From: an uncultured virus (IMG/VR IMGVR_UViG_3300017917_005385)
Lineage: Duplodnaviria > Heunggongvirae > Uroviricota > Caudoviricetes
Reading direction: 5' to 3' (one strand)
Virus record (IMG/VR): IMGVR_UViG_3300017917_005385
Length of the DNA stretch: 64,000 bases
A program made the translations under genes and the position numbers. The notes under the pieces were generated by a model that was given only the letters and a program-made list of their open reading frames with translations, did not search any database and was not told the origin of the DNA. This document shows, one piece after another, positions 1 through 64,000 of the stretch (position 1 is the first letter of the stretch; each line of letters starts with the position of its first letter).

Positions 1-1
1 C

Positions 2-1105
2 TCAACTGATTATGAAATCGATGGATTAATTATAGAGTTAAATGATCTTAGTTTACAAAAGCAATTAGGTCGTGAAACTTCATCTAATAACCCTTGCTAT
101 GCAAGAGCATTCAAACATCCAAGTTTTGAACAGTCCGCTGAAACTGAAATCATCGGTATTTCTTGGAATATTTCTAAGCAAGGCTATCTAAAACCAACAC
201 TACATATTAACCCTGTTCGTTTAGATGGTGTTACTGTGTCTAATGTAACTGGTAACAATGCTCGTTTTGTAAAAGACCTAGGAATTGGAGTTGGTGCAAA
301 AGTTGTAGTAAAGAGAAGTGGTATGGTTATTCCCATTATTGCTGATGTTATTACACCTGTTGAGTTTCAAATGCCTAACGTTGATAATATCGACTGGAAT
401 GAGAATGGTGTTGAGTTAGTAACTCTTGTTGAAACTGACGACCAAAAACTTAAAAAGATTGTTGCCTTCTTTGAAATCCTAGAAGCAGACAATGTGTCAG
501 AAGGCGTTATCACTCAACTTTGGGAAGCTGGTCACAAAACAATCAAAGATATTCTTAATCTTAAAAAAGAAGATTTAGAAAAGATTGACCGTTTTGGAAA
601 ACGTAAAGCCGAAATCGTCTATAACTCAATTCAAAAATCTATTACTGGTGTTCAACTTTCTAAAGTTCAACACGCTACCGGTATCTTTAAAGGTCTTGGT
701 AGTAAGAAACTGGCTTTACTTGAACATTTCACAACTAAACCAAGTTTAGACCAAGTGATGTCTATTGAGGGATTTGCTGAAGTTTCTGCTAAATCATATA
801 TTGATAGTTATGATGTGTACTTTGACTTTGTTAAAGACTTACCAATCACTATTGAAGAAAAAGTAAAAGCTGTTGCTGTTGGAACCGACCTAGAAGGTAA
901 ACAATTTGTATTCACCGGTGTTCGTAGAGCTGACTTGGAATCAGTTATCGAATCTCGTGGTGGTAAGATTGGTTCTGGTGTTAGTAAAAATACAACACAC
1001 CTTGTGATGAAATCTGTTGGTTCTGGCTCTTCTAAAGAAAAGAAAGCAATTGAATTAGGAGTTGAAGTTATTACTGTTGAACAATTAGAAAATTTATTAG
1101 CATAA
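2..1105 (+). CDS. ligA: NAD-dependent DNA ligase, 5' end outside the window
   Basis: Frame open from position 2 (DYEIDGLII motif), OB-fold KRSGMVIP, HhH repeats, C-terminal BRCT (FVFTG...GGK...VSKNTTHLV). Confidence 0.93.
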   Translation, partial: STDYEIDGLIIELNDLSLQKQLGRETSSNNPCYARAFKHPSFEQSAETEIIGISWNISKQGYLKPTLHINPVRLDGVTVSNVTGNNARFVKDLGIGVGAKVVVKRSGMVIPIIADVITPVEFQMPNVDNIDWNENGVELVTLVETDDQKLKKIVAFFEILEADNVSEGVITQLWEAGHKTIKDILNLKKEDLEKIDRFGKRKAEIVYNSIQKSITGVQLSKVQHATGIFKGLGSKKLALLEHFTTKPSLDQVMSIEGFAEVSAKSYIDSYDVYFDFVKDLPITIEEKVKAVAVGTDLEGKQFVFTGVRRADLESVIESRGGKIGSGVSKNTTHLVMKSVGSGSSKEKKAIELGVEVITVEQLENLLA

Positions 1106-1108
1106 TTT

Positions 1109-1450
1109 ATGTCACTAATACATCATTTAGGAAAAGCGGAGACCTCTCAAGAAGGCGTGAATGATTTAGTAAAAGATTTAGAAACTTGTGTACAAACACT
1201 TGAGAATATCAATAGTATTCTAAAAGGTTCAAAATCAAGTGGAAGATCATATGTAGAAACTGAAGTCAATAAAAAAATTGAAGATGGTATATTAGATTCA
1301 ATTCATAATGCTAATAATCACCAATTAAGTGTTATATTAAATGGTGGCTATAGATTCAGATTTTATACTGAATTGAATAATAAAGAAACATTAAGAAACG
1401 AAATACAAAAAAGATTAAGAGATAACAAATTAAAAGAATTAGGACTATGA
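1109..1450 (+). CDS. hypothetical protein with C-terminal RDNKLKELGL motif
   Basis: ORF tightly packed in operon; recurrent C-terminal motif. Confidence 0.7.
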   Translation: MSLIHHLGKAETSQEGVNDLVKDLETCVQTLENINSILKGSKSSGRSYVETEVNKKIEDGILDSIHNANNHQLSVILNGGYRFRFYTELNNKETLRNEIQKRLRDNKLKELGL

Positions 1451-1830
1451 TATTTTTAGGAATTTTAATAGGATTTATTTTAGGTCTTCCAATTGGATTT
1501 ATTAAGTGGAAGAAAAAACAAGAACCTGTTGTTGAGAAATATACAAGACGAGGTTTATTAGGTAAAGAATTTAGCGTAACTGATGGTATAACCGGTAGAA
1601 AAAGCACAGTTGAGTGTAACTTTGAAATTGGTGAATTAGAATCAACAGATACTCTTTCAAAAATTGAAGTAATATTTGTTAAATCAAATCAATCTGAATA
1701 TAACACAGACTCTAATAAAAAGAGATTGATTGATATGATTGACAATACTTGGGTTAACTCCAAGGATATTATGTGGATTACAACTACGGCTGATGTTAGA
1801 AACAAAAAAATAGACCAAGTTTTAAATTAA
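1447..1830 (+). CDS. hypothetical membrane-anchored protein with C-terminal RNKKIDQVLN motif
   Basis: N-terminal hydrophobic helix; ATGA overlap with previous gene. Confidence 0.7.
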   Translation: MIFLGILIGFILGLPIGFIKWKKKQEPVVEKYTRRGLLGKEFSVTDGITGRKSTVECNFEIGELESTDTLSKIEVIFVKSNQSEYNTDSNKKRLIDMIDNTWVNSKDIMWITTTADVRNKKIDQVLN

Positions 1831-1831
1831 T

Positions 1832-2284
1832 ATGGACAAACAAAAACTAGATAATATATTTAGTTATCTACCACCCTCACTTGATAAGGTTAAAGATAAA
1901 CTATATGAGAATGGTGATGAAGTTGGTCTTAAAACTGGTTATGAGCCTTATATTCAACACACACCAGAAGTGGTAGAAGAAGTACAGGCGACATTTATAG
2001 AACTATGTGTAAAAGAAGGTGTTTTACCTGAGAAGTTTTTAGAAGGTAAAATTCATCGTCAAGGTATTATCGGTAGATATTTAGATGATTCTGGTTCTGG
2101 TACTTATAAATATTGGCATAGATTTATGTGTATTGATGAAAAGTATCGTGAGTGGGAACAGCCTTATTATGCAATAAACATTGAGAAAGAAGGAAAAAAT
2201 TTTACTGGAGTTTGTATTAACACTTTATCACCAGATTTAGTGACATTCTTTAGAGACCAAAAAATTAAAGAGTTACTATCATGA
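1832..2284 (+). CDS. hypothetical protein with C-terminal RDQKIKELLS motif
   Basis: ORF in operon. Confidence 0.7.
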   Translation: MDKQKLDNIFSYLPPSLDKVKDKLYENGDEVGLKTGYEPYIQHTPEVVEEVQATFIELCVKEGVLPEKFLEGKIHRQGIIGRYLDDSGSGTYKYWHRFMCIDEKYREWEQPYYAINIEKEGKNFTGVCINTLSPDLVTFFRDQKIKELLS

Positions 2285-2586
2285 AATTTGAAGAAGTTAA
2301 ATTTCCACATATAAAGTATATTTCTGAAATCCAAGATAAACCTGAAACAGAAAGTACTCTTTATTATCTTGGTGGTGAACCTGAAGAAAACCATTCAAGA
2401 TTGACTATAGGTAAAAAATATATTGTCAGAACTGCATCATACTCACCCACATCTGATGTTGAGAGAGTTAGTGTGTGGACATGTTCTGATGATGAAAATA
2501 AAGGAAAATTATGTAGGATAAATCTAGATAATTTTGGTACCTTTGCAGATGTTCGTAATAATAAAATCAATCAAATAATCAATTAG
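2281..2586 (+). CDS. hypothetical protein with C-terminal RNNKINQIIN motif
   Basis: ATGA overlap with previous gene. Confidence 0.7.
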   Translation: MKFEEVKFPHIKYISEIQDKPETESTLYYLGGEPEENHSRLTIGKKYIVRTASYSPTSDVERVSVWTCSDDENKGKLCRINLDNFGTFADVRNNKINQIIN

Positions 2587-2620
2587 TGAATTAAAATTAA
2601 AATACCTATAAACAATAAAC

Positions 2621-3397
2621 ATGAATTACAATCCGGTCAAACAAACAAAAAATTATGAAAAAAACAACACAACAGAGCCAACTTTTGCTGATATATATAA
2701 TATAAATTATTCGGGTGAGCAATCACCATTAAAGGCAAAAAACGGCAATATTGAGGATGAACTAATGACTCCTCAACCAAAAAATGAACGGCAAATTATG
2801 GAATCGAAGGCGATTTTATTTAGCGAACAAGAAAAAATCTTTAGAGAAAGAACGGGTAAGGATTTCTCTACACTTTACACAAAGTATTACCCAAAATTAG
2901 TTTATTTTACTTCAAAAATTACTAATGACCCTCAAAAAGCCGAAGACATCTCAACAGACTCATTCATGGCGGCTTTTGAAAAAATTGAGAAATATGAAAA
3001 AGAAAAATCTCAATTTTCTACCTGGCTATTTACAATAGCAAAAAACTTAGCACTTCAAGATCTTAAAAGCGAAAAGAAAACTATGTCTCTTGACATTGAG
3101 TTTGATGATGAAGGTACAACTATGAAAGACTTTATCCAAGAAGAGGATAATGACAATCATTTACATGAAATTCATGCTAAAAAGGCTGAGATCATGAAAA
3201 GACACATATCAAACCTGAAAAGTCCATATCGTGATGTTATTGAAATGAGAGAGCTTAAAAGAATGTCATATAAAGATATTTCTGATAAATTAAATCTTAA
3301 CCTATCAACTGTAAAATCTCAAATTAGAAATGGAAGAGCTATATTAGTTCGTGAAACTAAGAAAGAGTTTGATGCAATTGATGAAATGCTAATGTAA
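2621..3397 (+). CDS. ECF-type sigma-70 family RNA polymerase sigma factor (true start may be downstream)
   Basis: Region 2 (AEDI...F...QFSTWLFTIAKN) and region 4 HTH (MSYKDISDKLNLNLSTVKSQIRNGR). Confidence 0.88.
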   Translation: MNYNPVKQTKNYEKNNTTEPTFADIYNINYSGEQSPLKAKNGNIEDELMTPQPKNERQIMESKAILFSEQEKIFRERTGKDFSTLYTKYYPKLVYFTSKITNDPQKAEDISTDSFMAAFEKIEKYEKEKSQFSTWLFTIAKNLALQDLKSEKKTMSLDIEFDDEGTTMKDFIQEEDNDNHLHEIHAKKAEIMKRHISNLKSPYRDVIEMRELKRMSYKDISDKLNLNLSTVKSQIRNGRAILVRETKKEFDAIDEMLM

Positions 3398-4711
3398 ATG
3401 AACATAGAATCTTTAGGAAGACAGGCTATAGAAAGAATCAAATCTGAATGGGGTTTACCACTACATGGATTTGTTGCTGGTGGTGCCATAGCAAACATTG
3501 TTTGGGAATTGGTATCCGGCAATAAAGCAATTGTAAATGATATTGATATCTTTGTATTTGATGGTTTTGAAGAAAAACTAGACACTGAAAAGAAGTCGTT
3601 ATTCAACTATCAAGAAAAAGAAACAAAGTATTATGAGGATTATGGTGGAATGAATTTTAGTAATTACACCAAAGATTTTTATTCTATAGTCGAGTCTGAA
3701 AGAGATGAAATGTTTAACACTATTAGATACAAGTCAAATACATCAGACCCATCTTTAATCATTAAGTCATTTGACATTAACGCAACTAGAATTGGCTATG
3801 ATATTGATAATGATAAATTATACTGGACTTCTGAGTTTGAAGAGTTTTTAAAGACTGGTGAACTAATGGTTTCTAATTTAATGACACCATCACATACAGC
3901 TGTTCGTATAGCTAAAAAATCTAAAGAGTTAAAAGCTAAACTCGATGAGTTTGAATTTAAATTGCTTCAATATGCTCTTTCTTATCGTTTTATAGACAGA
4001 ATTAAACTAAGATTCAGAGAAAGATATTTAGAAATGTGTAGAGAACACAAAGATATATTATCTAACTATTTTCAACTTTCAAGAGATTTAGAAGCCGAAG
4101 ATTTTGTAAAACAAAAAACTGGAGAAGATGTGGAACTTTATTATCTAGTCTCAATTGATAGTGAAAAAGAAGTAAAAGAGGTTTCTTTAGTTGGTGATTT
4201 TGAAAAACTTGTTTACAATAGTTTACCAAAGATTTTTCAAGATGATAATCTTAATAGAATATTTAAGTCAACTGATTTTCTTTTTTATATGAGGAACATC
4301 TATAATAAAGAAAAAAATATTAAAGACTTATGGTCTAAGCTATACTATTTCTTTGATAATGTTCATTATATAGACAGAGAGATAAGTAACGAAGATATGG
4401 AATTACTTGAAAGGTTTTCTAAATATGCTCCTGACTCTATTGAAAATCTAAAAGGATTAAAGATGTCAGAACAAATTGATATTATCAAAAAGTTTTTAGA
4501 CACTTTTAAAGAGGATCCACTTATAGCAATTTCAATCTTAGAAAGTGTTAAAGTAGATAAAGATATTATACTCGATGAGCAAACAATGTTATTACTAGAG
4601 CTCTCTGTTAGAAAAAAGATTATTAATGATACAAGAGGTAAAGTTAATAAAATACTTAACATTGAAGAAGTTGTAGATAAAAACAATAGTAATAATATTT
4701 GGGAATTCTAA
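3398..4711 (+). CDS. nucleotidyltransferase with tRNA CCA-adding/poly(A) polymerase-like head domain
   Basis: FVAGGAI...DIDIF catalytic motif; FDINATRIGYD resembles the RDFTINA..D motif. Confidence 0.6.
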   Translation: MNIESLGRQAIERIKSEWGLPLHGFVAGGAIANIVWELVSGNKAIVNDIDIFVFDGFEEKLDTEKKSLFNYQEKETKYYEDYGGMNFSNYTKDFYSIVESERDEMFNTIRYKSNTSDPSLIIKSFDINATRIGYDIDNDKLYWTSEFEEFLKTGELMVSNLMTPSHTAVRIAKKSKELKAKLDEFEFKLLQYALSYRFIDRIKLRFRERYLEMCREHKDILSNYFQLSRDLEAEDFVKQKTGEDVELYYLVSIDSEKEVKEVSLVGDFEKLVYNSLPKIFQDDNLNRIFKSTDFLFYMRNIYNKEKNIKDLWSKLYYFFDNVHYIDREISNEDMELLERFSKYAPDSIENLKGLKMSEQIDIIKKFLDTFKEDPLIAISILESVKVDKDIILDEQTMLLLELSVRKKIINDTRGKVNKILNIEEVVDKNNSNNIWEF

Positions 4712-4755
4712 ACATTTATAGAAAAAGTTAATATAAAATAAAAAATAAAAAGAAT

Positions 4756-5079
4756 ATGGTATCATATATTACTGAATTGAATGAGAACAACTATGATGAA
4801 TTTGTAAGTGAAGGCATTGTTCTTGTTGACGTTTGGGCCACATGGTGTGGACCTTGTAAGGCAATCGCTCCGATAATCGATCAAATATCTAATGAATATT
4901 TAGGTAAAATTAAAGTTGGTAAATGCGATGCTGATGCTAACAGAGATAAAGTTATGTCATTAGGTGTTAGAAACATTCCAACTTTATTCCTTTACAAAGA
5001 TGGTCAAATAGTTGACCAAATGAGCGGTGGTGGCGCTAAGTCTAAATTTACTGATTTTATTGATAAACATTTAGCTTAA
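4756..5079 (+). CDS. trxA: thioredoxin
   Basis: WCGPC active site, 107 aa. Confidence 0.95.
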   Translation: MVSYITELNENNYDEFVSEGIVLVDVWATWCGPCKAIAPIIDQISNEYLGKIKVGKCDADANRDKVMSLGVRNIPTLFLYKDGQIVDQMSGGGAKSKFTDFIDKHLA

Positions 5080-5651
5080 TGTTATCTTACCAAGATATTT
5101 TAAATCTTATTAAAGAATCTGATTTCACACTTGTTGGTTATACCTTCAAGGATGAAAGAATTAAAGATGAATTACTTTCTAATTTTAACTATGTTGAGAT
5201 TGAAAAAGTCAATTCGTCTTTTTCTTTTAAATCATTTTTAAGAGACCTTAAACTAGAATCTTTATTAGAAAATAAGTCTGTAAAAAATCCAGAGTATATT
5301 CTTTTAGATATTAATAATATAAGATTTGAAGAAAAGGATAGTTTAGGTGGTAGACAAAGAGTTATTAGAAGTTTTGTTGAAAATCTTAGAAGTCAATTAT
5401 ATACAGATTATTCTGAATTTCCTGGAAGTTCTCAATTTAAAGTTATTCTAACATCTTCTTTATATAGAAGTGGTGTAAATTCTAATAATGATGGTATTAA
5501 TAATTTCAGTGGGGGAAGTGGTCCAATTTATTCTTCTGATTTAGCTTTGACTATAATTGATAATAAGATTACAATAATCAAGAATAGATTTGGCAACAAT
5601 GGTGATGAAATAGTATATAAATTTCAAGAAAATTTAACTACATTTGCATAA
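5079..5651 (+). CDS. hypothetical protein, C-terminus weakly like DnaB/RecA-fold helicase end
   Basis: SDLAL...IIKNRFG; no Walker A motif visible. Confidence 0.5.
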   Translation: MLSYQDILNLIKESDFTLVGYTFKDERIKDELLSNFNYVEIEKVNSSFSFKSFLRDLKLESLLENKSVKNPEYILLDINNIRFEEKDSLGGRQRVIRSFVENLRSQLYTDYSEFPGSSQFKVILTSSLYRSGVNSNNDGINNFSGGSGPIYSSDLALTIIDNKITIIKNRFGNNGDEIVYKFQENLTTFA

Positions 5652-6085
5652 TGAAAATTACAACAAATAGAAAAGCATATTACGAGTATTTTGTGTTGGA
5701 AGAATTCAACGCAGGAATTATGCTATTAGGTAGTGAAGTTAAATCTATTCGTGATGGTAACGTAACCATTACAGACTGTTTTGCTTATATTTCAAATGGT
5801 GAAATTTTCGTAAAGAATATGAAAGTTGCTAAATACAAACAAACTCATATTTTTGAAAAGCATGATGAAAATCGTGATAAAAAAATTCTTCTTAATAGAA
5901 AAGAGATAGATAAAATAGAAAAACTTTTACAAGATAAAGGTACAACTATGGTTCCTTTAGAAATATTTACCTCACATAATAGAATCAAAGTTAAGATTGG
6001 TGTTGTAAAAGGCAAGAAGCTATACGATAAAAGAGAAACTATTAAAAAGAGAGATATCGAAAGAGAAATCCGCCGTAGCGTCTAA
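5651..6085 (+). CDS. smpB: SsrA-binding protein SmpB
   Basis: NRKAYYEY..AGIMLLGSEVKSIR...GKKLYDKRE. Confidence 0.95.
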   Translation: MKITTNRKAYYEYFVLEEFNAGIMLLGSEVKSIRDGNVTITDCFAYISNGEIFVKNMKVAKYKQTHIFEKHDENRDKKILLNRKEIDKIEKLLQDKGTTMVPLEIFTSHNRIKVKIGVVKGKKLYDKRETIKKRDIEREIRRSV

Positions 6086-6088
6086 TAT

Positions 6089-6457
6089 ATGCCTCGTAAA
6101 CCAAAAGATATTGGTCCTTTATTGGATAAGTTAAGTAACTCATTTACTGAAGAAGATATACTCAGTTGTCTTATAGAACTTGTAAAAGGTTACGAACCAT
6201 ATAAATATAGAGAGATTATTTATAATAATCCATATTATAAATCTTTAATACCTGATATACAGATTGATATAATTAATAATTTAGAAGACGTTAAAAAATC
6301 AATAGTTAAAGAAATTGATCAGATTGAGTCAGAACTTAAAAAGATTGGAAACAAAGATTCATCTGAGCAACTAAAAAATCTTAAAAAAGATTGTTTATCA
6401 TTGATATATGAAATAGATGAAAGGAAAAAAGAAATAGAAATGTTATCTAAGTATTGA
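6089..6457 (+). CDS. hypothetical coiled-coil protein
   Basis: ORF 3 nt after smpB. Confidence 0.6.
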   Translation: MPRKPKDIGPLLDKLSNSFTEEDILSCLIELVKGYEPYKYREIIYNNPYYKSLIPDIQIDIINNLEDVKKSIVKEIDQIESELKKIGNKDSSEQLKNLKKDCLSLIYEIDERKKEIEMLSKY

Positions 6458-8071
6458 ATCTACATATCTTTCTAAGTCTTTAAGTTTTACCATATTCTCA
6501 GCTGTTCTCTTATCACCTTCCTCATATGAGTTAATATAGTATTGAATATCCTCTGGATAATGAAATTCATTTATAATACTTCTTAAAGTTCCTGAAATTT
6601 CAAACTCATTAGTTCTTGATATTTTAAGAATAGACTCTAATTTTATAAGAATCATTCTTAAATCTTGAATTGTTTCAATTTTCTGATTTTTTAAGTATGT
6701 TAATATTTTTTCACTTATTTTATTTACAGATTTAAATTGTTCTTTTATCTCAGGCGAATCACACTTTTCAATTAAAGAAATACACTTTTGATATCTATTC
6801 GTGTAATCCATACTATTAGAATATAATCTTTTATATCTACTCTTAGCTTGTTCTAGATAGTACTTTTTATCTTCTATTAATTCACTTCTAATAGAATTAT
6901 ATAAATTACCTAATATATACTCAGTTTCTTCTAAATTAGGTCTTGATTTGAATATAGAGATAAAGGCAAACTTACCACAAACATTCTTTATAATAATATT
7001 TTGCAAATCTTTAATTTCAGCAGTATCTATATTTATAGTTTTAGAAACAACTTGTGTTAAATATCTTTCTATATTTTGACTCTTTATTTGCTCATCAGAC
7101 ATTAAACCTAAGGCGCCTTCCTTAGACTCTTCTCTTCCTTTTTTTGTCAAAGAAACAGGAGTTAATCCGGATTTTAATAAATCATCTATAGTTAAAACAA
7201 CAGCAAAATCGGCTTTATCTATATCTTCGCTACTGCTAATTGACCAATCATAATCACTCCAACTTCCATAAGTAAATCTTGAATTTGATGGTAAGTTATA
7301 GTCTAAAGGATTTTCTGAATTTTCTTTTTTAACTTCTAAACCTTCTACCTCAATTGGCTCATCGGATGGTATATAGATGTGTAATTTATGATGGTCGCTA
7401 CCTGGTGAATGAACACTATCAAGTGACCAAGAATATCTAAACTTATCACCATCTAACCACTCTCTCCAATTTACATTATCTACATCATAATCTGGTTCTC
7501 CTCCACCTGCAACATTTTGAATAGCAAATATTTGACTTCCATCTCTCCAAAGTTTAGCCATTGCTAATCTACTCATATCATCTGAATCATCTGAAAAAAT
7601 ACCAAAAATAATTTGACCGTGTCTTAAATCTTCGTAATTCTTTAATGGTTTTAATAAACCTGTTTTGACACCTAAATCATTCTTAATATAATCTAACTCT
7701 TGTGAACTGAAAATATCACCACCACTTCTCCTTCTTCTATCCATTGACTCTCTGTAGTTTATAACTTTATTACCAGTGACAGTGAATCCTAAATATCCTT
7801 TCTCTATTGAAAACCAAAATTTAAGACAGTATATACCTTTTGAGTTATTCACTTCTTCGGTATTTTTAAGTTTTAATGCCTTGAATCTATTTACATACTT
7901 AACATTTTCATCTTTTATATCACTGATAGGTATATCAAGTTCCTGTTGCATCTTTAATAGTTTATTCTTAAATCTATCAACCGATTGTTTATCTACTTTA
8001 GTTTTAAGATACTTAATAACTTTAGAAATTGTAGATGACTCAAAAGCCTCGTATAATTTTAGATATTTCAT
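6443..8071 (-). CDS. hypothetical protein with MKYLKLYEAF N-terminus, possible virion/internal protein
   Basis: 542 aa ORF; AATATATA motif just upstream. Confidence 0.7.
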   Translation of the reverse strand: MKYLKLYEAFESSTISKVIKYLKTKVDKQSVDRFKNKLLKMQQELDIPISDIKDENVKYVNRFKALKLKNTEEVNNSKGIYCLKFWFSIEKGYLGFTVTGNKVINYRESMDRRRRSGGDIFSSQELDYIKNDLGVKTGLLKPLKNYEDLRHGQIIFGIFSDDSDDMSRLAMAKLWRDGSQIFAIQNVAGGGEPDYDVDNVNWREWLDGDKFRYSWSLDSVHSPGSDHHKLHIYIPSDEPIEVEGLEVKKENSENPLDYNLPSNSRFTYGSWSDYDWSISSSEDIDKADFAVVLTIDDLLKSGLTPVSLTKKGREESKEGALGLMSDEQIKSQNIERYLTQVVSKTINIDTAEIKDLQNIIIKNVCGKFAFISIFKSRPNLEETEYILGNLYNSIRSELIEDKKYYLEQAKSRYKRLYSNSMDYTNRYQKCISLIEKCDSPEIKEQFKSVNKISEKILTYLKNQKIETIQDLRMILIKLESILKISRTNEFEISGTLRSIINEFHYPEDIQYYINSYEEGDKRTAENMVKLKDLERYVDSILR

Positions 8072-8134
8072 ATCATATATATTAAAAATTATTTGGTAAA
8101 ATAAAACTTTATTACTACTTTTGTATAAGAATTA

Positions 8135-8550
8135 ACCAAGTCATTAAGATAAGAGTCTTCAAAAGACAAGCTTTTTGCTTCACAGTTATGATATAATGAA
8201 TAAAGTGTGAGTCTTAATGAAATTATGGTAGTAAGTAGGTGACAAATAAGTTAACACCCTTGTTAAAAATCACTGAACTACCTCGTATTAATATACTATG
8301 ATAAAAATGAAGGGTGTAGATATGAAATCGAGTTGGTGATAAATATCTCAATAACTAATGAATAAACCCAACTCAAAGAAGATTTTACCGAGCAGAATGG
8401 TAACACTGCTCAACCAAGGCGATGAGCCATTAAAAGGTAATCCTAAGTGATGAGGTCACTAAAAGTCAAGTTCCAGGTTACACATTGTAATTTGGGTAGA
8501 GGTTCTCGGATTCCGACCATTCTTGACAGAAGTTCCAAACTCTTCTTTTT
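8135..8550 (+). ncRNA. candidate large structured non-coding RNA (about 420 nt)
   Basis: ORF-free region after a TTTG/TAnnTTTG promoter; many helices, e.g. 8141-8149/8212-8220, 8254-8261/8310-8317, 8330-8336/8368-8374, 8465-8470/8522-8527. Confidence 0.6.
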
Positions 8551-8576
8551 AATTGAAATTTATTAAAAAACAAAAT

Positions 8577-8981
8577 ATGACACTGAAAGAAAAAATTAAT
8601 GCTGACTTTATGACAGCATTTAAGTCAAAGAACATGGTAGCAAAGAGTATCCTTTCTGTTGTAAAGGGTGAGATTCAAACTGTTGAGAAAAACACTGGTT
8701 CAGATAATCTTTCAGATGCTGAGGTAACTAAGATCCTAACAAAAACTGTTAAGTCTCTTAAAGAAACTATTGCTCTGGCAAATGATGAAAAATCTAAACT
8801 TGAATTAGAAGTTCTTGAGGTATATCTACCAAAACAAATGTCCAAGGAAGAAGTTACTTCTAAGGTAAATGAGTTAGTTGGTTTAGGTATCACTCAAATC
8901 GGTGCTATTATGAAGGAGTTTGCTTCATTACCAGCTGATAAAAAAATGGTTTCAGAAGTTATCAAAGAAGTTATCAAATAA
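8577..8981 (+). CDS. GatB/YqeY domain protein
   Basis: LKEKINADFMTAFKSK...ELEVLEVYLPKQMS...IGAIMK. Confidence 0.88.
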   Translation: MTLKEKINADFMTAFKSKNMVAKSILSVVKGEIQTVEKNTGSDNLSDAEVTKILTKTVKSLKETIALANDEKSKLELEVLEVYLPKQMSKEEVTSKVNELVGLGITQIGAIMKEFASLPADKKMVSEVIKEVIK

Positions 8982-9017
8982 TTTGGTAACTTCTGATTTT
9001 ATCCTTATATTTGATAT

Positions 9018-9269
9018 ATGGAAGAGAACAAAATCAAGAAGATATTAGTAGGAGTTTTAATTGTAATCTCTGCCTTTGCATTTTACAATCTTTACTCAAC
9101 AAGAGATTATAAACTAACTGTTTGTAATGGTTCAGGTATAACTTATATGGAAACTTTCATCTATTGTGATTCATTTGAAATGGTTTCTACTAAAGAAGTT
9201 AAATTCTGGATTGACGGTAAAGAACAAACAGTTTTAGCAACTGATTGCGTTAGAGTTGAAACAAATTAA
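9018..9269 (+). CDS. hypothetical membrane-anchored protein
   Basis: N-terminal transmembrane segment; upstream promoter. Confidence 0.6.
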   Translation: MEENKIKKILVGVLIVISAFAFYNLYSTRDYKLTVCNGSGITYMETFIYCDSFEMVSTKEVKFWIDGKEQTVLATDCVRVETN

Positions 9270-9304
9270 GATATATTTTATATAATATAAAAAAATTATA
9301 AAAT

Positions 9305-9517
9305 ATGCCTTATTTAAGAAACAATGGTGTGTACTCAAAAGAAGAGTATGTAGGTAAATCAATTGACGAAGCTAAAAAATATGCCGAACAAGGCGGATTT
9401 ACAATTAGAATAGTTGAAGAAGATGGTAAATCATTTATGTTAACAGCTGATGTTAAATCTGATAGACTGAACTTCAGAGTAACAGGTGGATATGTAACTG
9501 ATGTCTACGGAGGATAA
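9305..9517 (+). CDS. small protein resembling the I78 peptidase inhibitor family
   Basis: YVGKS...RIV...TADVKSDRLNF...V..G pattern. Confidence 0.55.
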   Translation: MPYLRNNGVYSKEEYVGKSIDEAKKYAEQGGFTIRIVEEDGKSFMLTADVKSDRLNFRVTGGYVTDVYGG

Positions 9518-9529
9518 AAAAAATAAAAA

Positions 9530-9675
9530 TATTTGGTGAATTAAAAAAGACACCGTATATTTGTATAACAAAACAAGAAAATAAAAAAAATTCATATAAA
9601 ATTTGGTAAATTTAAAACTTTTTACTAATTTTGTATAAAATAAATCAAAAGAGACAAAAACTTTTTAATATATAA
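9530..9675 (+). promoter_or_regulatory. tandem Bacteroidota-type promoters plus AATATATA motif upstream of tRNA array 1
   Basis: TTTG...TATATTTG (9532-9563), TTTG...TAATTTTG (9602-9633), TTTTTAATATATA; near copies at 33084-33260 and 43808-43880. Confidence 0.75.
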
Positions 9676-9679
9676 ACAA

Positions 9680-9778
9680 ATGAGAACATTTAATACACAT
9701 AAACATTTTAGTAAATCGAATAAGTGGTTTAGCAACCAGTTCGGTACTGAAAGTGTATTGCTCTCAAATAAGATGTAA
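9680..9778 (+). CDS. leader peptide 1 (His/Phe/Lys/Trp): MRTFNTHKHFSKSNKWFSNQFGTESVLLSNKM
   Basis: Short ORF between promoter and terminator; H/F/K/W codons match the downstream tRNAs. Confidence 0.8.
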   Translation: MRTFNTHKHFSKSNKWFSNQFGTESVLLSNKM

Positions 9779-9805
9779 CAAATCTATTTATACAAGACAA
9801 TATTC

Positions 9806-9846
9806 AAAAGTCCGAACTTAACAAAAAGTTCGGACTTTTTTGTTTT
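9806..9846 (+). terminator. attenuator terminator 1
   Basis: AAAAGTCCGAACTT/AAGTTCGGACTTTT stem plus U tract; leader AGTTCGG (9738-9744) complements the 5' arm. Confidence 0.88.
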
Positions 9847-9850
9847 ATAT

Positions 9851-9936
9851 GGTGTCGTTATTGTTAACGGAGAGTCGCAAGACGAGCATCTGGCTCTGTG
9901 AAAGCCAGGGTACGGGTTCGAATCCCGTACGACACC
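9851..9936 (+). tRNA. tRNA-His(GTG), G-1 encoded, hairpin insertion in D-loop
   Basis: Anticodon loop ctGTGaa; C73; TTCGAAT T-loop. Confidence 0.75.
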
Positions 9937-9943
9937 CAAACAA

Positions 9944-10016
9944 GGAACCTAAGCTAATCAGGTGAAAGCACTGGACTGAAAATCCAGGGAGCCCGGATCG
10001 TTACCGGGAGGTTCCA
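9944..10016 (+). tRNA. tRNA-Phe(GAA)
   Basis: ctgga-ctGAAaa-tccag; T-loop ATCGTTA. Confidence 0.85.
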
Positions 10017-10023
10017 CTAAAAT

Positions 10024-10097
10024 GGTGAATGTAGCTCAATCGGTAGAGCGTTGGTTTGTGGAGCCAAAGGCAGCGGGATCGTAACCCGTCATTCACC
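10024..10097 (+). tRNA. tRNA-His(GTG), G-1 encoded
   Basis: ttggt-ttGTGga-gccaa; C73. Confidence 0.88.
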
Positions 10098-10102
10098 CAA
10101 AA

Positions 10103-10174
10103 GGAGACTTAGCTGAGACGGTTTAGCGTCTGGTTGAAGCCCAGAAGAGGTCGGTTCGATTCCGGCAGTCTCCA
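10103..10174 (+). tRNA. tRNA-Phe(GAA)
   Basis: tctgg-ttGAAgc-ccaga. Confidence 0.85.
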
Positions 10175-10180
10175 CAAAAT

Positions 10181-10262
10181 ACAGGTACTCATTGGTGTGA
10201 CCAGCCGGTTCCAACCCGGTAATTCGTAAGAGTGGCTGTAGGTTCGAGTCCTACTACCTGTG
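10181..10262 (+). tRNA. atypical tRNA-Trp(CCA) with non-canonical D and variable regions
   Basis: acaggta/tacctgt acceptor; gccgg-ttCCAac-ccggt; canonical T arm. Confidence 0.6.
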
Positions 10263-10277
10263 CTAAAAGACAAACCT

Positions 10278-10348
10278 ACGGGTGTGGTGAAATGGTATCA
10301 TGACGGTCTCCAAAACCGTTGTTCTTGGTTCGAGTCCAGGCACCCGTG
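10278..10348 (+). tRNA. tRNA-Trp(CCA)
   Basis: acggt-ctCCAaa-accgt; G73. Confidence 0.88.
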
Positions 10349-10436
10349 CAAAATGATTAAGATGATGAAAACTAAGTTGAAATATAAACGCTAGGCAACG
10401 ACCAAATGAATACGGGTCGTTGCCATTAAAAACAAT

Positions 10437-10509
10437 GATTCCGTAGCTCAATTGGTGGAGCTTCCGGCTTTTAACCGGAAGGATGTGGGTTCGAGTCCCA
10501 CCGGGATCA
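10437..10509 (+). tRNA. tRNA-Lys(TTT)
   Basis: tccgg-ctTTTaa-ccgga. Confidence 0.9.
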
Positions 10510-10518
10510 CTAAATATT

Positions 10519-10605
10519 GATTCTGTCGCTTAGTGGCTATAGCAACTGGCTTTTAACCAGTAGAGATAATGTTCTCAACCGTGGGTTCGAGTCCCACCAG
10601 GATCA
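10519..10605 (+). tRNA. tRNA-Lys(TTT), long variable arm
   Basis: actgg-ctTTTaa-ccagt; gaga/tctc variable stem. Confidence 0.8.
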
Positions 10606-10611
10606 CAAAAC

Positions 10612-10695
10612 ACTCCTGTCGCTCAGAGGCCGAGAGCAACTGGCTTTTAACCAGTAGACGAAAGTCCATCGTAGGTTCGAATCCTACCAGGGGTA
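10612..10695 (+). tRNA. tRNA-Lys(TTT), long variable arm
   Basis: actgg-ctTTTaa-ccagt; gac-gaaa-gtc variable stem. Confidence 0.8.
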
Positions 10696-10700
10696 CAAAT

Positions 10701-10785
10701 GACTCCGTTTCCGTAGAGGCCGAACGGTTCTGACTCTTAATCAGATGACGAAAGTCCACCGTGGGTTCGAATCCCACCGGGGTCA
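10701..10785 (+). tRNA. tRNA-Lys(CTT), long variable arm
   Basis: tctga-ctCTTaa-tcaga; gac-gaaa-gtc variable stem. Confidence 0.8.
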
Positions 10786-10877
10786 CAAATTGAAACTAAA
10801 AACTAAAAAGTAATTTTTTAGATAATTTTATAGTTTTTAGTTTTAATATATACATGAAATAAAATATATTTTTGTGT

Positions 10878-11420
10878 ATGAAAGAAGAAATAATTAAACT
10901 AATAAATGAGGGTTTTACATATGATGATATTACTAAAAAATTAGGTTGTTCTAAAAGTACAATATCTTATCATTGTAATAAATTAAATTTAAAAAGTAAA
11001 AGTAAAAATATAGATGTAAATAGTGAACTTGTAAATAAAATTAACGAATTGTATAAATGTGGAAATAGCTCTTATACAATATCAAAAATTTTAGGAATTT
11101 CAAAAAGTACAGCTCTTAAATATATTAGTAAAGAAAATATAAGGACTAAGAAAAAAACTAAAACTAAAAAGGATAAGTCCGAATACATAATGAGATGGAA
11201 GAAAAATCTTAAAAAGAGTTTAGTTGAATACAAAGGATCTAAATGTGAAATTTGTGGATATGATAGATGTATAGAGGCTTTAGAATTTCATCACTCTGAT
11301 CCAAGTAAAAAGGATTTTTCAATATCTACAAAATTATTTGGAATTGAAAAAATGAAAAAAGAAGTAGATAAATGTTTACTGTTATGTTCTAATTGCCATA
11401 GAGAAAAACATTATTTATAA
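10878..11420 (+). CDS. HNH homing endonuclease with N-terminal HTH repeats
   Basis: CEICGY...LEFHH...LLCSNCHREKH; two HTH-like segments; lies within the tRNA region. Confidence 0.85.
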   Translation: MKEEIIKLINEGFTYDDITKKLGCSKSTISYHCNKLNLKSKSKNIDVNSELVNKINELYKCGNSSYTISKILGISKSTALKYISKENIRTKKKTKTKKDKSEYIMRWKKNLKKSLVEYKGSKCEICGYDRCIEALEFHHSDPSKKDFSISTKLFGIEKMKKEVDKCLLLCSNCHREKHYL

Positions 11421-11428
11421 TAAAATTA

Positions 11429-11558
11429 GGGGATGTAGCTCAGTGGTAGAGTTTAAAATATCTCTTTTGAGGTTTTACCTTGAAAAAGTGTTGATTAAAA
11501 GAGTTACTTCGTTTGAATTGAAATCAAAAGGTCGTTGGTTCGAATCCAACCATCCCCG
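11429..11558 (+). ncRNA. tRNA-like RNA with a long stem inserted between the D arm and anticodon arm
   Basis: ggggatg/catcccc acceptor, canonical D and T arms, insert pairing ctcttttga/ttaaaagag followed by TTACTTCG. Confidence 0.6.
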
Positions 11559-11639
11559 CTAAAAAAATATTTGTAAATCTCAGAAAAAAGATTTACTTTT
11601 GTAGAAACAAAGAATAAAAAATTAATATATAATAAAGTT

Positions 11640-11717
11640 ATGAAAACAATTATGCTTACATCGAAGTCGTCAAGTAGTCGCTCGTCAAAAACGAGTGAGG
11701 TTCGATCGTATTCATAA
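11640..11717 (+). CDS. leader peptide 2 (Ser/Arg-CGN): MKTIMLTSKSSSSRSSKTSEVRSYS
   Basis: 10 of 25 codons are Ser; Arg codons CGC and CGA; followed by a terminator and Arg-ACG plus four Ser tRNAs. Confidence 0.85.
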   Translation: MKTIMLTSKSSSSRSSKTSEVRSYS

Positions 11718-11742
11718 TAGTCGTATAAATAAGATATTATGT

Positions 11743-11780
11743 AAACCCTTCGAACCAAAAGTTTGAAGGGTTTTTTGTTT
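11743..11780 (+). terminator. attenuator terminator 2
   Basis: AAACCCTTCGAAC/GTTTGAAGGGTTT plus U tract; leader GGTTCGA (11699-11705) complements TCGAACC. Confidence 0.88.
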
Positions 11781-11785
11781 TATAT

Positions 11786-11858
11786 GGTTCCATCGTCCAA
11801 TTGGACAGGACACTCCGCTACGAACGGAGAAATGAGGGTTCGAATCCTTCTGGAACTA
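11786..11858 (+). tRNA. tRNA-Arg(ACG)
   Basis: ctccg-ctACGaa-cggag. Confidence 0.9.
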
Positions 11859-11863
11859 CAAAT

Positions 11864-11947
11864 GGAGAAGTAATTTGGCCGGCGCCAAACACAGTCTTGA
11901 AAACTGCTGGTACCTTCGGGTATGGGGATCGACACCTCACTTCTCCG
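11864..11947 (+). tRNA. tRNA-Ser(TGA)
   Basis: ctTGAaa loop; long variable arm; G73. Confidence 0.8.
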
Positions 11948-11952
11948 CAACC

Positions 11953-12035
11953 GGAAGGAGTCCGAATGGACGAGGACACCGCCTTGAAAGCGGCTGGGTC
12001 GAAAGGCTTTGGGGGTTCGATTCCCTCTTCTTCCG
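11953..12035 (+). tRNA. tRNA-Ser(TGA)
   Basis: ccgc-ctTGAaa-gcgg; long variable arm; G73. Confidence 0.85.
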
Positions 12036-12040
12036 CAACT

Positions 12041-12126
12041 GGAGAGTAAACTAGTCAGGGTACTAGCACCGCCTGCTAAGCGAGTGGCACGGTAAAACGT
12101 GTGAGTTTCGAATACTCTGCTCTCCG
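12041..12126 (+). tRNA. tRNA-Ser(GCT)
   Basis: cgc-ctGCTaa-gcg; long variable arm; G73. Confidence 0.8.
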
Positions 12127-12133
12127 CTAAATT

Positions 12134-12219
12134 GGAGAATAAACTGATGAGGTCATCAGCCACGCCTGGAAAGCGTCGGGTACGTTCAATCGTATGGGTT
12201 TCGAGTACTCTGTTCTCCG
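12134..12219 (+). tRNA. tRNA-Ser(GGA)
   Basis: acgc-ctGGAaa-gcgt; long variable arm; G73. Confidence 0.8.
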
Positions 12220-12237
12220 CAACAAATAATAAATAAT

Positions 12238-12546
12238 ATGGAAGCAATTTACACAAGATTCTCAAGAAGAGAGACATCGTTTGAAAACACATTAATTCTT
12301 TTACAAGAATTGTTAAATGAAAGATTGTTACCAGATTACAAAAGAATTTGGGTTCAAGCTTCTAATTCCGGTAGAACAAGATTCTGCTTTACTATATTTC
12401 CTAATACAGGACAATATACTATGAGATTCCTAGATGCTGGCTCTTTTAGACAATTCAGAACAGATGGTAATTTAGAGGAAGAAATAGACTTAATAGAGAG
12501 GTTTATAGATTCTTTAAGATCTAATACACTAAATGGTGTTATATAA
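12238..12546 (+). CDS. hypothetical protein
   Basis: ORF after the Ser array, ending at a terminator. Confidence 0.6.
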   Translation: MEAIYTRFSRRETSFENTLILLQELLNERLLPDYKRIWVQASNSGRTRFCFTIFPNTGQYTMRFLDAGSFRQFRTDGNLEEEIDLIERFIDSLRSNTLNGVI

Positions 12547-12572
12547 AAAAGAGGCATTTGCCTCTTTTTTTT
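12545..12572. terminator. bidirectional intrinsic terminator
   Basis: AAAAAAGAGGC-attt-GCCTCTTTTTT between convergent genes. Confidence 0.8.
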
Positions 12573-14223
12573 AATATACTTTTCTTAAAACAAACATAGT
12601 GGAATATATTATGTTACTTGTACTTGCTGTGTTCCACTCTGCTGTGATACTTAATGTATTAGATATTGTTGTATCAAATGTTGTACTATTTATAGTACTA
12701 AAATCAGAACCCTCAAGTGTTACACCTGAGTCCTTAATATAAGTAAATGCACCTGAAGATGCTATAACTGCTATACCAGCCGGACCTACATTTCTTATTG
12801 TAAATAAAACCTCGACATTCCAGTTTCTATCTGTTGATGTATCTAAGTCTATAGCTCCCGTATCTGCAAATAAAACACCAGCGATTGTTTTTATTCTAAT
12901 AGTAAGAGTAGCTGTACCTAAACATGATATTTTACCAGCCATTCTCAAGAAATAACTATCACCTATAGCAAAATTATTTGCCGGAACTGTATAAGCCCCA
13001 ACTCCTGTACCAATTAAACTTGTTTCAACTACTGTGTTTGTTATGGTATTTCCATTTGATGTTTGAGCAAATAATCCAACTGGTGGTGTTGATCCTGATG
13101 TACCTGATGAACCGGATGTTCCACTTGTTCCTGATGAACCGCTAGTTCCTGATGAACCGCTAGTTCCTGATGAACCTGATGAACCATCAGCTCCAAAAAG
13201 TGAATAACTAATTGAATATGTTTTTGTATCTTGATAATTACCTACTGAACCAGATATAAATGAAACATTTAGTTGAATATATGTTGTGTTATCGACCGAT
13301 GAAGTAACAGAATATAAGCCAAAACGAGATGTATCTTCAATATCTGTTATTTTTATATGAGCCTTTGAGTTATAAGAATTTACATAATCATTAAGAGATA
13401 ACAACCAATTATATACATTTGTTGAATTTAAATCATTTATATTAATATAAATTACTGTAGATGAATTTATAACTGGAGTATCTGTGTCAAATCCTTGACT
13501 TGAAGAACCCACACTACCTAACGAATATATCCATCTTAAACTATTAGACCCATCTAAACCACTAGATCCTTGAGATCCTTGAGCACCACTTGTACCAGAA
13601 GATCCAGATGTACCACTAGACCCTGAAGTACCAGAAGATCCAGCCGAACCAACAGTACCTGATGTTATCCATCCTATAGAATAACTACTACCACTGGTTA
13701 CTGAACCATTATATGATATCATCGTACAACTAAAATCCCAGAAAGTTCCTAGGTCATTAGAAGTCATTACTTGAAATATAGCGTAATTGTTAGGTGAACC
13801 AGCCTCTGATATTTGTAAATATCCTTGTCCTGAATATAGTGATATATAAGTACCTAATGATGATAACCAGTTCTGAGCATTACCATTTGCTGATGTATAG
13901 TTTATTTTGACATTATTAGAGGGTGATGATAAAGGTCCTGTTAAACTAAACTGACCATTTACTGTTTCAAGTCCATTTACCCATCTTAAATTATTAGATC
14001 CATCTGCACCTTGTGCACCATTAACACCTGAAGTTCCACTGGATCCTGAAGTTCCACTTGATCCACTTGATCCTGTTCCTGCACCTGAACCTACTTCAGA
14101 TACGGTTCCTGTGTCTGTTTTTATTCTAAGTTTTCCATCTAGGTCTAGTGCTAATAAAATACCAGATGATGGAGTTGGTGCTCCTGTAACATCGATATAT
14201 GTCGAAAATAAAATTGAACTCAT
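12571..14223 (-). CDS. Gly/Ser/Thr repeat (GSSGTS) protein, probable tail fibre or virion surface protein
   Basis: Three blocks of G-x-x repeats; two related internal domains begin DGSNxLRW. Confidence 0.7.
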   Translation of the reverse strand: MSSILFSTYIDVTGAPTPSSGILLALDLDGKLRIKTDTGTVSEVGSGAGTGSSGSSGTSGSSGTSGVNGAQGADGSNNLRWVNGLETVNGQFSLTGPLSSPSNNVKINYTSANGNAQNWLSSLGTYISLYSGQGYLQISEAGSPNNYAIFQVMTSNDLGTFWDFSCTMISYNGSVTSGSSYSIGWITSGTVGSAGSSGTSGSSGTSGSSGTSGAQGSQGSSGLDGSNSLRWIYSLGSVGSSSQGFDTDTPVINSSTVIYININDLNSTNVYNWLLSLNDYVNSYNSKAHIKITDIEDTSRFGLYSVTSSVDNTTYIQLNVSFISGSVGNYQDTKTYSISYSLFGADGSSGSSGTSGSSGTSGSSGTSGTSGSSGTSGSTPPVGLFAQTSNGNTITNTVVETSLIGTGVGAYTVPANNFAIGDSYFLRMAGKISCLGTATLTIRIKTIAGVLFADTGAIDLDTSTDRNWNVEVLFTIRNVGPAGIAVIASSGAFTYIKDSGVTLEGSDFSTINSTTFDTTISNTLSITAEWNTASTSNIIYSTMFVLRKVY

Positions 14224-14303
14224 CTATATTGGTTTATTTTTAATAATCTATATATTTATTTTGATAAATGCCATTTATTTTTTATTTTTGTTAAAATTTT
14301 AAT

Positions 14304-14696
14304 ATGGGACATTGTATATCAATATATCTAATGAATAAGTCAGAATTAAGAGATCATAAAATTAATTCTGTGCTAGAAGACAAGAATTCTAAAGAAATAA
14401 AATGGGTTGAGCTTGATTCAGGTGTAGTAGCAACAACTCACATTCCAAACATCAGAGACTACGGAAAAGACAAAACAATTGCTAAAATATCAACCGATTA
14501 TTTTGGTGGTGCCGGACACCAAGAAGCAAAACTATTTATTAATAACAAAAAAGAATACGACCAATCAAGTGAGTTTGATTGGTCTACTAGACCTATTAAT
14601 GATGTTTTAAAATTAATGGGTATTAATAAAAAAGACGGAATGGATGAATTTGATACCATTGGTCTAAGTAGGTATCGTTCAAATGGAGACTTTTAA
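14304..14696 (+). CDS. hypothetical protein
   Basis: ORF; internal RDHKINSVL motif; TDYFGG motif. Confidence 0.65.
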   Translation: MGHCISIYLMNKSELRDHKINSVLEDKNSKEIKWVELDSGVVATTHIPNIRDYGKDKTIAKISTDYFGGAGHQEAKLFINNKKEYDQSSEFDWSTRPINDVLKLMGINKKDGMDEFDTIGLSRYRSNGDF

Positions 14697-14877
14697 TATG
14701 AGTGAGTCAAAGATTATAAAACTAATATTAGTAATTTCTATGCTTTCTTTAGCTTTTTTTACAGGCAAAGAATGTATCTTATCTACATTAATATACTATA
14801 AGATACTAATGGGATCATTCTTCTTATTTTTTATATACGAAGCAATGAGAATTTATTCAATAAAAACAAAATAATAT

Positions 14878-15948
14878 ATGAAGATAAACGAAAAATTTCT
14901 AGAAAGCTATTTAAATAGCAATTCACCAACCGGTTTTGAGTATGAACTAGGTGGTCAAAAAGTTTGGATGGATTATATCTCCAAGTTTGTAAACAAGGTA
15001 GACATTGATAACTATGGCACTGCATATGGTGTTATGGGTAATATGAACTCTGATTTCAAAGTGGTAATTGAAGCACACTCTGATGAAATCTCTTGGTTTG
15101 TAAATCACATTGATTCAAATGGCTACATTAAAGTAATTAAAAACGGTGGTTCTGATGCTCAGATTGCTCCTTCAATGAGAGTAACACTTTGGGGTGAAAA
15201 AGGACCAGTAGATGGTATCTTTGGTCATCCAGCAATTCACATTCACTATCGTAAAGATAAAGTAGACTTAGATTCTATTTTTATTGATGTTGGTGCTGCT
15301 AATAAAGATGAAGTAATTGAAATAGGTATTAAAGTAGGAACTGTAGTTACTTTCAAAGATGGTTTTATGAAGTTGAATAAAAACTACTACACTGGTCGTG
15401 CTTTAGATAACCGTATTGGTGGTTTTATGATTGCTGAAGTTGCTCGTAGATTAAAAGAAAAAGGCAAAGAACTTCCTTATCAATTGTATATTGTTAACTC
15501 AGTTCAAGAAGAAATTGGTCTTCGTGGTGCTGAAATGATTGCTCAAACAATTAAACCAAATGTGGCAATTATTACTGATGTTTGTCATGAAACATCTGCT
15601 CCTTGTTACACTGCTTCTAAAGAAGGTGAATCGGTTGCTGGTCAAGGTGGTGTTATTACAAGAGCTCCGGCCGTTCATAATAAACTAAGAAAGTTAGTAC
15701 TTGATGTTGCTAATGATAAAGAAATTCCTTTTCAATTGTCGGCTTCTTCTCGTTCAACAGGAACAGACACAGAATCATTTGCTTATTCAAATGGTGGTGT
15801 TCCTTCGGTTTTGGTTTCACTTCCTTTGAAGTATATGCACACAACTTGTGAAACTTGTCATAAAGACGATGTTGAAAATGTTATTAAGTTAATCTATCAC
15901 ACACTCTTGAGTATACAAGAAAATCATAATTTTAAGTATAACTCTTAA
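14878..15948 (+). CDS. M42 family metallo-aminopeptidase
   Basis: SPTGFE, AHSDEI, ALDNRIG, QEEIGLRGA, GTD, YMHT motifs. Confidence 0.92.
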   Translation: MKINEKFLESYLNSNSPTGFEYELGGQKVWMDYISKFVNKVDIDNYGTAYGVMGNMNSDFKVVIEAHSDEISWFVNHIDSNGYIKVIKNGGSDAQIAPSMRVTLWGEKGPVDGIFGHPAIHIHYRKDKVDLDSIFIDVGAANKDEVIEIGIKVGTVVTFKDGFMKLNKNYYTGRALDNRIGGFMIAEVARRLKEKGKELPYQLYIVNSVQEEIGLRGAEMIAQTIKPNVAIITDVCHETSAPCYTASKEGESVAGQGGVITRAPAVHNKLRKLVLDVANDKEIPFQLSASSRSTGTDTESFAYSNGGVPSVLVSLPLKYMHTTCETCHKDDVENVIKLIYHTLLSIQENHNFKYNS

Positions 15949-15981
15949 AAAGAAAACCCACTCATTTGAGTGGGTTTTTTA

Positions 15982-16344
15982 TTAATATTTAGGTATTTTC
16001 ATATCTGTTGTTATTTCAATTTTGAAATTGAAACCAGTATCATCATCTGTACTATATTTAACTTCAGAGTCATAGTCACCACCAAATGTTGTTGGTTTTG
16101 GTCCATACATTCTAGCTCTTCTTCTTTCTTCTTCATCTCTTAATTTGGCTTCATGTTTAGCAACCAACTCTTCAAATGTTAAGTTCATATCAGGATTCTC
16201 AACAGGTTGTTCTCCTCTTGTTGAGAATTGTTGAGGTTGATGTCCGTACTTTCTAAGAAGTTGTTCAGCTTCCCAACTATCGATATTAGCTGGTTGTGTT
16301 GTTTCTTCTTGATTCTGTATAATTCTTACTTCTGGTCTATTCAT
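15982..16344 (-). CDS. hypothetical protein
   Basis: ORF ending at the shared hairpin terminator 15954-15980. Confidence 0.65.
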   Translation of the reverse strand: MNRPEVRIIQNQEETTQPANIDSWEAEQLLRKYGHQPQQFSTRGEQPVENPDMNLTFEELVAKHEAKLRDEEERRRARMYGPKPTTFGGDYDSEVKYSTDDDTGFNFKIEITTDMKIPKY

Positions 16345-16348
16345 AAGA

Positions 16349-16780
16349 TTAGTTTATTTTATCTAAATATATTTCATTTCCATATCTATCTAATTCCCAA
16401 CCTTCTATTGGATTATTTTTTAGATATCTGTAATATATTTTGGTTCTTTTTGTTATTGGTTCACTTTCAGTTCCTTTACCAAGACCCTTAATTGTAATCA
16501 TTTCACACCAAGGATTTTTCTGAATAAAGTCAGGTATAATTAAACCAAAGATAGTTTTTAACAATCTATATATGTTTGTTTGTACAATATCAAAAGTCCA
16601 ATCTGAACCACTTTTAACACGATAAAGTATTTCTACTTCGCCTTGAGGTTTTCTGTCTATTTCAACTCTAAATTCATTTTGACCATCTGAAAAAAAATAG
16701 TAATAGGTAGCCTCTTGTAGACCACCATATTCAAATGAATAAGACTCAACAAATTCAAATATTTGTTTTATAAACTTCAT
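16349..16780 (-). CDS. hypothetical protein (MKFIKQIFEF N-terminus)
   Basis: ORF with AATATATA upstream. Confidence 0.65.
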   Translation of the reverse strand: MKFIKQIFEFVESYSFEYGGLQEATYYYFFSDGQNEFRVEIDRKPQGEVEILYRVKSGSDWTFDIVQTNIYRLLKTIFGLIIPDFIQKNPWCEMITIKGLGKGTESEPITKRTKIYYRYLKNNPIEGWELDRYGNEIYLDKIN

Positions 16781-16844
16781 ATCATATATATTAATAAACT
16801 TAGTTGATAATAGTAATATAATAATAAAAAAAACAAAGTTATAA

Positions 16845-17474
16845 ATGGCAAATGGTGTCTATAAAATAACAGAAGACTTTGAAAAAGCTTTGTCCGATTA
16901 TACAGGTGCTCCCTATGTAGTAACAGTTGACAATCAAAGTAATGCACTTTTTCTTGCTCTAATGTATGAAAAAGTATGCGGTATGGAAATTACTATACCA
17001 TCAAGAACTTATCCTTCAGTTCCTTGTGAAATTATTCATGCTGGGGCAAAAGTAAAATTTGAACCAGTTGAAGGAAAAACAATTAAAGGCGCTTATCAGT
17101 TATCACCAACAAATGTTTGGGACTCTGCTTTAAGTTTTACTGCTGATATGTATAAACCGGGAACTCATATGTGTATATCATTTACTGGGCCTTACAAGCA
17201 CTTTAAATTGAGTAAAGGCGGTGCTATTCTTACTGATAGTCTAGAAGCATATCATTGGTTCAAAAGAGCAAGATATTCTGGTAGAAGAGAATGTTCATAT
17301 CACGATGATCATTTTGATATGTTAGGTTGGAACTTTTATATGATGCCAGAATTGGCAACAAGAGGTTTATTATTAATGAATCAGTTTTATAATACGGATG
17401 GTACTAAAAAACACAATGATGATTTAGAGTTACCATATCCTGATTTATCAAAATTTGAAATTTATACAAAGTGA
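16845..17474 (+). CDS. short DegT/DnrJ/EryC1/StrS-like PLP-dependent aminotransferase
   Basis: FEKALSDYTGA..VVTVDN.SNALFLAL, DSA, SFTGPYKH...GGAILTD, GWNFYM. Confidence 0.8.
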   Translation: MANGVYKITEDFEKALSDYTGAPYVVTVDNQSNALFLALMYEKVCGMEITIPSRTYPSVPCEIIHAGAKVKFEPVEGKTIKGAYQLSPTNVWDSALSFTADMYKPGTHMCISFTGPYKHFKLSKGGAILTDSLEAYHWFKRARYSGRRECSYHDDHFDMLGWNFYMMPELATRGLLLMNQFYNTDGTKKHNDDLELPYPDLSKFEIYTK

Positions 17475-18058
17475 TAAAAGCATTAATTGGTAATGGTGGA
17501 CATGCTCGTGAGGTTATGTCACAAATGGGTATTGAATTAACGAGATTTGTAGATGATGAATATTGGATTAAAGGTGATAGTAAATTACTACCATTATCTA
17601 AGTTTAATCCAGAAAAATATGCTATTATGATAGCAATTGGTGATTCTAAAGATAGATTTGAAATGTCTAAAAAACTACCAAAAGAAACCATTTATTTCTC
17701 ATTTGTACATCCAACTGCTTTAATAATGGATTCTAAAATAGAAATAGGTGATGGATCTTTTATTGGTGCTTATTCTATTCTAACAAATAATATAAAAATT
17801 GGAAATCATGCTATACTAAATAGAGGTAATCATATAGGTCACGATTGTAAAATTGGTGATTATTTTAGTATGATGCCTGGTTCTATAGTTTCTGGTAATG
17901 TTAATATAGGAGATAGAGTTTATTTAGGAACGAATTCATCTATAAGAGAAAAAATAAACATATGTGATGATGTTATAATTGGATTAAATTCTGGTGTAAC
18001 TAAAAACATAAATGAGACCGGTACATATTTCGGACAAAAAACGACAAAACATAAATGA
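17471..18058 (+). CDS. NeuD/PglD-family sugar acetyltransferase
   Basis: GNGGHAREV, AIGD, hexapeptide repeats, HDC. Confidence 0.88.
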   Translation: MIKALIGNGGHAREVMSQMGIELTRFVDDEYWIKGDSKLLPLSKFNPEKYAIMIAIGDSKDRFEMSKKLPKETIYFSFVHPTALIMDSKIEIGDGSFIGAYSILTNNIKIGNHAILNRGNHIGHDCKIGDYFSMMPGSIVSGNVNIGDRVYLGTNSSIREKINICDDVIIGLNSGVTKNINETGTYFGQKTTKHK

Positions 18059-18768
18059 AAGTTGCTTTAATTCTATCTGGTCAATTTAGAAATGCTAGAG
18101 AGTGCTATAGTTCAATTAAAAGTAATATTCTTGATGTGTATTCGCCAGATGTATTTATCAGTAGTTGGTTAAATCCAAAAAGTATAACACCATCTGGATG
18201 GTTTGGTAATACTCCAAATGATGATTGTACAATAAATGATATAATAGAAATGTATAATCCAATCTCTATTGATATGGAAACATTCGATAATGATGTAAAT
18301 AAACCTTTTAAGAATATATCTGATAAGCTTGACTCTATTTTACCTGAAAATACAGAAACTAAAACGATTAATGTAGTTTCTATGCACTATAAAAGATATA
18401 GAGCTAATCAGTTAAAGAAAAACTATGAGAATCTTAATAGTTTTAAGTATGATATAGTAATTAATTCAAGATTTGATTTAGAATTTTTGGAAAAATTAAA
18501 TATAGAAGATAATAATAATGTAAACATACCAATTGGATTTGATTGGGCAAATGGTATTTCAGATCTTTTTGCATATGGTAAATCTGACATAATGGATGAA
18601 TATTTTAATCTTTTTAATATGTTTGAATTTTATAGATTAAATAAAAACATACACTATGCTCCAGAATATACTTTAAAGTATCATCTTGATCATCAAAAAT
18701 TAAATGTTTCAAGGTTTTTACTTCACTATAAATTAAGAGGTATTAATATATGGGAAGTTCCCAATTAA
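18055..18768 (+). CDS. putative glycan-modification protein
   Basis: KVALILSGQFR...YDIVINSRFD...DLFAYG pattern seen in glycosylation-cluster proteins. Confidence 0.55.
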   Translation: MKVALILSGQFRNARECYSSIKSNILDVYSPDVFISSWLNPKSITPSGWFGNTPNDDCTINDIIEMYNPISIDMETFDNDVNKPFKNISDKLDSILPENTETKTINVVSMHYKRYRANQLKKNYENLNSFKYDIVINSRFDLEFLEKLNIEDNNNVNIPIGFDWANGISDLFAYGKSDIMDEYFNLFNMFEFYRLNKNIHYAPEYTLKYHLDHQKLNVSRFLLHYKLRGINIWEVPN

Positions 18769-18783
18769 AAAAAAATAAAAAGT

Positions 18784-20664
18784 GTGAATCAAATATCTGT
18801 ACTAGTTGTCAATTTAAATAATCTGAATTATACTAAAGATTGTATCAACGACCTTTTATTACAAGATTGTGAATTTAATTTAACAATTGTTGATCAAAAT
18901 AGTTCTGAAGAAGGTACCAGAGAATATTTATCTACATTACCTTCAAATATAGAGTTTATTCAAAATGAAGAAAATAAACCTCTAAATCATTTGTGGAACT
19001 GGTTTGTGGAAAAATCAAATACACCTTACATATGTTTACTAAACAATGATGTAAGAATTGCACCTAACTTTCTATCATCTACTATCAAAGTATTTGAAAA
19101 AGAATCAAACGTTGGTTTTGTTAATCATGTATCCAATAATAAAGATTATCAAGAATGGTCTTCAAATTTAAGATATAAAATAATTGAAGAACCATATAGA
19201 CAAGGCTGGGATCCGATATTTAGAAAAGATTGTTACAGTCAAATACCAAATGAATTATCTTTCTTTTATGGAGATGACTATATTTACTCGAAACTATATT
19301 CCTCTGGAATGAAAGGCGCTTATGTTTTAAACTCACCAATGATTCACTTTGAAAGAAGTACAACCGTTGAAAAGGGTGGTCAGAGAGATGCTTCACCAGA
19401 TGGTGACTTTTTTTATTATTTAGACATAGAATATAAAAATTTATCATTTGTGGAAGAACTGAGTAAGTGGAAGCCAGAGTTTAATAAAATTAATATGAAT
19501 AATAAATATTCTAAAGAAAGTTATATAACAAGAGATGCTAATATTGAAAATTGGGAAAGTCATCTAAATACAGTTATACTCAATCAGTATAGTGATATAA
19601 TAAGAGGAAAAGTGGCTGATTTTGGATGTAATCACGGAGCTTGTACTATAATAGCAGCTAGAAATGAAAATATTGAAAATATTATAGGAATAGATATAAA
19701 TAGTGAATCTATTTTAGTGGCTGAAGAACTTTTATCAACTTGTAATGAACCAGTTGATGTTAAGAACAAAGTTAGATATCAAGTTGGTGACTTAACAAAC
19801 CTAAATAGGATAAGTGATAATTACTTTGATTCAGCAACATGTTTCCATACGTTAGAACATATTTATCCAGATGATTACACTGACGTATTTTCTGAATGGA
19901 AAAGAGTTATATCTGACGGTGGTCATTTTATTGTATCTGTTCCATATTTAAATGCATATGATGATCCTTGTCATGTTAATTATTTTGATGAAAATAACCT
20001 ATCTGAGTTGTTTAATCAGCAAGGATTTGAAGTTATAGAATGTTATAGAGATAATAGAGAAGATTTCGACTGTCTTAATATTATTTCAAAAGTTAATAAA
20101 AGAGAGATAGATCTTTCTATATTAATTTGCTCGTTAACTGAAAGAAGAAACATATTCTTAAATAGACTTTTAGACAATTTAGAACCTCAAGCTATAAACA
20201 AAAATGTTGAAATTATAGTTTTATCCGACAATGCAAAAAGAAGTATAGGTCAAAAAAGAAACGATGCTATCAAAATGGCAAATGGTAAGTATATCTGTTT
20301 TATTGATGATGATGATTTGGTATCACATGATTATGTTGATTTAATCTTAAAAGAGATAAGAGATTGGTCACCTGATGTTATTGTATTTGATGCCTTAATA
20401 ACATTCGATGATCAAAGACCTAAGATAGTAAAGTATGGTAGAGAATTTGATTATTGTGAAAAAGAAGAAGCTTATTATAGACATCCAAATCATTTAATGG
20501 TTCATAAAAAATCTAATATAACAGAATGGTTTAAAGATATTAAAACAGGTGAAGATGACGAGTGGGCGTCTAGAATGTTAGATAGAATTGTAACACAATC
20601 TAGAATTAATAGAATATTATATTTCTATGAATATAGAACAACAACAAAAAAATATTACTCATAA
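18784..20664 (+). CDS. GT2 glycosyltransferase - SAM methyltransferase - GT2 fusion
   Basis: N-terminal VDQNS/LLNND, central DFGCNHG/HTLEH, C-terminal FIDDDD/GEDD. Confidence 0.82.
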   Translation: MNQISVLVVNLNNLNYTKDCINDLLLQDCEFNLTIVDQNSSEEGTREYLSTLPSNIEFIQNEENKPLNHLWNWFVEKSNTPYICLLNNDVRIAPNFLSSTIKVFEKESNVGFVNHVSNNKDYQEWSSNLRYKIIEEPYRQGWDPIFRKDCYSQIPNELSFFYGDDYIYSKLYSSGMKGAYVLNSPMIHFERSTTVEKGGQRDASPDGDFFYYLDIEYKNLSFVEELSKWKPEFNKINMNNKYSKESYITRDANIENWESHLNTVILNQYSDIIRGKVADFGCNHGACTIIAARNENIENIIGIDINSESILVAEELLSTCNEPVDVKNKVRYQVGDLTNLNRISDNYFDSATCFHTLEHIYPDDYTDVFSEWKRVISDGGHFIVSVPYLNAYDDPCHVNYFDENNLSELFNQQGFEVIECYRDNREDFDCLNIISKVNKREIDLSILICSLTERRNIFLNRLLDNLEPQAINKNVEIIVLSDNAKRSIGQKRNDAIKMANGKYICFIDDDDLVSHDYVDLILKEIRDWSPDVIVFDALITFDDQRPKIVKYGREFDYCEKEEAYYRHPNHLMVHKKSNITEWFKDIKTGEDDEWASRMLDRIVTQSRINRILYFYEYRTTTKKYYS

Positions 20665-21284
20665 TGCAAAGATTTGAAATTATAAATTACTTGACATCTG
20701 TTAATGATTATAAGTCATTTTTAGAGATAGGAACACAAGCTAAAATAAATTTTAGTTCAGTTAATGTTTCTAGAAAAGTTTGTGTTGATCCTGATCCTAA
20801 TGCAGGTGCTGATTTTCAAATAACATCAGATGAATACTTTGAAAATAATTTTGAAAAATTTGACATAGTATTTGTTGATGGATTACATCATGCAGACGTT
20901 GCATATAGAGATATAGTAAACTCATTAAAAAGACTAAATCCTGGTGGTTGTGTTGTTGTACATGATGTAATTCCATTTTCATATGAAGCCCAGATTATAC
21001 CTTTAGAAAAGGCATCTGATATGGGTACAATAGCTTGGAATGGTGATGTTTGGAAGGCTTGGATTAAGTTAAGAACCGAAAGAAACGATTTATCTATGAA
21101 ATGTGTTAATACGGATCATGGTTGCGGAATTATACACTTTACTAATCCAGGTGAAGGTGATTTTATTAATAATTTTCAAAATGGATACTATAAATATGAT
21201 TCTAATTCTATTCTGAATAATCTCAATCTTATAGAACCTGATGAATTTTTAAATAAATATATTGAAAGAGTTCCTAAAATATGA
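20664..21284 (+). CDS. class I SAM-dependent methyltransferase
   Basis: FLEIG, FDIVFVDGLH, LNPGG.VVVHD. Confidence 0.85.
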   Translation: MQRFEIINYLTSVNDYKSFLEIGTQAKINFSSVNVSRKVCVDPDPNAGADFQITSDEYFENNFEKFDIVFVDGLHHADVAYRDIVNSLKRLNPGGCVVVHDVIPFSYEAQIIPLEKASDMGTIAWNGDVWKAWIKLRTERNDLSMKCVNTDHGCGIIHFTNPGEGDFINNFQNGYYKYDSNSILNNLNLIEPDEFLNKYIERVPKI

Positions 21285-23218
21285 AAAAAACATACATAAC
21301 ACACGTCACTAGAGACTATTTAGATGTAGCTATAAATTTAGCAAAGTCTATTGAGTTGTTTTCTAAAATACCTTTAGTTGTTTACTGCATCGGATTAGAA
21401 GATTCTGATAAGGAAAAGTTCAATATATTTAAAAATGTGGAGTTAAGAAATATAGAACTAGATATAAAATCAAATGATGATGATTATGTTACTAATAGTT
21501 CTGGTAACTTCTACATAAATAGAAATAGTACTAGAATATATCAAATTTTATGTGCTAAGACAATAGCTATGGAAATGGCTTTAGAAGAAGGATTTGACGA
21601 GGTTTGCTATCTAGATTCTGATTGTTTAGCAACACCTTTTGTAGATGAACTTTTTGATTGGACTAATAATATATCTGACTTTCCAATTGCAACTGAAGGT
21701 ATACATGAGTATATGATTATAATTGAGAATGGAATTCAAAAAGGAAATCCATTCATTAATTGGCCCATAGCAGACAATACATATAGCTTAGAATGGCCCT
21801 TAATGAATTTTATGCAAATGAAGCCAGAAGAAAGAGGTAGATACAGGACTACAGGTATAATGTTAATGAATCAAAATTGTTTACCTTTTATTAGAACTTG
21901 GAGAGAACTTTGCTTTTTATTACCAAAATTGGTTGATACTAGACATTATGCTCCGTACCATGAAGAGACTATATATAATGTACTATCATGGAAGAAAGAA
22001 AATAAAGGTTTTCCTCTTTGTTATATAAATTTAGGAGAAGGATTAGAAACAGTTAAACATTTCTACTCAGATGAATCAGTAGAAGGTAATTTAAGGTGGT
22101 CGGATACAGATACATCTCAAAATTTTTATAAAATTCCTGACGATAAAAAATATGTAAAAGTTTTACACGGTGAAAAAAGAACATCAGAGGTTGAAAGTAT
22201 TTTAGACTTCTTAAATAATAATAAAACAAAAAAAAATCCTAAAATTTTAATTCAAATTGACACTTTTGCAGATACACAAGATAAAATAGAAATAACAAAA
22301 CTTTGTATTGAGTCTTTAAAGGATTTTGAATATCCTATTCTTTTAACATCACATATAGATGTGCCAGATGAAATTAAAGATTTATGTGATTATAGTTATA
22401 TTGATAATAATAATGTTCTACTACCACCAACAACTAATAAATCATTTCTTAGATTCTATTCAGATTTTTTATCATCAGAGATTATATTAAATAACTCAGA
22501 TCCACATGCTCCGGCTTGTCTATCTAGTATCATAAATGGTGCTAGATTTGCAATAAATAATAATTTTGATTTCTTTATTAGATTTGAGTATGATGTTTTT
22601 ATAAAAGAAGAATACAAAAACTATGTAAAAGACTTAATAAAATCATCATCAAAGATGGATGGATTGGTTTTTTATAATAACAATTGGTTAGATGGTAAAA
22701 TAATAATGATTAAACCAGAATTATACCTTAAAAAGTTTGATGTTGATATTAATAGTTCAGATGATTATTATAATTTACTATCTAAAAATGGTGTACTTGA
22801 TGATAATAGAAGACATTTACAAAATACACAATATAAAATATTAAATGATTCTGGATTACTAAATAATGTAAATAAAATACCTACTAGAGATCTAGAAGAT
22901 TTAATTGATAATAGATTATCTATAAAAGAGTCTGGTGTATTTAGACCGGTCTACATAGAAGGTGATGAATCTAGTTTTGCTAATATATGCCACGGTTGGA
23001 TAGATGGTGATGTTAAGGTTGATATATATTTAGATAATGTTTTAATATACAATTATATTCAAAAGTATATTGCTAATTCTATAACATATAGAATATTTCA
23101 ATTTGAAAATAAAAATTATAAAATAATATCAACAGATTTAAAAACAAATAAAGTTGAGATTTTTGAATTTTCAAACATTCAAGAATTAAAAAATTTAGGA
23201 AAATTAATATTAAATTAA
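21281..23218 (+). CDS. putative GT-A glycosyltransferase, multi-domain
   Basis: CYLDSD (DxD), TGIML, HEETIYN; position in glycosylation cluster. Confidence 0.6.
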   Translation: MKKTYITHVTRDYLDVAINLAKSIELFSKIPLVVYCIGLEDSDKEKFNIFKNVELRNIELDIKSNDDDYVTNSSGNFYINRNSTRIYQILCAKTIAMEMALEEGFDEVCYLDSDCLATPFVDELFDWTNNISDFPIATEGIHEYMIIIENGIQKGNPFINWPIADNTYSLEWPLMNFMQMKPEERGRYRTTGIMLMNQNCLPFIRTWRELCFLLPKLVDTRHYAPYHEETIYNVLSWKKENKGFPLCYINLGEGLETVKHFYSDESVEGNLRWSDTDTSQNFYKIPDDKKYVKVLHGEKRTSEVESILDFLNNNKTKKNPKILIQIDTFADTQDKIEITKLCIESLKDFEYPILLTSHIDVPDEIKDLCDYSYIDNNNVLLPPTTNKSFLRFYSDFLSSEIILNNSDPHAPACLSSIINGARFAINNNFDFFIRFEYDVFIKEEYKNYVKDLIKSSSKMDGLVFYNNNWLDGKIIMIKPELYLKKFDVDINSSDDYYNLLSKNGVLDDNRRHLQNTQYKILNDSGLLNNVNKIPTRDLEDLIDNRLSIKESGVFRPVYIEGDESSFANICHGWIDGDVKVDIYLDNVLIYNYIQKYIANSITYRIFQFENKNYKIISTDLKTNKVEIFEFSNIQELKNLGKLILN

Positions 23219-24315
23219 TGAGTGACAATTTTTGTATAATAGTTTTTTCACATGCTGATAGTGAAGAAAAAGAAGAAATTCTTTATAATTCCTTATCATC
23301 AATAAAGCGCCTTAACATATCAATAATTCTAGCATCACATATTCCTGTGAGCGAAAGAAATCAAAACCTATGTGATTACTATGTTAAAGATAGTAACAAC
23401 CTTATATTAAGTGAGTCGGATATTATAAATAATCCGGTTAAAACATCAAAAGATATTTATAACACAACTGATTATTTTGGTGGATTAAAATTTGAGACAT
23501 CTGTTTTTAAAAAAACATATCAAGCTGGTGTTTTTAATCTTTATATAAGTGCTTTTAGATTTGCAAATAATATAGGTTTTAAAAATGCGATTTTATGGGA
23601 GTTTGATTATATACTTGGTGATAAATCAGTTTTTTTTATAAATGATTCTATTAACAGAATTTTATCCGAAGGAGTAGAATGTTTATACTTTAATAGTATT
23701 ATTAACATATTTAATAATGATATTATTCAAAAGTCTATAGATTGTTGTTATGCAATTCCTGCATTTTTTAATTTAGAGAAGTTTAACTCTATTTGTCCTA
23801 TCAATTTTATAAAAAGTGGAAAAGAGTATAATGAAATAAGTCGACTGATGATAATGGAACAATGGATAAAATCATATATTGTAGATAGATGTGAGAGAAA
23901 AATAGAATATCCATATGATCATTATAACAATTTATTACCGGATACTAAACTAGGACAAGTACACAGTCAAAGAGATAACTACCTTCTATCTGGTTTGAGA
24001 AGTGGTTTATATTTTAATGACGATAGAACATCTTTATGTTTACTTTTTGCAAATATGTCACTAAATCTACTTAGTTCAACTTTTCAGATATATCATGATG
24101 GTAATTTAATATTTGATATAAAAAGAGATTTATATCCAAAAAGTTGGTTTTATGACTTTTTAAATAGTGTAATTGTTGACTTATGTAAGTCAAAAAATGG
24201 TTGTCTTATTAAAGAAACTGTTGAAGATTTAAATACTAAAAAAGTTGATATTTTTGAGTATGTAATAAATGAAGAAAATATAGATTTTGTTTGTAAATTA
24301 AAAAAATTCTCTTAA
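23218..24315 (+). CDS. hypothetical protein related to the C-terminal domain of the previous gene
   Basis: Shared ILxSHI.V......LCDY...D.NN and xEyD motifs. Confidence 0.6.
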   Translation: MSDNFCIIVFSHADSEEKEEILYNSLSSIKRLNISIILASHIPVSERNQNLCDYYVKDSNNLILSESDIINNPVKTSKDIYNTTDYFGGLKFETSVFKKTYQAGVFNLYISAFRFANNIGFKNAILWEFDYILGDKSVFFINDSINRILSEGVECLYFNSIINIFNNDIIQKSIDCCYAIPAFFNLEKFNSICPINFIKSGKEYNEISRLMIMEQWIKSYIVDRCERKIEYPYDHYNNLLPDTKLGQVHSQRDNYLLSGLRSGLYFNDDRTSLCLLFANMSLNLLSSTFQIYHDGNLIFDIKRDLYPKSWFYDFLNSVIVDLCKSKNGCLIKETVEDLNTKKVDIFEYVINEENIDFVCKLKKFS

Positions 24316-24378
24316 ATTTGTATAATAATTGAAAAAGGGACTAAACTTTTTTAATATATACACATACAATAAAAACAT

Positions 24379-24450
24379 TGCGGGGTAGAGCAGAGGTAGC
24401 TCGCAAGGCTCATAACCTTGAGGTCGCAGGTTCGATTCCTGCCCCCGCTA
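24379..24450 (+). tRNA. tRNA-Met(CAT), initiator-like
   Basis: caagg-ctCATaa-ccttg; 1:72 mismatch; fMet-like D arm. Confidence 0.8.
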
Positions 24451-24536
24451 CTAAAAAAATAAAAAAGATTTGGTGAAATGAAAAAGTCTCCATATCTTTG
24501 TAAAAGAAATAAGAAAACAATATAAAACGAATTAAA

Positions 24537-24614
24537 ATGAACACTGTTATGAACATAGCGTATTATTATGAGGGGGAGCGTAGCTCAAACGTCAGACTAA
24601 TGTCTATGTCGTAA
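24537..24614 (+). CDS. leader peptide 3 (Tyr/Glu): MNTVMNIAYYYEGERSSNVRLMSMS
   Basis: TAT TAT TAT GAG GGG GAG; followed by a terminator and Glu/Tyr tRNAs. Confidence 0.85.
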   Translation: MNTVMNIAYYYEGERSSNVRLMSMS

Positions 24615-24636
24615 TGGTTTCATTATGATATTAACT

Positions 24637-24673
24637 AACCCAGTCTGACTTATCAGACTGGGTTTTTTGTTTT
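24637..24673 (+). terminator. attenuator terminator 3
   Basis: AACCCAGTCTGA/TCAGACTGGGTT plus U tract; leader GTCAGACT (24591-24598) complements AGTCTGAC. Confidence 0.9.
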
Positions 24674-24690
24674 AAAGTTCTTTGAAATTT

Positions 24691-24777
24691 GGGAGTATAA
24701 CGTCAGCGGCATGTTAGAGCCGCCCCTAAACAAATAGACGTATAGAGGTAACTTGTGTGCAAATCCAGGTGCTCCCA
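24691..24777 (+). ncRNA. atypical tRNA-like element, no assignable anticodon
   Basis: gggagta/tgctccc-A acceptor-like stem; cgtc/gacg and gcggc/gccgc helices; degenerate T arm. Confidence 0.4.
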
Positions 24778-24783
24778 CAAAAT

Positions 24784-24855
24784 GGTCCTGTCGACTAATG
24801 GTTAGGTCAACACCCTTTCAAGGTGTAGATGCGGGTTCGATCCCCGTCAGGACTA
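24784..24855 (+). tRNA. tRNA-Glu(TTC)
   Basis: acacc-ctTTCaa-ggtgt. Confidence 0.9.
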
Positions 24856-24863
24856 CAAAAAAT

Positions 24864-24943
24864 GCTACGGTATGCAAACCGGAATAAGCGACCAGACTTT
24901 CAATCTGGACATCGAAAGATGTGTGCGGGTTCCGTCCGTAGTA
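24864..24943 (+). tRNA. tRNA-Glu(TTC), long variable arm, truncated T-loop
   Basis: ccaga-ctTTCaa-tctgg; acatc-gaaa-gatgt. Confidence 0.6.
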
Positions 24944-24950
24944 CAAAAAT

Positions 24951-25033
24951 GGGAATGATGTGACACAGGTAGTCACGCTAGTCTGTAAAACTAGTGCCTT
25001 CGGGCGTTGCGAGTTCGAGTCTCGCCATTCCCA
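24951..25033 (+). tRNA. tRNA-Tyr(GTA)
   Basis: ctagt-ctGTAaa-actag; variable arm. Confidence 0.85.
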
Positions 25034-25040
25034 CAAACAA

Positions 25041-25124
25041 GGGAGAGCGCCAACGTTGGAGAGTTGGGCTGGTCTGTAAAATCAGTGGCTTACGCCTGAG
25101 TGGGTTCGATTCCCACCTCTCCCA
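25041..25124 (+). tRNA. tRNA-Tyr(GTA)
   Basis: ctggt-ctGTAaa-atcag; variable arm. Confidence 0.85.
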
Positions 25125-25130
25125 CAAAAT

Positions 25131-25203
25131 GATGCCATCGACTAAGGGCTTAGGTCGCCATCCTCTCAAGGTGGAAATACGGGTTCGAATCCCGTTGGCA
25201 TTA
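25131..25203 (+). tRNA. tRNA-Glu(CTC)
   Basis: ccatc-ctCTCaa-ggtgg. Confidence 0.87.
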
Positions 25204-25265
25204 CAAAAAAACTTGAAAAAGTTTGGTAATTAAAATTAAATTACTATCTTTGTAGAGTTGAAAAT

Positions 25266-25337
25266 GGTCCGTTAGTGAAGCGGTTAACACGCTACCCTTT
25301 CACGGTAGAGGCACGGGTTCGAACCCCGTACGGACTA
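25266..25337 (+). tRNA. tRNA-Glu(TTC), behind its own TTTG/TAnnTTTG promoter
   Basis: ctacc-ctTTCac-ggtag; promoter at 25222-25252. Confidence 0.9.
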
Positions 25338-25342
25338 CAAAT

Positions 25343-25457
25343 GACGCAAAAGGGTCAGGTGATGATATGATGGGTCTGCTCGAGATACTAGTTCAGCAGT
25401 TTAGTAAGACATCATATATGTAGCTTGGAGAGTTTGGTTCAATTCCGAACTGCGTCT
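25343..25457 (+). ncRNA. atypical tRNA-like element with extended central stem
   Basis: gacgca/tgcgtc closing stem, T arm tttgg-TTCAATT-ccgaa, atatgatg/catcatat helix. Confidence 0.45.
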
Positions 25458-25545
25458 CTAAAAAACAGATAACTCCGGTATGGTCTCAATCATTACTCAG
25501 AACCGGACTTAGGAGAGTTACAAGTTGAGATTCTGTTTTTTTTAT

Positions 25546-25628
25546 TGGTAGGTATGCAAGTGGTTAAAGCGATCGGTCTGTAAAACCGCCCTCTTCGGAG
25601 TTCGGGGGTTCAAATCCCTCCCTGCCAA
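25546..25628 (+). tRNA. tRNA-Tyr(GTA)
   Basis: cggt-ctGTAaa-accg; ctc-ttcg-gag variable arm. Confidence 0.85.
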
Positions 25629-25694
25629 CAAATAATAAAAAAAATTAAAAGGGAAGATAAAACTTTTTATATATACTTTAATATAATTAAAACG

Positions 25695-25775
25695 ATGAAA
25701 AATTTAACTAACATATCAACAGCAATAATCGAAGGCGGCGCGGGAGCGAATGTCACTGGCTGGTTTATGTTATAA
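25695..25775 (+). CDS. leader peptide 4 (Ile-ATA/Gly/Ala): MKNLTNISTAIIEGGAGANVTGWFML
   Basis: GCA ATA ATC GAA GGC GGC GCG GGA GCG; followed by a terminator and Ile/Gly/Ala tRNAs. Confidence 0.85.
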   Translation: MKNLTNISTAIIEGGAGANVTGWFML

Positions 25776-25799
25776 TCTTTCATCAAAAGAAGTAAACGG

Positions 25800-25836
25800 A
25801 ACCCAGTCAGTGAAAATTGACTGGGTTTTTTTATTT
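25800..25836 (+). terminator. attenuator terminator 4
   Basis: AACCCAGTCAGT-gaaa-ATTGACTGGGTT plus U tract; leader CACTGGCTGG (25754-25763) pairs with CCAGTCAGTG. Confidence 0.9.
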
Positions 25837-25917
25837 CGGCAGATACCGGTCCAATCTTATACATTGGATATCCGTAGTGGTAAGTTGAAAACGTGGGTTC
25901 GAATCCCACTCTGCCGA
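25837..25917 (+). tRNA. D-arm-less tRNA-like RNA with TAT (Ile) anticodon
   Basis: cggcaga/tctgccg; tccaat-ctTATac-attgga; canonical T arm; no D stem-loop. Confidence 0.6.
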
Positions 25918-25929
25918 CAAAAGATATAA

Positions 25930-26001
25930 GCGGGTATCGTATAAAGGCTATTACTCCAGCCTTCCAAGCTGGAGATGTCGGTTCGATTCCGACTACCCGC
26001 T
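25930..26001 (+). tRNA. tRNA-Gly(TCC)
   Basis: ccagc-ctTCCaa-gctgg; U73. Confidence 0.9.
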
Positions 26002-26045
26002 CAAATGAGAAAACATTAAAACCATCCCACCAGGATGTAAAACTC

Positions 26046-26119
26046 GGTCCTGTAGCTCAATTGGTCAGAGCAACTCGCTCATAACGAGAAGGTTGTCGGT
26101 TCAAGTCCGGCCAGGACCA
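26046..26119 (+). tRNA. tRNA with CAT anticodon, probably Ile2 (TilS substrate)
   Basis: ctcg-ctCATaa-cgag; C4:G69 and C5:G68 pairs; tilS in window; ATA codons in leader 4. Confidence 0.7.
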
Positions 26120-26124
26120 CAAAT

Positions 26125-26207
26125 GCGGGTGTCGTATAACGGTAGGTAATTCGACATTACACCTGGCTTCCAACCAGGAGACGAGGGTTCGACTCCCTTC
26201 ACCCGCT
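26125..26207 (+). tRNA. tRNA-Gly(TCC), expanded D-loop
   Basis: cctgg-ctTCCaa-ccagg; U73. Confidence 0.8.
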
Positions 26208-26214
26208 CAACTAT

Positions 26215-26290
26215 GGGGATGCATGTACCAAGGCTTTGGCGAGTCTGCTTTGCAAGCAAACTGTGGTGGGTTCGATTCCCATCATCTCCA
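26215..26290 (+). tRNA. tRNA-Ala(TGC)
   Basis: ttTGCaa loop; G3:U70. Confidence 0.78.
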
Positions 26291-26601
26291 CAAAATGAGT
26301 ATGACTATATTTAAATATTTAGTAGATGGTAAACTTTACTTCTTGTATAAAGGAGTTAAGGGTTATATTGCTATACCATTTGAACATAGTGGTAGCACAA
26401 TATCAAATCCCGACTTAAAAGAATTTGTACCAGTTGAATTTGGTAGTGGTTCTAATGGATTTGTATAAAAATAAAATTGAGTATGAAAAAGGTATTAACA
26501 GGCGAATTTGAATCAAGTAGAAAGAATTTAAGAAGAGATATAAATAAAAGTGTTTTGACTAAATTAATTAAAAGATTGAAAAGTAAGAGAAAATAAAATA
26601 A

Positions 26602-26676
26602 GCGAAAGTCGTATAGTGGCTATTATATCGCCTTGCCAAGGCGAGGACGGGAGTTCGATTCTCCTCTTTCGCTCCA
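26602..26676 (+). tRNA. tRNA-Gly(GCC), CCA encoded
   Basis: tcgcc-ttGCCaa-ggcga. Confidence 0.9.
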
Positions 26677-26717
26677 CCTGCCGGATGATCCACCGTTGTA
26701 TCACGGTGCCGGCTCCA

Positions 26718-26791
26718 GGGGGATTAGCTCAGCTGGCTAGAGCGTCTGCCTTGCACGCAGAAGGTCAACGGTTCGACTCCGTTATCCTCCA
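26718..26791 (+). tRNA. tRNA-Ala(TGC)
   Basis: tctgc-ctTGCac-gcaga; G3:U70. Confidence 0.92.
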
Positions 26792-26810
26792 CTAAAAAAA
26801 TTAAATTGTT

Positions 26811-27304
26811 ATGAAAAATCAAAGAACTAACAGCTTGGACGCCTAACCAAGAATGAACGAATCGAATTAAGAAAAAAAGAAATAGGTTCAAAATTAGATA
26901 GAAAACTACAAAAGTATTCTAATAGTTTTAATGAAATATTTACTTTCTTTTTGAAATCTTATCGTTCGGGCATTCTTACATTCTGTGGTAGTTCAGTAGA
27001 TATTGATTTTGATGTCTATGGTATAGAAGGAAAAATGACTTTTAGAAAATATGACAATGGTCAATATCAACAAGGTAAACAAATTATAACAAGACATCCT
27101 AATATAGTAAAAGGAGTTATAACTGGTAAAAAAAGTTGGGGCTTGTGGGTTAATCAGTGGTCTGATGGTATAGTAGAAGGAACATTCTCAAAAAGAGAAA
27201 TATTAGAACAATTTGAGAAATTAAATATTATAATACCAGAATCACTACTAAACGATTTTAATAATAGAATAATAAATAAAATGAAGAAAAAATATGGATG
27301 GTAA
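26811..27304 (+). CDS. hypothetical protein with an apparent frameshift near its start
   Basis: ATG ORF at 26811 stops at 26846; the -1 frame is open from 26831 to 27304. Confidence 0.45.
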
Positions 27305-27413
27305 TAAAACTTTCCATATATTTGTATAATAAATATCAACTATCATTTTTCTTTGACAAAAGGTGGTTAAAAAATTTCAAAGAAATTTGAATTAAAAAGA
27401 AAAATGTAATAGT

Positions 27414-28235
27414 ATGAAAACAAAAGACACCTTCGGGGATCGTATGAAAATGTACGAAAACCAAACCTGTGGAATTAGATTAATTCCCAGAATTCCAGTA
27501 ATTGCCCGTCTTGATGGTAAAGGATTCTCTAAATTTACTAAAGGTCTTAAAAGACCGTATGATGAAAGACTATCTAAATTGATGATTGAAACTACTAAGT
27601 ATTTAGTTAAAGAAACTAATGCAAACTGTGGCTATACTCAATCTGATGAAATCACTTTAATGTGGTACACTGATAAGATCGATGCTTCAATTTATTTTGA
27701 TGGTCGTTTATTTAAGATGCTTTCCGATCTTTCGGCTATGGCTTCTGTATTCTTTAATAGAAAACTTAGCGAATATCTTCCAGAAAAGGCTGATAAGATG
27801 CCTAGATTTGATGCTAGAGTTTACAACGTTCCAACTTTAGATGAGGCGATGAATTCATTCCTTTGGAGAGAACAAGATGCAACTAAGAACTCAATTACTA
27901 TGGCGGCTTCTCATTATTACTCTCACAAAGAGTTACACGGAAAGAATGGAAATGAAAAACAAGAAATGCTTTTTCAAAAAGGTGTTAATTGGAATGATTA
28001 CCCAACTTTCTTCAAGAGGGGTACTTATGTACAAAGAAAAAGAGTTTTAACTCCTTTCAGCGCTGAAGAGATTGAAAAACTACCAATTAAACACAATGCT
28101 AGAAAAGATCCTAGTATGTTAATTGAAAGATGGGTTATTGATGTGGTTGAATTACCTAAACTATCAAGTATTGAAAATTCTGTTGAAGTTATTGTTTTTG
28201 GTGAAGAACCTAAATTAAAAAGTCCAGTTATTTAA
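27414..28235 (+). CDS. Thg1-like protein (tRNA-His guanylyltransferase family, 3'-5' polymerase)
   Basis: RLDGKGFSKFT, YTQSDEI, FDAR, WREQDA.KNS. Confidence 0.92.
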   Translation: MKTKDTFGDRMKMYENQTCGIRLIPRIPVIARLDGKGFSKFTKGLKRPYDERLSKLMIETTKYLVKETNANCGYTQSDEITLMWYTDKIDASIYFDGRLFKMLSDLSAMASVFFNRKLSEYLPEKADKMPRFDARVYNVPTLDEAMNSFLWREQDATKNSITMAASHYYSHKELHGKNGNEKQEMLFQKGVNWNDYPTFFKRGTYVQRKRVLTPFSAEEIEKLPIKHNARKDPSMLIERWVIDVVELPKLSSIENSVEVIVFGEEPKLKSPVI

Positions 28236-28863
28236 CTGGACTTTCTTCTTTATTAAATATTTTATCTAAGTACATATAGATATATTTTCTATACCTATTA
28301 ACTGTTTTTTCATCACAGTATTTTTTAATATCAAACCAAAGATGACCAGCTTGTCCACCAATACCTCTTTGTAGTCTCTCCATACCTTCTTCTTTACTTC
28401 TAACAACTCTAGATAATTCATTTGCTATAGTGAAAGAAAAAGCCATTACTTCTTCTTTATTAGAGAAATACTCTTTTCTATTCAATGGACTTGGTAGTTT
28501 GTAATCAATTTGACCTTTTCTTAAACTTTGTTCAGCATGAACTCTTTCATGTCCAATTATGTCTAACATAATATCTTTAAAATTAGGAATAAATCTAGCA
28601 GCATTTTCATCTACTAAAACAAACATAGGCTTTTTTGTAGAAGGATTAAAAAGAGCAAAGAAAGGAACACCGTGTCTCGGAGGTGCTGTTTTTTTATTTT
28701 CTTCACTTAGTGAGTTATAAAACTCATCATAACCAACAACATCGAATCCATTTCTTTCTCCGAATTCTTTAGCGGATTGAAAAGAGTTAACTGGTGTGTT
28801 ATCTTCTATTTTTGTAGGCATAATAACTGCCTCGAATAATTCAAATTTTACTAGATGTTTCAT
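28228..28863 (-). CDS. hypothetical protein with HExxH motif (MKHLVKFELFE N-terminus)
   Basis: GHERVHAEQ...EEVMAF, zincin-like. Confidence 0.6.
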   Translation of the reverse strand: MKHLVKFELFEAVIMPTKIEDNTPVNSFQSAKEFGERNGFDVVGYDEFYNSLSEENKKTAPPRHGVPFFALFNPSTKKPMFVLVDENAARFIPNFKDIMLDIIGHERVHAEQSLRKGQIDYKLPSPLNRKEYFSNKEEVMAFSFTIANELSRVVRSKEEGMERLQRGIGGQAGHLWFDIKKYCDEKTVNRYRKYIYMYLDKIFNKEESPVK

Positions 28864-28925
28864 AATGTATATATTAATTGGACTTTTTAATTATTTGTTA
28901 TATAATTAAAAAAGTGAATTTAAAA

Positions 28926-29510
28926 ATGAAAGTATTAAATATAATAGGACATCCTAATAAAAAGAGCTTTAACTATGCTATACATAATAGAGTAAAGGAT
29001 TTTTGTAAGAAAAATAAAATAGAATATAAGTATATCGATTTATACTTAGATAGATTTGATCCTGTTTTACATGAAAAAGAATCACCTAATAATCAAAACT
29101 TGATAAAAGAATATCAAGAAAAAATAAAATGGGCAGATGCTATAATAATTACATCACCTGTTTGGTGGTTTAGATTAACTACTGTTTTAGAAGGATTCTT
29201 TGATAAAGTCTTGTCACCTGGTTTTGCTTATAATTTCAAATCACTTACAAAGTTGTATGGTTATCCTCAACCTTTATTAAGTGATAAAAAAGTTATAACA
29301 TTTTTAACACATGGTGCTCCTGGTTTGCCAGTAAAAACAATATATGTAAACTCAGTTAAACTTAGATTATTACTTGGTGTTTATTCATTTTGTTTTGGTT
29401 GGTTCAAACAAAAGATATATCAATTTTGGAGTGTGCCTTTTGTAACAGATGATAAAAGAAAATCTTACTTAGAAAAAGTAGATAAAATTTTAAAGAAAAG
29501 ATTATTATAA
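28926..29510 (+). CDS. NAD(P)H:quinone oxidoreductase, flavodoxin-2 fold
   Basis: GHPNKKSFN, DLY...FDP, WAD...SPVWW...GFFDKV. Confidence 0.88.
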   Translation: MKVLNIIGHPNKKSFNYAIHNRVKDFCKKNKIEYKYIDLYLDRFDPVLHEKESPNNQNLIKEYQEKIKWADAIIITSPVWWFRLTTVLEGFFDKVLSPGFAYNFKSLTKLYGYPQPLLSDKKVITFLTHGAPGLPVKTIYVNSVKLRLLLGVYSFCFGWFKQKIYQFWSVPFVTDDKRKSYLEKVDKILKKRLL

Positions 29511-29534
29511 TTATATTTGCTTAAAATAGTAAAT

Positions 29535-30155
29535 ATGATTAAAGTATTAGGTGAGATTCCAAAGTCAGAATTTGGCATTGCTTGTTCAGGTGGTGTTGAT
29601 TCTATGGCTATTCTTGACTTCTTAGTTAAGGGTAAATATAATCCACATGTTCTTTACTTTAATCACAACACCGAACACGGTCACGAAGCTGAAAAGTTTA
29701 TCACAGACTACTGCAATCAAAAAAGTCTTAAATTGACTATTGGTAGGACTGATTTAAAACCTGAGACTAATAAAGAAAAAATCTGGTCTGATTTAAGGTA
29801 TAATTTTTTTTCAAAGTTTGATTTTCCTATTATTACTTGTCACCATTTAGACGATTGTGTAGAAACTTATTTGTTTTCTTGTTTAAGGGGATTTCAATCA
29901 GTTATTCCTTATTCAAAAGGAAATGTTATTAGACCATTTTTATTAAATGAGAAATCTGAATTTGAAAAGTGGTGTAAACAAAAATCTGTACCTTTTATTC
30001 AAGACTATTCAAATGATTGTCTAGATTATTCAAGAAATAGAATTAGACATAAAATTGTACCAGAATCTTTACTTGTAAATCCAGGACTTAAAACTGTGGT
30101 TAGAAAAATGATTAAAATTCAAATTTATAATCAAGTTCAAAATTATTCTTATTAA
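29535..30155 (+). CDS. tilS: tRNA(Ile)-lysidine synthetase, short form (PP-loop domain only)
   Basis: SGGVDS, RY.FF, HHLDDCVET, IRPFL, D.SN....SRNRIRH. Confidence 0.88.
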   Translation: MIKVLGEIPKSEFGIACSGGVDSMAILDFLVKGKYNPHVLYFNHNTEHGHEAEKFITDYCNQKSLKLTIGRTDLKPETNKEKIWSDLRYNFFSKFDFPIITCHHLDDCVETYLFSCLRGFQSVIPYSKGNVIRPFLLNEKSEFEKWCKQKSVPFIQDYSNDCLDYSRNRIRHKIVPESLLVNPGLKTVVRKMIKIQIYNQVQNYSY

Positions 30156-30501
30156 TATGAAATTCTAATCCTTTTATAAATTCTGGTCTAACAATTAAAG
30201 TACCATCTTGTTGAAGTTTAAGATATTTATCAATGAATATTTCAGGTTCATAGATTTTCATAGATAAATCTCTTTTTAGATTATTATAAGGTATTTGTCT
30301 ATCGGGATGTAAATTATAAATTATTGATTTGTTAAAATTGGCTATATCTAAAACAACTTCTTTTTTTATAGAATCACTTTGAATTGTCTGAGCATCAGCA
30401 CTATTTAAACCAAGTGAAAGCATAGCAGATAAAATAAGATTTCTTAAAATTCCTTTTTCTTCATTTAAAACAAAATCGTTATATTCTTTTATGTACTTCA
30501 T
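30112..30501 (-). CDS. hypothetical protein (MKYIKEYNDF N-terminus)
   Basis: ORF with AATATATA upstream. Confidence 0.6.
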   Translation of the reverse strand: MKYIKEYNDFVLNEEKGILRNLILSAMLSLGLNSADAQTIQSDSIKKEVVLDIANFNKSIIYNLHPDRQIPYNNLKRDLSMKIYEPEIFIDKYLKLQQDGTLIVRPEFIKGLEFHINKNNFELDYKFEF

Positions 30502-30534
30502 TAAACTATATATTAATTTTTTTATAAAACATTT

Positions 30535-31191
30535 ATGGATTTATTTCACTTTGATATAGAAACTTGTGGTCAGTATAAAGACTACGATTCTTTTTTAGAC
30601 TCTGACGAGAGAGGCGCTAGACTTTTTCAATCTAAGTATGAAAAAATGAACTGGTCTGAAAAATATGTCGATATAAACGAAGCTTATATTGAAAATGCCG
30701 GTATAATCTCGACATATGGTAAAATATGTTGTATATCTTTTGGTTATGAATCAAATGGTGAAAAGCATATTAGATCTTTCTATGGTGATGATGAAAGAGA
30801 CATAGTTGAATCATTTAACAACTTACTAAAGAAAATAGAATCAAAAAATTTTAGTCTATCAGGATTTAGAATTAATCACTTTGATATTCCTTGGGTTCTA
30901 CATAAACTCCATAAGTATGACATTGAACCAGCTAATATGATTTATCTATATGATAAAAAGCCTTGGGATATGAGAATTGTAGATATGTCTGATGATTGGA
31001 AACAAAAATTTGCTTGGTCATTCTCATTTGACGAAATGTGCTACGAGCTAGGAGTTAAATCACCTAAAGACATAATCAATGGTTCTGATGTTCATAAATA
31101 CTACTGGTCAGGTAGAATAGAAGATATTAAAACTTATTGTGAAAAAGACGTTAGTTCATCAATTGATGCCTCTAAAAAGTTGTATAAATAA
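30535..31191 (+). CDS. DEDD 3'-5' exonuclease, PolB exonuclease-like
   Basis: FDIET, FDIP, YCEKDV. Confidence 0.85.
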   Translation: MDLFHFDIETCGQYKDYDSFLDSDERGARLFQSKYEKMNWSEKYVDINEAYIENAGIISTYGKICCISFGYESNGEKHIRSFYGDDERDIVESFNNLLKKIESKNFSLSGFRINHFDIPWVLHKLHKYDIEPANMIYLYDKKPWDMRIVDMSDDWKQKFAWSFSFDEMCYELGVKSPKDIINGSDVHKYYWSGRIEDIKTYCEKDVSSSIDASKKLYK

Positions 31192-31452
31192 TATTTTTTA
31201 TTTATCTTTGTGTTTTAAAATAAATCACTATGGGTAAAGTAAAAGAAATTTGTATTGAAATTCAAGAGAAATTTGGAGAAGAGGTTGAAATCACAGAAGA
31301 AGTTTTCAAACAACACCTAATTGAAAAAGGAATTTATAAAGAAACAAAAAACTCAAAAGAGGAAGAAGAGTAAAACCATCTAATTTAGATGGTTTTTTTT
31401 GTTTATGTAGCCTGTATATACAAATATATACTTGTAAAATATAGTATATAAA

Positions 31453-31638
31453 ATGGCAGCACCAAAAGACAAAATGTTCTCACTACGAATTCCAGAAAAG
31501 CTACTTAATGAGTATAGAGAGTTTTGTGAAGAAAACTCTATTAATATTTCTATGAGATTAAGAAAGTTTATAGAGAGAGATTTAGAATCTTGGAGACTAA
31601 AAAAGATTCAACAGAGAAAAAATAATTCTCAATCTTAA
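31453..31638 (+). CDS. ribbon-helix-helix DNA-binding protein
   Basis: MFSLRIPEKLL...NISMRLRKFI. Confidence 0.65.
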   Translation: MAAPKDKMFSLRIPEKLLNEYREFCEENSINISMRLRKFIERDLESWRLKKIQQRKNNSQS

Positions 31639-31671
31639 TATATACCATTATAATAAAAATAACATTTTAAT

Positions 31672-33069
31672 ATGAAATACCTAAAGAGATATGAGAGTTT
31701 TATTGATGATGCTTTCAAAAATGTAAATATGAATATAGATAAAGGTTTGTCTATTGTTGAAAAACAAGTTTTAAATGACTTCTCTACTAACTTCTGGGAG
31801 TTATCATTAAACTCTTCTGTTTTTACAAATGAAGAAAAATTATTTATTAAAGAAAATTTACTAACAACTAAAGTTGATTTAGTTAATGAAGGTTGGTTAG
31901 GCGATACTTTAGGTGCTGTTTGGGATAAAGCTAAAGAAGTTGGTGGTAAAGTTTGGGATAAAGTAAAGTCTAAAATTACTATCATTAAAGATAATATTAA
32001 AAATTTAGTATCTGGTATTGGTGATTTCTTAAAAAGTATGTTTAAGTCTTTAGGTAATTCAATTATTACTAAGTCAAATACATTAAAAGATAAAGTAAAA
32101 ACTGAGTTCCCAACTAAAGTTAAAGCTATAATGGATAAAAATAAACCTGATCCTAAAGAATTGAAAACTGAAATTGATCAATTAAAAGTAACATATACTC
32201 ACTTAAAAGATTCTATTACTGCTGGTTTATTAGCATCATCAATTAGTAGCTCAGATGATGTTGTTATAAAAGATGCTGAAGGTCAAATTGGAGAATTAGA
32301 AGCAGAATTAAAAGCCGAATCTCAAAATCATGACATTCTTAAAGCTTTCTACATTACTGAAGCTGAAGAAGCTGAAGTAGAATACAAAGTAGGTGATAAA
32401 GTAATCTATAAATCTAAAGAGGGTAAAGAAATCGAAAAAGAGATTATCAAAATAGAAGGTGATAACTTCTTCTTCAAAGATAAAGAAGGCAATGAGTTTT
32501 CAAAAACTAAATCTGATATAGTAGGAAAAGCTAAAGGAACTGGTGCTAAAATATGGGCTGGTTTCTCTAAATGGTTCTTAGATATGGAACAAGCAACACC
32601 ACCTGAGAAAGGTAAAGCTGTTTGGTGGATTAAATTAATTCTTAAAATAGTAGGATTAATCTTATCACCAGTTGTTAAAGGTTTAGAGGTTGCTGCTAAG
32701 TTAATAGCTTCTAATGTTCTTAAAGGCGCTTCTGCTGCTTCTAAGTGGTTAAAAGGACCTGGTGTTTTTGAATTCTTAATTTTAGGTGGAATTGTGGCTG
32801 GTTTGCCAGCTTTAGTTACAGAAGTAAGTTTACTCTCACATGTAGTACCTGAGCCTTACTCAAAAATATTTGAAGTTGTTGCTGAATTTTTAACAGAGAT
32901 AACAGGCATTGAAGGTTTACTTCTTATACTTGGTTCTTTCTGTACAGCAATGACTTTATATCAATTAATTATTGAGTTCACACATTTATTTGGTGGTCAC
33001 GGACACGGTGAAGAAGGACATTCTCCTAAACCAGGTGAAGAAGGTGCAACACCAGCACCAGCGGCTTAA
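31672..33069 (+). CDS. hypothetical protein with C-terminal hydrophobic helices (MKYLKRYESF N-terminus)
   Basis: 465 aa; amphipathic W-repeat; predicted transmembrane segments; AATATATA upstream. Confidence 0.7.
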   Translation: MKYLKRYESFIDDAFKNVNMNIDKGLSIVEKQVLNDFSTNFWELSLNSSVFTNEEKLFIKENLLTTKVDLVNEGWLGDTLGAVWDKAKEVGGKVWDKVKSKITIIKDNIKNLVSGIGDFLKSMFKSLGNSIITKSNTLKDKVKTEFPTKVKAIMDKNKPDPKELKTEIDQLKVTYTHLKDSITAGLLASSISSSDDVVIKDAEGQIGELEAELKAESQNHDILKAFYITEAEEAEVEYKVGDKVIYKSKEGKEIEKEIIKIEGDNFFFKDKEGNEFSKTKSDIVGKAKGTGAKIWAGFSKWFLDMEQATPPEKGKAVWWIKLILKIVGLILSPVVKGLEVAAKLIASNVLKGASAASKWLKGPGVFEFLILGGIVAGLPALVTEVSLLSHVVPEPYSKIFEVVAEFLTEITGIEGLLLILGSFCTAMTLYQLIIEFTHLFGGHGHGEEGHSPKPGEEGATPAPAA

Positions 33070-33263
33070 AATATTTTAGAAAGTATTTGGTGAATTAAAA
33101 AACACACCGTATATTTGTAAAACAATTGAGAGAGGCAACGATTTAGATACAAATTTCAATTTTTTTTACAAATTTTAGAAAAAAATTAGGCAAACTTAAA
33201 ACTTTTATCTATATTTGTATAAAATAAGTCAAAAGGAACAAAAACTTTTTAATATATACAACA

Positions 33264-33374
33264 ATGAAAACAATGAATTTAAATATGAATCTTAATCTAA
33301 CAGTGGTGAATACGTTATGTATTAGACCAGTGGAGGGTTTTGCCATATCTAAAAATTTGTTTTCAGTCAACTAA
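33264..33374 (+). CDS. leader peptide 5: MKTMNLNMNLNLTVVNTLCIRPVEGFAISKNLFSVN
   Basis: Codons 3-21 use only T, M, N, L, V, C, I and R(AGA), the isotypes of the downstream array. Confidence 0.85.
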   Translation: MKTMNLNMNLNLTVVNTLCIRPVEGFAISKNLFSVN

Positions 33375-33402
33375 TGTAAGACAAATAAACTAAAGATAAG
33401 TG

Positions 33403-33434
33403 AAACCCTCAGACAAAAATCTGAGGGTTTTTTT
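33403..33434 (+). terminator. attenuator terminator 5
   Basis: AAACCCTCAGA/TCTGAGGGTTT plus U tract; leader GAGGGTTT (33333-33340) complements AAACCCTC. Confidence 0.9.
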
Positions 33435-33502
33435 ATGCCTGTCCTCCTGAACATTTGGTGTTGGTTCGGGAGGACATGAAAAAGGAAAACACCATACCAC
33501 AT

Positions 33503-33574
33503 TCCTCGGTAGCTCAGTGGTAGAGCAAACGGCTGTTAACCGTTAGGTCGCTGGTTCGAGCCCAGCCCGGGGAG
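33503..33574 (+). tRNA. tRNA-Asn(GTT)
   Basis: aacgg-ctGTTaa-ccgtt; G73. Confidence 0.92.
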
Positions 33575-33582
33575 CAAAACAT

Positions 33583-33667
33583 TGGTAGGTACCCGAGCGG
33601 TATTCAGGGACTAGTCTGATACACTAGGTGAGAAATCACGACATGGGTTCAAATCCCATCCTACCAA
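33583..33667 (+). tRNA. tRNA-Ile(GAT), long variable arm
   Basis: ctagt-ctGATac-actag; gtga/tcac variable stem. Confidence 0.78.
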
Positions 33668-33673
33668 CAACAT

Positions 33674-33745
33674 TCACTGGTAGCTCAGAGGCAGAGCAGG
33701 CGCCTGTTAAGCGTCAGGTCGGGATATCGTAATTCCCCCAGTGAG
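33674..33745 (+). tRNA. tRNA-Asn(GTT)
   Basis: ggcgc-ctGTTaa-gcgtc; T-loop ATCGTAA. Confidence 0.82.
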
Positions 33746-33751
33746 CAAAAC

Positions 33752-33830
33752 GCCTCAGTAGCCGAGGTCGCCTTCTAAGCGACTAATCGTAACGGAACTG
33801 AAAATGTAGGTTCGAATCCTACCTGGGGTA
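33752..33830 (+). tRNA. D-arm-less tRNA-like RNA with TCT (Arg) anticodon
   Basis: gcctcag/ctggggt; gtcgc-ctTCTaa-gcgac; canonical T arm. Confidence 0.6.
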
Positions 33831-33836
33831 CAAAAT

Positions 33837-33909
33837 GGTCTCCTCGTCCAACTGGATAGGACATCGGTCTTCTAAACCGAGAATATGGGTTCGAATCCCG
33901 TGGAGACTA
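33837..33909 (+). tRNA. tRNA-Arg(TCT)
   Basis: tcggt-ctTCTaa-accga. Confidence 0.9.
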
Positions 33910-33917
33910 CAAAAAAT

Positions 33918-34000
33918 GCCGAAGTGGTGGAATGGTAGACACGCTAGCCTTAGGAGCTAGTACCCGAAAGGGTGTGTGGGTTCGAGTCCCACCTTCGGTA
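33918..34000 (+). tRNA. tRNA-Leu(TAG)
   Basis: ctagc-ctTAGga-gctag; variable arm. Confidence 0.92.
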
Positions 34001-34006
34001 CAAAAT

Positions 34007-34094
34007 TGGCAGGTAGCCTAGTGGTTCAGGCACCAGACTGTTAATCTGAGAGAAGAAATTCTCAACGTGGGTTCGAATCCCACCCTGTCAGCCA
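34007..34094 (+). tRNA. tRNA-Asn(GTT), long variable arm, CCA encoded
   Basis: caga-ctGTTaa-tctg; gagaa-gaaa-ttctc. Confidence 0.78.
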
Positions 34095-34097
34095 AAT

Positions 34098-34170
34098 AGT
34101 CCTGTAGCTCAATCGGGGGAGCGCCACTGTTACATAGTGGAGGGAGTCGGATCGTAACCGACCGGGACTA
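34098..34170 (+). tRNA. tRNA-Val(TAC)
   Basis: ccact-gtTACat-agtgg; T-loop ATCGTAA. Confidence 0.8.
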
Positions 34171-34176
34171 CTAAAA

Positions 34177-34274
34177 TGCTTTATGCACAATCTTACGATC
34201 TCTCAGTTAAAAGCTGTCGTAGGTTTAAGTGATAAAACAATATGTTTATCAGTTGTGAAAAACATAAAGCACCA
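34177..34274 (+). ncRNA. candidate three-way-junction RNA within tRNA array 5
   Basis: tgctttatg/cataaagca, cacaa/ttgtg, cttacga/tcgtagg, tgataaa/tttatca; ends in CCA. Confidence 0.5.
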
Positions 34275-34275
34275 T

Positions 34276-34349
34276 TGGAACATAGCTCAATTGGTTAGAG
34301 CATTCGCCTGATACGCGAAAGGTTATGAGTTCGAGTCTCATTGTTCCAA
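34276..34349 (+). tRNA. tRNA-Ile(GAT)
   Basis: ttcgc-ctGATac-gcgaa. Confidence 0.9.
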
Positions 34350-34357
34350 CAACAAAT

Positions 34358-34440
34358 GGTACTGTGGCCGAGTGGTGTCGAAAGACGAGAGGCACAGATC
34401 TGCAAAATCTGTCACACTGGTTCGAATCCAGTCAGTACCT
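34358..34440 (+). tRNA. tRNA-Cys(GCA), hairpin in D-loop
   Basis: cagat-ctGCAaa-atctg; U73; gtc-gaaa-gac insert. Confidence 0.85.
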
Positions 34441-34446
34441 CAACAT

Positions 34447-34518
34447 TGTTCTGTAGCTTAATGGGAAAGCGCTACCTTGACATGGTAGAGAGAGTCGGAT
34501 CGTTACCGACCAGAACAA
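34447..34518 (+). tRNA. tRNA-Val(GAC)
   Basis: ctacc-ttGACat-ggtag; T-loop ATCGTTA. Confidence 0.85.
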
Positions 34519-34524
34519 CTACAA

Positions 34525-34600
34525 GCCTCTATAGCTTTAACGGTAGAGCACCGCACTTGTAATGCGGGGGTTGGCGGTTCGAATCCGTCTGGAGGCTCCA
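34525..34600 (+). tRNA. tRNA-Thr(TGT), CCA encoded
   Basis: ccgca-ctTGTaa-tgcgg. Confidence 0.9.
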
Positions 34601-34601
34601 A

Positions 34602-34721
34602 ATAATGGATGGTGATTAAGAGTGTTACTTCGTGAAATTGGTATACACATTTGTCCTAAAAACAAACTTTTGAGGGTTCAAGTCCCTCAGTAAAATCACT
34701 CTTTAGACTTTCCTCCATTAT
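34602..34721 (+). ncRNA. tRNA-like domain on a long closing stem (Y-RNA/YrlA-like architecture)
   Basis: ataatgga/tccattat and aagagtg/cactctt stems enclose D, anticodon (TAA) and T arms; GTTACTTCG shared with the 11429 element. Confidence 0.55.
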
Positions 34722-34723
34722 AT

Positions 34724-34807
34724 GCCGATGTGGCTCAGTGGCGACAGCACTGGTTTTGTAAACCAGAGACGAATAGTCCAACGGGGGTTCGAGTCCCTCC
34801 ATCGGCT
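34724..34807 (+). tRNA. tRNA-Thr(TGT), long variable arm
   Basis: ctggt-ttTGTaa-accag; gac-gaata-gtc. Confidence 0.8.
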
Positions 34808-34822
34808 CAAAATAAATCACCT

Positions 34823-34908
34823 GCCTGGGTGGTGGAATTGGTAGACACGCTGGACTTAAAATTCAGTGGGCAGTAATGCCCGTGCGGGTTCGAGTCCCGC
34901 CCCAGGTA
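34823..34908 (+). tRNA. tRNA-Leu(TAA)
   Basis: ctgga-ctTAAaa-ttcag; variable arm. Confidence 0.92.
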
Positions 34909-34939
34909 CTGAAGTGAAACAAAAGTTCACTACTAAATT

Positions 34940-35010
34940 ATTGGGATAGTTTAACGGTAAATCGTGGGCCTGATATGCCCTTGTTCTTGGTTCGACTCCA
35001 GGTCTCAATA
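34940..35010 (+). tRNA. tRNA-Ile(GAT), divergent
   Basis: gggc-ctGATat-gccc. Confidence 0.65.
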
Positions 35011-35016
35011 CTAAAC

Positions 35017-35088
35017 TTCGATATTGCCTAATGGTAGGGCGCAGGGGGACATGTTCCTGAGGACTTGGTTCGATTCCGGGTATCGATA
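35017..35088 (+). tRNA. degenerate tRNA, anticodon unassignable
   Basis: D and T arms present; irregular anticodon loop. Confidence 0.45.
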
Positions 35089-35096
35089 CAAAAAAA

Positions 35097-35169
35097 GCAG
35101 TCATCGTATAATAGGTGATTACACGTCCTTGGTACGGACGAGACTCCGGTTCGAATCCGGATGATTGCT
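35097..35169 (+). tRNA. tRNA-Thr(GGT)
   Basis: cgtcc-ttGGTac-ggacg. Confidence 0.87.
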
Positions 35170-35180
35170 CAACAACATCT

Positions 35181-35261
35181 GCCCAGATGGTGGAATGGTA
35201 GACACGCTCGTTTAAGAGGCGAGTACCGAAAGGTGTGAGAGTTCGAGTCTCTCTCTGGGTA
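35181..35261 (+). tRNA. tRNA-Leu(AAG)
   Basis: ctcgt-ttAAGag-gcgag; Leu-type D and variable arms. Confidence 0.8.
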
Positions 35262-35271
35262 CAAAATATAT

Positions 35272-35341
35272 GCCGTGGCTTAGTGGAAAAGAGCCTACTC
35301 TCATAAGGTGGGTTAAGTGAGTTCGAACCTCATACACGGTA
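35272..35341 (+). tRNA. tRNA-Met(CAT), divergent
   Basis: ctCATaa loop; weak stems; shortened acceptor-D junction. Confidence 0.55.
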
Positions 35342-35346
35342 CAAAT

Positions 35347-35427
35347 GTCAGAATGGTGGAATGGTATACACACTGGTCTCAAAAGCCAGCGCCTAACGGT
35401 ATGAGAGTTCAATTCTCTCTTCTGATA
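35347..35427 (+). tRNA. tRNA-Leu(CAA)
   Basis: ctggt-ctCAAaa-gccag; variable arm. Confidence 0.87.
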
Positions 35428-35449
35428 CTCGATAAAAAAACCAATAGAA

Positions 35450-35662
35450 ATGGAAAAGAATGAAATTAAAAAAGCATTGTACAAACAAAACCCAAAAGCC
35501 GAGTTTAAGTTTATCAGAAAAGGTGTAGCTTATTACTTAGCAATTATCGAATTTGAAAGTGAACCAGTTGAAATTAGATTTGAGGTTCCTGTTTCAGATA
35601 TGGGTGATGCTGACTTTGAATACATGATGGATTCAAAGTATTTAATTAGATGGATATCTTAA
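35450..35662 (+). CDS. hypothetical protein
   Basis: 70 aa ORF after the tRNA array. Confidence 0.6.
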   Translation: MEKNEIKKALYKQNPKAEFKFIRKGVAYYLAIIEFESEPVEIRFEVPVSDMGDADFEYMMDSKYLIRWIS

Positions 35663-36231
35663 TTAGGAGTATAATCATCATATTGGTCCAAGAACTTAAA
35701 ATCTTCTTTTTTAAGTTTCATTCCTGAGAACTTATTCAGGAAATTTACAAATGATTCTAGAGAGTCATCTACTAAACCAAATACGGTATTACTTGGATCA
35801 AATTTAGAGTGGTAGGATGTATATTCTACCACTTTTATTTTATCTGGTGATTCAATTGTAAATTCACAAGCCATAAATTCACCATATGTTATATCAATAT
35901 CTAATATTATTTTATTATCAACTTTAGCAAAGTGTATATCAAATTCTAAAGTATCAGGTTCACCCCAAATCTCTCCTTGCTCTTCACTATCTAAAGGTGT
36001 TGACGCATATGTTATCTGAACCATGTCAGAGTGTAGCATTATATTATCTCTTTTGAATTTAAATAGTTTGCCACCATTATTTATTGTTAAGTACTCAGGC
36101 AATTCATTTTCCCACTTCTTATCATATATAGTTCTATTATGGTTGGTTTTAACTTTGATATTTGGCTTAATAGTACCATCAGAAGCAATTCTAGCTTCTA
36201 TATCTTCGTTAAATCTTTTTAAGTATTTCAT
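35659..36231 (-). CDS. hypothetical protein (MKYLKRFNE N-terminus)
   Basis: ORF with AATATATA upstream. Confidence 0.65.
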   Translation of the reverse strand: MKYLKRFNEDIEARIASDGTIKPNIKVKTNHNRTIYDKKWENELPEYLTINNGGKLFKFKRDNIMLHSDMVQITYASTPLDSEEQGEIWGEPDTLEFDIHFAKVDNKIILDIDITYGEFMACEFTIESPDKIKVVEYTSYHSKFDPSNTVFGLVDDSLESFVNFLNKFSGMKLKKEDFKFLDQYDDYTPN

Positions 36232-36291
36232 AATGTATATATTTGTTTTTTCAAATCTTTTTAGTTAGATTTGTAATCTAAAAAAAATTAT

Positions 36292-36429
36292 ATGCTAGGA
36301 GTCTGTACTAGATTAGAAGAAAAAACAGGAATTGATAAGTTTTGGTTTAGATTATTGTTTGTTATCTGGTTCTTTAATACTGGATTTGCATTGCTTTGGT
36401 ATTTTATTATATCATTGATAATCGACTAA
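36292..36429 (+). CDS. PspC-domain small membrane protein (45 aa, not in the ORF track)
   Basis: MLGVCTRLEEKTGIDKFWFRLLFVI fits the PspC GVCxGLA..GID...VRL pattern. Confidence 0.6.
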   Translation: MLGVCTRLEEKTGIDKFWFRLLFVIWFFNTGFALLWYFIISLIID

Positions 36430-36472
36430 AATAAAATTTTGAAATTAATCACATTTTTATTAAATTTGTAAA

Positions 36473-37936
36473 ATGAAAAATATAGTAACAAGAATTGCAC
36501 CTTCTCCAACTGGACCGTTTGCACATATTGGTAATGTGAGAACTCTATTGTATAACTACTTTCTTGCTAAAAAGAATGGTGGTAAATTCTATGTTCGTTT
36601 GGAAGATACCGATCGTGATAGATATAATGCCTCGTTTTTAACATACTTTAAAGATATGTGTGATTGGCTTGGTATAGTACCTGATGGTTCTTATTGGAAC
36701 CCTGATCCATCTATTGGCTCATTCACTCAATCAACAAGAGATTATTCAGATAAGGTTAAATTCCTTTTAGATAAAGGTTTGGCTTACTATGCCTTTGATA
36801 CTAAGGATGATTTAGACGCACTAAAGGCTAAAGGTCTAAAGTATGACTCAACAACTCGCATGTCTATGAATAACTCATTGACTAATCCATCCACTGATAT
36901 TATGTTACAAAGTGGTGTTCCTTATGTAATTAGATTTGCTGTTCCAGCTGACTTAGATGTAACTTTCACTGATGCTATTTTAGGTGATATCACAATCAAC
37001 ACAAATACTTTAGATGATAAAGTTTTAATTAAGTCAAATGGAATTGGCTCATATCATCTTTGTAATGTTTGTGACGATCATGATATGGGTGTTACTCACG
37101 TTCTTAGAGGTAACGAGTGGGTAAACTCTACTCCTTTCCACGTTATTCTTTATAAGGCTTTTGGTTGGGATGTTCCTACATTTGCTCACTTACCTTTAAT
37201 TATGAATCCAGATGGTAAAGGTAAGTTGTCTAAGAGAACTGCTATGAAGTATGGTATTCCTATCGCACCACTTGGTTACACAGATGATAATGGTGTTTAT
37301 ACACCAGGTTGGAAAGACTTAGGATATGATCCTAAAGCATTTATGAACTATCTTGCTTTAATTGGTTGGAATCCAGGAGCTGAAGTAGAAATTATGTCTA
37401 TGGATGATATGATTAATTTATTCTCTTTAGATAGAGTTCACAAGTCTGGTGCTCGTTTCGATATGGATAAAGCTAAGTGGATGAACTCTCAATATCTTAA
37501 ATTAACAGATAACAAAGACTTGATGCCTTATGTTGATGTAGTTGACGATAGATATTCTGATGATAAATTAGACATGATTGTCTCTTTGGCTAAAGATAGA
37601 TCTGACTTTAAAACTGACTTGAATAAAATTGTTAAATTATTCTTTGATGTCCCTTCTATCGATGATAGAAGTAAATTAGATGATAACTATACAAAAGTTA
37701 TGTCAGACTTTATCAACAAAATTGATACAATTAACTTTGATGATACAAACTCAATCAAAGACACTATCTCATCAATCTGTAATGATTTAGGTGTTAAGAT
37801 GGGTAAAGTAATGCCTGGTTTAAGAATGGCTTTGGTATCCGGGATTGCTGGACCAGACTTAATGACAACAATGTCAATTCTAGGTAAAGACCAAACAAAA
37901 TTGAGAATTAATAACTCAATTACGGTAATGGCTTAA
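36473..37936 (+). CDS. gltX: glutamate--tRNA ligase
   Basis: RIAPSPTG, HIGN, RLEDTD, THVLRG.EW, KLSKR, anticodon-binding domain. Confidence 0.95.
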   Translation: MKNIVTRIAPSPTGPFAHIGNVRTLLYNYFLAKKNGGKFYVRLEDTDRDRYNASFLTYFKDMCDWLGIVPDGSYWNPDPSIGSFTQSTRDYSDKVKFLLDKGLAYYAFDTKDDLDALKAKGLKYDSTTRMSMNNSLTNPSTDIMLQSGVPYVIRFAVPADLDVTFTDAILGDITINTNTLDDKVLIKSNGIGSYHLCNVCDDHDMGVTHVLRGNEWVNSTPFHVILYKAFGWDVPTFAHLPLIMNPDGKGKLSKRTAMKYGIPIAPLGYTDDNGVYTPGWKDLGYDPKAFMNYLALIGWNPGAEVEIMSMDDMINLFSLDRVHKSGARFDMDKAKWMNSQYLKLTDNKDLMPYVDVVDDRYSDDKLDMIVSLAKDRSDFKTDLNKIVKLFFDVPSIDDRSKLDDNYTKVMSDFINKIDTINFDDTNSIKDTISSICNDLGVKMGKVMPGLRMALVSGIAGPDLMTTMSILGKDQTKLRINNSITVMA

Positions 37937-37970
37937 AAGAAAAAACCTCTGAGAAATCAGAGGTTTTTTC

Positions 37971-40250
37971 TTATTCAAATAACGGGAATCTTGGTAGATA
38001 AAGTCTTGTTGTGGCATTATCAGCAAAGACAAGATATTTAGAATCATCTCTAATAATATATTGATTAAGTATTTTATTATGTTGATCTTCTGGTATAACT
38101 TCAGTAAACATTCTAATGTTAGTAACAGACATATCAGATGCTAATATCTCACATGTGTTATTCTCAATTTGATAATTAACTGGAGTTATCACTTGAGAAC
38201 CACTATAAACTTTTCTAAGTATAGTATTTGTTAAATTTGCAGCATCGTCTTCATCTTCAACATTTCTCTTATAGATATAGTAATCCATCTTTCTTTGTCT
38301 TTGTTCTATATTAATAACTAAACAATACCAAGTATCTTCAAATAAAGCTATATTTTGATCAGATGGATATCCTAATAAATCATAATTATAAACATCTGAA
38401 TTAAGAGTAATACTTAAAGCGTCATTACTTAAATTAGCCTTCCACCCTAACATATTTACATTATCATAATAGTTTATAAAGTTATAAACTTCATCTGTTA
38501 TATAATTATTAATTCTAAACCAAATTTGATATCCTATATTATCAGAAACACTTAATACCGGATCTAAATTTTGATATTTAACTGCTACTTCTTGATAATT
38601 AATAGAAGATAAATCATAATTTGATTTAGATATAATTGTTGATGAGTTTTCAATTAATTCTTTATCAATAGATGCTTTATATTCTAATCTAATTGGATCT
38701 CTAGTTAAAGGTGTTAATTGTTGTTTATTAGCAATTGCTGCCTTATCTTGATTATTTTCAACTCCAAATAACTCATCAATTGTTGAGTTCTTAGTGAGTT
38801 GCTGTAACTTATCTTTAATTTCTTGAGTTCCAGCTTTGACATTTGCTTTCTGAGTGTATTTTTTCAGAACTAATTTATAGTAAACAGCTGAATTATTAAA
38901 GTTTCTAAATTGCTGAGCATGGTCAACTTGAAACATTCTATTAATATCACAGAAATATAAGAAGTCTTCCTTAGAAGGTCTTCTTTGTGGTCCAAATATT
39001 TCCTTAAACTGTTTCTTAGTAATATGAACTGTCATAGATTCAAATAGACTTAAATCAAATTGATTCATTACTATTTGAGAATCTGGAAAATTATTACCAT
39101 CAACACCAACCTTTATATTACCCTCACAAACAACATTATATAATTGATATTCATGCATTGTATGGTCTTGACCTCTCTTATCAGGATCTGTACAAAAGTA
39201 TATAACTCTATGTCCAAATACTTGTTCAGCATCAGCACTTAATTTATTTAATAAATCCATTGCTGTATTTTGCTTATATGGATTAAATAAATTTGCTTTG
39301 TCTTGAGATGACATTTGAGGTAGAGTTGAACCTGAACCTGTTGTATCACAAGCACCACCAGAATTTGATATACCGCCATTATTTCCTGTACCCGAACCGT
39401 TTGTATTGTCCGCTGGTACATAATTACCACTAGCATCAATATATCCTGTTAAATTAGATTGACAACATTCTCTAATACCATATAGATTTGTTTTGAAGTA
39501 ATCTTTGCTAACATTTTGAAAATCGCCAATCAAGTTAATATCTTGAATAGATTTATTTACATTTGAATTATTTGTTATTGAATATTCAATTTGAAAGAAT
39601 CTAATTGGATTTATTCTAACAGTTGTAATATTTTCTTTAGTAAAAGGTTCCCATTCCGACCAAGATCTGCTATTGTCTTGTGATATTCTATATTTTATAT
39701 CTAAGCCGGTTAAATTTGAAGATGATATTATTTCAATATCAGATACACCAAAAACTTTATAGATAAAAGGTGCTGACCAAATTACATTTTCTCCAGGTTT
39801 TATATTTATAGTACTAAAACCATCACCCGCTGTTTCAACTAAATTTCTTTCTAATTTACCATCAATTGAGTATTCTAAAATTCTTATTGTTCCTACAGAA
39901 GATTGTCCAGCTCTAACCCACTTAATATCTAAGTAAAGAGGATCTTTTGAATCAACAACTGGAAAATTATCAATTACTCTTTTTAAATCTAACCATTGTG
40001 TCCAATTTTGACCATCTCTTGATATTCTATAATAGTTTCTTAAAAATCTAGTATCTGTTAAACCTAAAGTATCATATTTAAAGTTGGTAATTTCTTTAAC
40101 ATTTTGTAAATTTACAAAACTTATAATATATTCTGAACCGATTGAATTAAAATAAGGAGTAGCATCTGATGATCCAACTGCCGCATTAATATCGAATTTA
40201 TCAGATATACTGATACTACCATTTTCTAAACTTGAAACTATTTGTTGCAT
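37971..40250 (-). CDS. probable virion structural protein (central neck-protein-like region, C-terminal beta-sandwich)
   Basis: 759 aa; central D...EY..Y...F..FG...RP...DFLYF pattern recalls myovirus neck proteins; AATATATA upstream. Confidence 0.5.
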   Translation of the reverse strand: MQQIVSSLENGSISISDKFDINAAVGSSDATPYFNSIGSEYIISFVNLQNVKEITNFKYDTLGLTDTRFLRNYYRISRDGQNWTQWLDLKRVIDNFPVVDSKDPLYLDIKWVRAGQSSVGTIRILEYSIDGKLERNLVETAGDGFSTINIKPGENVIWSAPFIYKVFGVSDIEIISSSNLTGLDIKYRISQDNSRSWSEWEPFTKENITTVRINPIRFFQIEYSITNNSNVNKSIQDINLIGDFQNVSKDYFKTNLYGIRECCQSNLTGYIDASGNYVPADNTNGSGTGNNGGISNSGGACDTTGSGSTLPQMSSQDKANLFNPYKQNTAMDLLNKLSADAEQVFGHRVIYFCTDPDKRGQDHTMHEYQLYNVVCEGNIKVGVDGNNFPDSQIVMNQFDLSLFESMTVHITKKQFKEIFGPQRRPSKEDFLYFCDINRMFQVDHAQQFRNFNNSAVYYKLVLKKYTQKANVKAGTQEIKDKLQQLTKNSTIDELFGVENNQDKAAIANKQQLTPLTRDPIRLEYKASIDKELIENSSTIISKSNYDLSSINYQEVAVKYQNLDPVLSVSDNIGYQIWFRINNYITDEVYNFINYYDNVNMLGWKANLSNDALSITLNSDVYNYDLLGYPSDQNIALFEDTWYCLVINIEQRQRKMDYYIYKRNVEDEDDAANLTNTILRKVYSGSQVITPVNYQIENNTCEILASDMSVTNIRMFTEVIPEDQHNKILNQYIIRDDSKYLVFADNATTRLYLPRFPLFE

Positions 40251-40366
40251 GACTTATATATTAAAAAAGTAATCACACAATATTATTTAAAATAATTCTT
40301 AATAAAATTTGGCAATTGTTAATAAGTATTGTATATTTGTAATAATAAGTCTAAATATAAATAAAG

Positions 40367-41566
40367 ATGAATATAAAAGAGAAGTTTCTTGAATTAACAA
40401 GCAGAACATATCCTCACGGAACTGAAGAGGATGTTTTTCCTTTGTTAAACTCAGAACTACAAAAAGATGAATTTGGAAATCTATTCATTAAAATAGGTGA
40501 AAGTGACGCTATGTTTACCTCTCACTTAGATACAGCAACCTCAGCTCTTACTGAAGTTAAACATGTATTTGATGGAAATCTAATTAAGACAGACGGTAAA
40601 TCAATTCTTGGCGCAGACGATAAAGCAGGTGTTACCATTATGCTTTATATGATTGAAAACAAAATACCAGGACTTTACTACTTTTTCTTAGGTGAAGAGG
40701 TTGGTTGTATTGGTTCTAGAAAGGTAGCAAATAAATTAAAAACAGAAAAGATTGAAGGTATCAACAAAGTAATTTCATTTGACCGTAGAGGTACTGATTC
40801 AGTTATTACTTTTCAATCTGGTCAAAGATGTTGCTCAGAAAAGTTTGGTGAAGAACTTTCAAAACAACTAAACTTAGCAGAAGATACATTTTCATACAAA
40901 AACGACCCAACTGGTATTTTAACAGACTCTGTTCAATTTATTAGTATTTATCCAGAGTGTACCAATATCTCTGTTGGTTATCGTTCAGAACACACATTTT
41001 CTGAAGTTCAAAATATTGAACACTTAGAAAAGTTAGCAGAGGCTTGTTTGAAAGTTGATTGGAATTCATTACCTGTTGATAGAGATCCTTCTAAAACTGA
41101 GTACAAATCTTACGGAAGATACGGGTACGATTGGGATGATTATGACTATGGTTATAGTGGGTATGGAAGAAACTTATCTGCTTGGTCTAAACCATCAGAA
41201 CCAAAGACTGAAAAAGTTTGGTTCCATGATAAAAAATACAACTATGTTTCTAACGTAGAAATTGATAGTTTAACTAAAAAAGTTGTATCTGTTGATCTTT
41301 GTAAAGAACGTGTTAACTATGAAGAGGTTATAATTAGTGATTTGTTAAATTCTCTTGAACTTGACTATACTGGATTTCAATGGGATGGTTTCAAATTAAA
41401 AGTTTATTACAAACAAGAACATTCAACTGAATGTAACAGAAATGACTTGATTGAATATCTTCCAGAACTAGACTACTCTAAAGGTGACGACTTAGATGAA
41501 AGTAATTTTTTTGACAGTGATAACCTAAATGATGTAAGTGGATACTGTAGTGATTTATACGACTAA
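40367..41566 (+). CDS. M28/M20-like zinc peptidase
   Basis: SHLDT, LGADDKAG, GEEVG, SFDR, EHT. Confidence 0.85.
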   Translation: MNIKEKFLELTSRTYPHGTEEDVFPLLNSELQKDEFGNLFIKIGESDAMFTSHLDTATSALTEVKHVFDGNLIKTDGKSILGADDKAGVTIMLYMIENKIPGLYYFFLGEEVGCIGSRKVANKLKTEKIEGINKVISFDRRGTDSVITFQSGQRCCSEKFGEELSKQLNLAEDTFSYKNDPTGILTDSVQFISIYPECTNISVGYRSEHTFSEVQNIEHLEKLAEACLKVDWNSLPVDRDPSKTEYKSYGRYGYDWDDYDYGYSGYGRNLSAWSKPSEPKTEKVWFHDKKYNYVSNVEIDSLTKKVVSVDLCKERVNYEEVIISDLLNSLELDYTGFQWDGFKLKVYYKQEHSTECNRNDLIEYLPELDYSKGDDLDESNFFDSDNLNDVSGYCSDLYD

Positions 41567-41742
41567 TAAAAAAAGAGCCTTAATGGCTCTTTTTTTATAT
41601 TTTTTTATTATATTTGTAATATGATTTACTTTAAGAAAAGAAGACTGATGAAAAAGATTTTTTCAGAATTCAATAAAGCGGTTTCTGAAAAAAATTACAT
41701 CAAGAGTGAAATCTTAGGTAAAAGATATTTAAAATTATCAAA

Positions 41743-42195
41743 ATGAAAACATTAGCAATATACGCCGGTTCTTTTAATCCTTTTCACATCGGACATCTTA
41801 ACATTGTTGAGAAAGCAGAAAAGGTATTTGGTAAAGGCAATGTTTTAATTGCTATTGGTGTTAACCCTGAAAAATCAAAGTCAGAAAACTTACTTTTAAG
41901 AGCATCTGAGATAAATTCTAAAACAGGTAGACCTGTTGAGGTTTATACAACTTTCTTACATGAGTTAGTTGAGAAAAAAGAATCAGAAGGTTATAAAGTC
42001 GTTTTAGTTCGTGGTCTTAGAAATGGTGACGACTTAGCTTACGAAGATAACCAATTGAAATTCATCAATGATTTCAAAAAAGATATTGATGTTGTTTTCT
42101 TCCGTTGTGATGAACAATTTGCACATATCAGTTCATCTGCTATTAGAAACTTACAATCTTTCAGATCAGGTTCTGGTGATAAATACTGCATATAA
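41743..42195 (+). CDS. coaD: phosphopantetheine adenylyltransferase-like (HxGH nucleotidyltransferase)
   Basis: YAGSFNPFHIGH, VRGLR..DD..YE, ISSSAIR. Confidence 0.8.
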   Translation: MKTLAIYAGSFNPFHIGHLNIVEKAEKVFGKGNVLIAIGVNPEKSKSENLLLRASEINSKTGRPVEVYTTFLHELVEKKESEGYKVVLVRGLRNGDDLAYEDNQLKFINDFKKDIDVVFFRCDEQFAHISSSAIRNLQSFRSGSGDKYCI

Positions 42196-42348
42196 TGGAT
42201 ATAAATAAAATGAAAATATCCGAACTTGTTAAACAATTAGAAGTTGTTGCAAAAGCATATGGTTTAAAATTAAACCGTTTAAAGGATTTTAATTTTGCAA
42301 AGACTGTTCTTGTTAATTTATATACAAAAGAATTATCTTGTGAGTTCT

Positions 42349-42621
42349 ATGAGTTTGAGAACGACTGATGGTTGGTTAGTACCAGATGAATATGTAGATG
42401 TTATTTTAGAATATCTTAAAAATAATGGTGCATTAAATCCAAACATAACAAGTGTTATGGAAGCGACTAAACATGATCCTCAACTAAAAACACATGAAAA
42501 TGTATTTCTTATCGAATATACATCAGCCAATACAACAGATTTACAAAATATTAATATAAGTATTAAATATATTAAATCTGTTATCAGAGATAGAAAAATA
42601 AACAAAATAATAAATGAATAG
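42349..42621 (+). CDS. hypothetical protein with C-terminal RDRKINKII motif
   Basis: ORF; first ATG at 42349. Confidence 0.55.
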   Translation: MSLRTTDGWLVPDEYVDVILEYLKNNGALNPNITSVMEATKHDPQLKTHENVFLIEYTSANTTDLQNINISIKYIKSVIRDRKINKIINE

Positions 42622-43042
42622 AGAAGTTGAAATATTAAAAATAGGAACTATTCTACCATCTACAATATCAAGAGATAAAAAAGAAGGTAAAAGTACCATT
42701 ATGATTGTTTTCAATGGAGGTCCTGTTTTTGACTATTATATCGATATTCTAAAAGAAAAATGTGGAGATGAATACAAGTATCTAAAAACAGATAAGGCAA
42801 TTGTTGGTTCAATAAATAATGCTCCTAGATTTGCTAAATCAGATAAAATATCGAATACTCTAAAAGGAATTCAGAATGGTGATCCAGTTGTAGGTCAATC
42901 TTATGGTATAGGTAATTGGTACACATCAACTGTTATTAGAATAATAGATGAAAATATTTTAATTACAAGAAACTCTGTTTATGCTATTCATGATGTTTCT
43001 AAATTAAGAGAAAAAAGATTAAATGATTTAGGTATAAACTAA
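42614..43042 (+). CDS. hypothetical protein with C-terminal REKRLNDLGI motif
   Basis: ORF. Confidence 0.65.
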   Translation: MNREVEILKIGTILPSTISRDKKEGKSTIMIVFNGGPVFDYYIDILKEKCGDEYKYLKTDKAIVGSINNAPRFAKSDKISNTLKGIQNGDPVVGQSYGIGNWYTSTVIRIIDENILITRNSVYAIHDVSKLREKRLNDLGIN

Positions 43043-43104
43043 AATTCAATTAATTATATAATAAGTGGTAATATTACCAAAATTAAAAATAAACAAGAAT
43101 AAAA

Positions 43105-43296
43105 ATGAAAACAGGAACGGTAAAGTTCTACAATGAGGCTAAAGGATTTGGTTTCATCACAGACGAAAACGGAACAGACGTGTTTGTACACGCAACAGGA
43201 TTAAACGATGAAATTAGAGAAAATGACTCAGTTAGCTTTGAAGTAACAGAAGGTAAAAAAGGATTAAATGCTGTTAACGTAACAGTTAACGCTTAA
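43105..43296 (+). CDS. cold-shock protein
   Basis: GTVKFYN..KGFGFI, DVFVH, KGLNAVNV. Confidence 0.95.
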   Translation: MKTGTVKFYNEAKGFGFITDENGTDVFVHATGLNDEIRENDSVSFEVTEGKKGLNAVNVTVNA

Positions 43297-43372
43297 TTAT
43301 ATTTAACTAGTGAAATTAAAACCCTTAGATTTATCTGAGGGTTTTTTGTTTATAGAAATTAATATATAACAT

Positions 43373-43750
43373 ATGAAATATTTAAAATCAATAAATGAAG
43401 AATTTGACAGAGTTGTTGGATTCAGATACTCAGATCCAAAAGAAGCATATAAGATTACGGCTTTATGTATGGGTGAAGATATAACTAATGATAAAGTAGA
43501 GAAGGCTTTAGGTAAAGTTAGTAATCTAAAATTCAAACCTGAAACTATTAATGTTAAAAATAGTGAAGAGGAAACATTAATTGAAACACCTAATGGTGTT
43601 GTTAGTATTGATGCTTTTGTTAACTTTGATATAGTAGTATATACAGATAGAGAGATAAGATCTATCATTGAAGAGTTAGGTGAAATACTATCTTCAGCAT
43701 TTGATATAGAAATATTAAACTTTAGAGTTAAAAAAGATTTTGGTATTTAA
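43373..43750 (+). CDS. hypothetical protein (MKYLKSINEEF N-terminus)
   Basis: AATATATA upstream. Confidence 0.65.
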   Translation: MKYLKSINEEFDRVVGFRYSDPKEAYKITALCMGEDITNDKVEKALGKVSNLKFKPETINVKNSEEETLIETPNGVVSIDAFVNFDIVVYTDREIRSIIEELGEILSSAFDIEILNFRVKKDFGI

Positions 43751-43885
43751 AATAATATTATTATCTTTGTACTCACAGAAGAAAAATAAATAAAAAATAA
43801 AAAAATATTTGACAAATTAAAACTTTGTTGTATATTTGTATAAAATAAGAACAAAAGGAACAAAAACTTTTTAATATATACTGAA

Positions 43886-43984
43886 ATGAAAAACTTAAAC
43901 TTAAATATTGTTAACCCGCAACCACAAGTTGTAATCGATCAGGATCCTGGTTCGAAAGGGGCTAACTATGTGGTTTTAAGTTAA
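43886..43984 (+). CDS. leader peptide 6 (Pro/Gln/Asp): MKNLNLNIVNPQPQVVIDQDPGSKGANYVVLS
   Basis: PQPQ...DQDP; followed by a terminator, Pro/Asp tRNAs and then the Gln tRNAs. Confidence 0.82.
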   Translation: MKNLNLNIVNPQPQVVIDQDPGSKGANYVVLS

Positions 43985-44005
43985 ACAAGATATTAACTAT
44001 GAAAC

Positions 44006-44045
44006 AAACCCAGTTAGTCGAAAGATTAACTGGGTTTTTTGTTTT
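44006..44045 (+). terminator. attenuator terminator 6
   Basis: AAACCCAGTTAGTC-gaaa-GATTAACTGGGTTT plus U tract; leader GGCTAACT (43960-43967) pairs with AGTTAGTC. Confidence 0.9.
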
Positions 44046-44052
44046 AACATAA

Positions 44053-44126
44053 CGGGAAGTGACTAAGGTTTTAAGCACGGGTGTTCTGGAGACATCAGTT
44101 AGTCGGTTCGATTCCGACCTTCCCGA
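44053..44126 (+). tRNA. tRNA-Pro(TGG), divergent
   Basis: cgggaag/cttcccg; ggtgt-tcTGGag-acatc. Confidence 0.7.
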
Positions 44127-44133
44127 CAAAAAT

Positions 44134-44205
44134 GGTCTAGTGGTGAAGTGGCTATCATATCTGCCTGTCACGCAGAAGTAGAGGGATCGAAACCCTTCTA
44201 GACCG
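44134..44205 (+). tRNA. tRNA-Asp(GTC)
   Basis: tctgc-ctGTCac-gcaga; G73. Confidence 0.88.
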
Positions 44206-44267
44206 CACGAAGTATAATTGGATAGAAACGTACTCTTTAGGGAATAGAGTAAAATAATTCTCAAAAT

Positions 44268-44340
44268 GGTCTCGTGGTTGAATGGTTACAATACCACCCT
44301 GTCACGGTGCGAGGTGCGGGTTCGAGTCCCGTCGAGACCG
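44268..44340 (+). tRNA. tRNA-Asp(GTC)
   Basis: cacc-ctGTCac-ggtg; G73. Confidence 0.88.
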
Positions 44341-44345
44341 CAAAA

Positions 44346-44435
44346 GGATTTATAGCTTAACTAGACGAAAATCGTCGCTGGTAGAGTAGCCCCGGTGCGT
44401 GGGGGAAGGTCTTGGTTCGAGTCCAGGTAGGTCCG
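44346..44435 (+). tRNA. atypical tRNA (G73, D-loop hairpin, irregular anticodon loop)
   Basis: ggattta/taggtcc; gacg-aaaat-cgtc insert; canonical T arm. Confidence 0.5.
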
Positions 44436-44440
44436 CAAAA

Positions 44441-44514
44441 GGTTCGTTAGTAGAGTTGGTTACAATATCGCACTGTCACTGCGAAGGTCACGGGTTCGAA
44501 TCCCGTACGAACCG
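44441..44514 (+). tRNA. tRNA-Asp(GTC)
   Basis: tcgca-ctGTCac-tgcga; G73. Confidence 0.9.
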
Positions 44515-44519
44515 CAAAA

Positions 44520-44591
44520 GGTCTTGTCGTCCAATGGTAGGATAGCCCGTTGTCTGCGGGATGGTTGCGGGTTCGAATCCCGTCAGGACCG
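44520..44591 (+). tRNA. tRNA-Asp(GTC)
   Basis: cccg-ttGTCtg-cggg; G73. Confidence 0.82.
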
Positions 44592-44600
44592 CTAAAATTA

Positions 44601-44677
44601 CGAGATGTTGGGGAGCCCGGTCACCCCGCCTGCTTTGGGAGCAGGAGAACTCGCAGGTTCGAATCCTGCCATCTCGA
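44601..44677 (+). tRNA. tRNA-Pro(TGG)
   Basis: cctgc-ttTGGga-gcagg. Confidence 0.9.
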
Positions 44678-44731
44678 CTACTCAAAGATAGGGAGTCCGA
44701 CATTTTTAATATATAAAATAAAAAATGTCGG

Positions 44732-45313
44732 ATGAACTTGAAAGAGGAAATTAAAAATTGTTATAGTGTATCAGATTTTTGTAGATTATTAAATTTATCA
44801 CAAGGTGGTGGTGGATTTTCTAAAGCGAAAAAAATAATACAAGATAACAATCTGGATATATCACATTTTGATAAGGGTTACTTGAAAAGACAAAAGAATC
44901 CTAAAATTGAAAAGGTTTGTCCAGTTTGTGATAAGAAATTTGAAACGGTTACTTGGAGCAATAGAAAAGAAAAAGTTACTTGTTCTAAGTCGTGTGCTAA
45001 CTCTTACTTTAGAAGTGGTGTTGATAACCCAAACTGGAAAGAAGAATCATACAGAACTACTTGTTTTTATTATCACAAAAAAGAATGTATAATATGTGGT
45101 GAGGAAAAAATTGTAGAGGTTCATCATATGGATGAAAATCATATGAATAATAAACCCGAAAATTTAGTACCTTTGTGTCCTACTCATCATCAATATTGGC
45201 ACTCAAGATATAAAGAGGAAATAGAAGATAAAATATATAACTACATAAAAGAATTTAAAATGAGAACAACAACACAATACCAGCAACAACAACAAATTAA
45301 TCCAACGGATTGA
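44732..45313 (+). CDS. HNH homing endonuclease whose C-terminus reads in frame through leader peptide 7
   Basis: CPVC, CSKSC, CIICG...VHH.D.N..NN..ENL..LCP.HH. Confidence 0.85.
   Translation: MNLKEEIKNCYSVSDFCRLLNLSQGGGGFSKAKKIIQDNNLDISHFDKGYLKRQKNPKIEKVCPVCDKKFETVTWSNRKEKVTCSKSCANSYFRSGVDNPNWKEESYRTTCFYYHKKECIICGEEKIVEVHHMDENHMNNKPENLVPLCPTHHQYWHSRYKEEIEDKIYNYIKEFKMRTTTQYQQQQQINPTD
45260..45313 (+). CDS. leader peptide 7 (Gln): MRTTTQYQQQQQINPTD
   Basis: Own ATG after AATATATA (45232-45239); 6 Gln codons; terminator, three tRNA-Gln and glnS downstream. Confidence 0.85.
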   Translation: MRTTTQYQQQQQINPTD

Positions 45314-45338
45314 TAACGGTATTGTATTGTCAAAATTC

Positions 45339-45375
45339 AAACCCGAATCAATTCAAATTGGTTCGGGTTTTTTTT
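45339..45375 (+). terminator. attenuator terminator 7
   Basis: AAACCCGAATCAAT/ATTGGTTCGGGTTT plus U tract; ATTGAT..CGG around the leader stop complements the 5' arm. Confidence 0.88.
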
Positions 45376-45377
45376 AT

Positions 45378-45448
45378 TGTCTTATAGTGTAACGGCAGCA
45401 CAAGAGATTTTGACTCTCTTAGTCTAGGTTCGAATCCTAGTGAGACAA
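45378..45448 (+). tRNA. tRNA-Gln(TTG)
   Basis: agaga-ttTTGac-tctct. Confidence 0.9.
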
Positions 45449-45454
45449 CAACAT

Positions 45455-45526
45455 TGCTCTATAGTATATGGGTTATCATATCTGTCTTTGAAACAGATGA
45501 ACTTGGTTCGAGTCCAAGTGGAGCAA
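45455..45526 (+). tRNA. tRNA-Gln(TTG)
   Basis: tctgt-ctTTGaa-acaga. Confidence 0.85.
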
Positions 45527-45533
45527 CAAACAA

Positions 45534-45604
45534 TGCCTCGTAGTGTAATGGCAACACAGAAGATTTTGACTCTTCTATTCTAGGTTCGAGTCCTAGCGAG
45601 GCAA
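45534..45604 (+). tRNA. tRNA-Gln(TTG)
   Basis: gaaga-ttTTGac-tcttc. Confidence 0.9.
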
Positions 45605-45633
45605 CTAAAAATAACATAAAAGATATAAATACT

Positions 45634-47238
45634 ATGAATTTCATTGAAGAAAAAATATTAGATAAAGGTAATCTTGATAAATTAACTTTAAGATTCCCAC
45701 CAGAGCCAAATGGTTATTTACATATTGGTCACGCTAAATCCATTATCTTAAATTTTGGATTGGCTGAAAAATATAATAGACCTTGTAACTTGAGATTTGA
45801 TGATACAAATCCAACTACTGAAGATACACATTTTGTTGAATCTATAATAAAAGATATAGAATGGTTAGGCTACAAGCCTGCTAATATTTTCTATACATCT
45901 GATTACTTTGAATTTATTTACAAATGTGCTGTTACTTTAATTAAGAAAGGTCTAGCTTATGTTGATGATTCAACATCTGAAGAAATTGCTAACTTAAAAG
46001 GAACACCCACAGTTGCTGGTAAAGATTCACCATACAAGTCAAGAACTATTGAAGAAAACTTAGATCTATTTAATAGAATGAGATTAGGTGAATTTGTTGA
46101 AGGTTCTAAAATTCTTAGAGCTAACATTGATATGGCTTCTCCTAATATGATTTTAAGAGATCCTGTTATTTATAGAATAATATCTAAGTCACATCATAGA
46201 ACTGGTGATACTTGGAAGATTTATCCAATGTATGATTTTGCTCATCCTTTAAGTGATTATAACGAAGGTATTACTGATTCTTTATGTACTTTAGAATTTG
46301 AAGTTCATAGACCTTTATATATGTGGGTCTTAGAAAATTGTGATTTAGAAAATCCTTTACCAGAAGAAACTGAGTTTGCTCGTTTGAACATTGACTATAC
46401 AGTTATGTCAAAGAGAAAGTTAAAGAGATTAGTTGAAGAATCTTATGTTGATGGTTGGGATGATCCAAGAATGCCTACTATCTCTGGATTAAGAAGAAGA
46501 GGTTATACACCAAGTGCTATTAAAGATTTTTGTGATAGAATTTCTGTTACTAGAAAAGATGGTGTTGTTTCTTATTCTTTACTTGAAGAATGTCTAAGAA
46601 CCGAATTGAATAAGACTGCTCCAAGATTAATGGGTGTCATGGATCCTGTTAAGTTAGTTGTTACTAATTTTGAAGGTGAAGGATATTGTGAAATTGACAA
46701 TAATCCAGAAGATGAAAATGCTGGTAAAAGAAAAGTTTCTTATTGTAATGAATTTTGGATTGAAAAAGAAGATTTCAGAGAAGAAGCCAATAACAAATAT
46801 CACAGATTAAAGTTAGGTGGTGAAGTTAGATTAAAAGGATTGTTTATAGTTAAAGCCAATGAAATAATTAAAGATGAAAACGGTGAAATTATAGAAATCA
46901 GATGTACTTATGACCACGATGCTTGGATTGGTGTTACTGAAAAGAGGGTTAAAGGTACTATTCACTGGGTTTCTGTTAACCACGGAGTTAAGATGAAAGT
47001 AAACGATTATGATAGATTATTTATCAATAGTTCACCAGACAAAGGAGATGAAGATTTTACAACTCATGTCAATCCTAACTCATTAGTTATTAATGATAAT
47101 GCTATCTTTGAGGAAAATGTAAAAGATTGTAAAGTAGGTGTGCCTGTTCAAATGATGAGAAAAGGTTACTATGTTTTAGATAAAGATGGTAAGTCTTGGA
47201 ACAGAACTGTAAGTTTGAAAGAAGGATGGGTAGGTTAA
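45634..47238 (+). CDS. glnS: glutamine--tRNA ligase
   Basis: RFPPEPNGYLHIGHAK, IYPMYDFAH, SLCTLEF, MSKRKL, GWDDPRMPT, KGTIHWVS. Confidence 0.96.
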   Translation: MNFIEEKILDKGNLDKLTLRFPPEPNGYLHIGHAKSIILNFGLAEKYNRPCNLRFDDTNPTTEDTHFVESIIKDIEWLGYKPANIFYTSDYFEFIYKCAVTLIKKGLAYVDDSTSEEIANLKGTPTVAGKDSPYKSRTIEENLDLFNRMRLGEFVEGSKILRANIDMASPNMILRDPVIYRIISKSHHRTGDTWKIYPMYDFAHPLSDYNEGITDSLCTLEFEVHRPLYMWVLENCDLENPLPEETEFARLNIDYTVMSKRKLKRLVEESYVDGWDDPRMPTISGLRRRGYTPSAIKDFCDRISVTRKDGVVSYSLLEECLRTELNKTAPRLMGVMDPVKLVVTNFEGEGYCEIDNNPEDENAGKRKVSYCNEFWIEKEDFREEANNKYHRLKLGGEVRLKGLFIVKANEIIKDENGEIIEIRCTYDHDAWIGVTEKRVKGTIHWVSVNHGVKMKVNDYDRLFINSSPDKGDEDFTTHVNPNSLVINDNAIFEENVKDCKVGVPVQMMRKGYYVLDKDGKSWNRTVSLKEGWVG

Positions 47239-47630
47239 ATAGCCTCCCATCTTCCATCTGATAGAAATCTATAAGAACCTATAAATTCAAATTTATTCCA
47301 TTGATCTGGTGATATTAAAGAAATTAACTCTTCGCCAGATTCTTTTTTATATAAATGATAAGTTTCACCGGATATTGGTTCAAAATTATGACTTGCATTA
47401 TAGAGTCTTTCATTCATTTTAATTTCAGACATTAACTTTTCATACTCTTTAGTCATTTCTTCAAATTTTGAAGAATAGTATTTTTTTATTTTAGAAGTTT
47501 TTTCCTTCTTAAAAAGACTAATGTTATCGGGTTCAAATTTTGGCGCGCCTACTTCCGTTGGATAGGCTTTAATCATCCTATTTTCAACAAAACTGTCAGG
47601 CATTTTCTTTTTCTCCATACACTTATACAT
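47235..47630 (-). CDS. DUF2452-like protein
   Basis: YPTEVGAPKF...FEPISGETYHLY...LISP..W. Confidence 0.65.
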   Translation of the reverse strand: MYKCMEKKKMPDSFVENRMIKAYPTEVGAPKFEPDNISLFKKEKTSKIKKYYSSKFEEMTKEYEKLMSEIKMNERLYNASHNFEPISGETYHLYKKESGEELISLISPDQWNKFEFIGSYRFLSDGRWEAI

Positions 47631-47732
47631 ATAAGTAATAATATTGTTTATAAAATGATATCATGATGTTTCATGAATTAAATTTTATTATATTGAATTT
47701 TTTTTACTATATTTGTATAATATATAATTGAC

Positions 47733-48188
47733 ATGCTCTGCGTATATAAATTTAACTTTACTAAGTCTCCATTTGACTTAAATGATGACTATGACAGACT
47801 ATCTGACATAGACAAGGAGAAGATTGCAGATATGGAAGCAGAATCATTTATAGATTATGAAGAAGATAATAACTATTCATTTTTTATTATTGCTGAACCA
47901 ACAGAAATTAAAAAATACACAAATGTTTTAGATGAGAATCTAATTAGTTATCGAATGAAAGATGTATCAAGTGAAATACTAAATGGTACTTTTAAAGTAG
48001 AGGACTATATATCAGATAAAAGTATTATTTCTTTTAATTCATTAAAATATTCATTTTTTATTGATGATTTAAATGAATGGATATACAACAATTTAGATAT
48101 TGATACTATATTAGATAGGATATCTTCAGTTGGAATGAAATCTCTAACAAATATTGAAAAAGAATTTCTTAAAAATTATAATTTATGA
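47733..48188 (+). CDS. hypothetical protein
   Basis: C-terminal DIDTILDRISSVGMKSLT..EKEFL motif. Confidence 0.65.
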   Translation: MLCVYKFNFTKSPFDLNDDYDRLSDIDKEKIADMEAESFIDYEEDNNYSFFIIAEPTEIKKYTNVLDENLISYRMKDVSSEILNGTFKVEDYISDKSIISFNSLKYSFFIDDLNEWIYNNLDIDTILDRISSVGMKSLTNIEKEFLKNYNL

Positions 48189-48364
48189 AAAAAATAAAAG
48201 AACTAAGAGCTAGATTTACAAGAAGTTGGGCTCAACCAATGGCTGACTTTTTAATTGAAAGATTGGAAAAGTCAGTAGAAGAACAAGAATTTGAAACTTG
48301 GTTCACAATGGCATTGCATTTGGACCTTTATTGTACAAACAAAGGAATCTATTTAAATTAAACA

Positions 48365-48778
48365 ATGAATTTATTTTTAGACGACATCAGAATTCCTGGA
48401 ATGTCACACAACGAAACTAGAGGATTAGGAATAGATTATTTACCTACTGATAAGTGGGTAATAGCTCGTGACTATTTTAAATTTATCGAAATTGTTAATA
48501 AACATTTTGATGAAATAAAATTAGTTTCATTTGATCATGATTTGGCTTGTGTTAAAGATGGAAAAGAATATACTGGAAAAGATGCGGTTGATTATTTAAT
48601 TAACTACTGTTTGGATAATGATAAAAATTTTCCAGATTGGTATGCTCACACTGACAACACATCTGGTCGTCAAAATATTATTGGTGCTATTACTTCTTAC
48701 TTAAAAAGAGTAGAAGGTAAAGACCTATCTGATTTTAGATACTATCATAACGGAATTGTTAAAAACAAATTTGTATGA
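48365..48778 (+). CDS. cyclic-phosphate processing receiver-like domain protein
   Basis: LFLDDIR, SFDHDL, TGKD, HTDN..G. Confidence 0.7.
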   Translation: MNLFLDDIRIPGMSHNETRGLGIDYLPTDKWVIARDYFKFIEIVNKHFDEIKLVSFDHDLACVKDGKEYTGKDAVDYLINYCLDNDKNFPDWYAHTDNTSGRQNIIGAITSYLKRVEGKDLSDFRYYHNGIVKNKFV

Positions 48779-49077
48779 CATTTATTGAAAGACACTTAAT
48801 TCAAAAAATCAACGATCAAATTAAACAAAAGCAATCTGTGCTAAAGCACGAACATTTTTATTGGTTTGATGAACCAATAAAACATAATAAAAAAGTCATA
48901 GATCGTATCAATAGATGGAATCCATATTATAAAGATGAGATTTTACCTTCTAGTTGGTATTCTTTTAGTGGAAGTGTTTTAAGAGAAATATTTTTTAAAT
49001 TAAAAAATAATGACTTTTACATCTATAAGAAGTTAGATGATGGTAAAAGTTACAAAACAAGAATAAAAAAGAAGTGA
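48775..49077 (+). CDS. hypothetical protein
   Basis: ATGA overlap within operon. Confidence 0.6.
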   Translation: MTFIERHLIQKINDQIKQKQSVLKHEHFYWFDEPIKHNKKVIDRINRWNPYYKDEILPSSWYSFSGSVLREIFFKLKNNDFYIYKKLDDGKSYKTRIKKK

Positions 49078-49790
49078 AAATAAGAGGATTCAATTTTAAG
49101 TATTGCACTGAGTATGATTACGACTCACATCGTGACTGTTATAGTCATGGTTGTGATGATGAAGGTATTTGTCGTTGTAGTACAATTGAAAATGCTCATA
49201 TCATTTCTGTTGATGTTACTAAGATGGTAACAGATATCAGAGAAGAATATTTTGATAATTCACAAGCATCTATAAGAAACTCTAAAATAAACTCTGTTCT
49301 AGGTAATATCACAAATGATATTGACACATATACTATTGATAGAATTTTAAGAATCAATGGTGCGTATGAACCTTCTAATTGGGAGATTCAAATTTGCGGT
49401 GGATATTATGGTCAAGAAATTGATGATATTATTCTTGAAGATTTTGTTGCTTCTAAAATTGAAAAACAATTAGAAGAAGCATTTGAGATAAATGATCTTA
49501 CAAAAAGAATTGAGTATCTTCTAAAACTAGAATACGGTTACATTTTACCAGAATTAAAAGACTGTAAATATGAAGTAGATACTGTTCTAAGAGATAAAAT
49601 AATATTTGGTAGCAAAAACCAACATAAAAAAGTAGCTACTGAAAAATTATCACATTACTCGGATAAGAACTACGATTCTTATCGTGGTATTGTTATACCT
49701 AAAGATGATGAATATCGCTTAATTGATGGTTACCATAGATGTTTTGCTTCTGAAAATATGAGAGTTGAGGTTATAAAAGCTATTAAATAG
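49074..49790 (+). CDS. protein with C-terminal ParB/Srx-like motif
   Basis: YRLIDGYHR; Cys-rich N-terminus. Confidence 0.6.
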   Translation: MKIRGFNFKYCTEYDYDSHRDCYSHGCDDEGICRCSTIENAHIISVDVTKMVTDIREEYFDNSQASIRNSKINSVLGNITNDIDTYTIDRILRINGAYEPSNWEIQICGGYYGQEIDDIILEDFVASKIEKQLEEAFEINDLTKRIEYLLKLEYGYILPELKDCKYEVDTVLRDKIIFGSKNQHKKVATEKLSHYSDKNYDSYRGIVIPKDDEYRLIDGYHRCFASENMRVEVIKAIK

Positions 49791-49980
49791 CCAGGATATA
49801 TCCTCCCCTGTTTATAAATTCAGACCAACCACCTGACCAGTTTTCTACTTCATTATTATCTAACCATTGAATTTGAGAAAAATATTCGTCTAATAAAATT
49901 CCATTTCTACCATTTAACTCAACATTATCACCTTTAATAGGTGTATAGCCTGTATCATTAATTTGTCTCATTTTAATATT

Positions 49981-51072
49981 TTATTTTATATAAACAGCGT
50001 ATGTTTTAATATCAGTTCTTTGTGAGGTTGAGGATGTAGAAACGTTTGCCATACCATAAATATTGTTACTGCTAATATTTGTCCAAGAACCTGAACCCTG
50101 AGCATTTCCACTTCTTCCTTGTGGATCTGGATAAGCAGTTGAAGGACCACAAACTGTCCACCAAACTTGACCGGACTGATAAATCCAATCACCTGGTGCA
50201 TTAACATTGAGTGATCCAGTCATTAGGGTATGACCTTTAATTCCTGACCAACTACCACCCATTGGTGTGTTGTTTGCAAGAACAGCACTTTGTGTTGATG
50301 AGAATGTTCTACTTATTATTAAGTTTCCTGGATTATTATAAACTACTTTGTTTGCTATTTCCATTCCAGATAATAATGGTATAACCGATGCTGTAGTCGA
50401 AGCCATCTTCATAACTTGAGTACACTGATAAACTCCATTATTGTACCAAATATCTTGAACATCAACATTAAATTTACTTGAGAATGATCCTGATGTGTAG
50501 CTCCAAACATTAGGATAAGGAACGCCCGAAGTAACTGTATTTGTTGGGTTGTAAGATATCAGCATCCAACCACCACCTTCATCCACCATGTTACAATATA
50601 CTTGTTTAGGAGAAGCCATTGTTGATGTTTTAATATAATACCAACCTGATGTGGTTTGACCGGAGTTATAAATAGCTTGAGCACTTACAGCAGGATTTGC
50701 TAAAGTACCTAGTGTTGATGATGAACCATCATAGGACGTATAATAACCATTTGTATTTAACCACTCAGCAGCAACAGATGCTGTTAAAAAAGATTGACCT
50801 GTTACATTTTGAACTAAAAATAAAAACTCATCATCTGATTTTATAGGTGTTCTTCTGAATCCAACGGCAGGCGATGATATAAGAACGCCCTTTGTTTTTC
50901 TATTTGAAGATGAATCAGTATAACCAATAACATAACCTACACTTTCATCTGGTCCATTCCACCAAGTAACATTTCCACCACCTTTTGAGTTATTTGAAAC
51001 TGCTAAATTTCCAGATTGACTAGCTCCTGGTATACTAGCTCCTGAATTATATGCAAATAATCTTCCTGACAT
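49981..51072 (-). CDS. fibrinogen-C-like domain protein, probable virion protein
   Basis: SGWYYIK...VYCNM..EGGGWMLI; AATATATA upstream. Confidence 0.7.
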   Translation of the reverse strand: MSGRLFAYNSGASIPGASQSGNLAVSNNSKGGGNVTWWNGPDESVGYVIGYTDSSSNRKTKGVLISSPAVGFRRTPIKSDDEFLFLVQNVTGQSFLTASVAAEWLNTNGYYTSYDGSSSTLGTLANPAVSAQAIYNSGQTTSGWYYIKTSTMASPKQVYCNMVDEGGGWMLISYNPTNTVTSGVPYPNVWSYTSGSFSSKFNVDVQDIWYNNGVYQCTQVMKMASTTASVIPLLSGMEIANKVVYNNPGNLIISRTFSSTQSAVLANNTPMGGSWSGIKGHTLMTGSLNVNAPGDWIYQSGQVWWTVCGPSTAYPDPQGRSGNAQGSGSWTNISSNNIYGMANVSTSSTSQRTDIKTYAVYIK

Positions 51073-51104
51073 AAACTATATATTAGTTTTTGATTATAAC
51101 AACT

Positions 51105-51554
51105 ATGATAGATTTTTTCCAAAATGGAAGTCAGTTAGGAATTACCATATCCGGTATTAGTGGTGGTTTATTATTATTTTACATTATTATAGAAATATGT
51201 CTATTAATAGTAACAGGAACATTATTATGGAGAAAGATTTTAATAGGATTTAGAGTTTGGAGAAATATAAATAGAGTTATACCAAGTTGGTGGAAAGTTA
51301 ATAAAATTTCTCTTATAACAATTTCTAAGAAAAAAAATAATCTTTTAGATTGGAATTATGAATGTTATGTATCTGTCTCATCAAAGTGTGTTGATGGTCT
51401 TTGGACTAACGATTTTGTTAAAACAAATAGTTGGGGTAAGATTATAAAATCTAATATATTAGATAATATAAATTCTTTAGATATTAAGAATGAGTATATT
51501 ATAAAACAATATAATAGAGATTCTATTTTAGAAGAATTAGGAATTAATAATTAA
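51105..51554 (+). CDS. hypothetical membrane protein with C-terminal RDSILEELGI motif
   Basis: Transmembrane segment; recurrent motif. Confidence 0.55.
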   Translation: MIDFFQNGSQLGITISGISGGLLLFYIIIEICLLIVTGTLLWRKILIGFRVWRNINRVIPSWWKVNKISLITISKKKNNLLDWNYECYVSVSSKCVDGLWTNDFVKTNSWGKIIKSNILDNINSLDIKNEYIIKQYNRDSILEELGINN

Positions 51555-53439
51555 GTGTATAATACTTATCGCTGTCTATATCGTCTAAACGATCAACACA
51601 TTTATCTTTTAACTTTTGTATATTATTTAGATACTGACGTTCTTCTTCTTCGTCAAATTTAAGTCTTTGTTGACCTTTGCCATCTAAAATACTATTGTAC
51701 TTTTTAATTAAAGGTAATGATCTATCTTGAATATCTTTTAATAAGTAACTTATATCTTCACTATAGCTAAAAGCATCAACTGTTTTTCTATCAGCTTTAT
51801 TTACTTTACAACCTAAAATAATTGCATCAATTGCAATTAAGTATTCAGTACCCATTAAATCTACAGAATCAGATTCTATTACTTTATAAACTGTTTCTTC
51901 AAATATTTTTGGAATCCAATTATAATCTGAGTCTTTAGTAAGAACATCTTGACTTGCTCCAGAATAGTCATCCCAATCACTAAACTTATCAGAAAGGAAT
52001 TTAAACCAAGTCATGCTTTTATACTCTCTTTCAAAGACAATATCACTATCTGATTCTTCCATCCAACTATCATCTGGACTAGGTACATCACCATCCGAAT
52101 AAATATCTGTAACTACTCTTACGGCATCATCAGAAAATATATGCTCTTGATAAACCTCAGAGTAAACGGTATCATCTATATGATAATACTCATTGTCTCT
52201 ACATTTAATAATATCATCATAGTCTTCAGGGTACCAACCTCTATGATGTCTAGATCCTCTGGTTACATTAACTGCATAGTCTCTTAATATACTATCACCT
52301 AAATGTTCAGAATAAACAGCCTCATCTTCTGGTATCATTCTATCATGCCATTCAGACCAAACACCACCTTCAACTTCAGTGTAACCACCACCAGTATCAT
52401 CTAAAATATAACAACCTTCATACTCTGAACCAGTTTCATCATCATTATATAATATACCGGTTTCAGGGTCATATCTTCTAAATGTATCCATGTAAGGATA
52501 GTTTTTATATCTTTTAGAATCGACTTTAACAGTCATGTTTAAGTTTTTATCTTCTCCATTTACACTAACTGTTGTATAACTATGGTGATTGTTATATGAT
52601 TTATAAGACCATCCTTGTTCTTTAGCATAGTTTCTAAACTTTTGAACATCAGAATCTTTTATAGTATATTGTCTATCCATAAAATACTCTGGTGCTCCTT
52701 CAAGGTCGGTTCTACCTGTTTTAATAGAATTTAATTTCCAAACAAGCGCTCTACCTATTAATTTATCATCTTCAACTAATATTAGTAATTTACAAACATC
52801 TTGGTTTTGAATATAGATATCGAATAAATTTGATTTTTTAGCCATACAAGAGTTACCTAGAGTACCAGACATTTCTTTATAATTCTCATAGTAATACCAT
52901 TTAGCAATATCTTCACCTTCAACTAAATCAAATGTTTCACCAGATTTCAATAACTGAGCTTTAAAGTTGTTTATGAACTCTTCAATTTGTTTAGAGTTAT
53001 ATTTACCAGGAAATAACTTATTAACAAATCTACCTATACCTATCTCGTTTCTTGATTTAACAAAAACACCAGTTCCTCTAGATTGAGTTTCTGTATCAAG
53101 TTCATATAGCTCTTTAGAGTAATCTTTAAAATCTGGTAAAGTTTTGTTATCTATTTCCTGAGCCCACTCCATATTAGGATATTTAGCAAGAATTAAAGGC
53201 TTAGCATTTTTCATTGTAATAAAAGAAAGATAGCCTTCTTTACCTAAGTCTACAAAAGTAATATCTGGTTTAACATCAGTTCCTTCAGATGCTAGTATAT
53301 CTTCTGCAATATCACTAGTATTTTTAGTAAATACTTTACCTAATACTTTTCTAACATTTGGTGAGAAATACAAGAAAGATTCGTTAATCATCTTTTCTAA
53401 TATTATATCTTCTGTGAAACTATTATATCTTGATAACAT
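51544..53439 (-). CDS. large hypothetical phage protein
   Basis: 631 aa; NSCM...GRALVW...MDRQY...YPYMDTF motifs. Confidence 0.7.
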   Translation of the reverse strand: MLSRYNSFTEDIILEKMINESFLYFSPNVRKVLGKVFTKNTSDIAEDILASEGTDVKPDITFVDLGKEGYLSFITMKNAKPLILAKYPNMEWAQEIDNKTLPDFKDYSKELYELDTETQSRGTGVFVKSRNEIGIGRFVNKLFPGKYNSKQIEEFINNFKAQLLKSGETFDLVEGEDIAKWYYYENYKEMSGTLGNSCMAKKSNLFDIYIQNQDVCKLLILVEDDKLIGRALVWKLNSIKTGRTDLEGAPEYFMDRQYTIKDSDVQKFRNYAKEQGWSYKSYNNHHSYTTVSVNGEDKNLNMTVKVDSKRYKNYPYMDTFRRYDPETGILYNDDETGSEYEGCYILDDTGGGYTEVEGGVWSEWHDRMIPEDEAVYSEHLGDSILRDYAVNVTRGSRHHRGWYPEDYDDIIKCRDNEYYHIDDTVYSEVYQEHIFSDDAVRVVTDIYSDGDVPSPDDSWMEESDSDIVFEREYKSMTWFKFLSDKFSDWDDYSGASQDVLTKDSDYNWIPKIFEETVYKVIESDSVDLMGTEYLIAIDAIILGCKVNKADRKTVDAFSYSEDISYLLKDIQDRSLPLIKKYNSILDGKGQQRLKFDEEEERQYLNNIQKLKDKCVDRLDDIDSDKYYTLNY

Positions 53440-53502
53440 ATAAAACTATATATTAAAATAATATTGACAAATTAATAAATATATCATATCTTTGTAAATC
53501 AA

Positions 53503-54108
53503 ATGGGAAAAGTTAAAACATTTAATCAGTTTAATACAAGTGAGTGGATTGGTCCTCTTACTATATTAGATATTAAAGAAAATACGGTTTATACAAACTT
53601 TGGTAACTTCTTTAATCAGTCCGGTAATAAATTAACCGTTGGTTACTCTTATATTTTAAGAGTTGTAAATAATGAAATCGTTGATACGGGAATGTCTTGT
53701 GTCGACCTTGTTGTACTTGTAGATACTGGTTCAAATTATAAAGTACTATCTATTAAGAGAGGAAAAGAACCATTCAAAGGAATGTGGGCTAATCCAGGTG
53801 GTAATATTGATGAAGGTGAGCGACCTGTTGATGCTGCTGTTCGTGAATTAGAAGAAGAGACTGGTTTAATGATACCAGCTAAGTATTTTACTTATATTGG
53901 TGCTTTTGATAAACCTTATAGAGATCCTAGAAGTAAAAATTGTGTTAGTCACGCTTTTGCTATTCAATTAGATGAAATACCATTTGTTATAGCAGGTGAT
54001 GATGCTACTGAATGTACTTGGAATGATGTAAGTTATGATGGTGATGTAACTGTTGATATGGCATTTGACCACGCAGAGATAATTAAAAAATCTATTCAAA
54101 CAATATAA
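53503..54108 (+). CDS. Nudix hydrolase (ADP-ribose pyrophosphatase-like)
   Basis: GG.IDEGE....AAVRELEEETG; RDPR; AGDDA; AFDH. Confidence 0.9.
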   Translation: MGKVKTFNQFNTSEWIGPLTILDIKENTVYTNFGNFFNQSGNKLTVGYSYILRVVNNEIVDTGMSCVDLVVLVDTGSNYKVLSIKRGKEPFKGMWANPGGNIDEGERPVDAAVRELEEETGLMIPAKYFTYIGAFDKPYRDPRSKNCVSHAFAIQLDEIPFVIAGDDATECTWNDVSYDGDVTVDMAFDHAEIIKKSIQTI

Positions 54109-54109
54109 T

Positions 54110-54595
54110 ATGACTCTTAAACACTTAAAAGAACCATTTGTTATTATTCTTGTTGGTCCACCATTGTCTGGTAAAACAACTTGGATTAGAAATAACTTTC
54201 CAACAACTGAAGTTATAAGTCGTGATGATCTTGTAATGGAAGTTTATGGTTCAAGAAATTATACAGAAGCTTTTAATAATGTAGACCAAAAAGAGGTTGA
54301 CCGTAGATTGGATGCTAAACTTAAAGAAGCAAATTCTGAAAAGAAAAATGTCATAATTGATATGACTCATATGGCATCAAAGCGTAGAAAACAAAACTTA
54401 GATTATTTTACTGATGATTATTATAAGTTAGCAGTTATCTTTCCTATTCTATCAGATGATGAATATGAAAGAAGAAATAAGAAAAGAATTGAAGAGGAAA
54501 ATAAAGATCTTCCGATGCGCATTGTTAAGAGTATGATTTCTTCATATCAACCAATTAGACCTGAGGAAGGTTTTAATAAAGTAATTTCACTATAA
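54110..54595 (+). CDS. P-loop kinase, polynucleotide-kinase-like
   Basis: GPPLSGKTT, ISRDD, IIDMT...R. Confidence 0.8.
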   Translation: MTLKHLKEPFVIILVGPPLSGKTTWIRNNFPTTEVISRDDLVMEVYGSRNYTEAFNNVDQKEVDRRLDAKLKEANSEKKNVIIDMTHMASKRRKQNLDYFTDDYYKLAVIFPILSDDEYERRNKKRIEEENKDLPMRIVKSMISSYQPIRPEEGFNKVISL

Positions 54596-54930
54596 TGAAT
54601 TTAAACAAACTAAATAATATGTTAAATCCAATGGATAAAGTAATTAGTACAATAGTAGATGCTATAACAGCGTCAGGTAAAAAATTTAATGAGATTGATA
54701 AAAGCTCAATTTTTGCATTTTTAGAAAATCAAGGAATATCTCGTAATAAATGGGAATCTGTTTATCAATCTTTATCTAGCCTATATTCCAATAGAAGCTC
54801 TAGTGGAACATCAGGCTTTAAAAATAAAGAGGTTGCTGTAGTTGATTATAGCGACTCATCTCATAATGATGTTAAGACTAGAAAACCACGAAAGTCTATT
54901 TTTTCTGAAATTAAAAAGATAGCTGGTTAA
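54595..54930 (+). CDS. hypothetical protein
   Basis: ORF in operon. Confidence 0.6.
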   Translation: MNLNKLNNMLNPMDKVISTIVDAITASGKKFNEIDKSSIFAFLENQGISRNKWESVYQSLSSLYSNRSSSGTSGFKNKEVAVVDYSDSSHNDVKTRKPRKSIFSEIKKIAG

Positions 54931-55003
54931 ATAATTTAAAATCCTTGAAATTTTGACATTTCAAGGATTTTTATTATTTTTACTTTTCTGAAGAAGATAT
55001 ATA

Positions 55004-55360
55004 ATGAACTTTATTTCTACATATACAATTGATACTAATAATTTGACCTTATGTGATTCAGATTGCACTAAGTCAAATGAATGGGAAGAGTTAATATGTG
55101 AGAATGAAGGACACTTTAGTAGAGAAGGTGAATATTTATCATTTGATGTGAATGGTTTTGAGTTATTAATTTTTTACGACTTGGATGTTTCCGGTAATAT
55201 AGACCATGATCCAGGCGACTACTATAATCCACCATATACAGATGTTGATATAACCGACGAATCTATTGATGTAACTCAAGTTACATTAGATGAATATGAT
55301 ATTGAGTTAACAAAAGAACTTAGATTATTATTTTCAGAAGTGGTTAAAAAAAATTTATAA
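55004..55360 (+). CDS. hypothetical acidic protein
   Basis: DPGDYYNPP motif. Confidence 0.6.
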   Translation: MNFISTYTIDTNNLTLCDSDCTKSNEWEELICENEGHFSREGEYLSFDVNGFELLIFYDLDVSGNIDHDPGDYYNPPYTDVDITDESIDVTQVTLDEYDIELTKELRLLFSEVVKKNL

Positions 55361-55361
55361 T

Positions 55362-55682
55362 ATGAATAGAGTTTATTTTGATAAAGAAGAAAACGGTTGG
55401 TTTGTAGATGATTTAGAAGACTACTATATGTTTAAAGCTGTTGATTTTCAAACAAATCAAGAATCAGACCACGTTTTATCATGGACAAGAAATTATCCTT
55501 TAGATGGATTAGACGATGTTGTTCGTGTATATGATGTTGAGATTGATGATATCAAATATCATTTTTTAGTTAAAGCTTATAAAAATGTTTGGTCAGTTGT
55601 TCAAAAAGAACCAATGGCTCTTGAAAAGCTTCTAAACGATAAGAATTTATTTTTCGTTGGAGATACTAAGGTAGTTCAATAA
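55362..55682 (+). CDS. hypothetical protein
   Basis: ORF. Confidence 0.6.
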   Translation: MNRVYFDKEENGWFVDDLEDYYMFKAVDFQTNQESDHVLSWTRNYPLDGLDDVVRVYDVEIDDIKYHFLVKAYKNVWSVVQKEPMALEKLLNDKNLFFVGDTKVVQ

Positions 55683-56504
55683 ATTATCTAATAAAGTATC
55701 GGCTCTTTCAAACAACTCTCTGTTCTTCATAACAGTTAGATTTGCTGTGTAATAATCTACACCTTTATTTACATAAAAAGCTTGTATTAATTCATCTGGT
55801 ACATAAACACCAGAATACTTTAATTGCATTACAAAAGGCATTACAACGTTTTTTGGATTATTTGAGAATCCATCATCTAGAACATCCGAGTATGAATCAG
55901 GTAGTTCTCTATCATTATAGTCATTTGCACCATCATCACCATGTGCATAGAAACAAGCAACTTTTCCTTCCAAATGATTTCTTAAAAGATGGTTGTATTT
56001 TTTTGTTTTTGATAATTTGCCTGTTACTTCAGATCTTTTTATATTATCTCTACCTAAAACATTTATAGCATCCCAAACATTCATTGTTAAGTTTATACAA
56101 ACTAATCTATCAAAAAGTGTTTTTATTTGAGCTGTTAATGAATGCCAGTGAATTGGTGACACAATTATAAAAGCATCACACTCTTGTAATAATTCATATA
56201 CACCTTCTTCGTGTAATAAATCTGGAATTTTACCACCTTTATTATAACAAGAGCAAGGAAAATGACAGTGGTAACCACCAGCTGTTGAGACACAACCTTT
56301 ACAAGGTTGAATAGTTGGTCTATTATATTGATTAACTGCTAGGTCAATAACTTTGAAATTAATAAAAGGAGACCAATTTTCTAACATATAATCAACAATT
56401 ATATGTGATTTAGAATCCATATTGGCGCAAGTTTCCTTATCTCTAGGTGAACCCTGAAAAATAACCACATTTGGTTTTTTATCTCCTAGTTTTCTAATAA
56501 TCAT
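55647..56504 (-). CDS. iron-sulfur flavoprotein / NADPH-dependent FMN reductase family
   Basis: QGSPR, PCKGC...CHFPCSC, SPIHW...KTLFDRL. Confidence 0.82.
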   Translation of the reverse strand: MIIRKLGDKKPNVVIFQGSPRDKETCANMDSKSHIIVDYMLENWSPFINFKVIDLAVNQYNRPTIQPCKGCVSTAGGYHCHFPCSCYNKGGKIPDLLHEEGVYELLQECDAFIIVSPIHWHSLTAQIKTLFDRLVCINLTMNVWDAINVLGRDNIKRSEVTGKLSKTKKYNHLLRNHLEGKVACFYAHGDDGANDYNDRELPDSYSDVLDDGFSNNPKNVVMPFVMQLKYSGVYVPDELIQAFYVNKGVDYYTANLTVMKNRELFERADTLLDNLLNYLSISNEK

Positions 56505-56541
56505 ATTGTATATATTAAATTATTGTTTTATATTTGTAATT

Positions 56542-56943
56542 ATGAAAGTAAGTTTTGATTTTGATAGTACATTGTCTAGAAAAGATGTACAATCTTTTGC
56601 TAAAGAATTAGTAGACGAAGGACATGAAGTTTGGATTGTAACATCAAGGTTTGATGATGAGTCTGCTATGTCAAAAAATTGGCACTGGATAAAAGGTCAG
56701 AATCAAAGATTATTTGATGTTGCTGATGAATGTGGTATTAAAAAAGAAAATATTAAATTTACTTGTGCTGAATCTAAATCTATTTTCATAAAAGATAAAG
56801 GGTTTATATTCCACCTAGACGATGATGATATTGAGTTGATGGATATCCTTGAAAGTAGAGATAAATGTCGACCTATACATGTTGATCATTTTGAATGGAA
56901 AGAAACTTGTAGAAATATTTTGAAAAATAATTTGGAGATATAA
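56542..56943 (+). CDS. HAD-superfamily hydrolase
   Basis: SFDFDSTL, IVTSR, K, HLDDD. Confidence 0.8.
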   Translation: MKVSFDFDSTLSRKDVQSFAKELVDEGHEVWIVTSRFDDESAMSKNWHWIKGQNQRLFDVADECGIKKENIKFTCAESKSIFIKDKGFIFHLDDDDIELMDILESRDKCRPIHVDHFEWKETCRNILKNNLEI

Positions 56944-57044
56944 AATTTTATTGTATCTTTGTATAAGAAACCTAAACGGTGAGGGATAGTAAAAGTAGCA
57001 CACGAAGTGCGAGCCCAAATAGGAGGCTGTCACCGTCCGCACTT

Positions 57045-57131
57045 GGGGAAGTTCCAGAGTGGTCAAATGGGACCGTGTCGTAACACGGTTGGTCTACGGA
57101 TCTTCGGAGGTTCAAATCCTACCCTTCCCCA
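57045..57131 (+). tRNA. Tyr-like tRNA body with a 6-nt anticodon loop (atypical or pseudogene)
   Basis: ggggaag/cttcccc-A; ccgtg-tcgtaa-cacgg; long variable arm. Confidence 0.5.
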
Positions 57132-57189
57132 CAAAAAATTTTACGGTTTTTTACAACTTTTGTAAATCGTAAAATATAATATCTAAATA

Positions 57190-57345
57190 AAGAGTTTTCG
57201 TAGTGGTTAACTCTTAATACTCCTAACAGGAGTGGTCTACATAAGTAGGGTGGATACCGAACTCCACACAAGTTTTCGTAGTGGTTAACTTCCTCTTAAA
57301 CAGAGGGGTCTGTCAATGACAGTGTGGGTACCTCAAACCCACTCT
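57190..57345 (+). ncRNA. tandem two-unit structured RNA
   Basis: Identical 20-mer AGTTTTCGTAGTGGTTAACT at 57193 and 57271, each followed by three hairpins with different sequences; terminator 57354-57390. Confidence 0.65.
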
Positions 57346-57459
57346 AATTTCAAAAAAATCCCACTAAAAAATTAGTGGGATTTTTATTTTAAAATAACAA
57401 AAAAATATCTATCTTTGTATATTAAATATCATATAACTAAAAATAATACTATAGATTAG

Positions 57460-57948
57460 ATGAAATTAGAAATCGAGAGAAAGTTCTTACTAAAAGCACT
57501 ACCGGACATTAATCCTACAGAAATTATTAAAATAGATCAGTATTACTTGAAAAACTCAAGTGGTATTTGGGAAAGAGCAAGATCTTGGAAGTCTAATATT
57601 AATGGTGTTAAGTATATACACACTATTAAGAAGAGTGTATCTAAAGGTGTAAACTTAGAAGATGAATGTCTAATGACCGAATCAGATTTTTTTAAATTTA
57701 AAAAAGATTGTCTAAATTCCAAGGATTCTAAATTTCTTTCAAAAGAAAGATGGATATATCCAGATGGTGAATTAGTTTGGGAAGTTGATAAATTTATAAA
57801 CGACCATTATATAATTATAGCTGAGGTCGAAATTCCAACAAAAAGATATAAAGTTAATATACCAGAATTTATAAGTAGCAAGTTACTACTTGAAGTAACA
57901 GAACTTAAACAGTTCAGTAATAGAAGTCTATCTAACAAAATAAATTAA
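57460..57948 (+). CDS. CYTH domain protein (triphosphate tunnel metalloenzyme)
   Basis: EIERKFL, Q.Y, K.R...WEVD...AEVE...FSN. Confidence 0.88.
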   Translation: MKLEIERKFLLKALPDINPTEIIKIDQYYLKNSSGIWERARSWKSNINGVKYIHTIKKSVSKGVNLEDECLMTESDFFKFKKDCLNSKDSKFLSKERWIYPDGELVWEVDKFINDHYIIIAEVEIPTKRYKVNIPEFISSKLLLEVTELKQFSNRSLSNKIN

Positions 57949-57952
57949 ATAT

Positions 57953-58531
57953 ATGAGTAATAAACTAGAATTAAGAATGTATGGTCTTGTACCTTATAAC
58001 ATAAGTCCTATTCAACAAGCTATTCAATTTGGACATGCTGTTGTTGAATATAGTCAAAAAATGAAGTATCTAGGTGAGAACAAGCAATCTTTGAATACTC
58101 AATATAATGATTGGGCTGATAACTGGAAAACATTTATTATCTTAAATGGCGGTACAACAAATCACAAAACTTCCTTAGAAAATGGATTACCATTTGGTAG
58201 TCTTAATAATCATTTACTTACTTTAATGGATAATGGTATTGAGTTTGCGTCATTCAATGAACCAGATTTAGGAGACCAACTTACTGCTGTTGTATTTATA
58301 GTTGATGAAAGAGTATTCAATCGTAAAAAATATCCTGATTTTGAAGATTGGGTTATTGAGAATTATGGAGACTTAATTGTTGGTACTGGAAGCTCTAGTA
58401 AAATTGCAAAGGAAATTAAAGAATCTACAAGTAAACATGACAAGAAAGTTTATCAAGAATGGGTAAAGTTAATTGGTGGTGAGAAGAATGCTTTCTTGAG
58501 AGAATTTTTGAAAAATTTCAAATTAGCATGA
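57953..58531 (+). CDS. phage peptidyl-tRNA hydrolase 2 (Pth2)-like protein
   Basis: IQFGHAV...F.EPDL...LTAV. Confidence 0.6.
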   Translation: MSNKLELRMYGLVPYNISPIQQAIQFGHAVVEYSQKMKYLGENKQSLNTQYNDWADNWKTFIILNGGTTNHKTSLENGLPFGSLNNHLLTLMDNGIEFASFNEPDLGDQLTAVVFIVDERVFNRKKYPDFEDWVIENYGDLIVGTGSSSKIAKEIKESTSKHDKKVYQEWVKLIGGEKNAFLREFLKNFKLA

Positions 58532-58863
58532 TAAACAATTGGATTAAAGTTGATGGTGTTATTTTTACTGTAAAAGAATATTCAGTTCAGTTATCAATCG
58601 GATCACATGCTTCTATTGAAGTTAGTTTTGATAATAGAAAAGATTATTCTGACTTTTTCTTTGAAAAGTATGAAAAAAGATCTAAATTTAATTTAATTGG
58701 TAAACAATTTGAGGCAAAAGGAGTACATATTAAAGGAATAGATGTTAGCTCCAATAAAATTAATTTATCACTTAGATGTGATATACTTGATAATAGAGAC
58801 ATTTCAGAAAGAAGAGACGAAATTATCGATGAAGTATTAAACAATAAAGATAAAATAGAATAG
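58528..58863 (+). CDS. hypothetical protein with RDEIIDEVL motif
   Basis: ATGA overlap with previous gene. Confidence 0.6.
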   Translation: MINNWIKVDGVIFTVKEYSVQLSIGSHASIEVSFDNRKDYSDFFFEKYEKRSKFNLIGKQFEAKGVHIKGIDVSSNKINLSLRCDILDNRDISERRDEIIDEVLNNKDKIE

Positions 58864-58870
58864 AATAATT

Positions 58871-61009
58871 ATGAAAAATAAAAAAAATATGAATACTAAC
58901 AACAAAGTTGAAGGTAGAGACTATGTTTCACCTAACATTAAGGCAGCAGTTGACGATGATGATGAAGATGGACCTTCTTTTGGATCTAGTTCTAGAAAAC
59001 AAGATTCAAAGTCTAGAACTCCTGTTTTAGATACATACAGCCGTGACTTAACCAAAATGGCTGAAGAAGGTAAATTAGATTCTATTATTGGTAGAGAAAA
59101 AGAAATTGAGAGAGTGTCTCAGATTCTATCTCGAAGGAAAAAGAATAATCCAATTTTAATTGGTGAACCAGGTGTTGGTAAATCTTCAATCGCTGAAGGA
59201 TTAGCACTTCGTATTGTTCAAAGAAAAGTAAGTCGTATTCTTTTCAATAAAAGAATTGTAATGCTTGACTTGGCTTCTATGGTTGCCGGTACAAAATATC
59301 GTGGTCAGTTTGAAGAGCGTATCAAGGCATTAATGGCTGAAATGGAGAAAGAACCGGATATTATTCTTTTCATTGATGAAATTCACACTATCATTGGAGC
59401 AGGTGGTGCTTCTGGATCATTAGATGCTTCTAATATGTTCAAACCAGCTTTGGCTCGTGGTGAAATTCAAATCATCGGTGCTACAACTTTAGATGAATAT
59501 AGAAAGCATATCGAAAAAGATGGTGCTTTAGAAAGACGTTTCCAAAAAGTAATTGTTGAACCAGCTTCTGCTGAAGAAACAATTCAAATTATCGCTAACA
59601 TTAAAGATAAGTATGAGTCACATCACAATGTAATTTACACTGAAGATGCAATCAAAGCTTGTGTTGATTTAACTGACCGTTATGTTACTGATAGATTTCT
59701 TCCAGATAAAGCTATTGATGCTTTAGATGAAGCTGGATCTCGTGTTCATATTTCAAATATTGTTGTTCCTAAAGTCATTACTGATATTGAGAACAAGATT
59801 GCTGAGATTAAAGAAAAGAAAAATCAAGTTATTCGTTCTCAAAAGTATGAAGAAGCGGCTAAATTAAGAGATGTTGAAAGACAGTTAAATGAATCTTTAG
59901 AAATTGAAAGAAAAAAATGGGAAGAAGAGTGTGCTAATAACAAACAAACTGTAACTGAAGATAATGTTGCTGAAGTTGTTTCAATGATGACAGGTATTCC
60001 TCTTCAGAAAGTTTCTGAAAATGAAACATCTAAATTGGCTAAAATGCAAGATTCAATTATTGGTAAAGTAATTGGTCAAGATGATGCTGTTAAGAAGATT
60101 GTTAAAGCTATTCAACGTGGTAGGGTTGGTTTGAAAGATCCAAATAAACCAATCGGTTCATTTATGTTCTTAGGTCCTACTGGTGTTGGTAAAACACAAT
60201 TGGCTAAAGTTTTGGCTAAGTATCTATTTGACTCAGAAGATTCTTTAATTAGAATTGATATGTCTGAATATATGGAGAAGTTTGCTGTGTCTCGTTTGAT
60301 TGGAGCGCCTCCAGGATACGTTGGTCACGATGAAGGTGGACAGTTAACTGAAAAAGTTAGACGTAAACCTTATTCTGTAGTGCTTCTTGATGAGATTGAG
60401 AAAGCTCACCCAGAAGTATTCAACTTGTTACTTCAAGTTCTTGATGATGGTCAGTTAACAGACTCTCTTGGTAGAAAAGTTAACTTTAAGAATACTATTA
60501 TCATTATGACTTCTAACACTGGTTCTAGACAGCTAAAAGACTTTGGAACAGGTGTTGGTTTTAATACCAAAAGTCGTGAAGATAATAAGAGTGATGAATC
60601 AAACGCTGTTATTGATAAAGAACTTAAAAAGAAATTCGCACCCGAATTCTTGAATCGTATTGATGATGTTGTTATGTTTAACTCACTTGAAAAAGAAGAT
60701 ATTAATAAAATTATTAATATTGAGTTAGAAAAATTAGTTGATAGAGTACAAAAGATGGAATTTGAACTTGAGATTACACAAAACGCAACTAATTATATAG
60801 CAACACAGGGATTTGACCCTCAATATGGTGCTAGACCTTTGAAGAGAGCAGTACAGAGATATGTTGAAGATGTTCTAACAGAAGAAATAATTCAACAAAA
60901 TCCAACTAAAGGATCTAAATTACTACTTGACTACAATAGTGAGGATGATAAAATGGTTGTTACTATTTCTAAAAAGAAAAAAGCAACAAGAAAAAAAGAC
61001 ACTGAATAA
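58871..61009 (+). CDS. clpC: ClpC-like AAA+ chaperone lacking the N-terminal Clp repeat domain
   Basis: Two Walker A motifs ([16 protein letters not shown]), GYVG pore loop, UVR-like coiled coil, VGF loop. Confidence 0.9.
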
Positions 61010-61096
61010 CATAAAATATTCAATTTTTTAAGAGAGAGAGTTAAACACTCTCTCTTTTTATTTTAAACAATTTTATTTATAATTTATATAAGATTT

Positions 61097-61681
61097 ATGA
61101 CTTTGTATATTTTTATTTCACATCAAAAGAATTTAAATAATTGCTATGATCGAATAGCTAAAATGATGAAGACCGACTTTGTGGTAATTCAAGGCGGTGC
61201 TATAAAAGATTATTATGATGAGGAAAAAAATATTCTTAATCTTAATTGTAATGATTCATATGTTGGACTTCCAGAAAAAGTAATGAAAACATTTCACTTC
61301 TTAATAAGTGATGATAGATTCAAAGACTATACACATTTTTGTAAGCTAGATGATGATATGAATTTATTAAAAAGATTTGAAAATCTAGAAGGCGACTACA
61401 TTGGTAATGTACATTATATTGATGGTAATAGACAATGGCATATTGGTAGATGTGGTAACTTTTGGGATAGAATTCCTTATTTAGGTGAGTTTAAGCCTTG
61501 GTGTATGGGTGGTTTTGGTTATATAGTATCAAGAAATGCTTTGCAAAAAGCCTTACCAAATTTTAATTACTTAGACCATATCTATGAGGATGTTTATATT
61601 GGTTTACTAATGTATAATTCAAAAGTATCACCTAAGATGATTAATATGACTGAATACTTTGTAAGTCCAGATCATAGATAA
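61097..61681 (+). CDS. GT31-like galactosyltransferase
   Basis: DSY.GLPEK, KLDDD, GGFGY.VS, EDVYIG. Confidence 0.75.
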   Translation: MTLYIFISHQKNLNNCYDRIAKMMKTDFVVIQGGAIKDYYDEEKNILNLNCNDSYVGLPEKVMKTFHFLISDDRFKDYTHFCKLDDDMNLLKRFENLEGDYIGNVHYIDGNRQWHIGRCGNFWDRIPYLGEFKPWCMGGFGYIVSRNALQKALPNFNYLDHIYEDVYIGLLMYNSKVSPKMINMTEYFVSPDHR

Positions 61682-61695
61682 AAATATTAAATTTA

Positions 61696-62547
61696 ATGTT
61701 TAATTTAGAAGAATTAACTATCATAATTCCTGTTAAAGTCGAATCTAATGACAGATATAATAATCTTAAAGTTGTATTGGGTTATATTAATAATCATTTT
61801 AAAACAAATGTAAAGATTATTGAGGAATCTCCTGATAAACCAAAAGTTGATTTTCTTAGTGATTTTATTAATCTAAATATTGATTATAAATTTTATTGTG
61901 TTGAGGGCAATAAACCCTATCACAGAACTAAATACTTAAATGAGATGTTATTTTCTACAACTACAAAAGTTGTATCAAATTATGATTCAGATGTATTTTT
62001 CCCAGTTGAAACATATATTAATGTTGTAAATTCTATTATAAATAACGAATATGATTTTGTTTATCCATATATATTTGGTGATGGTCAAAAACAATTATAC
62101 TATAGTAAATGGTATGAAGATCCACTAGGTAAATGGTTATACTATCCAATGTATAAATTCACAGAAGATTGGAATCCTTCTATTTTTGAAAGTGATGATA
62201 TTGATGATAAAAAAAGAGTTGTAATACAAAATTCAGAATGTGGTCACTCTATTTTTGCTAACACTGAAAAATACAAAGAGGCTTTCGGTGAAAATGAAAA
62301 TTTTATATCATACGGACCTGAGGACCAAGAAAGATTATACAGATTTAAAAAACTTGGTTATAGATTAAACTGGTATAATGATTTTGTTTATCATATAGAA
62401 CACGAAAGAACTCCTGATTCTAATAGAGAAAATCCAATGTTTAATTCAAACAATGAACTATTTGAATATATTAAAAGTCTAAATGAAAAAGAATTGTTTG
62501 AGTACTATAAAAACATTAATTATTTAAAAAAGTATAAATTAAAATGA
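61696..62547 (+). CDS. GT2/GT7-like glycosyltransferase
   Basis: IIIPV, YDSD, ENENF.SYG.ED.E...R. Confidence 0.8.
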   Translation: MFNLEELTIIIPVKVESNDRYNNLKVVLGYINNHFKTNVKIIEESPDKPKVDFLSDFINLNIDYKFYCVEGNKPYHRTKYLNEMLFSTTTKVVSNYDSDVFFPVETYINVVNSIINNEYDFVYPYIFGDGQKQLYYSKWYEDPLGKWLYYPMYKFTEDWNPSIFESDDIDDKKRVVIQNSECGHSIFANTEKYKEAFGENENFISYGPEDQERLYRFKKLGYRLNWYNDFVYHIEHERTPDSNRENPMFNSNNELFEYIKSLNEKELFEYYKNINYLKKYKLK

Positions 62548-63227
62548 AAAAAATAGGTTTATTAATTATTGCAACAAATAAGTATGTTGATTTTTTACAT
62601 ACATTAATTTCCAGTGCAGATAATTATTTTCTACCCAATCAAGATGTTACTTATTTTATATTCACGAATCAAGATTTAGATATTGAATCTAAAAGAAATA
62701 TTGTTAGAATAGAAACTGAACATAAGTCTTGGCCCTGGATGACACTTGGTAGATATAAAATATTCACTCAAAACTCTGATATACTTTCAAATATGGACTA
62801 TCTATATTACTGTGATGCTGATATGAGATTTGAGGGATTGGTATCTGATGAAGTTTTAGGTGATTTAGTTGCAACTCAACATCATGGTTATTGTGGAAAA
62901 AGAGGTACACCAGAAATGAGACCATTCTCTACCGCATTTGTTAGACCCGATGAAGATATGCAATATTTTGCTGGGGGATTTAATGGAGGTAAGTCATATA
63001 ATTATTTAGAGATGGCTAAAGTATTATCTAATAATATAGATATAGATTTTTCAAATAATATTATTGCTGTATGGCATGATGAAAGTCACATCAATAGATA
63101 TTTTATAGATAATAAACCTACTAAAATTTTGAGTCCAAGTTATTGCTTCTATGAACATATAGAAGATCCAAGGTTTGAAAGAAAATTACTGGCTTTACAA
63201 AAAAATCACAGTGAAATAAGAAATTAA
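62544..63227 (+). CDS. GT6 family glycosyltransferase (ABO-like)
   Basis: IATNKY, CDAD, AGGFNGG, WHDESHINRY. Confidence 0.9.
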   Translation: MKKIGLLIIATNKYVDFLHTLISSADNYFLPNQDVTYFIFTNQDLDIESKRNIVRIETEHKSWPWMTLGRYKIFTQNSDILSNMDYLYYCDADMRFEGLVSDEVLGDLVATQHHGYCGKRGTPEMRPFSTAFVRPDEDMQYFAGGFNGGKSYNYLEMAKVLSNNIDIDFSNNIIAVWHDESHINRYFIDNKPTKILSPSYCFYEHIEDPRFERKLLALQKNHSEIRN

Positions 63228-63260
63228 TATTTCTTTAAATAAAAATAAATTAATTAATAA

Positions 63261-63923
63261 ATGAAGATTGGCGTAGTTTTTTTCCATTCAGATATACAAA
63301 AGATTTATAAGGATAGATGGATTAAAAAGTCTGTTGAATCTATATTAAATCAGACTTATAAAGATTTTTCAATATATGAGATAAATTATTCAAGTGAGAA
63401 TGAAAATTTTTCTGTAGTTGGCGATGAAGTTAATAAAAAGTTCTGGTCAAAAAAAATGTCAAATTACGCTGAAGCTATGAATTTTATAATTACAGAAGCT
63501 TTTCTAGATGGTTGTGATTACGTTTTTAATACAAATCTAGATGATTATTATGATAAATATAGATTTGAGTCTCAGTTAAATTTGATGAAAGTACATGACT
63601 TTGATATACTCAGTTCTGATTTTTGTTATATAGTTGAGAATATTAACAATGAGGATGAAATTTCTCTTTATATGAATATTACAAAATTTGGAGATATTAA
63701 ATTTAATTTGTTTAACTCAAATAATGTAATTGCTCATCCATGTGTTTGTTATAGTAAAAGATTCTGGAATGACCCTCAAAATAGATATGATACATCAAAG
63801 GTTCCTGAAGAAGACTATGACTTGTGGAAAAGGTCAATATTAAGAGGTTATAAATTTGGCATTGATAAAAACTTACTTCTTTATTATAGAAGACATAATA
63901 ATCAAGTAAGTGAAAAAAAATAA
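63261..63923 (+). CDS. GT2 family glycosyltransferase
   Basis: SILNQTY.DF, NLDD, HP, EDYDLW, YYRRH..Q. Confidence 0.85.
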   Translation: MKIGVVFFHSDIQKIYKDRWIKKSVESILNQTYKDFSIYEINYSSENENFSVVGDEVNKKFWSKKMSNYAEAMNFIITEAFLDGCDYVFNTNLDDYYDKYRFESQLNLMKVHDFDILSSDFCYIVENINNEDEISLYMNITKFGDIKFNLFNSNNVIAHPCVCYSKRFWNDPQNRYDTSKVPEEDYDLWKRSILRGYKFGIDKNLLLYYRRHNNQVSEKK

Positions 63924-64000
63924 AAAAAGAAAATGAGTTTAAGTTATTTTGATTATGATTCACTACAAAAATGGTTTGGTGATAATGGTGATAAAACACA

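Follow-up and report, generated by a model that had tools for sequence, protein, structure and literature searches.

A probable Tyr/Glu leader-peptide attenuator upstream of phage tRNA genes

The stretch of DNA analysed here, which we call the window, comprises 64,000 nucleotides of an uncultured Caudoviricetes virus (IMG/VR record IMGVR_UViG_3300017917_005385). Searching the whole window against Rfam gives 49 matches at gathering score, all of them tRNAs. One group of these genes, referred to as module 3, lies behind a short leader and a terminator (Table 1), and from the leader up to position 25629 it holds tRNA and tRNA-like genes only, with no protein gene. A first-pass annotation had listed three Glu-TTC, one Glu-CTC and three Tyr-GTA genes downstream of the leader, and all of them were located. 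ARAGORN with default settings calls two Glu-TTC, one Glu-CTC and three Tyr-GTA genes; the third Glu-TTC, a gene of 81 nt with a long variable arm, is called at a relaxed threshold only and has no Rfam score. Mean column identity is 73% for the four Glu genes and 68% for the three Tyr genes, the Tyr alignment including one L001 sequence besides those of the window. The first product behind the terminator is an RNA with no ARAGORN call at default or relaxed settings and no Rfam match. Upstream of module 3, an initiator-like tRNA-Met (CAT) belongs to a unit that has neither a leader ORF nor a terminator of its own, and most loci of the family described below likewise have a tRNA-Met ahead of the leader.

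Table 1. Predicted features of module 3 and its upstream neighbour, in window coordinates
Feature	Position	Strand	Description
Upstream unit	24290..24451	+	promoter motif 24290-24320; near-copy of AAACTTTTTAATATATA motif 24344-24360; tRNA-Met 24379-24451
Leader promoter, Bacteroidota-type	24469..24500	+	TTTG, 20 nt, TATCTTTG
Leader ORF	24537..24614	+	MNTVMNIAYYYEGERSSNVRLMSMS*; 25 codons plus stop
Regulatory codons, proposed stalling site	24561..24578	+	TAT TAT TAT GAG GGG GAG
Antiterminator 5' strand	24591..24598	+	GTCAGACT; within ORF, codons 19-21; pairs with 24642-24649
Small hairpin around stop codon	24606..24631	+	24606-24616 with 24621-24631; enclosed by antiterminator helix
Intrinsic terminator	24637..24673	+	12-bp stem 24637-24648 with 24653-24664, loop CTTA, T-tract TTTTTTGTTTT
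Conserved tRNA-like RNA, about 90 nt	24690..24778	+	acceptor-like and T-arm-like stem (fold); 7 relatives, 19 consensus pairs
Gated tRNA genes	24784..25204	+	Glu-TTC 24784-24856; Glu-TTC-like 24864-24944; Tyr-GTA 24951-25034; Tyr-GTA 25041-25125; Glu-CTC 25131-25204
Internal promoter, Bacteroidota-type	25222..25252	+	TTTG, 19 nt, TATCTTTG
Distal genes within reach of the internal promoter	25266..25629	+	Glu-TTC 25266-25338; odd tRNA-like stretch 25341-25460; weak hairpin with T8 run 25461-25543; Tyr-GTA 25546-25629

The leader is the sole ORF of at least 20 amino acids that is fully contained between promoter and terminator. Tyr and Glu account for five of the six codons of its YYYEGE run (three TAT at 24561-24569, GAG at 24570-24572 and 24576-24578), a clustering like that of leader-peptide attenuators. 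Among random 24-residue peptides of phage composition, YYY is expected in 0.28% and a six-codon window with at least five Tyr or Glu in 0.17%. Taken over the whole leader, Tyr plus Glu make up 5 of 24 residues, which is not significant (binomial P = 0.15), and for module 3 we therefore place weight only on the local run and its conservation. From the last GAG to GTCAGACT the spacer measures exactly 12 nt (CGT AGC TCA AAC), so that the three TAT and two GAG codons stand where the first-pass annotation had put them. Its further claim of a perfect 8-nt complement to the terminator arm holds as well: GTCAGACT is the Watson-Crick complement of AGTCTGAC at 24642-24649, that is, of terminator 5' arm plus the first loop base. 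Shuffling the region from codon 4 to the terminator 5000 times gave a complement of that length in 25 cases.

As in an attenuator, the intrinsic terminator sits between the leader ORF and the tRNA genes; its stem contains six G-C pairs, its T-tract covers 24663-24673, and its energy is -19.1 kcal/mol. The alternative pairing with the terminator 5' arm would be free to form when a ribosome stalls at the regulatory codons. If the terminator 3' arm is left out (24575-24652), the predicted fold is the antiterminator (-27.2 kcal/mol, z -5.2), and for the full leader the prediction is a 1:2 helix together with the terminator (z -6.3), the AUG being paired. In this alternative 1:2 fold, which is part of the window's minimum-energy structure and would act as an anti-antiterminator, the 5' strand of the stop-codon hairpin pairs with the leader start. 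With neither ribosome nor 3' arm, the antiterminator is the minimum-energy fold and slightly more stable than the 1:2 pairing, which leaves the default state of the untranslated leader ambiguous. Equilibrium folding of the complete RNA under seven conditions with ribosome masks kept the terminator as the minimum-energy structure in all of them; the switch must then be kinetic, and read-through would need kinetic trapping.

Related leader-terminator units of the module 3 type were collected at 37 loci, with 31 distinct sequences that fall into nine groups at 80% identity and have a minimum pairwise identity of 42%. The search query was the terminator pattern, and the antiterminator strand lies outside it. 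Viral matches to the pattern have tRNAs behind them at three of five loci, and those on metagenome contigs at 31 of 106. In the metagenome loci with tRNAs, Glu or Tyr always comes first, and a short ORF always ends about 20-30 nt before the terminator. This ORF is open in all 31 distinct relatives, with 22-30 codons, an invariant ATG and length differences in multiples of three, and the other two frames are open for at most 19 codons. Tyr codons stand before the antiterminator strand in 31 of 31 and Glu codons in 30 of 31 relatives, and the distance from the last of these codons to the strand is 12 nt in 25 of 31. Natural variants of the unit include merged leaders, promoter bypasses, and free-standing versus fused leader ORFs.

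Composition of the leaders is kept while their order varies, as seen in YYYEGE, SYESYYEE, GYTGYEGAYSE, GYEGYESYY and GYAYEAG. Their Glu codons are GAG 54 times and GAA 13 times, against 172 and 651 in the long ORFs of the window, and their Tyr codons are TAT 89 times and TAC twice, against 501 and 143; as family sequences share kinship, these codon counts and the pair counts below are not independent events. The leader of L103 has no Glu codon, and L020 and L038 depart from the pattern with one Tyr and three Glu codons among many Asn, Ile and Asp codons, two of the three Glu codons lying before the antiterminator strand. A different change is found in L077 and L079, where the cluster reads Tyr-Glu-(Glu)-Ile(TAT)-Gly-Ala without a second terminator, and the leader (..IEAIGYAYEAG..) has added ATA, GCN and GGN codons that match the Ile, Ala and Gly tRNAs. 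This suggests that tRNA gains in the cluster were followed by gains of the matching leader codons.

The predicted structures can be followed through the same alignment. The antiterminator is paired in 94.4% of cells across the 31 sequences, with a G-C to A-U change in L004 and L020, compared with 26-44% in slid controls (two helices of the same test counted together). Taking the 1:2 helix and terminator together, 84.6% of cells are paired; both sides have changed in 12 pairs, and 0 of 500 shuffles reach the score; the 1:2 pairing itself is 73-82% paired and includes double changes. For the terminator the value is 97.6%, its core being invariant by ascertainment because it served as the search pattern. 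RNAalifold recovered the terminator and the stop-codon hairpin from the family, and neither the 1:2 helix nor the antiterminator. Relatives were also sought through genomic anchors: the upstream 365-aa protein has no relatives in viral contigs, and of 11 loci with a Thg1-like gene only L008 (same contig as L006) and L016 carry tRNA modules, so that synteny with Thg1 is not conserved.

Promoter motifs add a further layer to this organization. The Bacteroidota-type motif occurs 20 times in the window versus 3.67 expected, a number reached in 0 of 100 shuffles, whereas a sigma-70-type scan of the window showed no enrichment (8 found versus 8.4 expected). Judged by these counts, the promoter consensus relevant for the window is the Bacteroidota one and not that of sigma-70. 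Among the 37 family loci, 19 have the motif no more than 110 nt before the leader, and 20 have it between the terminator and a later Glu or Tyr tRNA gene. The internal promoter that had been proposed for module 3 is an exact match to TTTG-N19-TAnnTTTG, and its recurrent placement fits attenuator-independent expression of the distal Glu and Tyr genes. The five tRNA genes between terminator and internal promoter have no promoter motif of their own. At 7 of 37 loci the promoter follows the terminator without any ARAGORN-called tRNA between them, which means that a switch would gate nothing exclusively at those loci; in L039, L059 and L095 the promoter lies within about 20 nt of the terminator.

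Module 3 is one of seven such units, and every terminator before a tRNA cluster in the window has a matching leader (7/7). When leaders and clusters of the seven modules are permuted, the true pairing is the best of 5040. A complement to the terminator 5' arm is present in each module, wholly inside the ORF in six, and over the seven modules the complements have a Fisher combined p of 3e-5. In the Gln module, the leader (45260-45313) and terminator (45339-45370) are followed by three tRNA-Gln genes that run directly into the GlnRS gene (45634-47238). LR745206.1 (634,780 bp), which served as a replicate genome for the module set, has homologues of all seven modules, and of its 61 Rfam tRNA hits, 55 are preceded by a leader and terminator. 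Over all collected loci, a short ORF stands before 63 of the 64 terminators that precede tRNAs. Of the 1098 residues in 44 distinct leaders, 299 match the cluster; shuffling gives 157 on average (sd 14), and 299 was reached in 0 of 20000 shuffles. On this evidence the arrangement of leader, terminator and tRNA genes is not due to chance.

The anatomy of module 3, its conservation and the codon match can be read directly from the sequences. Across the 31 distinct members, ORF, Tyr and Glu codons, antiterminator strand and terminator have been conserved, in support of the leader-peptide attenuator that the first-pass annotation had seen here. We consider it highly probable that the phage tRNA genes of module 3 are controlled by ribosome-mediated attenuation of the trp/his/phe type, combined with a conserved internal promoter for basal supply. 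From these features we infer that the leader is translated, that ribosomes stall on it, that a kinetic choice between helices follows, and that a physiological trigger exists. A Tyr/Glu-rich leader with a switchable terminator before Tyr and Glu tRNAs would mean that the extra tRNA copies are probably made only under slow decoding.

Transcription would start at the leader promoter and a ribosome would translate the 25-codon leader. With plentiful Tyr-tRNA and Glu-tRNA it would reach the stop codon (24612-24614), where it would lie on or beside GUCAGACU and the RNA that the antiterminator helix would enclose; the terminator (24637-24664) would then form and RNA polymerase would halt. If UAU or GAG were decoded slowly, the ribosome would stall at 24561-24578, covering the 5' half of the leader and leaving GUCAGACU free 12 nt downstream. 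The free strand could pair with AGUCUGAC (24642-24649) before the terminator 3' arm exists, and the polymerase would continue into Glu-TTC, the Glu-TTC-like gene, Tyr, Tyr and Glu-CTC, and then into the distal genes. The promoter at 25222-25252 would provide a basal, switch-independent supply of the distal Glu-TTC and Tyr-GTA. The net effect would be a feedback loop in which phage Tyr and Glu tRNAs are topped up whenever the pool visible to the ribosome runs short. A link to a host effector that cleaves tRNA-Tyr is speculation.

Several other explanations have to be weighed against this attenuator. One is a T-box-type switch, in which uncharged tRNA-Tyr or tRNA-Glu would pair with UAU or GAG 'specifier' codons and thereby stabilise the antiterminator, translation not being required. 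A terminator/antiterminator pair does lie downstream of codons matching the regulated tRNAs, and T-box elements likewise sense tRNA status. However, RF00230 has no match in the window at gathering score, nor in 24360-25700 at E up to 10, and an untranslated RNA would not need a conserved frame, an invariant ATG, a stop codon and indels in multiples of three. Several codons for at least two amino acids in varying order also fit serial decoding and not one specifier loop, and we give hardly any credence to a T-box. The role of leader translation could also be played out by another route, such as shielding from Rho or RNase, or processing and stability of the tRNA precursor. The ambiguous untranslated state, the thermodynamics, which alone do not favour the antiterminator, and the paired AUG of the full-length fold all speak for such a route. 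Yet it does not call for a strong terminator with a conserved 7-8-nt complement 12 nt from the regulatory codons (25/31), nor for the complements to the terminator 5' arm found in 7/7 window modules, wholly inside the ORF in 6/7, and it appears very improbable.

A plain, unconditional terminator would end the tRNA-Met unit or insulate units from each other, internal promoters alone would serve the tRNAs, and the ORF would either be there by chance or code for a micropeptide with its own function. This is consistent with the promoter motif after the terminator in 20 of 37 loci, 7 of them without an intervening ARAGORN tRNA, with the gap of only about 20 nt in L039, L059 and L095, and with a terminator that persists in all equilibrium folds. 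On the other hand, both the window and 19 of 37 loci have a promoter between tRNA-Met and leader, so that the terminator ends a transcript begun just before the ORF, and five tRNA genes of the window come before the internal promoter without a promoter motif of their own. A plain terminator also leaves unexplained the conserved antiterminator strand, the Tyr/Glu content, the GAG/TAT bias, and the leader-to-cluster match across seven modules (1 of 5040), and the lack of a conserved peptide order counts against a functional peptide. We regard it as quite unlikely, and retain ribosome-mediated attenuation as the reading of module 3.

Leader-peptide attenuation is textbook knowledge, described so far, as far as we found, only for genes of amino-acid supply and for some few synthetases. 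If it acts on tRNA genes, the decoding speed of the ribosome would set the supply of the very molecules that limit it. Such control would account for the way in which giant phages that carry 50-70 tRNA genes can do without constant expression of all of them, and the tRNA arsenals of phages could be tied, in a concrete and testable manner, to host defences that target tRNAs. At about 170 nt the element is small, it is conserved across at least nine sequence groups in uncultured phages, and in Bacteroidota it might be used as a portable sensor for the capacity to decode particular codons. More tentatively, the seven attenuators together might form a codon-class-resolved monitor of decoding speed, with tRNAs for nearly all amino acids. 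In such a monitor each leader would probe the codons that belong to its tRNA set, and a reserve of structurally divergent phage isoacceptors would be released only when the matching part of the host pool fails, whether it is cleaved by an anticodon nuclease of the host or the phage itself shuts off host tRNAs. Internal promoters would provide basal copies. Module 3 would be the Tyr/Glu channel of this on-demand circuit for counter-defence and tRNA homeostasis, tuned by rare GAG and wobble-read TAT to the most fragile decoding events.

In the full-text literature searched, we did not find leader-peptide attenuation of tRNA genes, and supplementary tables outside that search might list the tRNA genes themselves. 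A term search of the main text of PMC7162821 gives no mention of attenuation or of a leader, and its supplementary tables might likewise list them. In their accessible portions, PMC10264068 and PMC11464382 present phage tRNAs as a means against host defences that target tRNAs. This gives a phage a reason to carry many and divergent tRNA copies, such as the Glu and Tyr genes of module 3; those portions deal with the tRNAs themselves, with no leader-peptide transcription switch. No curated Rfam leader or attenuator family matches the window at gathering score. The cis-regulatory RF04312 'trpB ncRNA motif' aligns to 24546-24674 (hairpin, spacer, and terminator hairpin with U-tract), with 32.6 bits where the gathering threshold is 59 (E = 0.025, 1.3 kb searched). 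Module 3 is not a member, and the apparent likeness is one of generic architecture.

T-box riboswitches (RF00230) bind tRNA directly, have no ORF, and switch between terminator and antiterminator. Module 3 is like them in reading tRNA status through a terminator and an antiterminator, and differs in its conserved frame and in the lack of an RF00230 match at E up to 10 in 24360-25700; the Rfam searches (window at gathering score, 24360-25700 at E up to 10) led us to reject a T-box or another known riboswitch. A further comparison is with the pheM leader of E. coli, which attenuates pheST, the genes for phenylalanyl-tRNA synthetase. Here too a component of the translation apparatus is placed under a leader peptide that senses charged tRNA, and within the window the Gln module, which runs into the GlnRS gene, offers a parallel. 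The product of pheST is a synthetase, whereas in the phage it is the tRNAs that are made, and module 3 is not followed by a protein gene.

To our knowledge, the known targets of leader-peptide attenuators are genes for amino-acid biosynthesis, transport or aminoacyl-tRNA synthetases, and module 3 has tRNA and tRNA-like genes in their place. What is new here is this choice of target, and an attenuation mechanism is compatible with it. The leader-peptide attenuators of enterobacterial biosynthetic operons (trpL, hisL, pheL, leuL, thrL, ilvL) share with module 3 a promoter-proximal short ORF with clustered relevant codons, an intrinsic terminator, and an upstream strand able to pair with the terminator 5' arm; they also have another 5' strand by which that strand can be sequestered, as the 1:2 pairing predicted for module 3 might do. 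As in thrL and ilvL, the module 3 leader is multivalent, in this case for Tyr and Glu. Module 3 differs in its setting, a giant phage with Bacteroidota-type promoters, and in an internal promoter that would split the operon into a gated and a basal part. The enterobacterial leaders control biosynthetic enzymes, whereas module 3 would gate tRNA genes, and its output would thus feed directly back on the quantity that is sensed.

Module 3 (M3) runs from a promoter through an A-rich leader of about 30 nt, a short open reading frame (ORF), a 22-nt spacer and a terminator to a tRNA-like RNA, five tRNA genes, an internal promoter, a Glu-TTC gene, an odd stretch and a Tyr-GTA gene. Apart from the leader ORF, no ORF of 20 codons or more fits entirely between promoter and terminator. 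The first-pass annotation had placed three TAT and two GAG codons 12 nt upstream of a perfect 8-nt complement of the terminator arm. This holds to the base: GTCAGACT (24591-24598) pairs exactly with AGTCTGAC (24642-24649), the 5' arm of the terminator hairpin plus the first loop base. The downstream set that it listed, three Glu-TTC, one Glu-CTC and three Tyr-GTA genes, was recovered by default ARAGORN and Rfam except for the third Glu-TTC, which appears at the relaxed ARAGORN threshold only. The tRNA-like RNA lies directly 3' of the terminator in seven relatives and supports 19 consensus pairs (alignment A4); neither ARAGORN nor Rfam recognised it as a tRNA. Immediately 5' of the last tRNA-Tyr, a weak hairpin with a T8 run behind it (25461-25543) may act within the distal unit as another, leaky stop.

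Features of module 3 and of the other leader modules in the window
Feature	Position	Leader + terminator	Strand	Details
Initiator-like tRNA-Met	24379-24451			
M3 promoter	24469-24500			
M3 leader	24537-24614			..AYYYEGE..; Glu x4, Tyr x3; ATG AAC ACT GTT ATG AAC ATA GCG TAT TAT TAT GAG GGG GAG CGT AGC TCA AAC GTC AGA CTA ATG TCT ATG TCG TAA
M3 terminator hairpin	24637-24664		+	12-bp stem, 6 G-C pairs, loop CTTA, then TTTTTTGTTTT
tRNA-like RNA, ~90 nt	24690-24778		+	acceptor-like 7-bp stem, T-arm-like hairpin; conserved
Glu-TTC	starts 24784, 25266		+	default ARAGORN, Rfam
Third Glu-TTC	24864-24944		+	long variable arm; relaxed threshold only
Tyr-GTA	starts 24951, 25041, 25546		+	default ARAGORN, Rfam
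Glu-CTC	starts 25131		+	default ARAGORN, Rfam
Internal promoter	25222-25252			TTTG-N19-TAnnTTTG
M1 leader	9680-9778	9680-9838		..FNTHKHFSKSNKWF..; His-like, Phe, His, Phe, Trp x2, Lys x4
M2 leader	11640-11717	11640-11773		..SKSSSSRSS..; Arg, Ser x4
M4 leader	25695-25775	25695-25828		..AIIEGGAGA..; Ile-like, Gly, Met, Ala, Gly, Ala
M5 leader	33264-33374	33264-33430		..MNLNMNLNLTVVNTL..; Asn, Ile, Arg, Leu, Val, Thr, Met
M6 leader	43886-43984	43886-44037		..NPQPQVVIDQDP..; Pro, Asp x4, Pro
M7 leader	45260-45313	45260-45370		..QYQQQQQ..; Gln x3

From the parts, geometry and conservation of M3 we infer a translated leader, ribosome stalling and a choice between helices. A ribosome short of Tyr-tRNA or Glu-tRNA would stall with its A site at 24561-24578 and cover approximately 24546-24590, freeing GUCAGACU and masking its 5' competitor; the 8-bp helix would then form ahead of transcription of the terminator 3' arm, and polymerase would read through. 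A ribosome at the stop codon would instead occupy about 24597-24626, directly adjoining the 5' strand and covering the stretch to be enclosed by the helix, so that the terminator would form. Amino-acid shortage, depletion of host tRNA by a defence nuclease and the take-over by the phage itself are all candidate triggers.

The full M3 leader folds at -53.4 kcal/mol (z -6.3) with the terminator formed and the 5' half of the ORF, AUG and UAU codons included, paired with 24598-24623. Folding without the terminator 3' arm brings GUCAGACU and AGUCUGAC together in a helix that encloses a small stop-codon hairpin (-27.2 kcal/mol, z -5.2), and by these predictions the untranslated state appears ambiguous between the two folds. 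Equilibrium folds of the complete RNA retain the terminator under every ribosome mask, as they likewise do for classical attenuators; the decision in M3 must therefore be kinetic.

Relatives were collected with a pattern for the terminator core (CCAGTCTGA, 3-9 nt, AGACTGG, N, TTTT). Viral contigs yielded five loci, three with Glu/Tyr tRNAs behind the match and two that are ends of unrelated protein genes. Metagenome contigs gave 106 matches in 97 loci; 31 matches have tRNAs within 1 kb behind them, with Glu or Tyr first in every case, and the other 75 have none. Including the window, L001 (a locus of LR745206.1) and a further locus, L002, the family comprises 37 loci and 31 distinct leader-terminator sequences, which form nine groups at 80% identity with a minimum pairwise identity of 42%. 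In each of the 31 the ATG is invariant and starts an uninterrupted frame of 22-30 codons; the two alternative frames stay open for no more than 19 and 13 codons. The peptides vary widely and retain a Tyr/Glu block 5' of the antiterminator strand (AYYYEGE, SYESYYEEG, GYTGYEGAYSE, GYEGYESYYS, TYYYEVES, GYAYEAG), whose last Tyr/Glu codon lies 12 nt from that strand in 25 of the 31 (range 6-15 nt). Such kept composition, free order and preserved frame are characteristic of an attenuator leader and would be expected neither of a functional peptide nor of untranslated RNA. Family leaders favour the rarer Glu codon (GAG 54 vs GAA 13, against 172 vs 651 in the long ORFs of the window) and, for Tyr, TAT (89 vs 2 TAC, against 501 vs 143), which the GUA anticodon would read by wobble; Fisher values of 5e-23 (Glu) and 3e-7 (Tyr) are inflated by the relatedness of the sequences. 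In two family loci (L063 and L098; reverse strand, 1741-1810 of the reoriented locus), a candidate amber-suppressor tRNA with anticodon CTA lies between the distal Glu and Tyr genes, which may hint at stop-codon recoding in part of the phage clade.

The antiterminator strand was absent from the search pattern, and its helix is paired in 94.4% of cells across the family. At pair 70-140 of this helix, L004 and L020 have A-U in place of G-C, and four further sequences have G-U. Jointly, the two helices of the antiterminator test are paired in 86.5% of cells, compared with 26-44% when the partner is slid by 1-3 columns. The 1:2 helix, an alternative pairing of the leader start that competes with the antiterminator, reaches 84.6% together with the terminator, with 12 pairs changed on both sides, a covariation score attained by 0 of 500 shuffles and 31-46% pairing in slid versions; the structures tested come from the window's own fold, and the sequences are mutually related. 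RNAalifold alone, run on the family, returned only the terminator and a stop-codon hairpin.

An unbiased scan of the window for terminators with a tRNA within 330 nt found exactly seven (M1-M7), each with a short ORF ending just 5' of it. The other six leaders, too, abound in the amino acids that their respective clusters serve. When leaders are set against their actual clusters, 61 (strict tRNA calls) or 74 (relaxed) of 186 residues match, the top value among all 5040 permutations. In all seven modules (Fisher combined p = 3e-5) a stretch of at least 6 nt is complementary to the terminator 5' arm, and in six it lies wholly within the ORF. The closest deposited genomes are LR745206.1 (634,780 bp) and LR756502.1 (642,428 bp), both unannotated. 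The former repeats all seven modules with diverged leaders, and a leader plus terminator precedes 55 of its 61 Rfam tRNA hits; its leaderless tRNAs are Met-type, one Cys, one uncalled hit and one minus-strand hit (L119, L120, L121). Over all collected loci, a short ORF is present at 63 of 64 terminator-then-tRNA sites, the exception lying at a locus edge, and of the 1098 residues in 44 distinct leaders, 299 match the leader's own cluster (shuffle mean 157, sd 14; 0 of 20000 shuffles reach 299). The most telling single case of a leader following its tRNA set is a pair of loci, L077 and L079, in which Tyr, Glu, (Glu), Ile-TAT, Gly and Ala genes stand behind one terminator with no second leader. 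Their leader (ATA GAA GCN ATA GGN TAT GCN TAT GAG GCG GGG) has taken up Ile(ATA), Ala and Gly codons.

The Gln leader of M7, MRTTTQYQQQQQINPTD, is in frame with an HNH endonuclease ORF, as its tail (44732-45313); its counterpart in LR745206.1, MTTTQQIQQQQINQTD, is a free-standing 15-codon ORF (L118:1639-1722). The three M7 tRNA-Gln genes run straight into the GlnRS gene (45634-47238), and the synthetase may therefore share the Gln attenuator. The M6-M7 interval holds no promoter motif, so the two switches may act in series.

The motif TTTG, 17-21 nt, TAnnTTTG, which we take to be the Bacteroidota promoter consensus, has 20 matches in the window vs 3.67 expected; a sigma-70-type scan of 24000-27000 gave no enrichment. 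The internal promoter proposed earlier matches this motif exactly. In 20 of the 37 family loci the motif stands downstream of the terminator and ahead of a later Glu/Tyr tRNA, a placement that supports the suggested attenuator-independent expression of the distal genes. It follows at least one called tRNA in 13 loci, as in the window; seven have no ARAGORN-called tRNA between terminator and promoter. Among these seven, the gap is only about 20 nt in L039, L059 and L095, and an uncalled Tyr-like element occupies it in L070. Two further loci end just past the motif. From these positions, the promoter-driven Glu-TTC/Tyr-GTA pair is the stable core; the gated set before it varies from none to five genes, and in some relatives the switch could do no more than raise expression above a basal level. 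For the initiator-like tRNA-Met there are promoter motifs and neither leader nor terminator, which would make sense because an elongating ribosome cannot read initiator supply. A further motif, AAACTTTTTAATATATA (24344-24360, 9658-9674, 33242-33258, 43864-43880, 25659-25675), precedes four leader ATGs and this tRNA-Met by 5-25 nt. With three exact copies and 12 matches at up to three mismatches vs 4.8 expected, it may be a phage-specific promoter or 5'-UTR element.

The window has a G+C content of about 30% and 47 (ARAGORN) or 49 (Rfam) tRNA genes, all on the + strand and clustered between protein genes. Its proteins include a collagen-like tail fibre, a sigma factor, a Thg1-like tRNA-His guanylyltransferase, GluRS-like and GlnRS gene products, a ClpB-like ATPase and HNH endonucleases. 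Isoacceptor copies differ strongly from one another (mean column identity Glu 73%, Tyr 68%). Long genes of 81-88 nt with an extra arm are frequent for Lys, Ile, Asn, Thr and Glu; among the odd sites (10519-10786, 33583-33668, 34007-34094, 34724-34808, 24864-24944, 25341-25460), several tRNA-like stretches receive a poor score or none. At 10872-11559, a gene for an HNH endonuclease with HTH domains has immediately behind it a tRNA-like gene in two halves, 11429-11451 and about 11527-11559, with an insert between; the latter gene may be an intron-containing or disrupted tRNA.

How else could these leaders work? Direct tRNA sensing of the T-box type is unlikely, given that the Rfam search returned no covariance-model match to it and that the reading frame is conserved. 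If the hairpin were a plain terminator and the ORF incidental, the antiterminator, the codon content and the match between leader and cluster would be left unexplained. Another translation-dependent route, for example through Rho or an RNase, is possible; it does not account for a conserved complement at fixed spacing.

Leader-peptide attenuation itself is a textbook mechanism. Our search of full-text literature, covering the main texts of articles, found no paper on such attenuation of tRNA genes. The novelty lies in the class of target, tRNA genes, and not in the mechanism.

What the first reader, a model, noticed from the sequence alone, without database searches (positions are those of the whole stretch)
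25695..26791. Module 4: AIIEGGAGA leader before Ile(AUA-reading), Gly and Ala tRNAs
The leader has ATA x2, GGC GGC GCG GGA GCG and GCA. The array has a TAT-anticodon RNA, a CAT tRNA with Ile2-like features, Gly-TCC x2, Gly-GCC and Ala-TGC x2. A 10-nt anti-terminator CACTGGCTGG (one G-U pair) follows. A GC-rich codon run is conspicuous in an AT-rich intergenic region.
Basis: partly seen in the sequence, partly recalled or inferred. Interest (0 to 1): 0.85.

Follow-up and report, generated by a model that had tools for sequence, protein, structure and literature searches.

The report
Leader-peptide attenuator gating phage tRNA genes
A 26-codon mini-gene rich in isoleucine, glycine and alanine codons sits in a switchable transcription stop just before a giant phage's Ile, Gly and Ala tRNA genes, so the phage probably makes these tRNAs only when ribosomes read those codons slowly.

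Summary
It has a promoter-like motif (25662-25676), a 26-codon ORF (25695-25775, MKNLTNISTAIIEGGAGANVTGWFML) and a 10-bp antiterminator (25754-25763 with 25803-25812). A strong intrinsic terminator (25800-25832) ends 4 nt before an array of UAU, Gly-UCC x2, CAU (Ile2-like), Ala-UGC x2 and Gly-GCC tRNAs.

I found 66 distinct homologues in phage and metagenome contigs. All keep the ATG-started ORF, the I/G/A codon block, the terminator and the antiterminator, and the antiterminator shows compensatory changes.

The window holds seven such leader/array modules. The true leader-to-array pairing is the single best of 5040 permutations. Two related ~640-kb phages repeat this (best of 24 and of 120).

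In two contigs the Tyr/Glu and Ile/Gly/Ala tRNAs form one array. Their single leader mixes I, E, A, G and Y codons.

Ribosome-masked folding puts the switch point at the end of the G-G-A-G-A block.

Best reading (about 0.75): classical ribosome-mediated attenuation, here controlling tRNA genes. Nothing is shown experimentally. Five literature searches found no description. Earlier AI notes of this scan report similar elements on other DNA.

The parts
25662..25676 (+). Promoter-like motif ACTTTTTATATATAC, 18 nt before the leader ATG.
   Evidence: The related motif ACTTTTTAATATATA has 8 matches in the window at up to 2 mismatches, against 2.6 expected, and lies before other leaders and some long ORFs. 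A version with up to 2 substitutions lies upstream of 56 of 64 M4 homologues, mostly 17-23 nt from the ATG. Function as a promoter is inferred.
25695..25775 (+). Leader ORF of 26 codons plus TAA: MKNLTNISTAIIEGGAGANVTGWFML.
   Evidence: The aligned ATG is invariant and the frame is open in 66 of 66 homologues. The same span is open in frame +1 in 0 of 66 and in frame +2 in 12 of 66. A at -3 is at least 90% conserved.
25713..25748 (+). Proposed sensing block, codons 7-18: ATA TCA ACA GCA ATA ATC GAA GGC GGC GCG GGA GCG.
   Evidence: Codon readers present in the array: ATA by UAU and CAU(Ile2-like), GGC by GCC, GGA by UCC, GCA and GCG by UGC. GGC and GCG make up only 6% and 4% of Gly and Ala codons in the window's long ORFs. 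In 46 M4-type leaders the Ile codons are ATA 116, ATC 24 and ATT 20, against 37% ATA in ORFs.
25709..25723 (+). Region 1 candidate: UAACAUA pairs with UAUGUUA at 25766-25772, and CAGC pairs with GCUG at 25759-25762.
   Evidence: Present in the full-length MFE structure. 85.3% of cells are paired in 66 homologues, against 25-55% when slid, but covariation does not exceed the shuffles. It is not favoured thermodynamically over 2:3.
25754..25766 (+). Antiterminator strand (region 2): CACTGGCTGG plus TT.
   Evidence: It pairs with 25800-25812. In 66 homologues 83.8% of cells are paired, against 13-41% when slid. 19 cells changed on both sides, against 5.0 +/- 1.8 in shuffles, and 0 of 500 shuffles reach the covariation score. 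In the anchored count, pair x3-y3 is U-A in 45 and A-U in 13; pair x4-y4 is G-C in 17, C-G in 14 and A-U in 3.
25800..25832 (+). Intrinsic terminator: stem AACCCAGTCA / TGACTGGGTT, loop GTGAAAAT, then a U-tract.
   Evidence: Hairpin energy -19.4 kcal/mol. The full leader folds at -40.5 kcal/mol, z = -4.83 against shuffles. The hairpin ends 4 nt before the first tRNA-like gene.
25837..25917 (+). tRNA-like RNA with a UAU anticodon, almost no D arm and a 22-nt insertion before the T arm.
   Evidence: Rfam tRNA 39.6 bits. It folds with acceptor, anticodon and T arms. ARAGORN does not call it. Relatives carry either this form or a canonical tRNA-Ile(UAU) at the same place. 40 of 46 M4-type modules have a UAU-anticodon gene first.
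25930..26002 (+). tRNA-Gly(UCC).
   Evidence: ARAGORN. Rfam 64.1 bits.
26046..26119 (+). tRNA with a CAU anticodon, probably tRNA-Ile2, read as AUA after lysidine modification.
   Evidence: ARAGORN and Rfam, 70.3 bits. C4:G69 and C5:G68 are visible in the sequence; that these are TilS determinants is recalled, not tested. A TilS N-terminal domain is encoded at 29517-30155 (TIGR02432, 115.7 bits against a cutoff of 93.6).
26125..26207 (+). Second tRNA-Gly(UCC)-like gene with an enlarged D region.
   Evidence: Rfam partial tRNA match at 26145-26199, 32 bits. The acceptor stem and anticodon were read from the sequence. ARAGORN does not call it.
26215..26290 (+). tRNA-Ala(UGC)-like gene with G3:U70 and an unusual D region.
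   Evidence: Read from the sequence. Rfam places 26215-26293 in the tRNA/tmRNA clan at 28.5 bits. ARAGORN does not call it.
26602..26676 (+). tRNA-Gly(GCC).
   Evidence: ARAGORN. Rfam 58 bits.
26718..26792 (+). tRNA-Ala(UGC).
   Evidence: ARAGORN. Rfam 68.7 bits.

Best explanation
Module 4 is a ribosome-mediated (leader-peptide) transcription attenuator that gates a phage tRNA array.

Proposed sequence of events:
1. Transcription starts upstream of the leader, either at the conserved promoter-like motif or by read-through from the Tyr/Glu array before it.
2. A ribosome translates the 26-codon leader.
3. If charged tRNA for AUA (Ile), GGC/GGA (Gly) or GCG/GCA (Ala) is scarce, the ribosome lags or stalls in codons 7-17.
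4. Region 2 (25754-25766) then stays free and pairs with the 5' arm of the terminator (25800-25812). RNA polymerase reads on into the UAU, Gly, CAU(Ile2), Gly, Ala, Gly and Ala tRNA genes.
5. If decoding is fast, the ribosome moves onto codons 18-27 and the stop codon and covers region 2. The terminator hairpin forms and the array stays off.

The result is negative feedback on the supply of exactly the tRNAs the leader samples.

Shown: the anatomy, its conservation, the helix covariation, the leader-array match and the in-silico geometry. Inferred: translation of the ORF, stalling, and regulated read-through.
For: 1. Anatomy. Promoter-like motif, ORF, antiterminator and terminator are followed 4 nt later by the tRNAs, so there is no room for a promoter after the terminator.

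2. Conservation. I hold 66 distinct homologues. All have the ORF from an invariant ATG, 20-30 codons long. A 1-nt indel after GGCGCGGG is compensated downstream, so the frame closes again near the antiterminator. The other frames are closed in 66 of 66 (frame +1) and 54 of 66 (frame +2).

3. Antiterminator covariation. 0 of 500 shuffles reach the observed score. 83.8% of cells are paired, against 13-41% when slid. Own partners extend the helix by 3.88 bp, against 3.01 +/- 0.12 for permuted partners (maximum 3.59 in 5000).

4. Leader-array match.
- In the window, 74 of 186 residues are decoded by the leader's own array, the best of 5040 permutations.
- LR745206.1 is the best of 24 and LR756502.1 the best of 120.
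- Over 101 distinct leaders, the mean fraction decoded by the own array is 0.293, against 0.085 for arrays with disjoint sets.

5. Natural swaps.
- L247 and L235 have one leader, MRTIINIEAIGYAYEAGS.., before a single Tyr-Glu-Ile(UAU)-Gly-Ala array.
- A Lys+Tyr array follows MKTVNAYYKQYYYKR...
- M4-type leaders without GGCGCGGG are still rich in I, A and G (L230, L227).

6. Codon level. ATA is 72% of Ile codons in 46 M4-type leaders, against 37% in ORFs. The four leaders before Ile-GAU arrays use ATT 6 times and ATA 2 times.

7. Geometry. With a ribosome mask from A-15 to A+11, the antiterminator probability is 0.92-0.94 with the A site at codons 2-16, 0.82 at codon 17, and at most 0.04 from codon 18 to the stop. 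In 57 of 66 homologues the switch lies within -1 to +3 codons of the invariant GGC.

8. Context. The window is a translation island, with TilS-N, Thg1, GluRS, GlnRS and SmpB.
Against: - There are no expression, ribosome or termination data.
- Most homologues were retrieved with a pattern that fixed GGCGCGGG, CCCAGT and the 3' arm, so those letters are conserved by construction.
- The covariation rests on few independent events; the CAGUCU/AGACUG class looks like one clade.
- The 1:2 helix shows no covariation and loses to 2:3 at equilibrium. With no ribosome the model predicts read-through rather than trp-like super-attenuation.
- In 7 of 66 homologues with longer ORFs, a ribosome at the stop codon would not mask region 2. 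In 2 of 66 the modelled core helix never forms.
- The leader uses GGC and GCG, which are rare in the phage's own genes, and almost never GCC or GCU, although 12 of 46 arrays carry Ala-GGC.
- ATC and GAA in the block are not read by this array.
- The single-module enrichment is modest (P = 0.007).
Confidence: 0.75

Rival explanations
1. The hairpin is an ordinary, constitutively leaky terminator or insulator that ends the upstream Tyr/Glu array transcript. The short ORF is incidental and untranslated.
For: The same type of hairpin ends ordinary genes in the window (17 on the + strand). The Tyr/Glu array before it has no terminator of its own. A 26-codon open frame in AT-rich DNA is not rare by itself.
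Against: The ORF is open in 66 of 66 diverged homologues with compensated indels, while the other frames are closed. Its composition tracks the downstream array in three genomes and in merged or re-sorted arrays. A conserved, covarying antiterminator has no role in a plain terminator. The promoter-like motif lies upstream of the terminator and no space follows it.
Confidence: 0.08
2. The terminator/antiterminator switch is real but is set without translation, for example by a phage or host RNA-binding antiterminator protein, by direct tRNA binding (T-box-like), or by RNA polymerase speed.
For: At equilibrium the antiterminator forms without any ribosome. The GGCGCGGGAGCG and TGGCUG letters are conserved across two reading frames, as an RNA or protein binding site would be.
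Against: No Rfam family other than tRNA reaches its gathering score, and no T-box does. A single-specifier RNA cannot explain multi-amino-acid leaders, nor their change with array content. ORF maintenance and the near-invariant ATG with A at -3 point to translation.
Confidence: 0.12
3. The 26-residue product is itself a functional small peptide, and its resemblance to the array content is secondary.
For: The N-terminal MKNLxNIS and the central GGAGA are conserved.
Against: Downstream of GGCGCGGG the nucleotides are conserved but are read in two different frames, giving ..ANVTGWFML or ..SDCHWLSYVL. ORF ends vary between 20 and 30 codons. Six other leader families in the same genome differ precisely in the residues their arrays decode.
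Confidence: 0.03

Closest known systems
Multivalent leader-peptide transcription attenuators of amino-acid operons (E. coli/Salmonella ilvGMEDA leader with Ile, Leu and Val codons; thr leader with Thr and Ile; also trp, his, leu and pheA). Recalled textbook knowledge.
   Same: A short translated leader enriched in several specific codons. An intrinsic terminator whose 5' arm can instead pair with an upstream segment. Ribosome position decides which hairpin forms. A possible 1:2 pairing.
   Different: The regulated genes are tRNAs, not biosynthetic enzymes. The element is phage-encoded and occurs seven times in one genome with different codon sets. The 1:2 helix is weak and unsupported by covariation, so the default without translation may be read-through. 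The host is probably a Bacteroidota-type bacterium (TAnnTTTG promoters, no Shine-Dalgarno), inferred from motifs only.
pheM leader attenuator of the E. coli pheST (phenylalanyl-tRNA synthetase) operon. Recalled.
   Same: Leader-peptide attenuation applied to the translation apparatus, responding to charged tRNA availability.
   Different: It controls a synthetase, not tRNA genes. It is single-amino-acid and bacterial. In this window only module 7 (Gln leader, Gln tRNAs, then GlnRS at 45634-47238) comes close to it.
T-box riboswitches.
   Same: A terminator/antiterminator decision that reports the state of a specific tRNA.
   Different: T-boxes bind one uncharged tRNA directly through Stem I, a specifier codon and the T-box bulge, without translation. 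No T-box match was found here, and the leaders are multi-amino-acid ORFs.
tRNA arrays of huge (more than 500 kb) uncultured phages, such as records LR745206.1, LR756502.1 and LR756501.1. That these come from a published survey of huge phages is recalled; the paper was not read here.
   Same: The window's nearest relatives in the phage collection are these records. They carry the same modules.
   Different: The large tRNA complements of such phages are known. I found no description of their control by leader peptides (searches; listings only).

Membership tests
Leader-peptide (ribosome-mediated) transcription attenuator | A short ORF with a start codon immediately upstream of the regulated genes, conserved as an ORF. 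| tested here: met
   ATG 25695 to TAA 25775. The ORF is kept in 66 of 66 homologues while the alternative frames are closed (0 of 66 and 12 of 66 open). The ATG is invariant.
Leader-peptide (ribosome-mediated) transcription attenuator | Leader enriched in codons tied to the function of the regulated genes. | tested here: met
   10 of 25 residues are I, G or A, against a background of 0.176 (P = 0.007). The true pairing is the best of 5040, 24 and 120 permutations in three genomes. Merged arrays have merged leaders.
Leader-peptide (ribosome-mediated) transcription attenuator | An intrinsic terminator between the leader and the regulated genes. | tested here: met
   25800-25832, a stem of 10 to 14 bp depending on the scan, plus a U-tract, -19.4 kcal/mol.
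Leader-peptide (ribosome-mediated) transcription attenuator | An alternative antiterminator helix that uses the terminator's 5' arm. | tested here: met
   25754-25763 with 25803-25812, -19.6 kcal/mol. Compensatory changes exceed all 500 shuffles and the slid controls.
Leader-peptide (ribosome-mediated) transcription attenuator | The position of the ribosome on the regulatory codons, as against the stop codon, selects the helix. | tested here: met
   In silico only. The antiterminator probability is 0.92-0.94 for A-site codons 2-16, 0.82 at codon 17 and at most 0.04 for codons 18 to the stop. The switch lies within -1 to +3 codons of the invariant GGC in 57 of 66 homologues; 9 of 66 deviate.
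Leader-peptide (ribosome-mediated) transcription attenuator | An anti-antiterminator (1:2) pairing that gives termination when the leader is not translated. | tested here: inconclusive
   AACAUA with UAUGUU and CAGC with GCUG are complementary in 85.3% of cells, but covariation does not exceed the shuffles. The pairing is not favoured over 2:3.
Leader-peptide (ribosome-mediated) transcription attenuator | Read-through rises when the cognate charged tRNA is limiting. | not testable with these tools
   No RNA data are available. This needs reporter or in-vitro assays.
Leader-peptide (ribosome-mediated) transcription attenuator | The regulated genes are amino-acid biosynthesis, transport or aminoacyl-tRNA synthetase genes (all described cases, as recalled). 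| tested here: not met
   The downstream genes are tRNAs. This is why I file it as a new variant rather than a member of a described operon class.
T-box riboswitch | Stem I with a specifier loop and the conserved T-box antiterminator bulge (Rfam T-box model). | tested here: not met
   No T-box match in the gathering-threshold scan of the window, nor in the E <= 10 scan of 25600-26900.

The most novel reading that the evidence does not exclude
The phage carries a distributed tRNA homeostat. Seven codon-matched leader attenuators together sample all 20 amino acids: F/H/W/K; S/R; Y/E; I/G/A; N/L/M/T/V/I/C/R; D/P; Q. Each switches on only the sub-array, and in the Gln module probably also the GlnRS gene, whose tRNAs are running short. 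This would let a giant phage detect and repair codon-specific decoding failure during infection, for example host tRNA loss or anticodon-nuclease defence. It would be a regulatory logic not described for tRNA genes in any organism.
Probability: 0.5. Interest if true: 0.92.

Novelty: new variant of a known kind. Interest (0 to 1): 0.85.

Why it matters
tRNA genes are usually treated as constitutively or growth-rate controlled. Phage tRNAs are usually explained by codon usage or by escape from host tRNA-cleaving defences. A leader-peptide switch that reads decoding speed and answers by making the very tRNAs it samples would be direct, codon-resolved feedback on translation capacity.

It would explain how giant phages manage complements of 50 or more tRNAs. 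It would give a testable handle on when phage tRNAs are needed. It would also supply compact, programmable tRNA-level sensors.

The 66 homologues and the natural leader/array swaps make the hypothesis testable now, with simple reporter constructs.

Tried and rejected
So there are no expression data and no genome-wide count.
I did not use it, except that its loci went through the automatic module finder.
- The genome-contig scan with the module-4 pattern gave 5 hits. All are false: no leader and 44-67% GC; the one checked with ARAGORN has no tRNA.
- False hits dropped from the other scans: 7 of 13 loci (L005, L006, L008, L009, L012, L016, L017) and 4 of 85 (L026, L096, L097, L100). All are GC-rich and lack a leader.
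- In one search, 9 pattern matches had no ATG in frame with AAC ATA and were set aside. Some are Tyr/Glu-type leaders read in another frame, for example L227.
- My first anchored covariation count used a wrong CTG anchor. One search replaces it.
- I looked for a similar leader before GluRS (36200-36500). None was evident.
- T-box and other Rfam cis-regulators were considered and rejected.
- I considered that GGCGCGGGAGCG forms a small CGC-GGGA-GCG pause hairpin; it appears in the folds. This remains speculation.
- Script errors, and a coordinate slip, were corrected and rerun.
Full report
WHAT THE WINDOW IS. The window is AT-rich DNA, about 30% GC, with 47 ARAGORN tRNA genes and 49 Rfam tRNA matches, all on the + strand. 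Its nearest relatives in the phage collection are uncultured phage records of 635-735 kb: LR745206.1, LR756502.1, LR756501.1 and LR756503.1. No whole genome is held for it. The protein genes between the tRNA blocks form a translation island. They include SmpB, a YqeY-like protein, a sigma-70-type factor, Thg1, a TilS N-terminal domain (TIGR02432, 115.7 bits against a cutoff of 93.6), GluRS and GlnRS.

THE OBSERVATION.
- The ORF runs from ATG 25695 to TAA 25773-25775 and reads MKNLTNISTAIIEGGAGANVTGWFML.
- Its codons 7-18 are ATA TCA ACA GCA ATA ATC GAA GGC GGC GCG GGA GCG.
- CACTGGCTGG (25754-25763) is complementary to CCAGTCAGTG (25803-25812), 10 bp with one G-U. The duplex energy is -19.6 kcal/mol.
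- The terminator hairpin (25800-25827 plus a U-tract to 25832) has -19.4 kcal/mol.
- The first downstream gene starts at 25837, so no promoter fits behind the terminator.

The array holds these genes:
- a UAU-anticodon tRNA-like RNA with almost no D arm (25837-25917; Rfam 39.6 bits);
- Gly-UCC (25930-26002);
- a CAU tRNA (26046-26119);
- a second Gly-UCC-like gene with an enlarged D region (26125-26207; Rfam partial, 32 bits);
- an Ala-UGC-like gene with G3:U70 (26215-26290; read by eye, weak Rfam clan match);
- two small ORFs (26295-26468 and 26483-26596; the first had no Pfam match, the second was not scanned);
- Gly-GCC (26602-26676);
- Ala-UGC (26718-26792).

The CAU tRNA has C4:G69 and C5:G68. 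I recall these as TilS determinants of tRNA-Ile2. The phage's own TilS domain lies 3.4 kb downstream and supports reading it as an AUA decoder.

HOMOLOGUES. Two related huge phages have the same unit at the same place, with leaders MKNLNNISIAVIGNGAGAIREWLSYGI and MKNLHNISVGVIAIGAGSVCLWLNYVS.
- Pattern scans of viral contigs gave 2 of 2 real loci and 6 of 13 real loci.
- A pattern scan of metagenome contigs gave 81 of 85 real loci.
- Together with L001, L002 and the window these make 66 distinct leader-to-terminator sequences, aligned as A1.
- The same pattern finds nothing real in one genome each of 185,579 prokaryote species: 5 hits, all false.

Caveat: the pattern fixed GGCGCGGG, CCCAGT and the 3' arm, so those letters are conserved by construction. 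The ATG, AACATA, the Ile codons, TGGCTG and TTATG were not fixed.

IS THE ORF A GENE?
- The ATG column is invariant and A at -3 is at least 90% conserved.
- All 66 sequences are open from that ATG for 20-30 codons.
- The same span is open in frame +1 in 0 of 66 and in frame +2 in 12 of 66.
- After GGCGCGGG there are two forms that differ by one G. The frame shift is compensated downstream, so the ORF still closes 0-35 nt after the antiterminator.
- The nucleotides TGGCTG and TTATG are thus read in different frames. They behave as RNA elements, while the upstream block behaves as codons.

THE RNA SWITCH. On A1, the antiterminator helix is paired in 83.8% of cells, against 13-41% when the partner is slid by 1-3 columns. 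19 cells changed on both sides, against 5.0 +/- 1.8 in shuffles, and 0 of 500 shuffles reach the covariation score.

An ungapped, anchored count shows the classes directly:
- CAGUCA with UGGCUG, against CAGUCU with AGACUG (pair x3-y3: U-A in 45, A-U in 13);
- the next pair is G-C in 17, C-G in 14 and A-U in 3;
- own partners extend the helix by 3.88 bp, against 3.01 +/- 0.12 for permuted partners (maximum 3.59 of 5000).

These events are few and partly clade-bound, so this is support and not proof.

A second complementarity, AACAUA (codons 6-7) with UAUGUU just 3' of the antiterminator, plus CAGC with GCUG, appears in the full-length MFE structure. It is kept in 85.3% of cells but its covariation does not exceed the shuffles. 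It could be a trp-like 1:2 helix. At equilibrium, however, 2:3 wins.

GEOMETRY. I folded the transcript as it exists just before the 3' arm is made. The letters from A-15 to A+11 around each A-site codon were held unpaired. This footprint is an assumption, taken from recalled ribosome footprint and helicase data.
- The antiterminator probability is 0.92-0.94 with the A site on codons 2-16.
- It is 0.82 on codon 17 (GGA).
- It is at most 0.04 from codon 18 (GCG) to the stop codon.

So the I-I-E-G-G-A-G block ends exactly where a moving ribosome begins to mask region 2. Over the 66 homologues the last permissive codon lies within -1 to +3 codons of the invariant GGC in 57. In 7 with longer ORFs a ribosome at the stop codon would not mask region 2. 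In 2 with a different antiterminator my core helix is not predicted.

THE CODONS MATCH THE ARRAY. The window has seven units of the same build:

| Module | Leader | Downstream array |
|---|---|---|
| 1 | MRTFNTHKHFSKSNKWFSNQ.. | Phe, His, Trp, Lys |
| 2 | ..TSKSSSSRSSKTSEVRSYS | Arg, Ser |
| 3 | ..IAYYYEGE.. | Glu, Tyr |
| 4 | this leader | Ile, Gly, Ala |
| 5 | MKTMNLNMNLNLTVVNTLCIRP.. | Asn, Ile, Arg, Leu, Val, Cys, Thr, Met |
| 6 | ..NPQPQVVIDQDP.. | Asp, Pro |
| 7 | MRTTTQYQQQQQINPTD | Gln x3, followed by GlnRS |

Some anticodons (Ser, Cys, one Arg) I read by eye from Rfam-only hits.
- The true pairing decodes 74 of 186 leader residues and is the single best of 5040 permutations, both raw and z-normalised.
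- The same test gives the best of 24 in LR745206.1 and the best of 120 in LR756502.1.
- An automatic pass over all loci held gave 178 modules and 101 distinct leaders. On average 0.293 of leader residues are decoded by the own array, against 0.085 by arrays with disjoint sets.

NATURAL SWAPS. A scan that did not require GGCGCGGG gave 30 loci and 21 distinct in-frame leaders.
- It found M4-type leaders without that motif that are still rich in I, A and G: MRTINNIAIIAIGKGK.. and MKAVNNISIIGNGAIAGGG.. Both precede tRNAs of this set: Ile-UAU, Gly and Ala behind the first, and Gly-UCC behind the second, whose locus ends there.
- In L247 and L235 the Tyr, Glu, Ile(UAU), Gly and Ala tRNAs form one uninterrupted array behind one terminator. 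The single leader reads ..NIEAIGYAYEAGS.. and mixes both codon sets.
- A Lys+Tyr array follows MKTVNAYYKQYYYKR...

Modules 3 and 4 share the scaffold (AACATA, CCCAGUC terminator) and differ in the codon block.

CODON LEVEL. In 46 M4-type leaders the Ile codons are ATA 116, ATC 24 and ATT 20. Long ORFs of the window use ATA 37%, ATT 54% and ATC 9%. One ATA per leader sits in the conserved AACATA. Without it, ATA is still about 61%. The four leaders before Ile-GAU arrays use ATT 6 times and ATA 2 times.

The Gly and Ala codons are GGC, GGA, GGG, GCG and GCA, and almost never GGT or GCT. GGT and GCT are the phage's preferred codons, at 65% and 61%. This is partly forced by my pattern but is also seen in the unforced leaders. 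I have no firm explanation for it. Wobble-read or rare codons may be the most sensitive reporters. Alternatively, the GC run may form a small pause hairpin (CGC-GGGA-GCG, seen).

MECHANISM AND RIVALS. The best reading is classical ribosome-mediated attenuation, with tRNA genes as the output. Slow decoding of AUA, GGN or GCN keeps the ribosome upstream of region 2, the antiterminator forms and the array is transcribed. Fast decoding lets the ribosome cover region 2 and the terminator forms.

A plain terminator, a translation-independent switch and a functional peptide are each less consistent with three findings: the ORF is maintained, the leaders are multi-amino-acid and track their arrays, and the downstream nucleotides are conserved across two frames. 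No T-box or other Rfam cis-regulator matches. None of this has been measured.

WHAT IS KNOWN. Five full-text searches found no description of leader-peptide control of tRNA genes. I saw only listings and abstract starts and read no paper. Subscription journals and supplements are not covered by that library.

Earlier AI notes of this scan report similar codon-matched leaders before phage tRNA arrays: 71 notes in at least 66 other genomes. They also found no publication. Those notes are not independent evidence. No note exists for this genome or for look-alike sequence.

I therefore rate it a new variant of a known kind. The mechanism is a textbook one. The target, the modular seven-fold layout covering all 20 amino acids, and the phage setting are new.

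Noticed in passing
window 9680-9841, 11640-11776, 24537-24668, 33264-33434, 43886-44040, 45260-45375: Six further leader, terminator and tRNA-array modules of the same build. Their leaders are enriched for F/H/K/W, S/R, Y/E, N/L/M/T/V/I/C/R, D/P(/Q) and Q. With module 4 they cover all 20 amino acids.
   Followed up: partly
window 44732-45313 and 45634-47238: The Gln-rich leader (MRTTTQYQQQQQINPTD, ATG 45260) is in frame with, and forms the tail of, an HNH-endonuclease-like ORF. The three Gln tRNAs behind its terminator are followed 29 nt later by a GlnRS gene. That attenuator may therefore also gate a synthetase.
   Followed up: partly
window 25837-25917, 26125-26207, 26215-26290, 9850-9930; also 10519-10786, 33583-33668, 34007-34094, 34724-34808: Many non-canonical tRNA-like genes. 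They include a UAU RNA with almost no D arm and a D-loop-like insertion before the T arm, conserved with compensatory anticodon-stem changes in relatives. They also include tRNAs with about 27-30-nt D regions, and 83-88-nt Lys, Asn, Ile and Thr tRNAs with long variable regions. The first gene after several terminators is of this odd kind.
   Followed up: partly
window 29517-30155, 27414-28235, 5651-6085, 36473-37936: The phage encodes a stand-alone TilS N-terminal (lysidine synthetase) domain, Thg1 (tRNA-His guanylyltransferase), SmpB and GluRS. This is a dense translation island around the tRNA modules.
   Followed up: partly
window 8076-8090(-), 9660-9674, 24346-24360, 33244-33258, 40255-40269(-), 43866-43880, 44701-44715: The motif ACTTTTTAATATATA recurs (8 matches against 2.6 expected). 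It lies 4-5 nt before some leader ATGs and about 5 nt before two long minus-strand ORFs (starts 8071 and 40250). It also lies before a lone CAU tRNA (24379-24451) that has no leader. It may be a phage-specific promoter giving nearly leaderless mRNAs. Bacteroidota-type TTTG...TAnnTTTG motifs lie further upstream of several leaders.
   Followed up: partly
window 26295-26468 and 26483-26596: Two small ORFs (57 and 37 codons) are inserted inside the module-4 array, between the Ala-like tRNA and Gly-GCC. The first has no Pfam match; the second was not scanned. The corresponding gap varies from about 0.3 to 2.4 kb in relatives.
   Followed up: no
window 10872-11420 and 11429-11560: An HTH/HNH-type ORF sits between arrays. 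It is followed by a tRNA-like gene that appears to be interrupted by about 60 nt (Rfam 30 bits for the 3' part only).
   Followed up: no

Follow-up and report, generated by a model that had tools for sequence, protein, structure and literature searches.

The 64,000-nucleotide stretch of DNA from an uncultured giant phage analysed here (the window) carries seven modules built on one plan, in which a promoter, a short ORF, an antiterminator and a terminator precede a tRNA array, and which together span all 20 amino acids. The tRNA genes sit in a translation island that includes SmpB, Thg1, a PP-loop enzyme, a GluRS-like gene and GlnRS. In module 5, which like the others lies on the + strand, a leader ORF of 36 codons (33264–33374; ATG at 33264, TAA at 33372–33374) and an intrinsic terminator (33402–33434) are followed by an array (33503–35428) of 20 tRNA genes of eight isotypes, together with two elements to which no isotype can be assigned.

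With default settings, ARAGORN finds 18 tRNAs in 33503–35428: Asn-GTT ×3, Ile-GAT ×3, Arg-TCT ×1, Met-CAT ×1, Val ×2 (TAC, GAC), Leu ×5 (TAG, TAA ×2, AAG, CAA) and Thr ×3 (TGT ×2, GGT). These defaults miss Ser, Cys, armless Arg and other odd tRNAs, and a lowered threshold is noisy, so doubtful genes were settled by Rfam matches, folds and searches for anticodon loops. Rfam adds two genes, at 33752–33830 and 34358–34440, to give the total of 20. The former (about 33752–33831, +) is an Arg-TCT tRNA lacking a D arm, with the anticodon loop CUUCUAA (Arg-UCU) in its fold and homologous loops in LR745, LR756 and G002; the latter (about 34358–34441, +; 57.4 bits) is a Cys-GCA tRNA with an enlarged D arm and the loop CUGCAAA. 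One of the five Leu genes, at 34623–34697, folds poorly. The two unassignable elements are a tRNA-like gene at 35017–35090, with a non-standard anticodon loop containing CAU, and a 99-nt structured RNA at 34174–34272 whose fold is not that of a tRNA. A preliminary description of this DNA had named exactly these eight isotypes, and that part stands, with two small corrections: the Leu genes number five by ARAGORN and not four, and the two unassignable elements are to be added. Within the array there is no promoter-like site, and no + strand terminator outside the tRNA bodies.

The leader peptide opens with MKTMNLNMNLNLTVVNTLCIRPVEGF and reads in full MKTMNLNMNLNLTVVNTLCIRPVEGFAISKNLFSVN. Its codons 3–21 (33270–33326, +; TMNLNMNLNLTVVNTLCIR), here called the sensing codons, specify only T, M, N, L, V, C, I and R, so that translation of the ORF bears out the earlier claim that this stretch uses eight amino acids alone. 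All 19 can be decoded by anticodons of the array, 18 as scored by script and the Cys codon TGT after manual assignment of the GCA tRNA; Cys, Ile and Arg are represented by one codon apiece. The eight in-set amino acids account for a fraction of 0.413 of the 12,382 codons in the 35 long ORFs of the window, which gives 19 consecutive in-set residues a probability of about 5 × 10⁻⁸ per position. The run is the longest in a six-frame translation of all 64 kb, where the runner-up has 14 residues, and the longest within real proteins of the window is 11. The match of the leader to its array is partly generic, in that residues 2–9 are rich in N, L, T, I, M and V across all leaders of this phage group; in the leaders of the other modules, 63% of these residues (151/240) belong to the module 5 set, against a proteome background of 41%. 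Because this richness is shared, the specific signal lies mainly in residues 10–21. A Pfam and NCBIfam profile search (E ≤ 10) returned no families for six of the seven leaders of the window, module 5 included, the 17-residue Gln leader falling below the 20-residue minimum of the search.

The other six modules, given here with the + strand coordinates of leader plus terminator, pair different leaders with different arrays. Module 1 (9680–9839; MRTFNTHKHFSKSNKWF...) precedes Phe, His, Phe, Trp ×2 and Lys ×4; module 2 (11640–11773; MKTIMLTSKSSSSRSSKTSEVRSYS) Arg-ACG and Ser ×4; module 3 (24537–24664; MNTVMNIAYYYEGE...) a Glu/Tyr array; module 4 (25695–25827; MKNLTNISTAIIEGGAGAN...) Ile-TAT-like, Gly, Met and Ala genes; module 6 (43886–44037; MKNLNLNIVNPQPQVVIDQDP...) Asp ×4 and Pro; and module 7 (45260–45370; MRTTTQYQQQQQINPTD) Gln ×3 and then the GlnRS gene. 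When leaders and arrays are permuted, the true pairing is the unique best arrangement in all eight genomes scored (ranks 1/5040, 1/120, 1/5040, 1/120, 1/6, 1/120, 1/6 and 1/5040), and the match of leaders to their own arrays is 0.45 (n = 42) compared with 0.10 to other arrays (n = 198). The correspondence extends to the choice of codon. AGA makes up 84% of the Arg codons in the window, and CGC and CGA 0.7% and 0.9%; the leader of module 2, with its Ser/Arg-ACG array, uses CGC and CGA for Arg, and every module 5 leader uses AGA. Likewise, ATA in module 4 leaders goes with Ile-TAT, and ATT in module 5 with Ile-GAT. Upstream leaders may also list isotypes of the next module in the series, a pattern that is suggestive only (2–5 residues versus 0–4.7 for non-adjacent modules). 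Some arrays are ungated, there being no leader at the Pro/Glu/Asp array of the divergent phage G001 (391 kb) or at the Met-CAT gene at position 24379.

A homologous leader ORF occurs in each of the 11 relatives compared for module 5. All 228 sensing residues of these family members are in-set, compared with 48 of 143 residues in the remainder of the peptides, and this holds through at least 14 replacements plus inserted residues in the sensing regions, every one of them in-set. Since 56 of 129 nonsynonymous neighbours are themselves in the set, the retention has a naive p of about 8 × 10⁻⁶. The preliminary description had proposed comparing array content with leader sequence across related phages as a test of its reading, and the outcome favours it: in G001, where the array differs, the leader differs correspondingly. 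There, a Leu/Ile/Thr/Cys/Met array, in which a loop search found no Asn, Val or Arg-TCT anticodon loops, stands behind the leader MKTSTLILTLTIICITMLCNCSMV, which is without V and R. The isotypes that have moved are met again in other leaders: Val is grouped with Ala and Gly behind a leader containing ...ILVVGQQGAAAV..., Arg-TCT with Ser behind a leader having both AGA and CGN codons, and Asn-GTT with Phe, Trp, Lys and His, where the leader has Asn at seven codons. A 19-nt leader pattern occurs in 14 IMG/VR stretches, only three of which are true relatives.

Upstream of the leader, a promoter-like site of the form TTTG-N-TAnnTTTG, which we take to be the Bacteroidota promoter form, lies at 33086–33117 (+); the window has 23 such sites, against 7.0 ± 2.5 in shuffles. 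A second TATATTTG box, read from the sequence at 33210–33217 (+), suggests tandem promoters, and the same layout of boxes is seen in L001 and in module 1. Five nucleotides before the ATG is a conserved 17-nt motif, AAACTTTTTAATATATA (33242–33258, +), with exact copies at 9658, 33242 and 43864 and near copies upstream of the other modules. Since it also precedes ordinary genes and a leaderless Met-CAT tRNA, it is a promoter or 5' element and not part of the sensor. The motif was found in 94 IMG/VR and 118 metagenome stretches, with tRNAs downstream at 25 and 18 sites, respectively, and a leader-like ORF at 15 and 10; the remaining matches are chance or ordinary genes.

The RNA of the module 5 leader contains the parts of a putative four-region switch. 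Regions 3 and 4 form the terminator, a 12-bp stem (33402–33413 with 33420–33431) followed by a T run; across the family, these stems range from −14 to −21 kcal/mol, with four pairs changed on both sides. Region 2, the antiterminator arm GGAGGGTTTTGCC (33332–33344, +), lies inside the leader ORF and pairs with region 3 at −16.9 kcal/mol, a value equalled by 2 of 300 shuffles. Within it, GAGGGTTT (33333–33340) is exactly complementary to AAACCCTC (33403–33410) in the 5' arm of the terminator, and the perfect complement reported earlier is thus confirmed. The extended antiterminator fold (33327–33416) has −24 kcal/mol (z −4.8). Region 1 (33278–33307, +), which overlaps the sensing codons, pairs with the antiterminator arm in folds made without a ribosome, through the helices 33278–33281:33350–33353, 33283–33287:33344–33348, 33294–33298:33335–33339 and 33304–33307:33326–33329. 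When the upstream part is folded alone, the arm pairs with nucleotides 21–46 of the ORF in 11/11 relatives, though equilibrium favours the 2:3 pairing even with no ribosome. Two further hairpins accompany these regions: a strong one between the terminator and the first tRNA (33437–33480, +; −21.9 kcal/mol, z −5.0), and a small one, AAUAC/GUAUU, within the sensing codons (33309–33323, +; consensus columns 61–65 with 71–78), which is invariant and is possibly, if speculatively, a pause hairpin.

In all 11 family members the antiterminator duplex has −15 to −21.7 kcal/mol, a strength reached by no more than 2 of 300 shuffles. In the subtype made up of G004 and L096, CCCTCAG in the terminator has become CCCGAAC with a matching change in the antiterminator, and this joint change alters the local leader peptide from PxEGF to TAGSGC. 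Column by column, covariation in the antiterminator is weak and not significant: 82.3% of 130 cells are paired (35–55% when the alignment is slid), only one pair out of 12 shows changes on both sides, and the observed pairing is reached in 317 of 500 shuffles. The antiterminator core is invariant, and a three-column gap misaligns the G004 subtype. When leaders and terminator arms are permuted, the pairing of each leader with its own arm ranks 40/5040 in the window, 1/120 in G001, 1/120 in G003 and 10/5040 in G005. The antiterminator score reaches p ≤ 0.05 in 21 of 42 modules, and some sister modules are no better than shuffles. At equilibrium the complete RNA invariably adopts the terminator fold, and before region 4 has been transcribed the antiterminator forms even without a ribosome, so any switch must be kinetic. 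With the ribosome represented by a mask of 27 nt, an A site at codons 2–20 lets the antiterminator form, one at Arg21 lets it form in part and one at Pro22 or beyond does not; in 11/11 relatives, the boundary of the permissive positions is the last in-set codon.

From these parts we infer translation of the leader, stalling of the ribosome and the switch itself, and module 5 is likely to be a classical ribosome-mediated (leader-peptide) transcription attenuator that gates the roughly 20 tRNA genes and answers to eight amino acids. The preliminary description had arrived at a multi-input attenuator, and what such a reading predicts of the sequence is found in the terminator and antiterminator, the compensating change and the geometry, and may extend to the pairing of region 1, given a kinetic order of folding. 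Transcription would start from the promoters upstream of 33264, and a ribosome would translate the 36-codon leader while RNA polymerase moves ahead. If every in-set codon is decoded fast, the ribosome would clear the sensing codons, region 1 would pair with region 2 (or the ribosome would cover region 2), and regions 3 and 4 would pair, ending transcription at the T run. A shortage of charged tRNA for any of Asn, Leu, Thr, Met, Val, Cys, Ile (AUU) or Arg (AGA) would instead stall the ribosome within codons ~5–21, where it would cover region 1; region 2 would then pair with region 3, the terminator would not form and the array of those same tRNAs would be transcribed. The phage thus probably makes the ~20-tRNA block only when in-set codons are read slowly. 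Such an arrangement would be a negative feedback giving a demand-driven supply, in which one short input is enough for read-through and termination needs all eight to be plentiful.

The leader, its translation and the terminator could be real and yet the output arise in another way, through Rho access, RNA processing, transcript stability or a fixed low read-through. The preference for the terminator at equilibrium, the weak column covariation and the unconvincing antiterminators of sister modules, 21 of 42 missing p ≤ 0.05, speak for such an output. However, the module 5 antiterminator scores well in 11/11 relatives and in G004 and L096 has altered in step with the terminator, and the constrained codons end where ribosome positions cease to permit the antiterminator, so that we consider an output of this kind unlikely. 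It is less probable still, and disfavoured, that the products of the short ORFs are small peptides with functions of their own, or that the ORFs are kept for reasons that have nothing to do with tRNA supply, their composition reflecting AT-rich codon bias and shared ancestry. The leaders do have a common N-terminus of the MK(T/N)-N/L/T/I type, and AT-rich codons do favour N, I, L, K, F and Y. Yet the equally AT-rich K, F, Y, E, D and S are absent from 228/228 sensing positions, the C-terminal halves follow the RNA arms and are not conserved as peptide, and neither the best-permutation pairing in 8/8 genomes nor the match of the rare CGC and CGA to Arg-ACG fits with codon bias; nor do six of the seven leaders match a peptide family in Pfam or NCBIfam.

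Direct sensing of uncharged tRNA by the leader RNA, as in a T-box and with no translating ribosome, has in its favour the analogy that T-boxes also regulate genes of the translation apparatus. A single RNA would, however, need to read eight tRNAs, and the signal is carried by in-frame codons between a start and a stop and persists through synonymous and in-set changes. At gathering score, Rfam finds only tRNA in the whole window. At E ≤ 10 in 33080–33510, all matches are sub-threshold and the nearest are leader attenuators, Phe_leader (RF01859; 25 bits, gathering score 55) and His_leader (RF00514; 21.8 bits, gathering score 49); neither search yields a T-box or riboswitch match. We regard direct sensing as the least probable of the three alternatives, and very improbable.

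As an attenuator, module 5 would resemble the multivalent systems of enterobacteria, thr (Thr, Ile) and ilvGMEDA and ilvBN (Ile, Leu, Val), as well as trp, his, leu and pheA. Common to both would be a short translated leader enriched in regulatory codons, alternative 2:3 and 3:4 pairings together with a 1:2 pairing that is putative in module 5, an intrinsic terminator ahead of the structural genes, and relief of termination by any of several amino acids. Unlike those systems, which make biosynthetic enzymes and have one to three inputs, module 5 makes tRNAs and has eight inputs, mostly without long runs of a single codon, and it is phage-borne, as one of seven units covering all 20 amino acids. 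The pheST attenuator, with its pheM leader, controls phenylalanyl-tRNA synthetase. As is proposed for module 5, a leader peptide there controls a component of the decoding apparatus by the supply of cognate charged tRNA, and the Gln leader of the window (45260), followed by Gln tRNAs and then the GlnRS gene, is a parallel. In module 5, unlike pheST, the product is the tRNA itself, so the loop would respond to tRNA abundance as well as charging. T-box riboswitches also place translation-related genes under transcription antitermination by tRNA status, but a T-box has no ORF and recognizes a single uncharged tRNA by direct binding. Older work on E. coli tRNA-Phe genes reportedly may mention an attenuator-like leader.

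It has long been asked why phages carry tRNA genes. Phage tRNA clusters have been viewed as compensation for codon usage or as a counter to host defences that cleave tRNA. The large phage-encoded tRNA sets of those accounts are like that of the translation island of the window, but the accounts are without regulation of the tRNA genes by codon-matched leaders. Among such defences, Septu is described as cleaving tRNA-Tyr (PMC13096335). The main text of a paper on huge phages (PMC7162821) contains neither 'leader' nor 'attenuat', and within the reach of our literature search there was no published account of leader-peptide attenuation of tRNA genes.

A sensor spelled out in the codons of the very tRNAs under its control would imply that the phage measures how fast each class of codon is decoded and makes tRNAs as they are needed. 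Leader-peptide attenuation, known from textbooks as a control of amino-acid synthesis, would be extended to tRNA genes, to as many as eight inputs at once and, across the genome, to seven units for all 20 amino acids. The finding also provides a simple rule for annotating the tRNA operons of huge phages and their regulation, namely to look for a short ORF composed of the same amino acids as the isotypes encoded downstream, with a terminator in between. More tentatively, the seven leader sensors, some of them in series and each written in the codons of its own tRNA block, may form a closed-loop decoding homeostat that monitors all 20 amino acids. It would turn on the corresponding phage tRNAs only on failure of the host pool, as might follow host shut-off or the cleavage of host tRNAs by anticodon-nuclease defences. 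If so, phage tRNA islands would be an inducible, self-limiting counter-defence, not a constitutive adjustment of codon usage.

The short open reading frame at 33264-33374, which heads the fifth of seven leader-led tRNA modules in the window, encodes the peptide MKTMNLNMNLNLTVVNTLCIRPVEGFAISKNLFSVN, and reading it confirmed that codons 3-21, the proposed sensing codons, specify no amino acids other than T, M, N, L, V, C, I and R (hereafter the set), as the preliminary description had it. These eight residues account for 41.3% of the 12,382 codons in 35 long ORFs, and no in-set run longer than the leader's 19 residues occurs in the six-frame translation of the window, where the runner-up has 14 residues. 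The tRNA array that follows (33503-35428) contains 18 tRNAs by ARAGORN and two more by Rfam, identified from the anticodon loops of their folds as Arg-UCU and Cys-GCA. Its genes are for Asn (three), Ile-GAT (three), Thr (three), Val (two), Arg-TCT (two), Cys (one), Met (one) and Leu, for which five genes were found instead of the four counted earlier.

Seven modules of the window share one layout, in which promoter-like TTTG...TAnnTTTG sites are followed by a conserved AAACTTTTTAATATATA motif, an ORF of 17-36 codons, a terminator and tRNAs. Module 1 (leader start 9680, ..HKHFSKSNKWF..) serves tRNAs for Phe, His, Trp and Lys; module 2 (11640, ..SKSSSSRSS..) Arg-ACG and four Ser; module 3 (24537, ..YYYEGE..) Glu and Tyr; module 4 (25695, ..AIIEGGAGA..) an Ile-TAT-like tRNA, Gly, Met and Ala; module 5 (33264) the eight isotypes; module 6 (43886, ..PQPQVVIDQDP..) Asp and Pro; and module 7 (45260, ..QYQQQQQ..) three Gln tRNAs and then the GlnRS gene. 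The seven arrays cover all 20 amino acids, 18 by ARAGORN, Ser by Rfam and lowered-threshold ARAGORN, and Cys by Rfam and its fold. The window, which is AT-rich (30.7% G+C), is a translation island, with 47 tRNAs by ARAGORN (49 tRNA matches by Rfam) and genes for SmpB, a YqeY-like protein, Thg1, a PP-loop enzyme, a GluRS-like protein, GlnRS and a sigma-70 family protein. The public records nearest to it are the uncultured phage genomes LR745206.1 (634,780 bp) and LR756502.1 (642,428 bp), whose lengths agree with those of 634- and 642-kb genomes assigned to phages of Bacteroidetes in a paper on huge phages (PMC7162821).

The match between leader and array extends across 42 modules in eight genomes; besides the window and the two LR records, five genomes of 135-476 kb came from IMG/VR. 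Modules were defined by a short ATG ORF ending no more than 90 nt from a terminator with a tRNA within 260 nt, and arrays were bounded by the next leader or a gap of more than 700 nt; two leaderless arrays, the Met-CAT tRNA at 24379 and a Pro/Glu/Asp array in the IMG/VR genome G001, lie outside the sample. In every genome the true leader-array pairing was the single best permutation (ranks 1/5040, 1/120, 1/5040, 1/120, 1/6, 1/120, 1/6 and 1/5040, the results for the window and its close relative G005 not being independent), with a mean leader match of 0.45 to the own array versus 0.10 to other arrays. In an alignment of 11 distinct module 5 leaders, all 228 residues of the stretch that opens at codon 3 and closes with the Arg codon are in the set, as against 48 of 143 in the rest of the peptides. 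At least 14 replacements, as well as inserted residues, in the sensing stretch all stay within the set, to which just 56 of 129 nonsynonymous neighbours belong. The Arg-TCT, Cys-GCA and Met-CAT loops missed by ARAGORN are also found in the module 5 arrays of both LR records and of the IMG/VR genome G002. Since the leaders of other modules are 63% in-set at residues 2-9 but 34% at residues 10-21, the composition signal specific to module 5 lies mainly in the latter half of this stretch.

Co-variation of array content and leader sequence, the check proposed in the preliminary description, was observed in one comparison, that of the window's clade with G001 (391 kb, with terminal repeats), which splits the isotypes differently and whose leaders change to match. 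Its Leu/Ile/Thr/Cys/Met array, in which no Asn, Val or Arg-TCT anticodon loops were found, is preceded by the leader MKTSTLILTLTIICITMLCNCSMV, from which V and R are both missing. The Val tRNA instead accompanies Ala and Gly, behind a leader containing ..ILVVGQQGAAAV..; Arg-TCT accompanies Ser, and their leader carries AGA, CGG, CGC and CGT codons; and an Asn-GTT gene is found in an array of Phe, Trp, Lys and His genes led by MKKFNKHNNHNFWFN. The match reaches to the level of codons. In the window AGA makes up 84% of Arg codons, CGC 0.7% and CGA 0.9%; despite their rarity, CGC and CGA are used by the leader of the Arg-ACG module, and AGA by the module 5 leaders. Ile codons likewise track the anticodons, ATA occurring with Ile-TAT and ATT with Ile-GAT.

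In the proposed switch, a ribosome stalled in the sensing codons would free an antiterminator arm (33332-33344) to pair with the 5' arm of the terminator (33402-33434), allowing transcription of the array. The terminator has a 12-bp stem, four pairs of which are compensated in relatives. The perfect complementarity noted earlier holds, GAGGGTTT (33333-33340) pairing exactly with AAACCCTC (33403-33410); the full arm pairs at -16.9 kcal/mol, and the extended antiterminator fold at 33327-33416 reaches -24 kcal/mol (z -4.8). The antiterminator duplex lies between -15 and -21.7 kcal/mol in 11 of 11 relatives, with at most 2 of 300 shuffles equalling it. In two relatives (genome G004 and locus L096) the terminator core CCCTCAG has become CCCGAAC and the antiterminator has altered jointly, while the peptide at that place changed from PxEGF to TAGSGC, which argues for selection acting on the RNA there. 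Pairing of each leader with its own terminator arm is also better than permuted pairing (40/5040 in the window and 1/120 in each of G001 and another IMG/VR genome, G003). Two results weaken the case: covariation counted column by column in the antiterminator falls short of significance, one of 12 pairs being compensated and 317 of 500 shuffles pairing as well as the real alignment, and the antiterminator score gives p<=0.05 in only 21 of the 42 modules.

In ribosome-free folds of the upstream part alone, the antiterminator arm folds back onto the sensing codons in all 11 relatives. When a ribosome is masked onto the RNA, the antiterminator stays free while the A site lies at codons 2-20, is partly free at Arg21 and becomes blocked once Pro22 is reached; in each of the 11 relatives this boundary coincides with the final in-set codon. 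At equilibrium the terminator is always favoured, and before its 3' arm exists the antiterminator forms even on ribosome-free RNA, so that the switch presupposes the kinetic order of folding of classical attenuators.

Several elements in and around the module 5 array, and some elsewhere in the window, are unusual. Immediately 3' of the terminator is a 13-bp hairpin (33437-33480; -21.9 kcal/mol, z -5.0), the like of which is absent from the corresponding place in two related loci (L001 and L013), and within the array lies a 99-nt structured RNA that is not a tRNA (34174-34272; -24.7 kcal/mol, z -3.8, equalled by 0 of 200 shuffles). A tRNA-like gene at 35017-35090, with a homologue called in G005, has a non-standard anticodon loop, not of 7 nt, that includes CAU. 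The Arg-UCU tRNA at 33752-33831 is without a normal D arm and has a 22-nt region 3' of the anticodon arm; it is kept in four genomes (the window, L001 2024-2113, L120 approximately 5612-5690 and L002 approximately 2745-2825). tRNAs of 83-88 nt, with Ile-GAU, Asn-GUU, Thr-UGU, Trp-CCA and Lys-UUU/CUU anticodons, occur at 33583-33668, 34007-34094, 34724-34808, 10181-10263 and 10519-10786, each with a same-anticodon tRNA of usual length nearby. The two that were folded form a long extra arm, a feature normal in Leu, Ser and Tyr tRNAs. The stretch 10872-11559 contains an ORF with an HTH domain and, after it, a tRNA-like gene for which ARAGORN has to posit a 48-nt intron.

No promoter-like site of their own was found for modules 4 (25695) and 7 (45260), and the leaders upstream of them also contain codons for their isotypes, leader 3 having ATA, GCG and GGG, and leader 6 CAA and CAG. 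Modules 3 and 4, and likewise 6 and 7, may therefore be attenuators in series, for which the residue count (2-5, against 0-4.7 for non-adjacent modules) is suggestive only. The GlnRS gene (45378-47238) begins 29 nt past the final Gln tRNA, downstream of the Gln leader, so the module 7 attenuator may control the synthetase as well. An HNH-like ORF (44732-45313, weak Pfam matches) continues in frame into this leader, which in relatives stands alone with 16-17 codons.

Leader gating of tRNA arrays is not universal in this phage group, since the Pro/Glu/Asp array of G001 (L118 945-1390) comes directly after a protein-coding gene and has neither leader nor terminator. In the window, a Met-CAT tRNA (24344-24451) directly follows the conserved upstream motif, again with no leader or terminator, an arrangement seen in 10 IMG/VR loci. 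Its position 1:72 is unpaired, so it may be an initiator tRNA, which a leader could not sense. Near copies of AAACTTTTTAATATATA also lie 4-5 nt 5' of the start codons of ordinary genes (8076-8092, 16785-16801 and, on the minus strand, 40255-40271); it may be that the motif serves as a phage promoter whose transcripts are leaderless or nearly so.

The module 5 element would act in the manner of the pheST attenuator and of the multivalent leader-peptide attenuators known from amino-acid operons. It lies outside every curated family: it scores far under threshold with the Rfam leader models and has no T-box match in Rfam, and the six window leaders of 20 residues or more match no peptide family in Pfam or NCBIfam at E<=10. 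The literature searched gave no account of leader-peptide attenuation of tRNA genes, and neither 'leader' nor 'attenuat' occurs in the main text of PMC7162821. The features described for module 5 are confirmed, and the sequence evidence supports the multi-input reading put forward for it. Module 5 is most likely a ribosome-mediated attenuator in which slow decoding of any one of the eight amino acids would switch on the array of 20 tRNAs that serves them.
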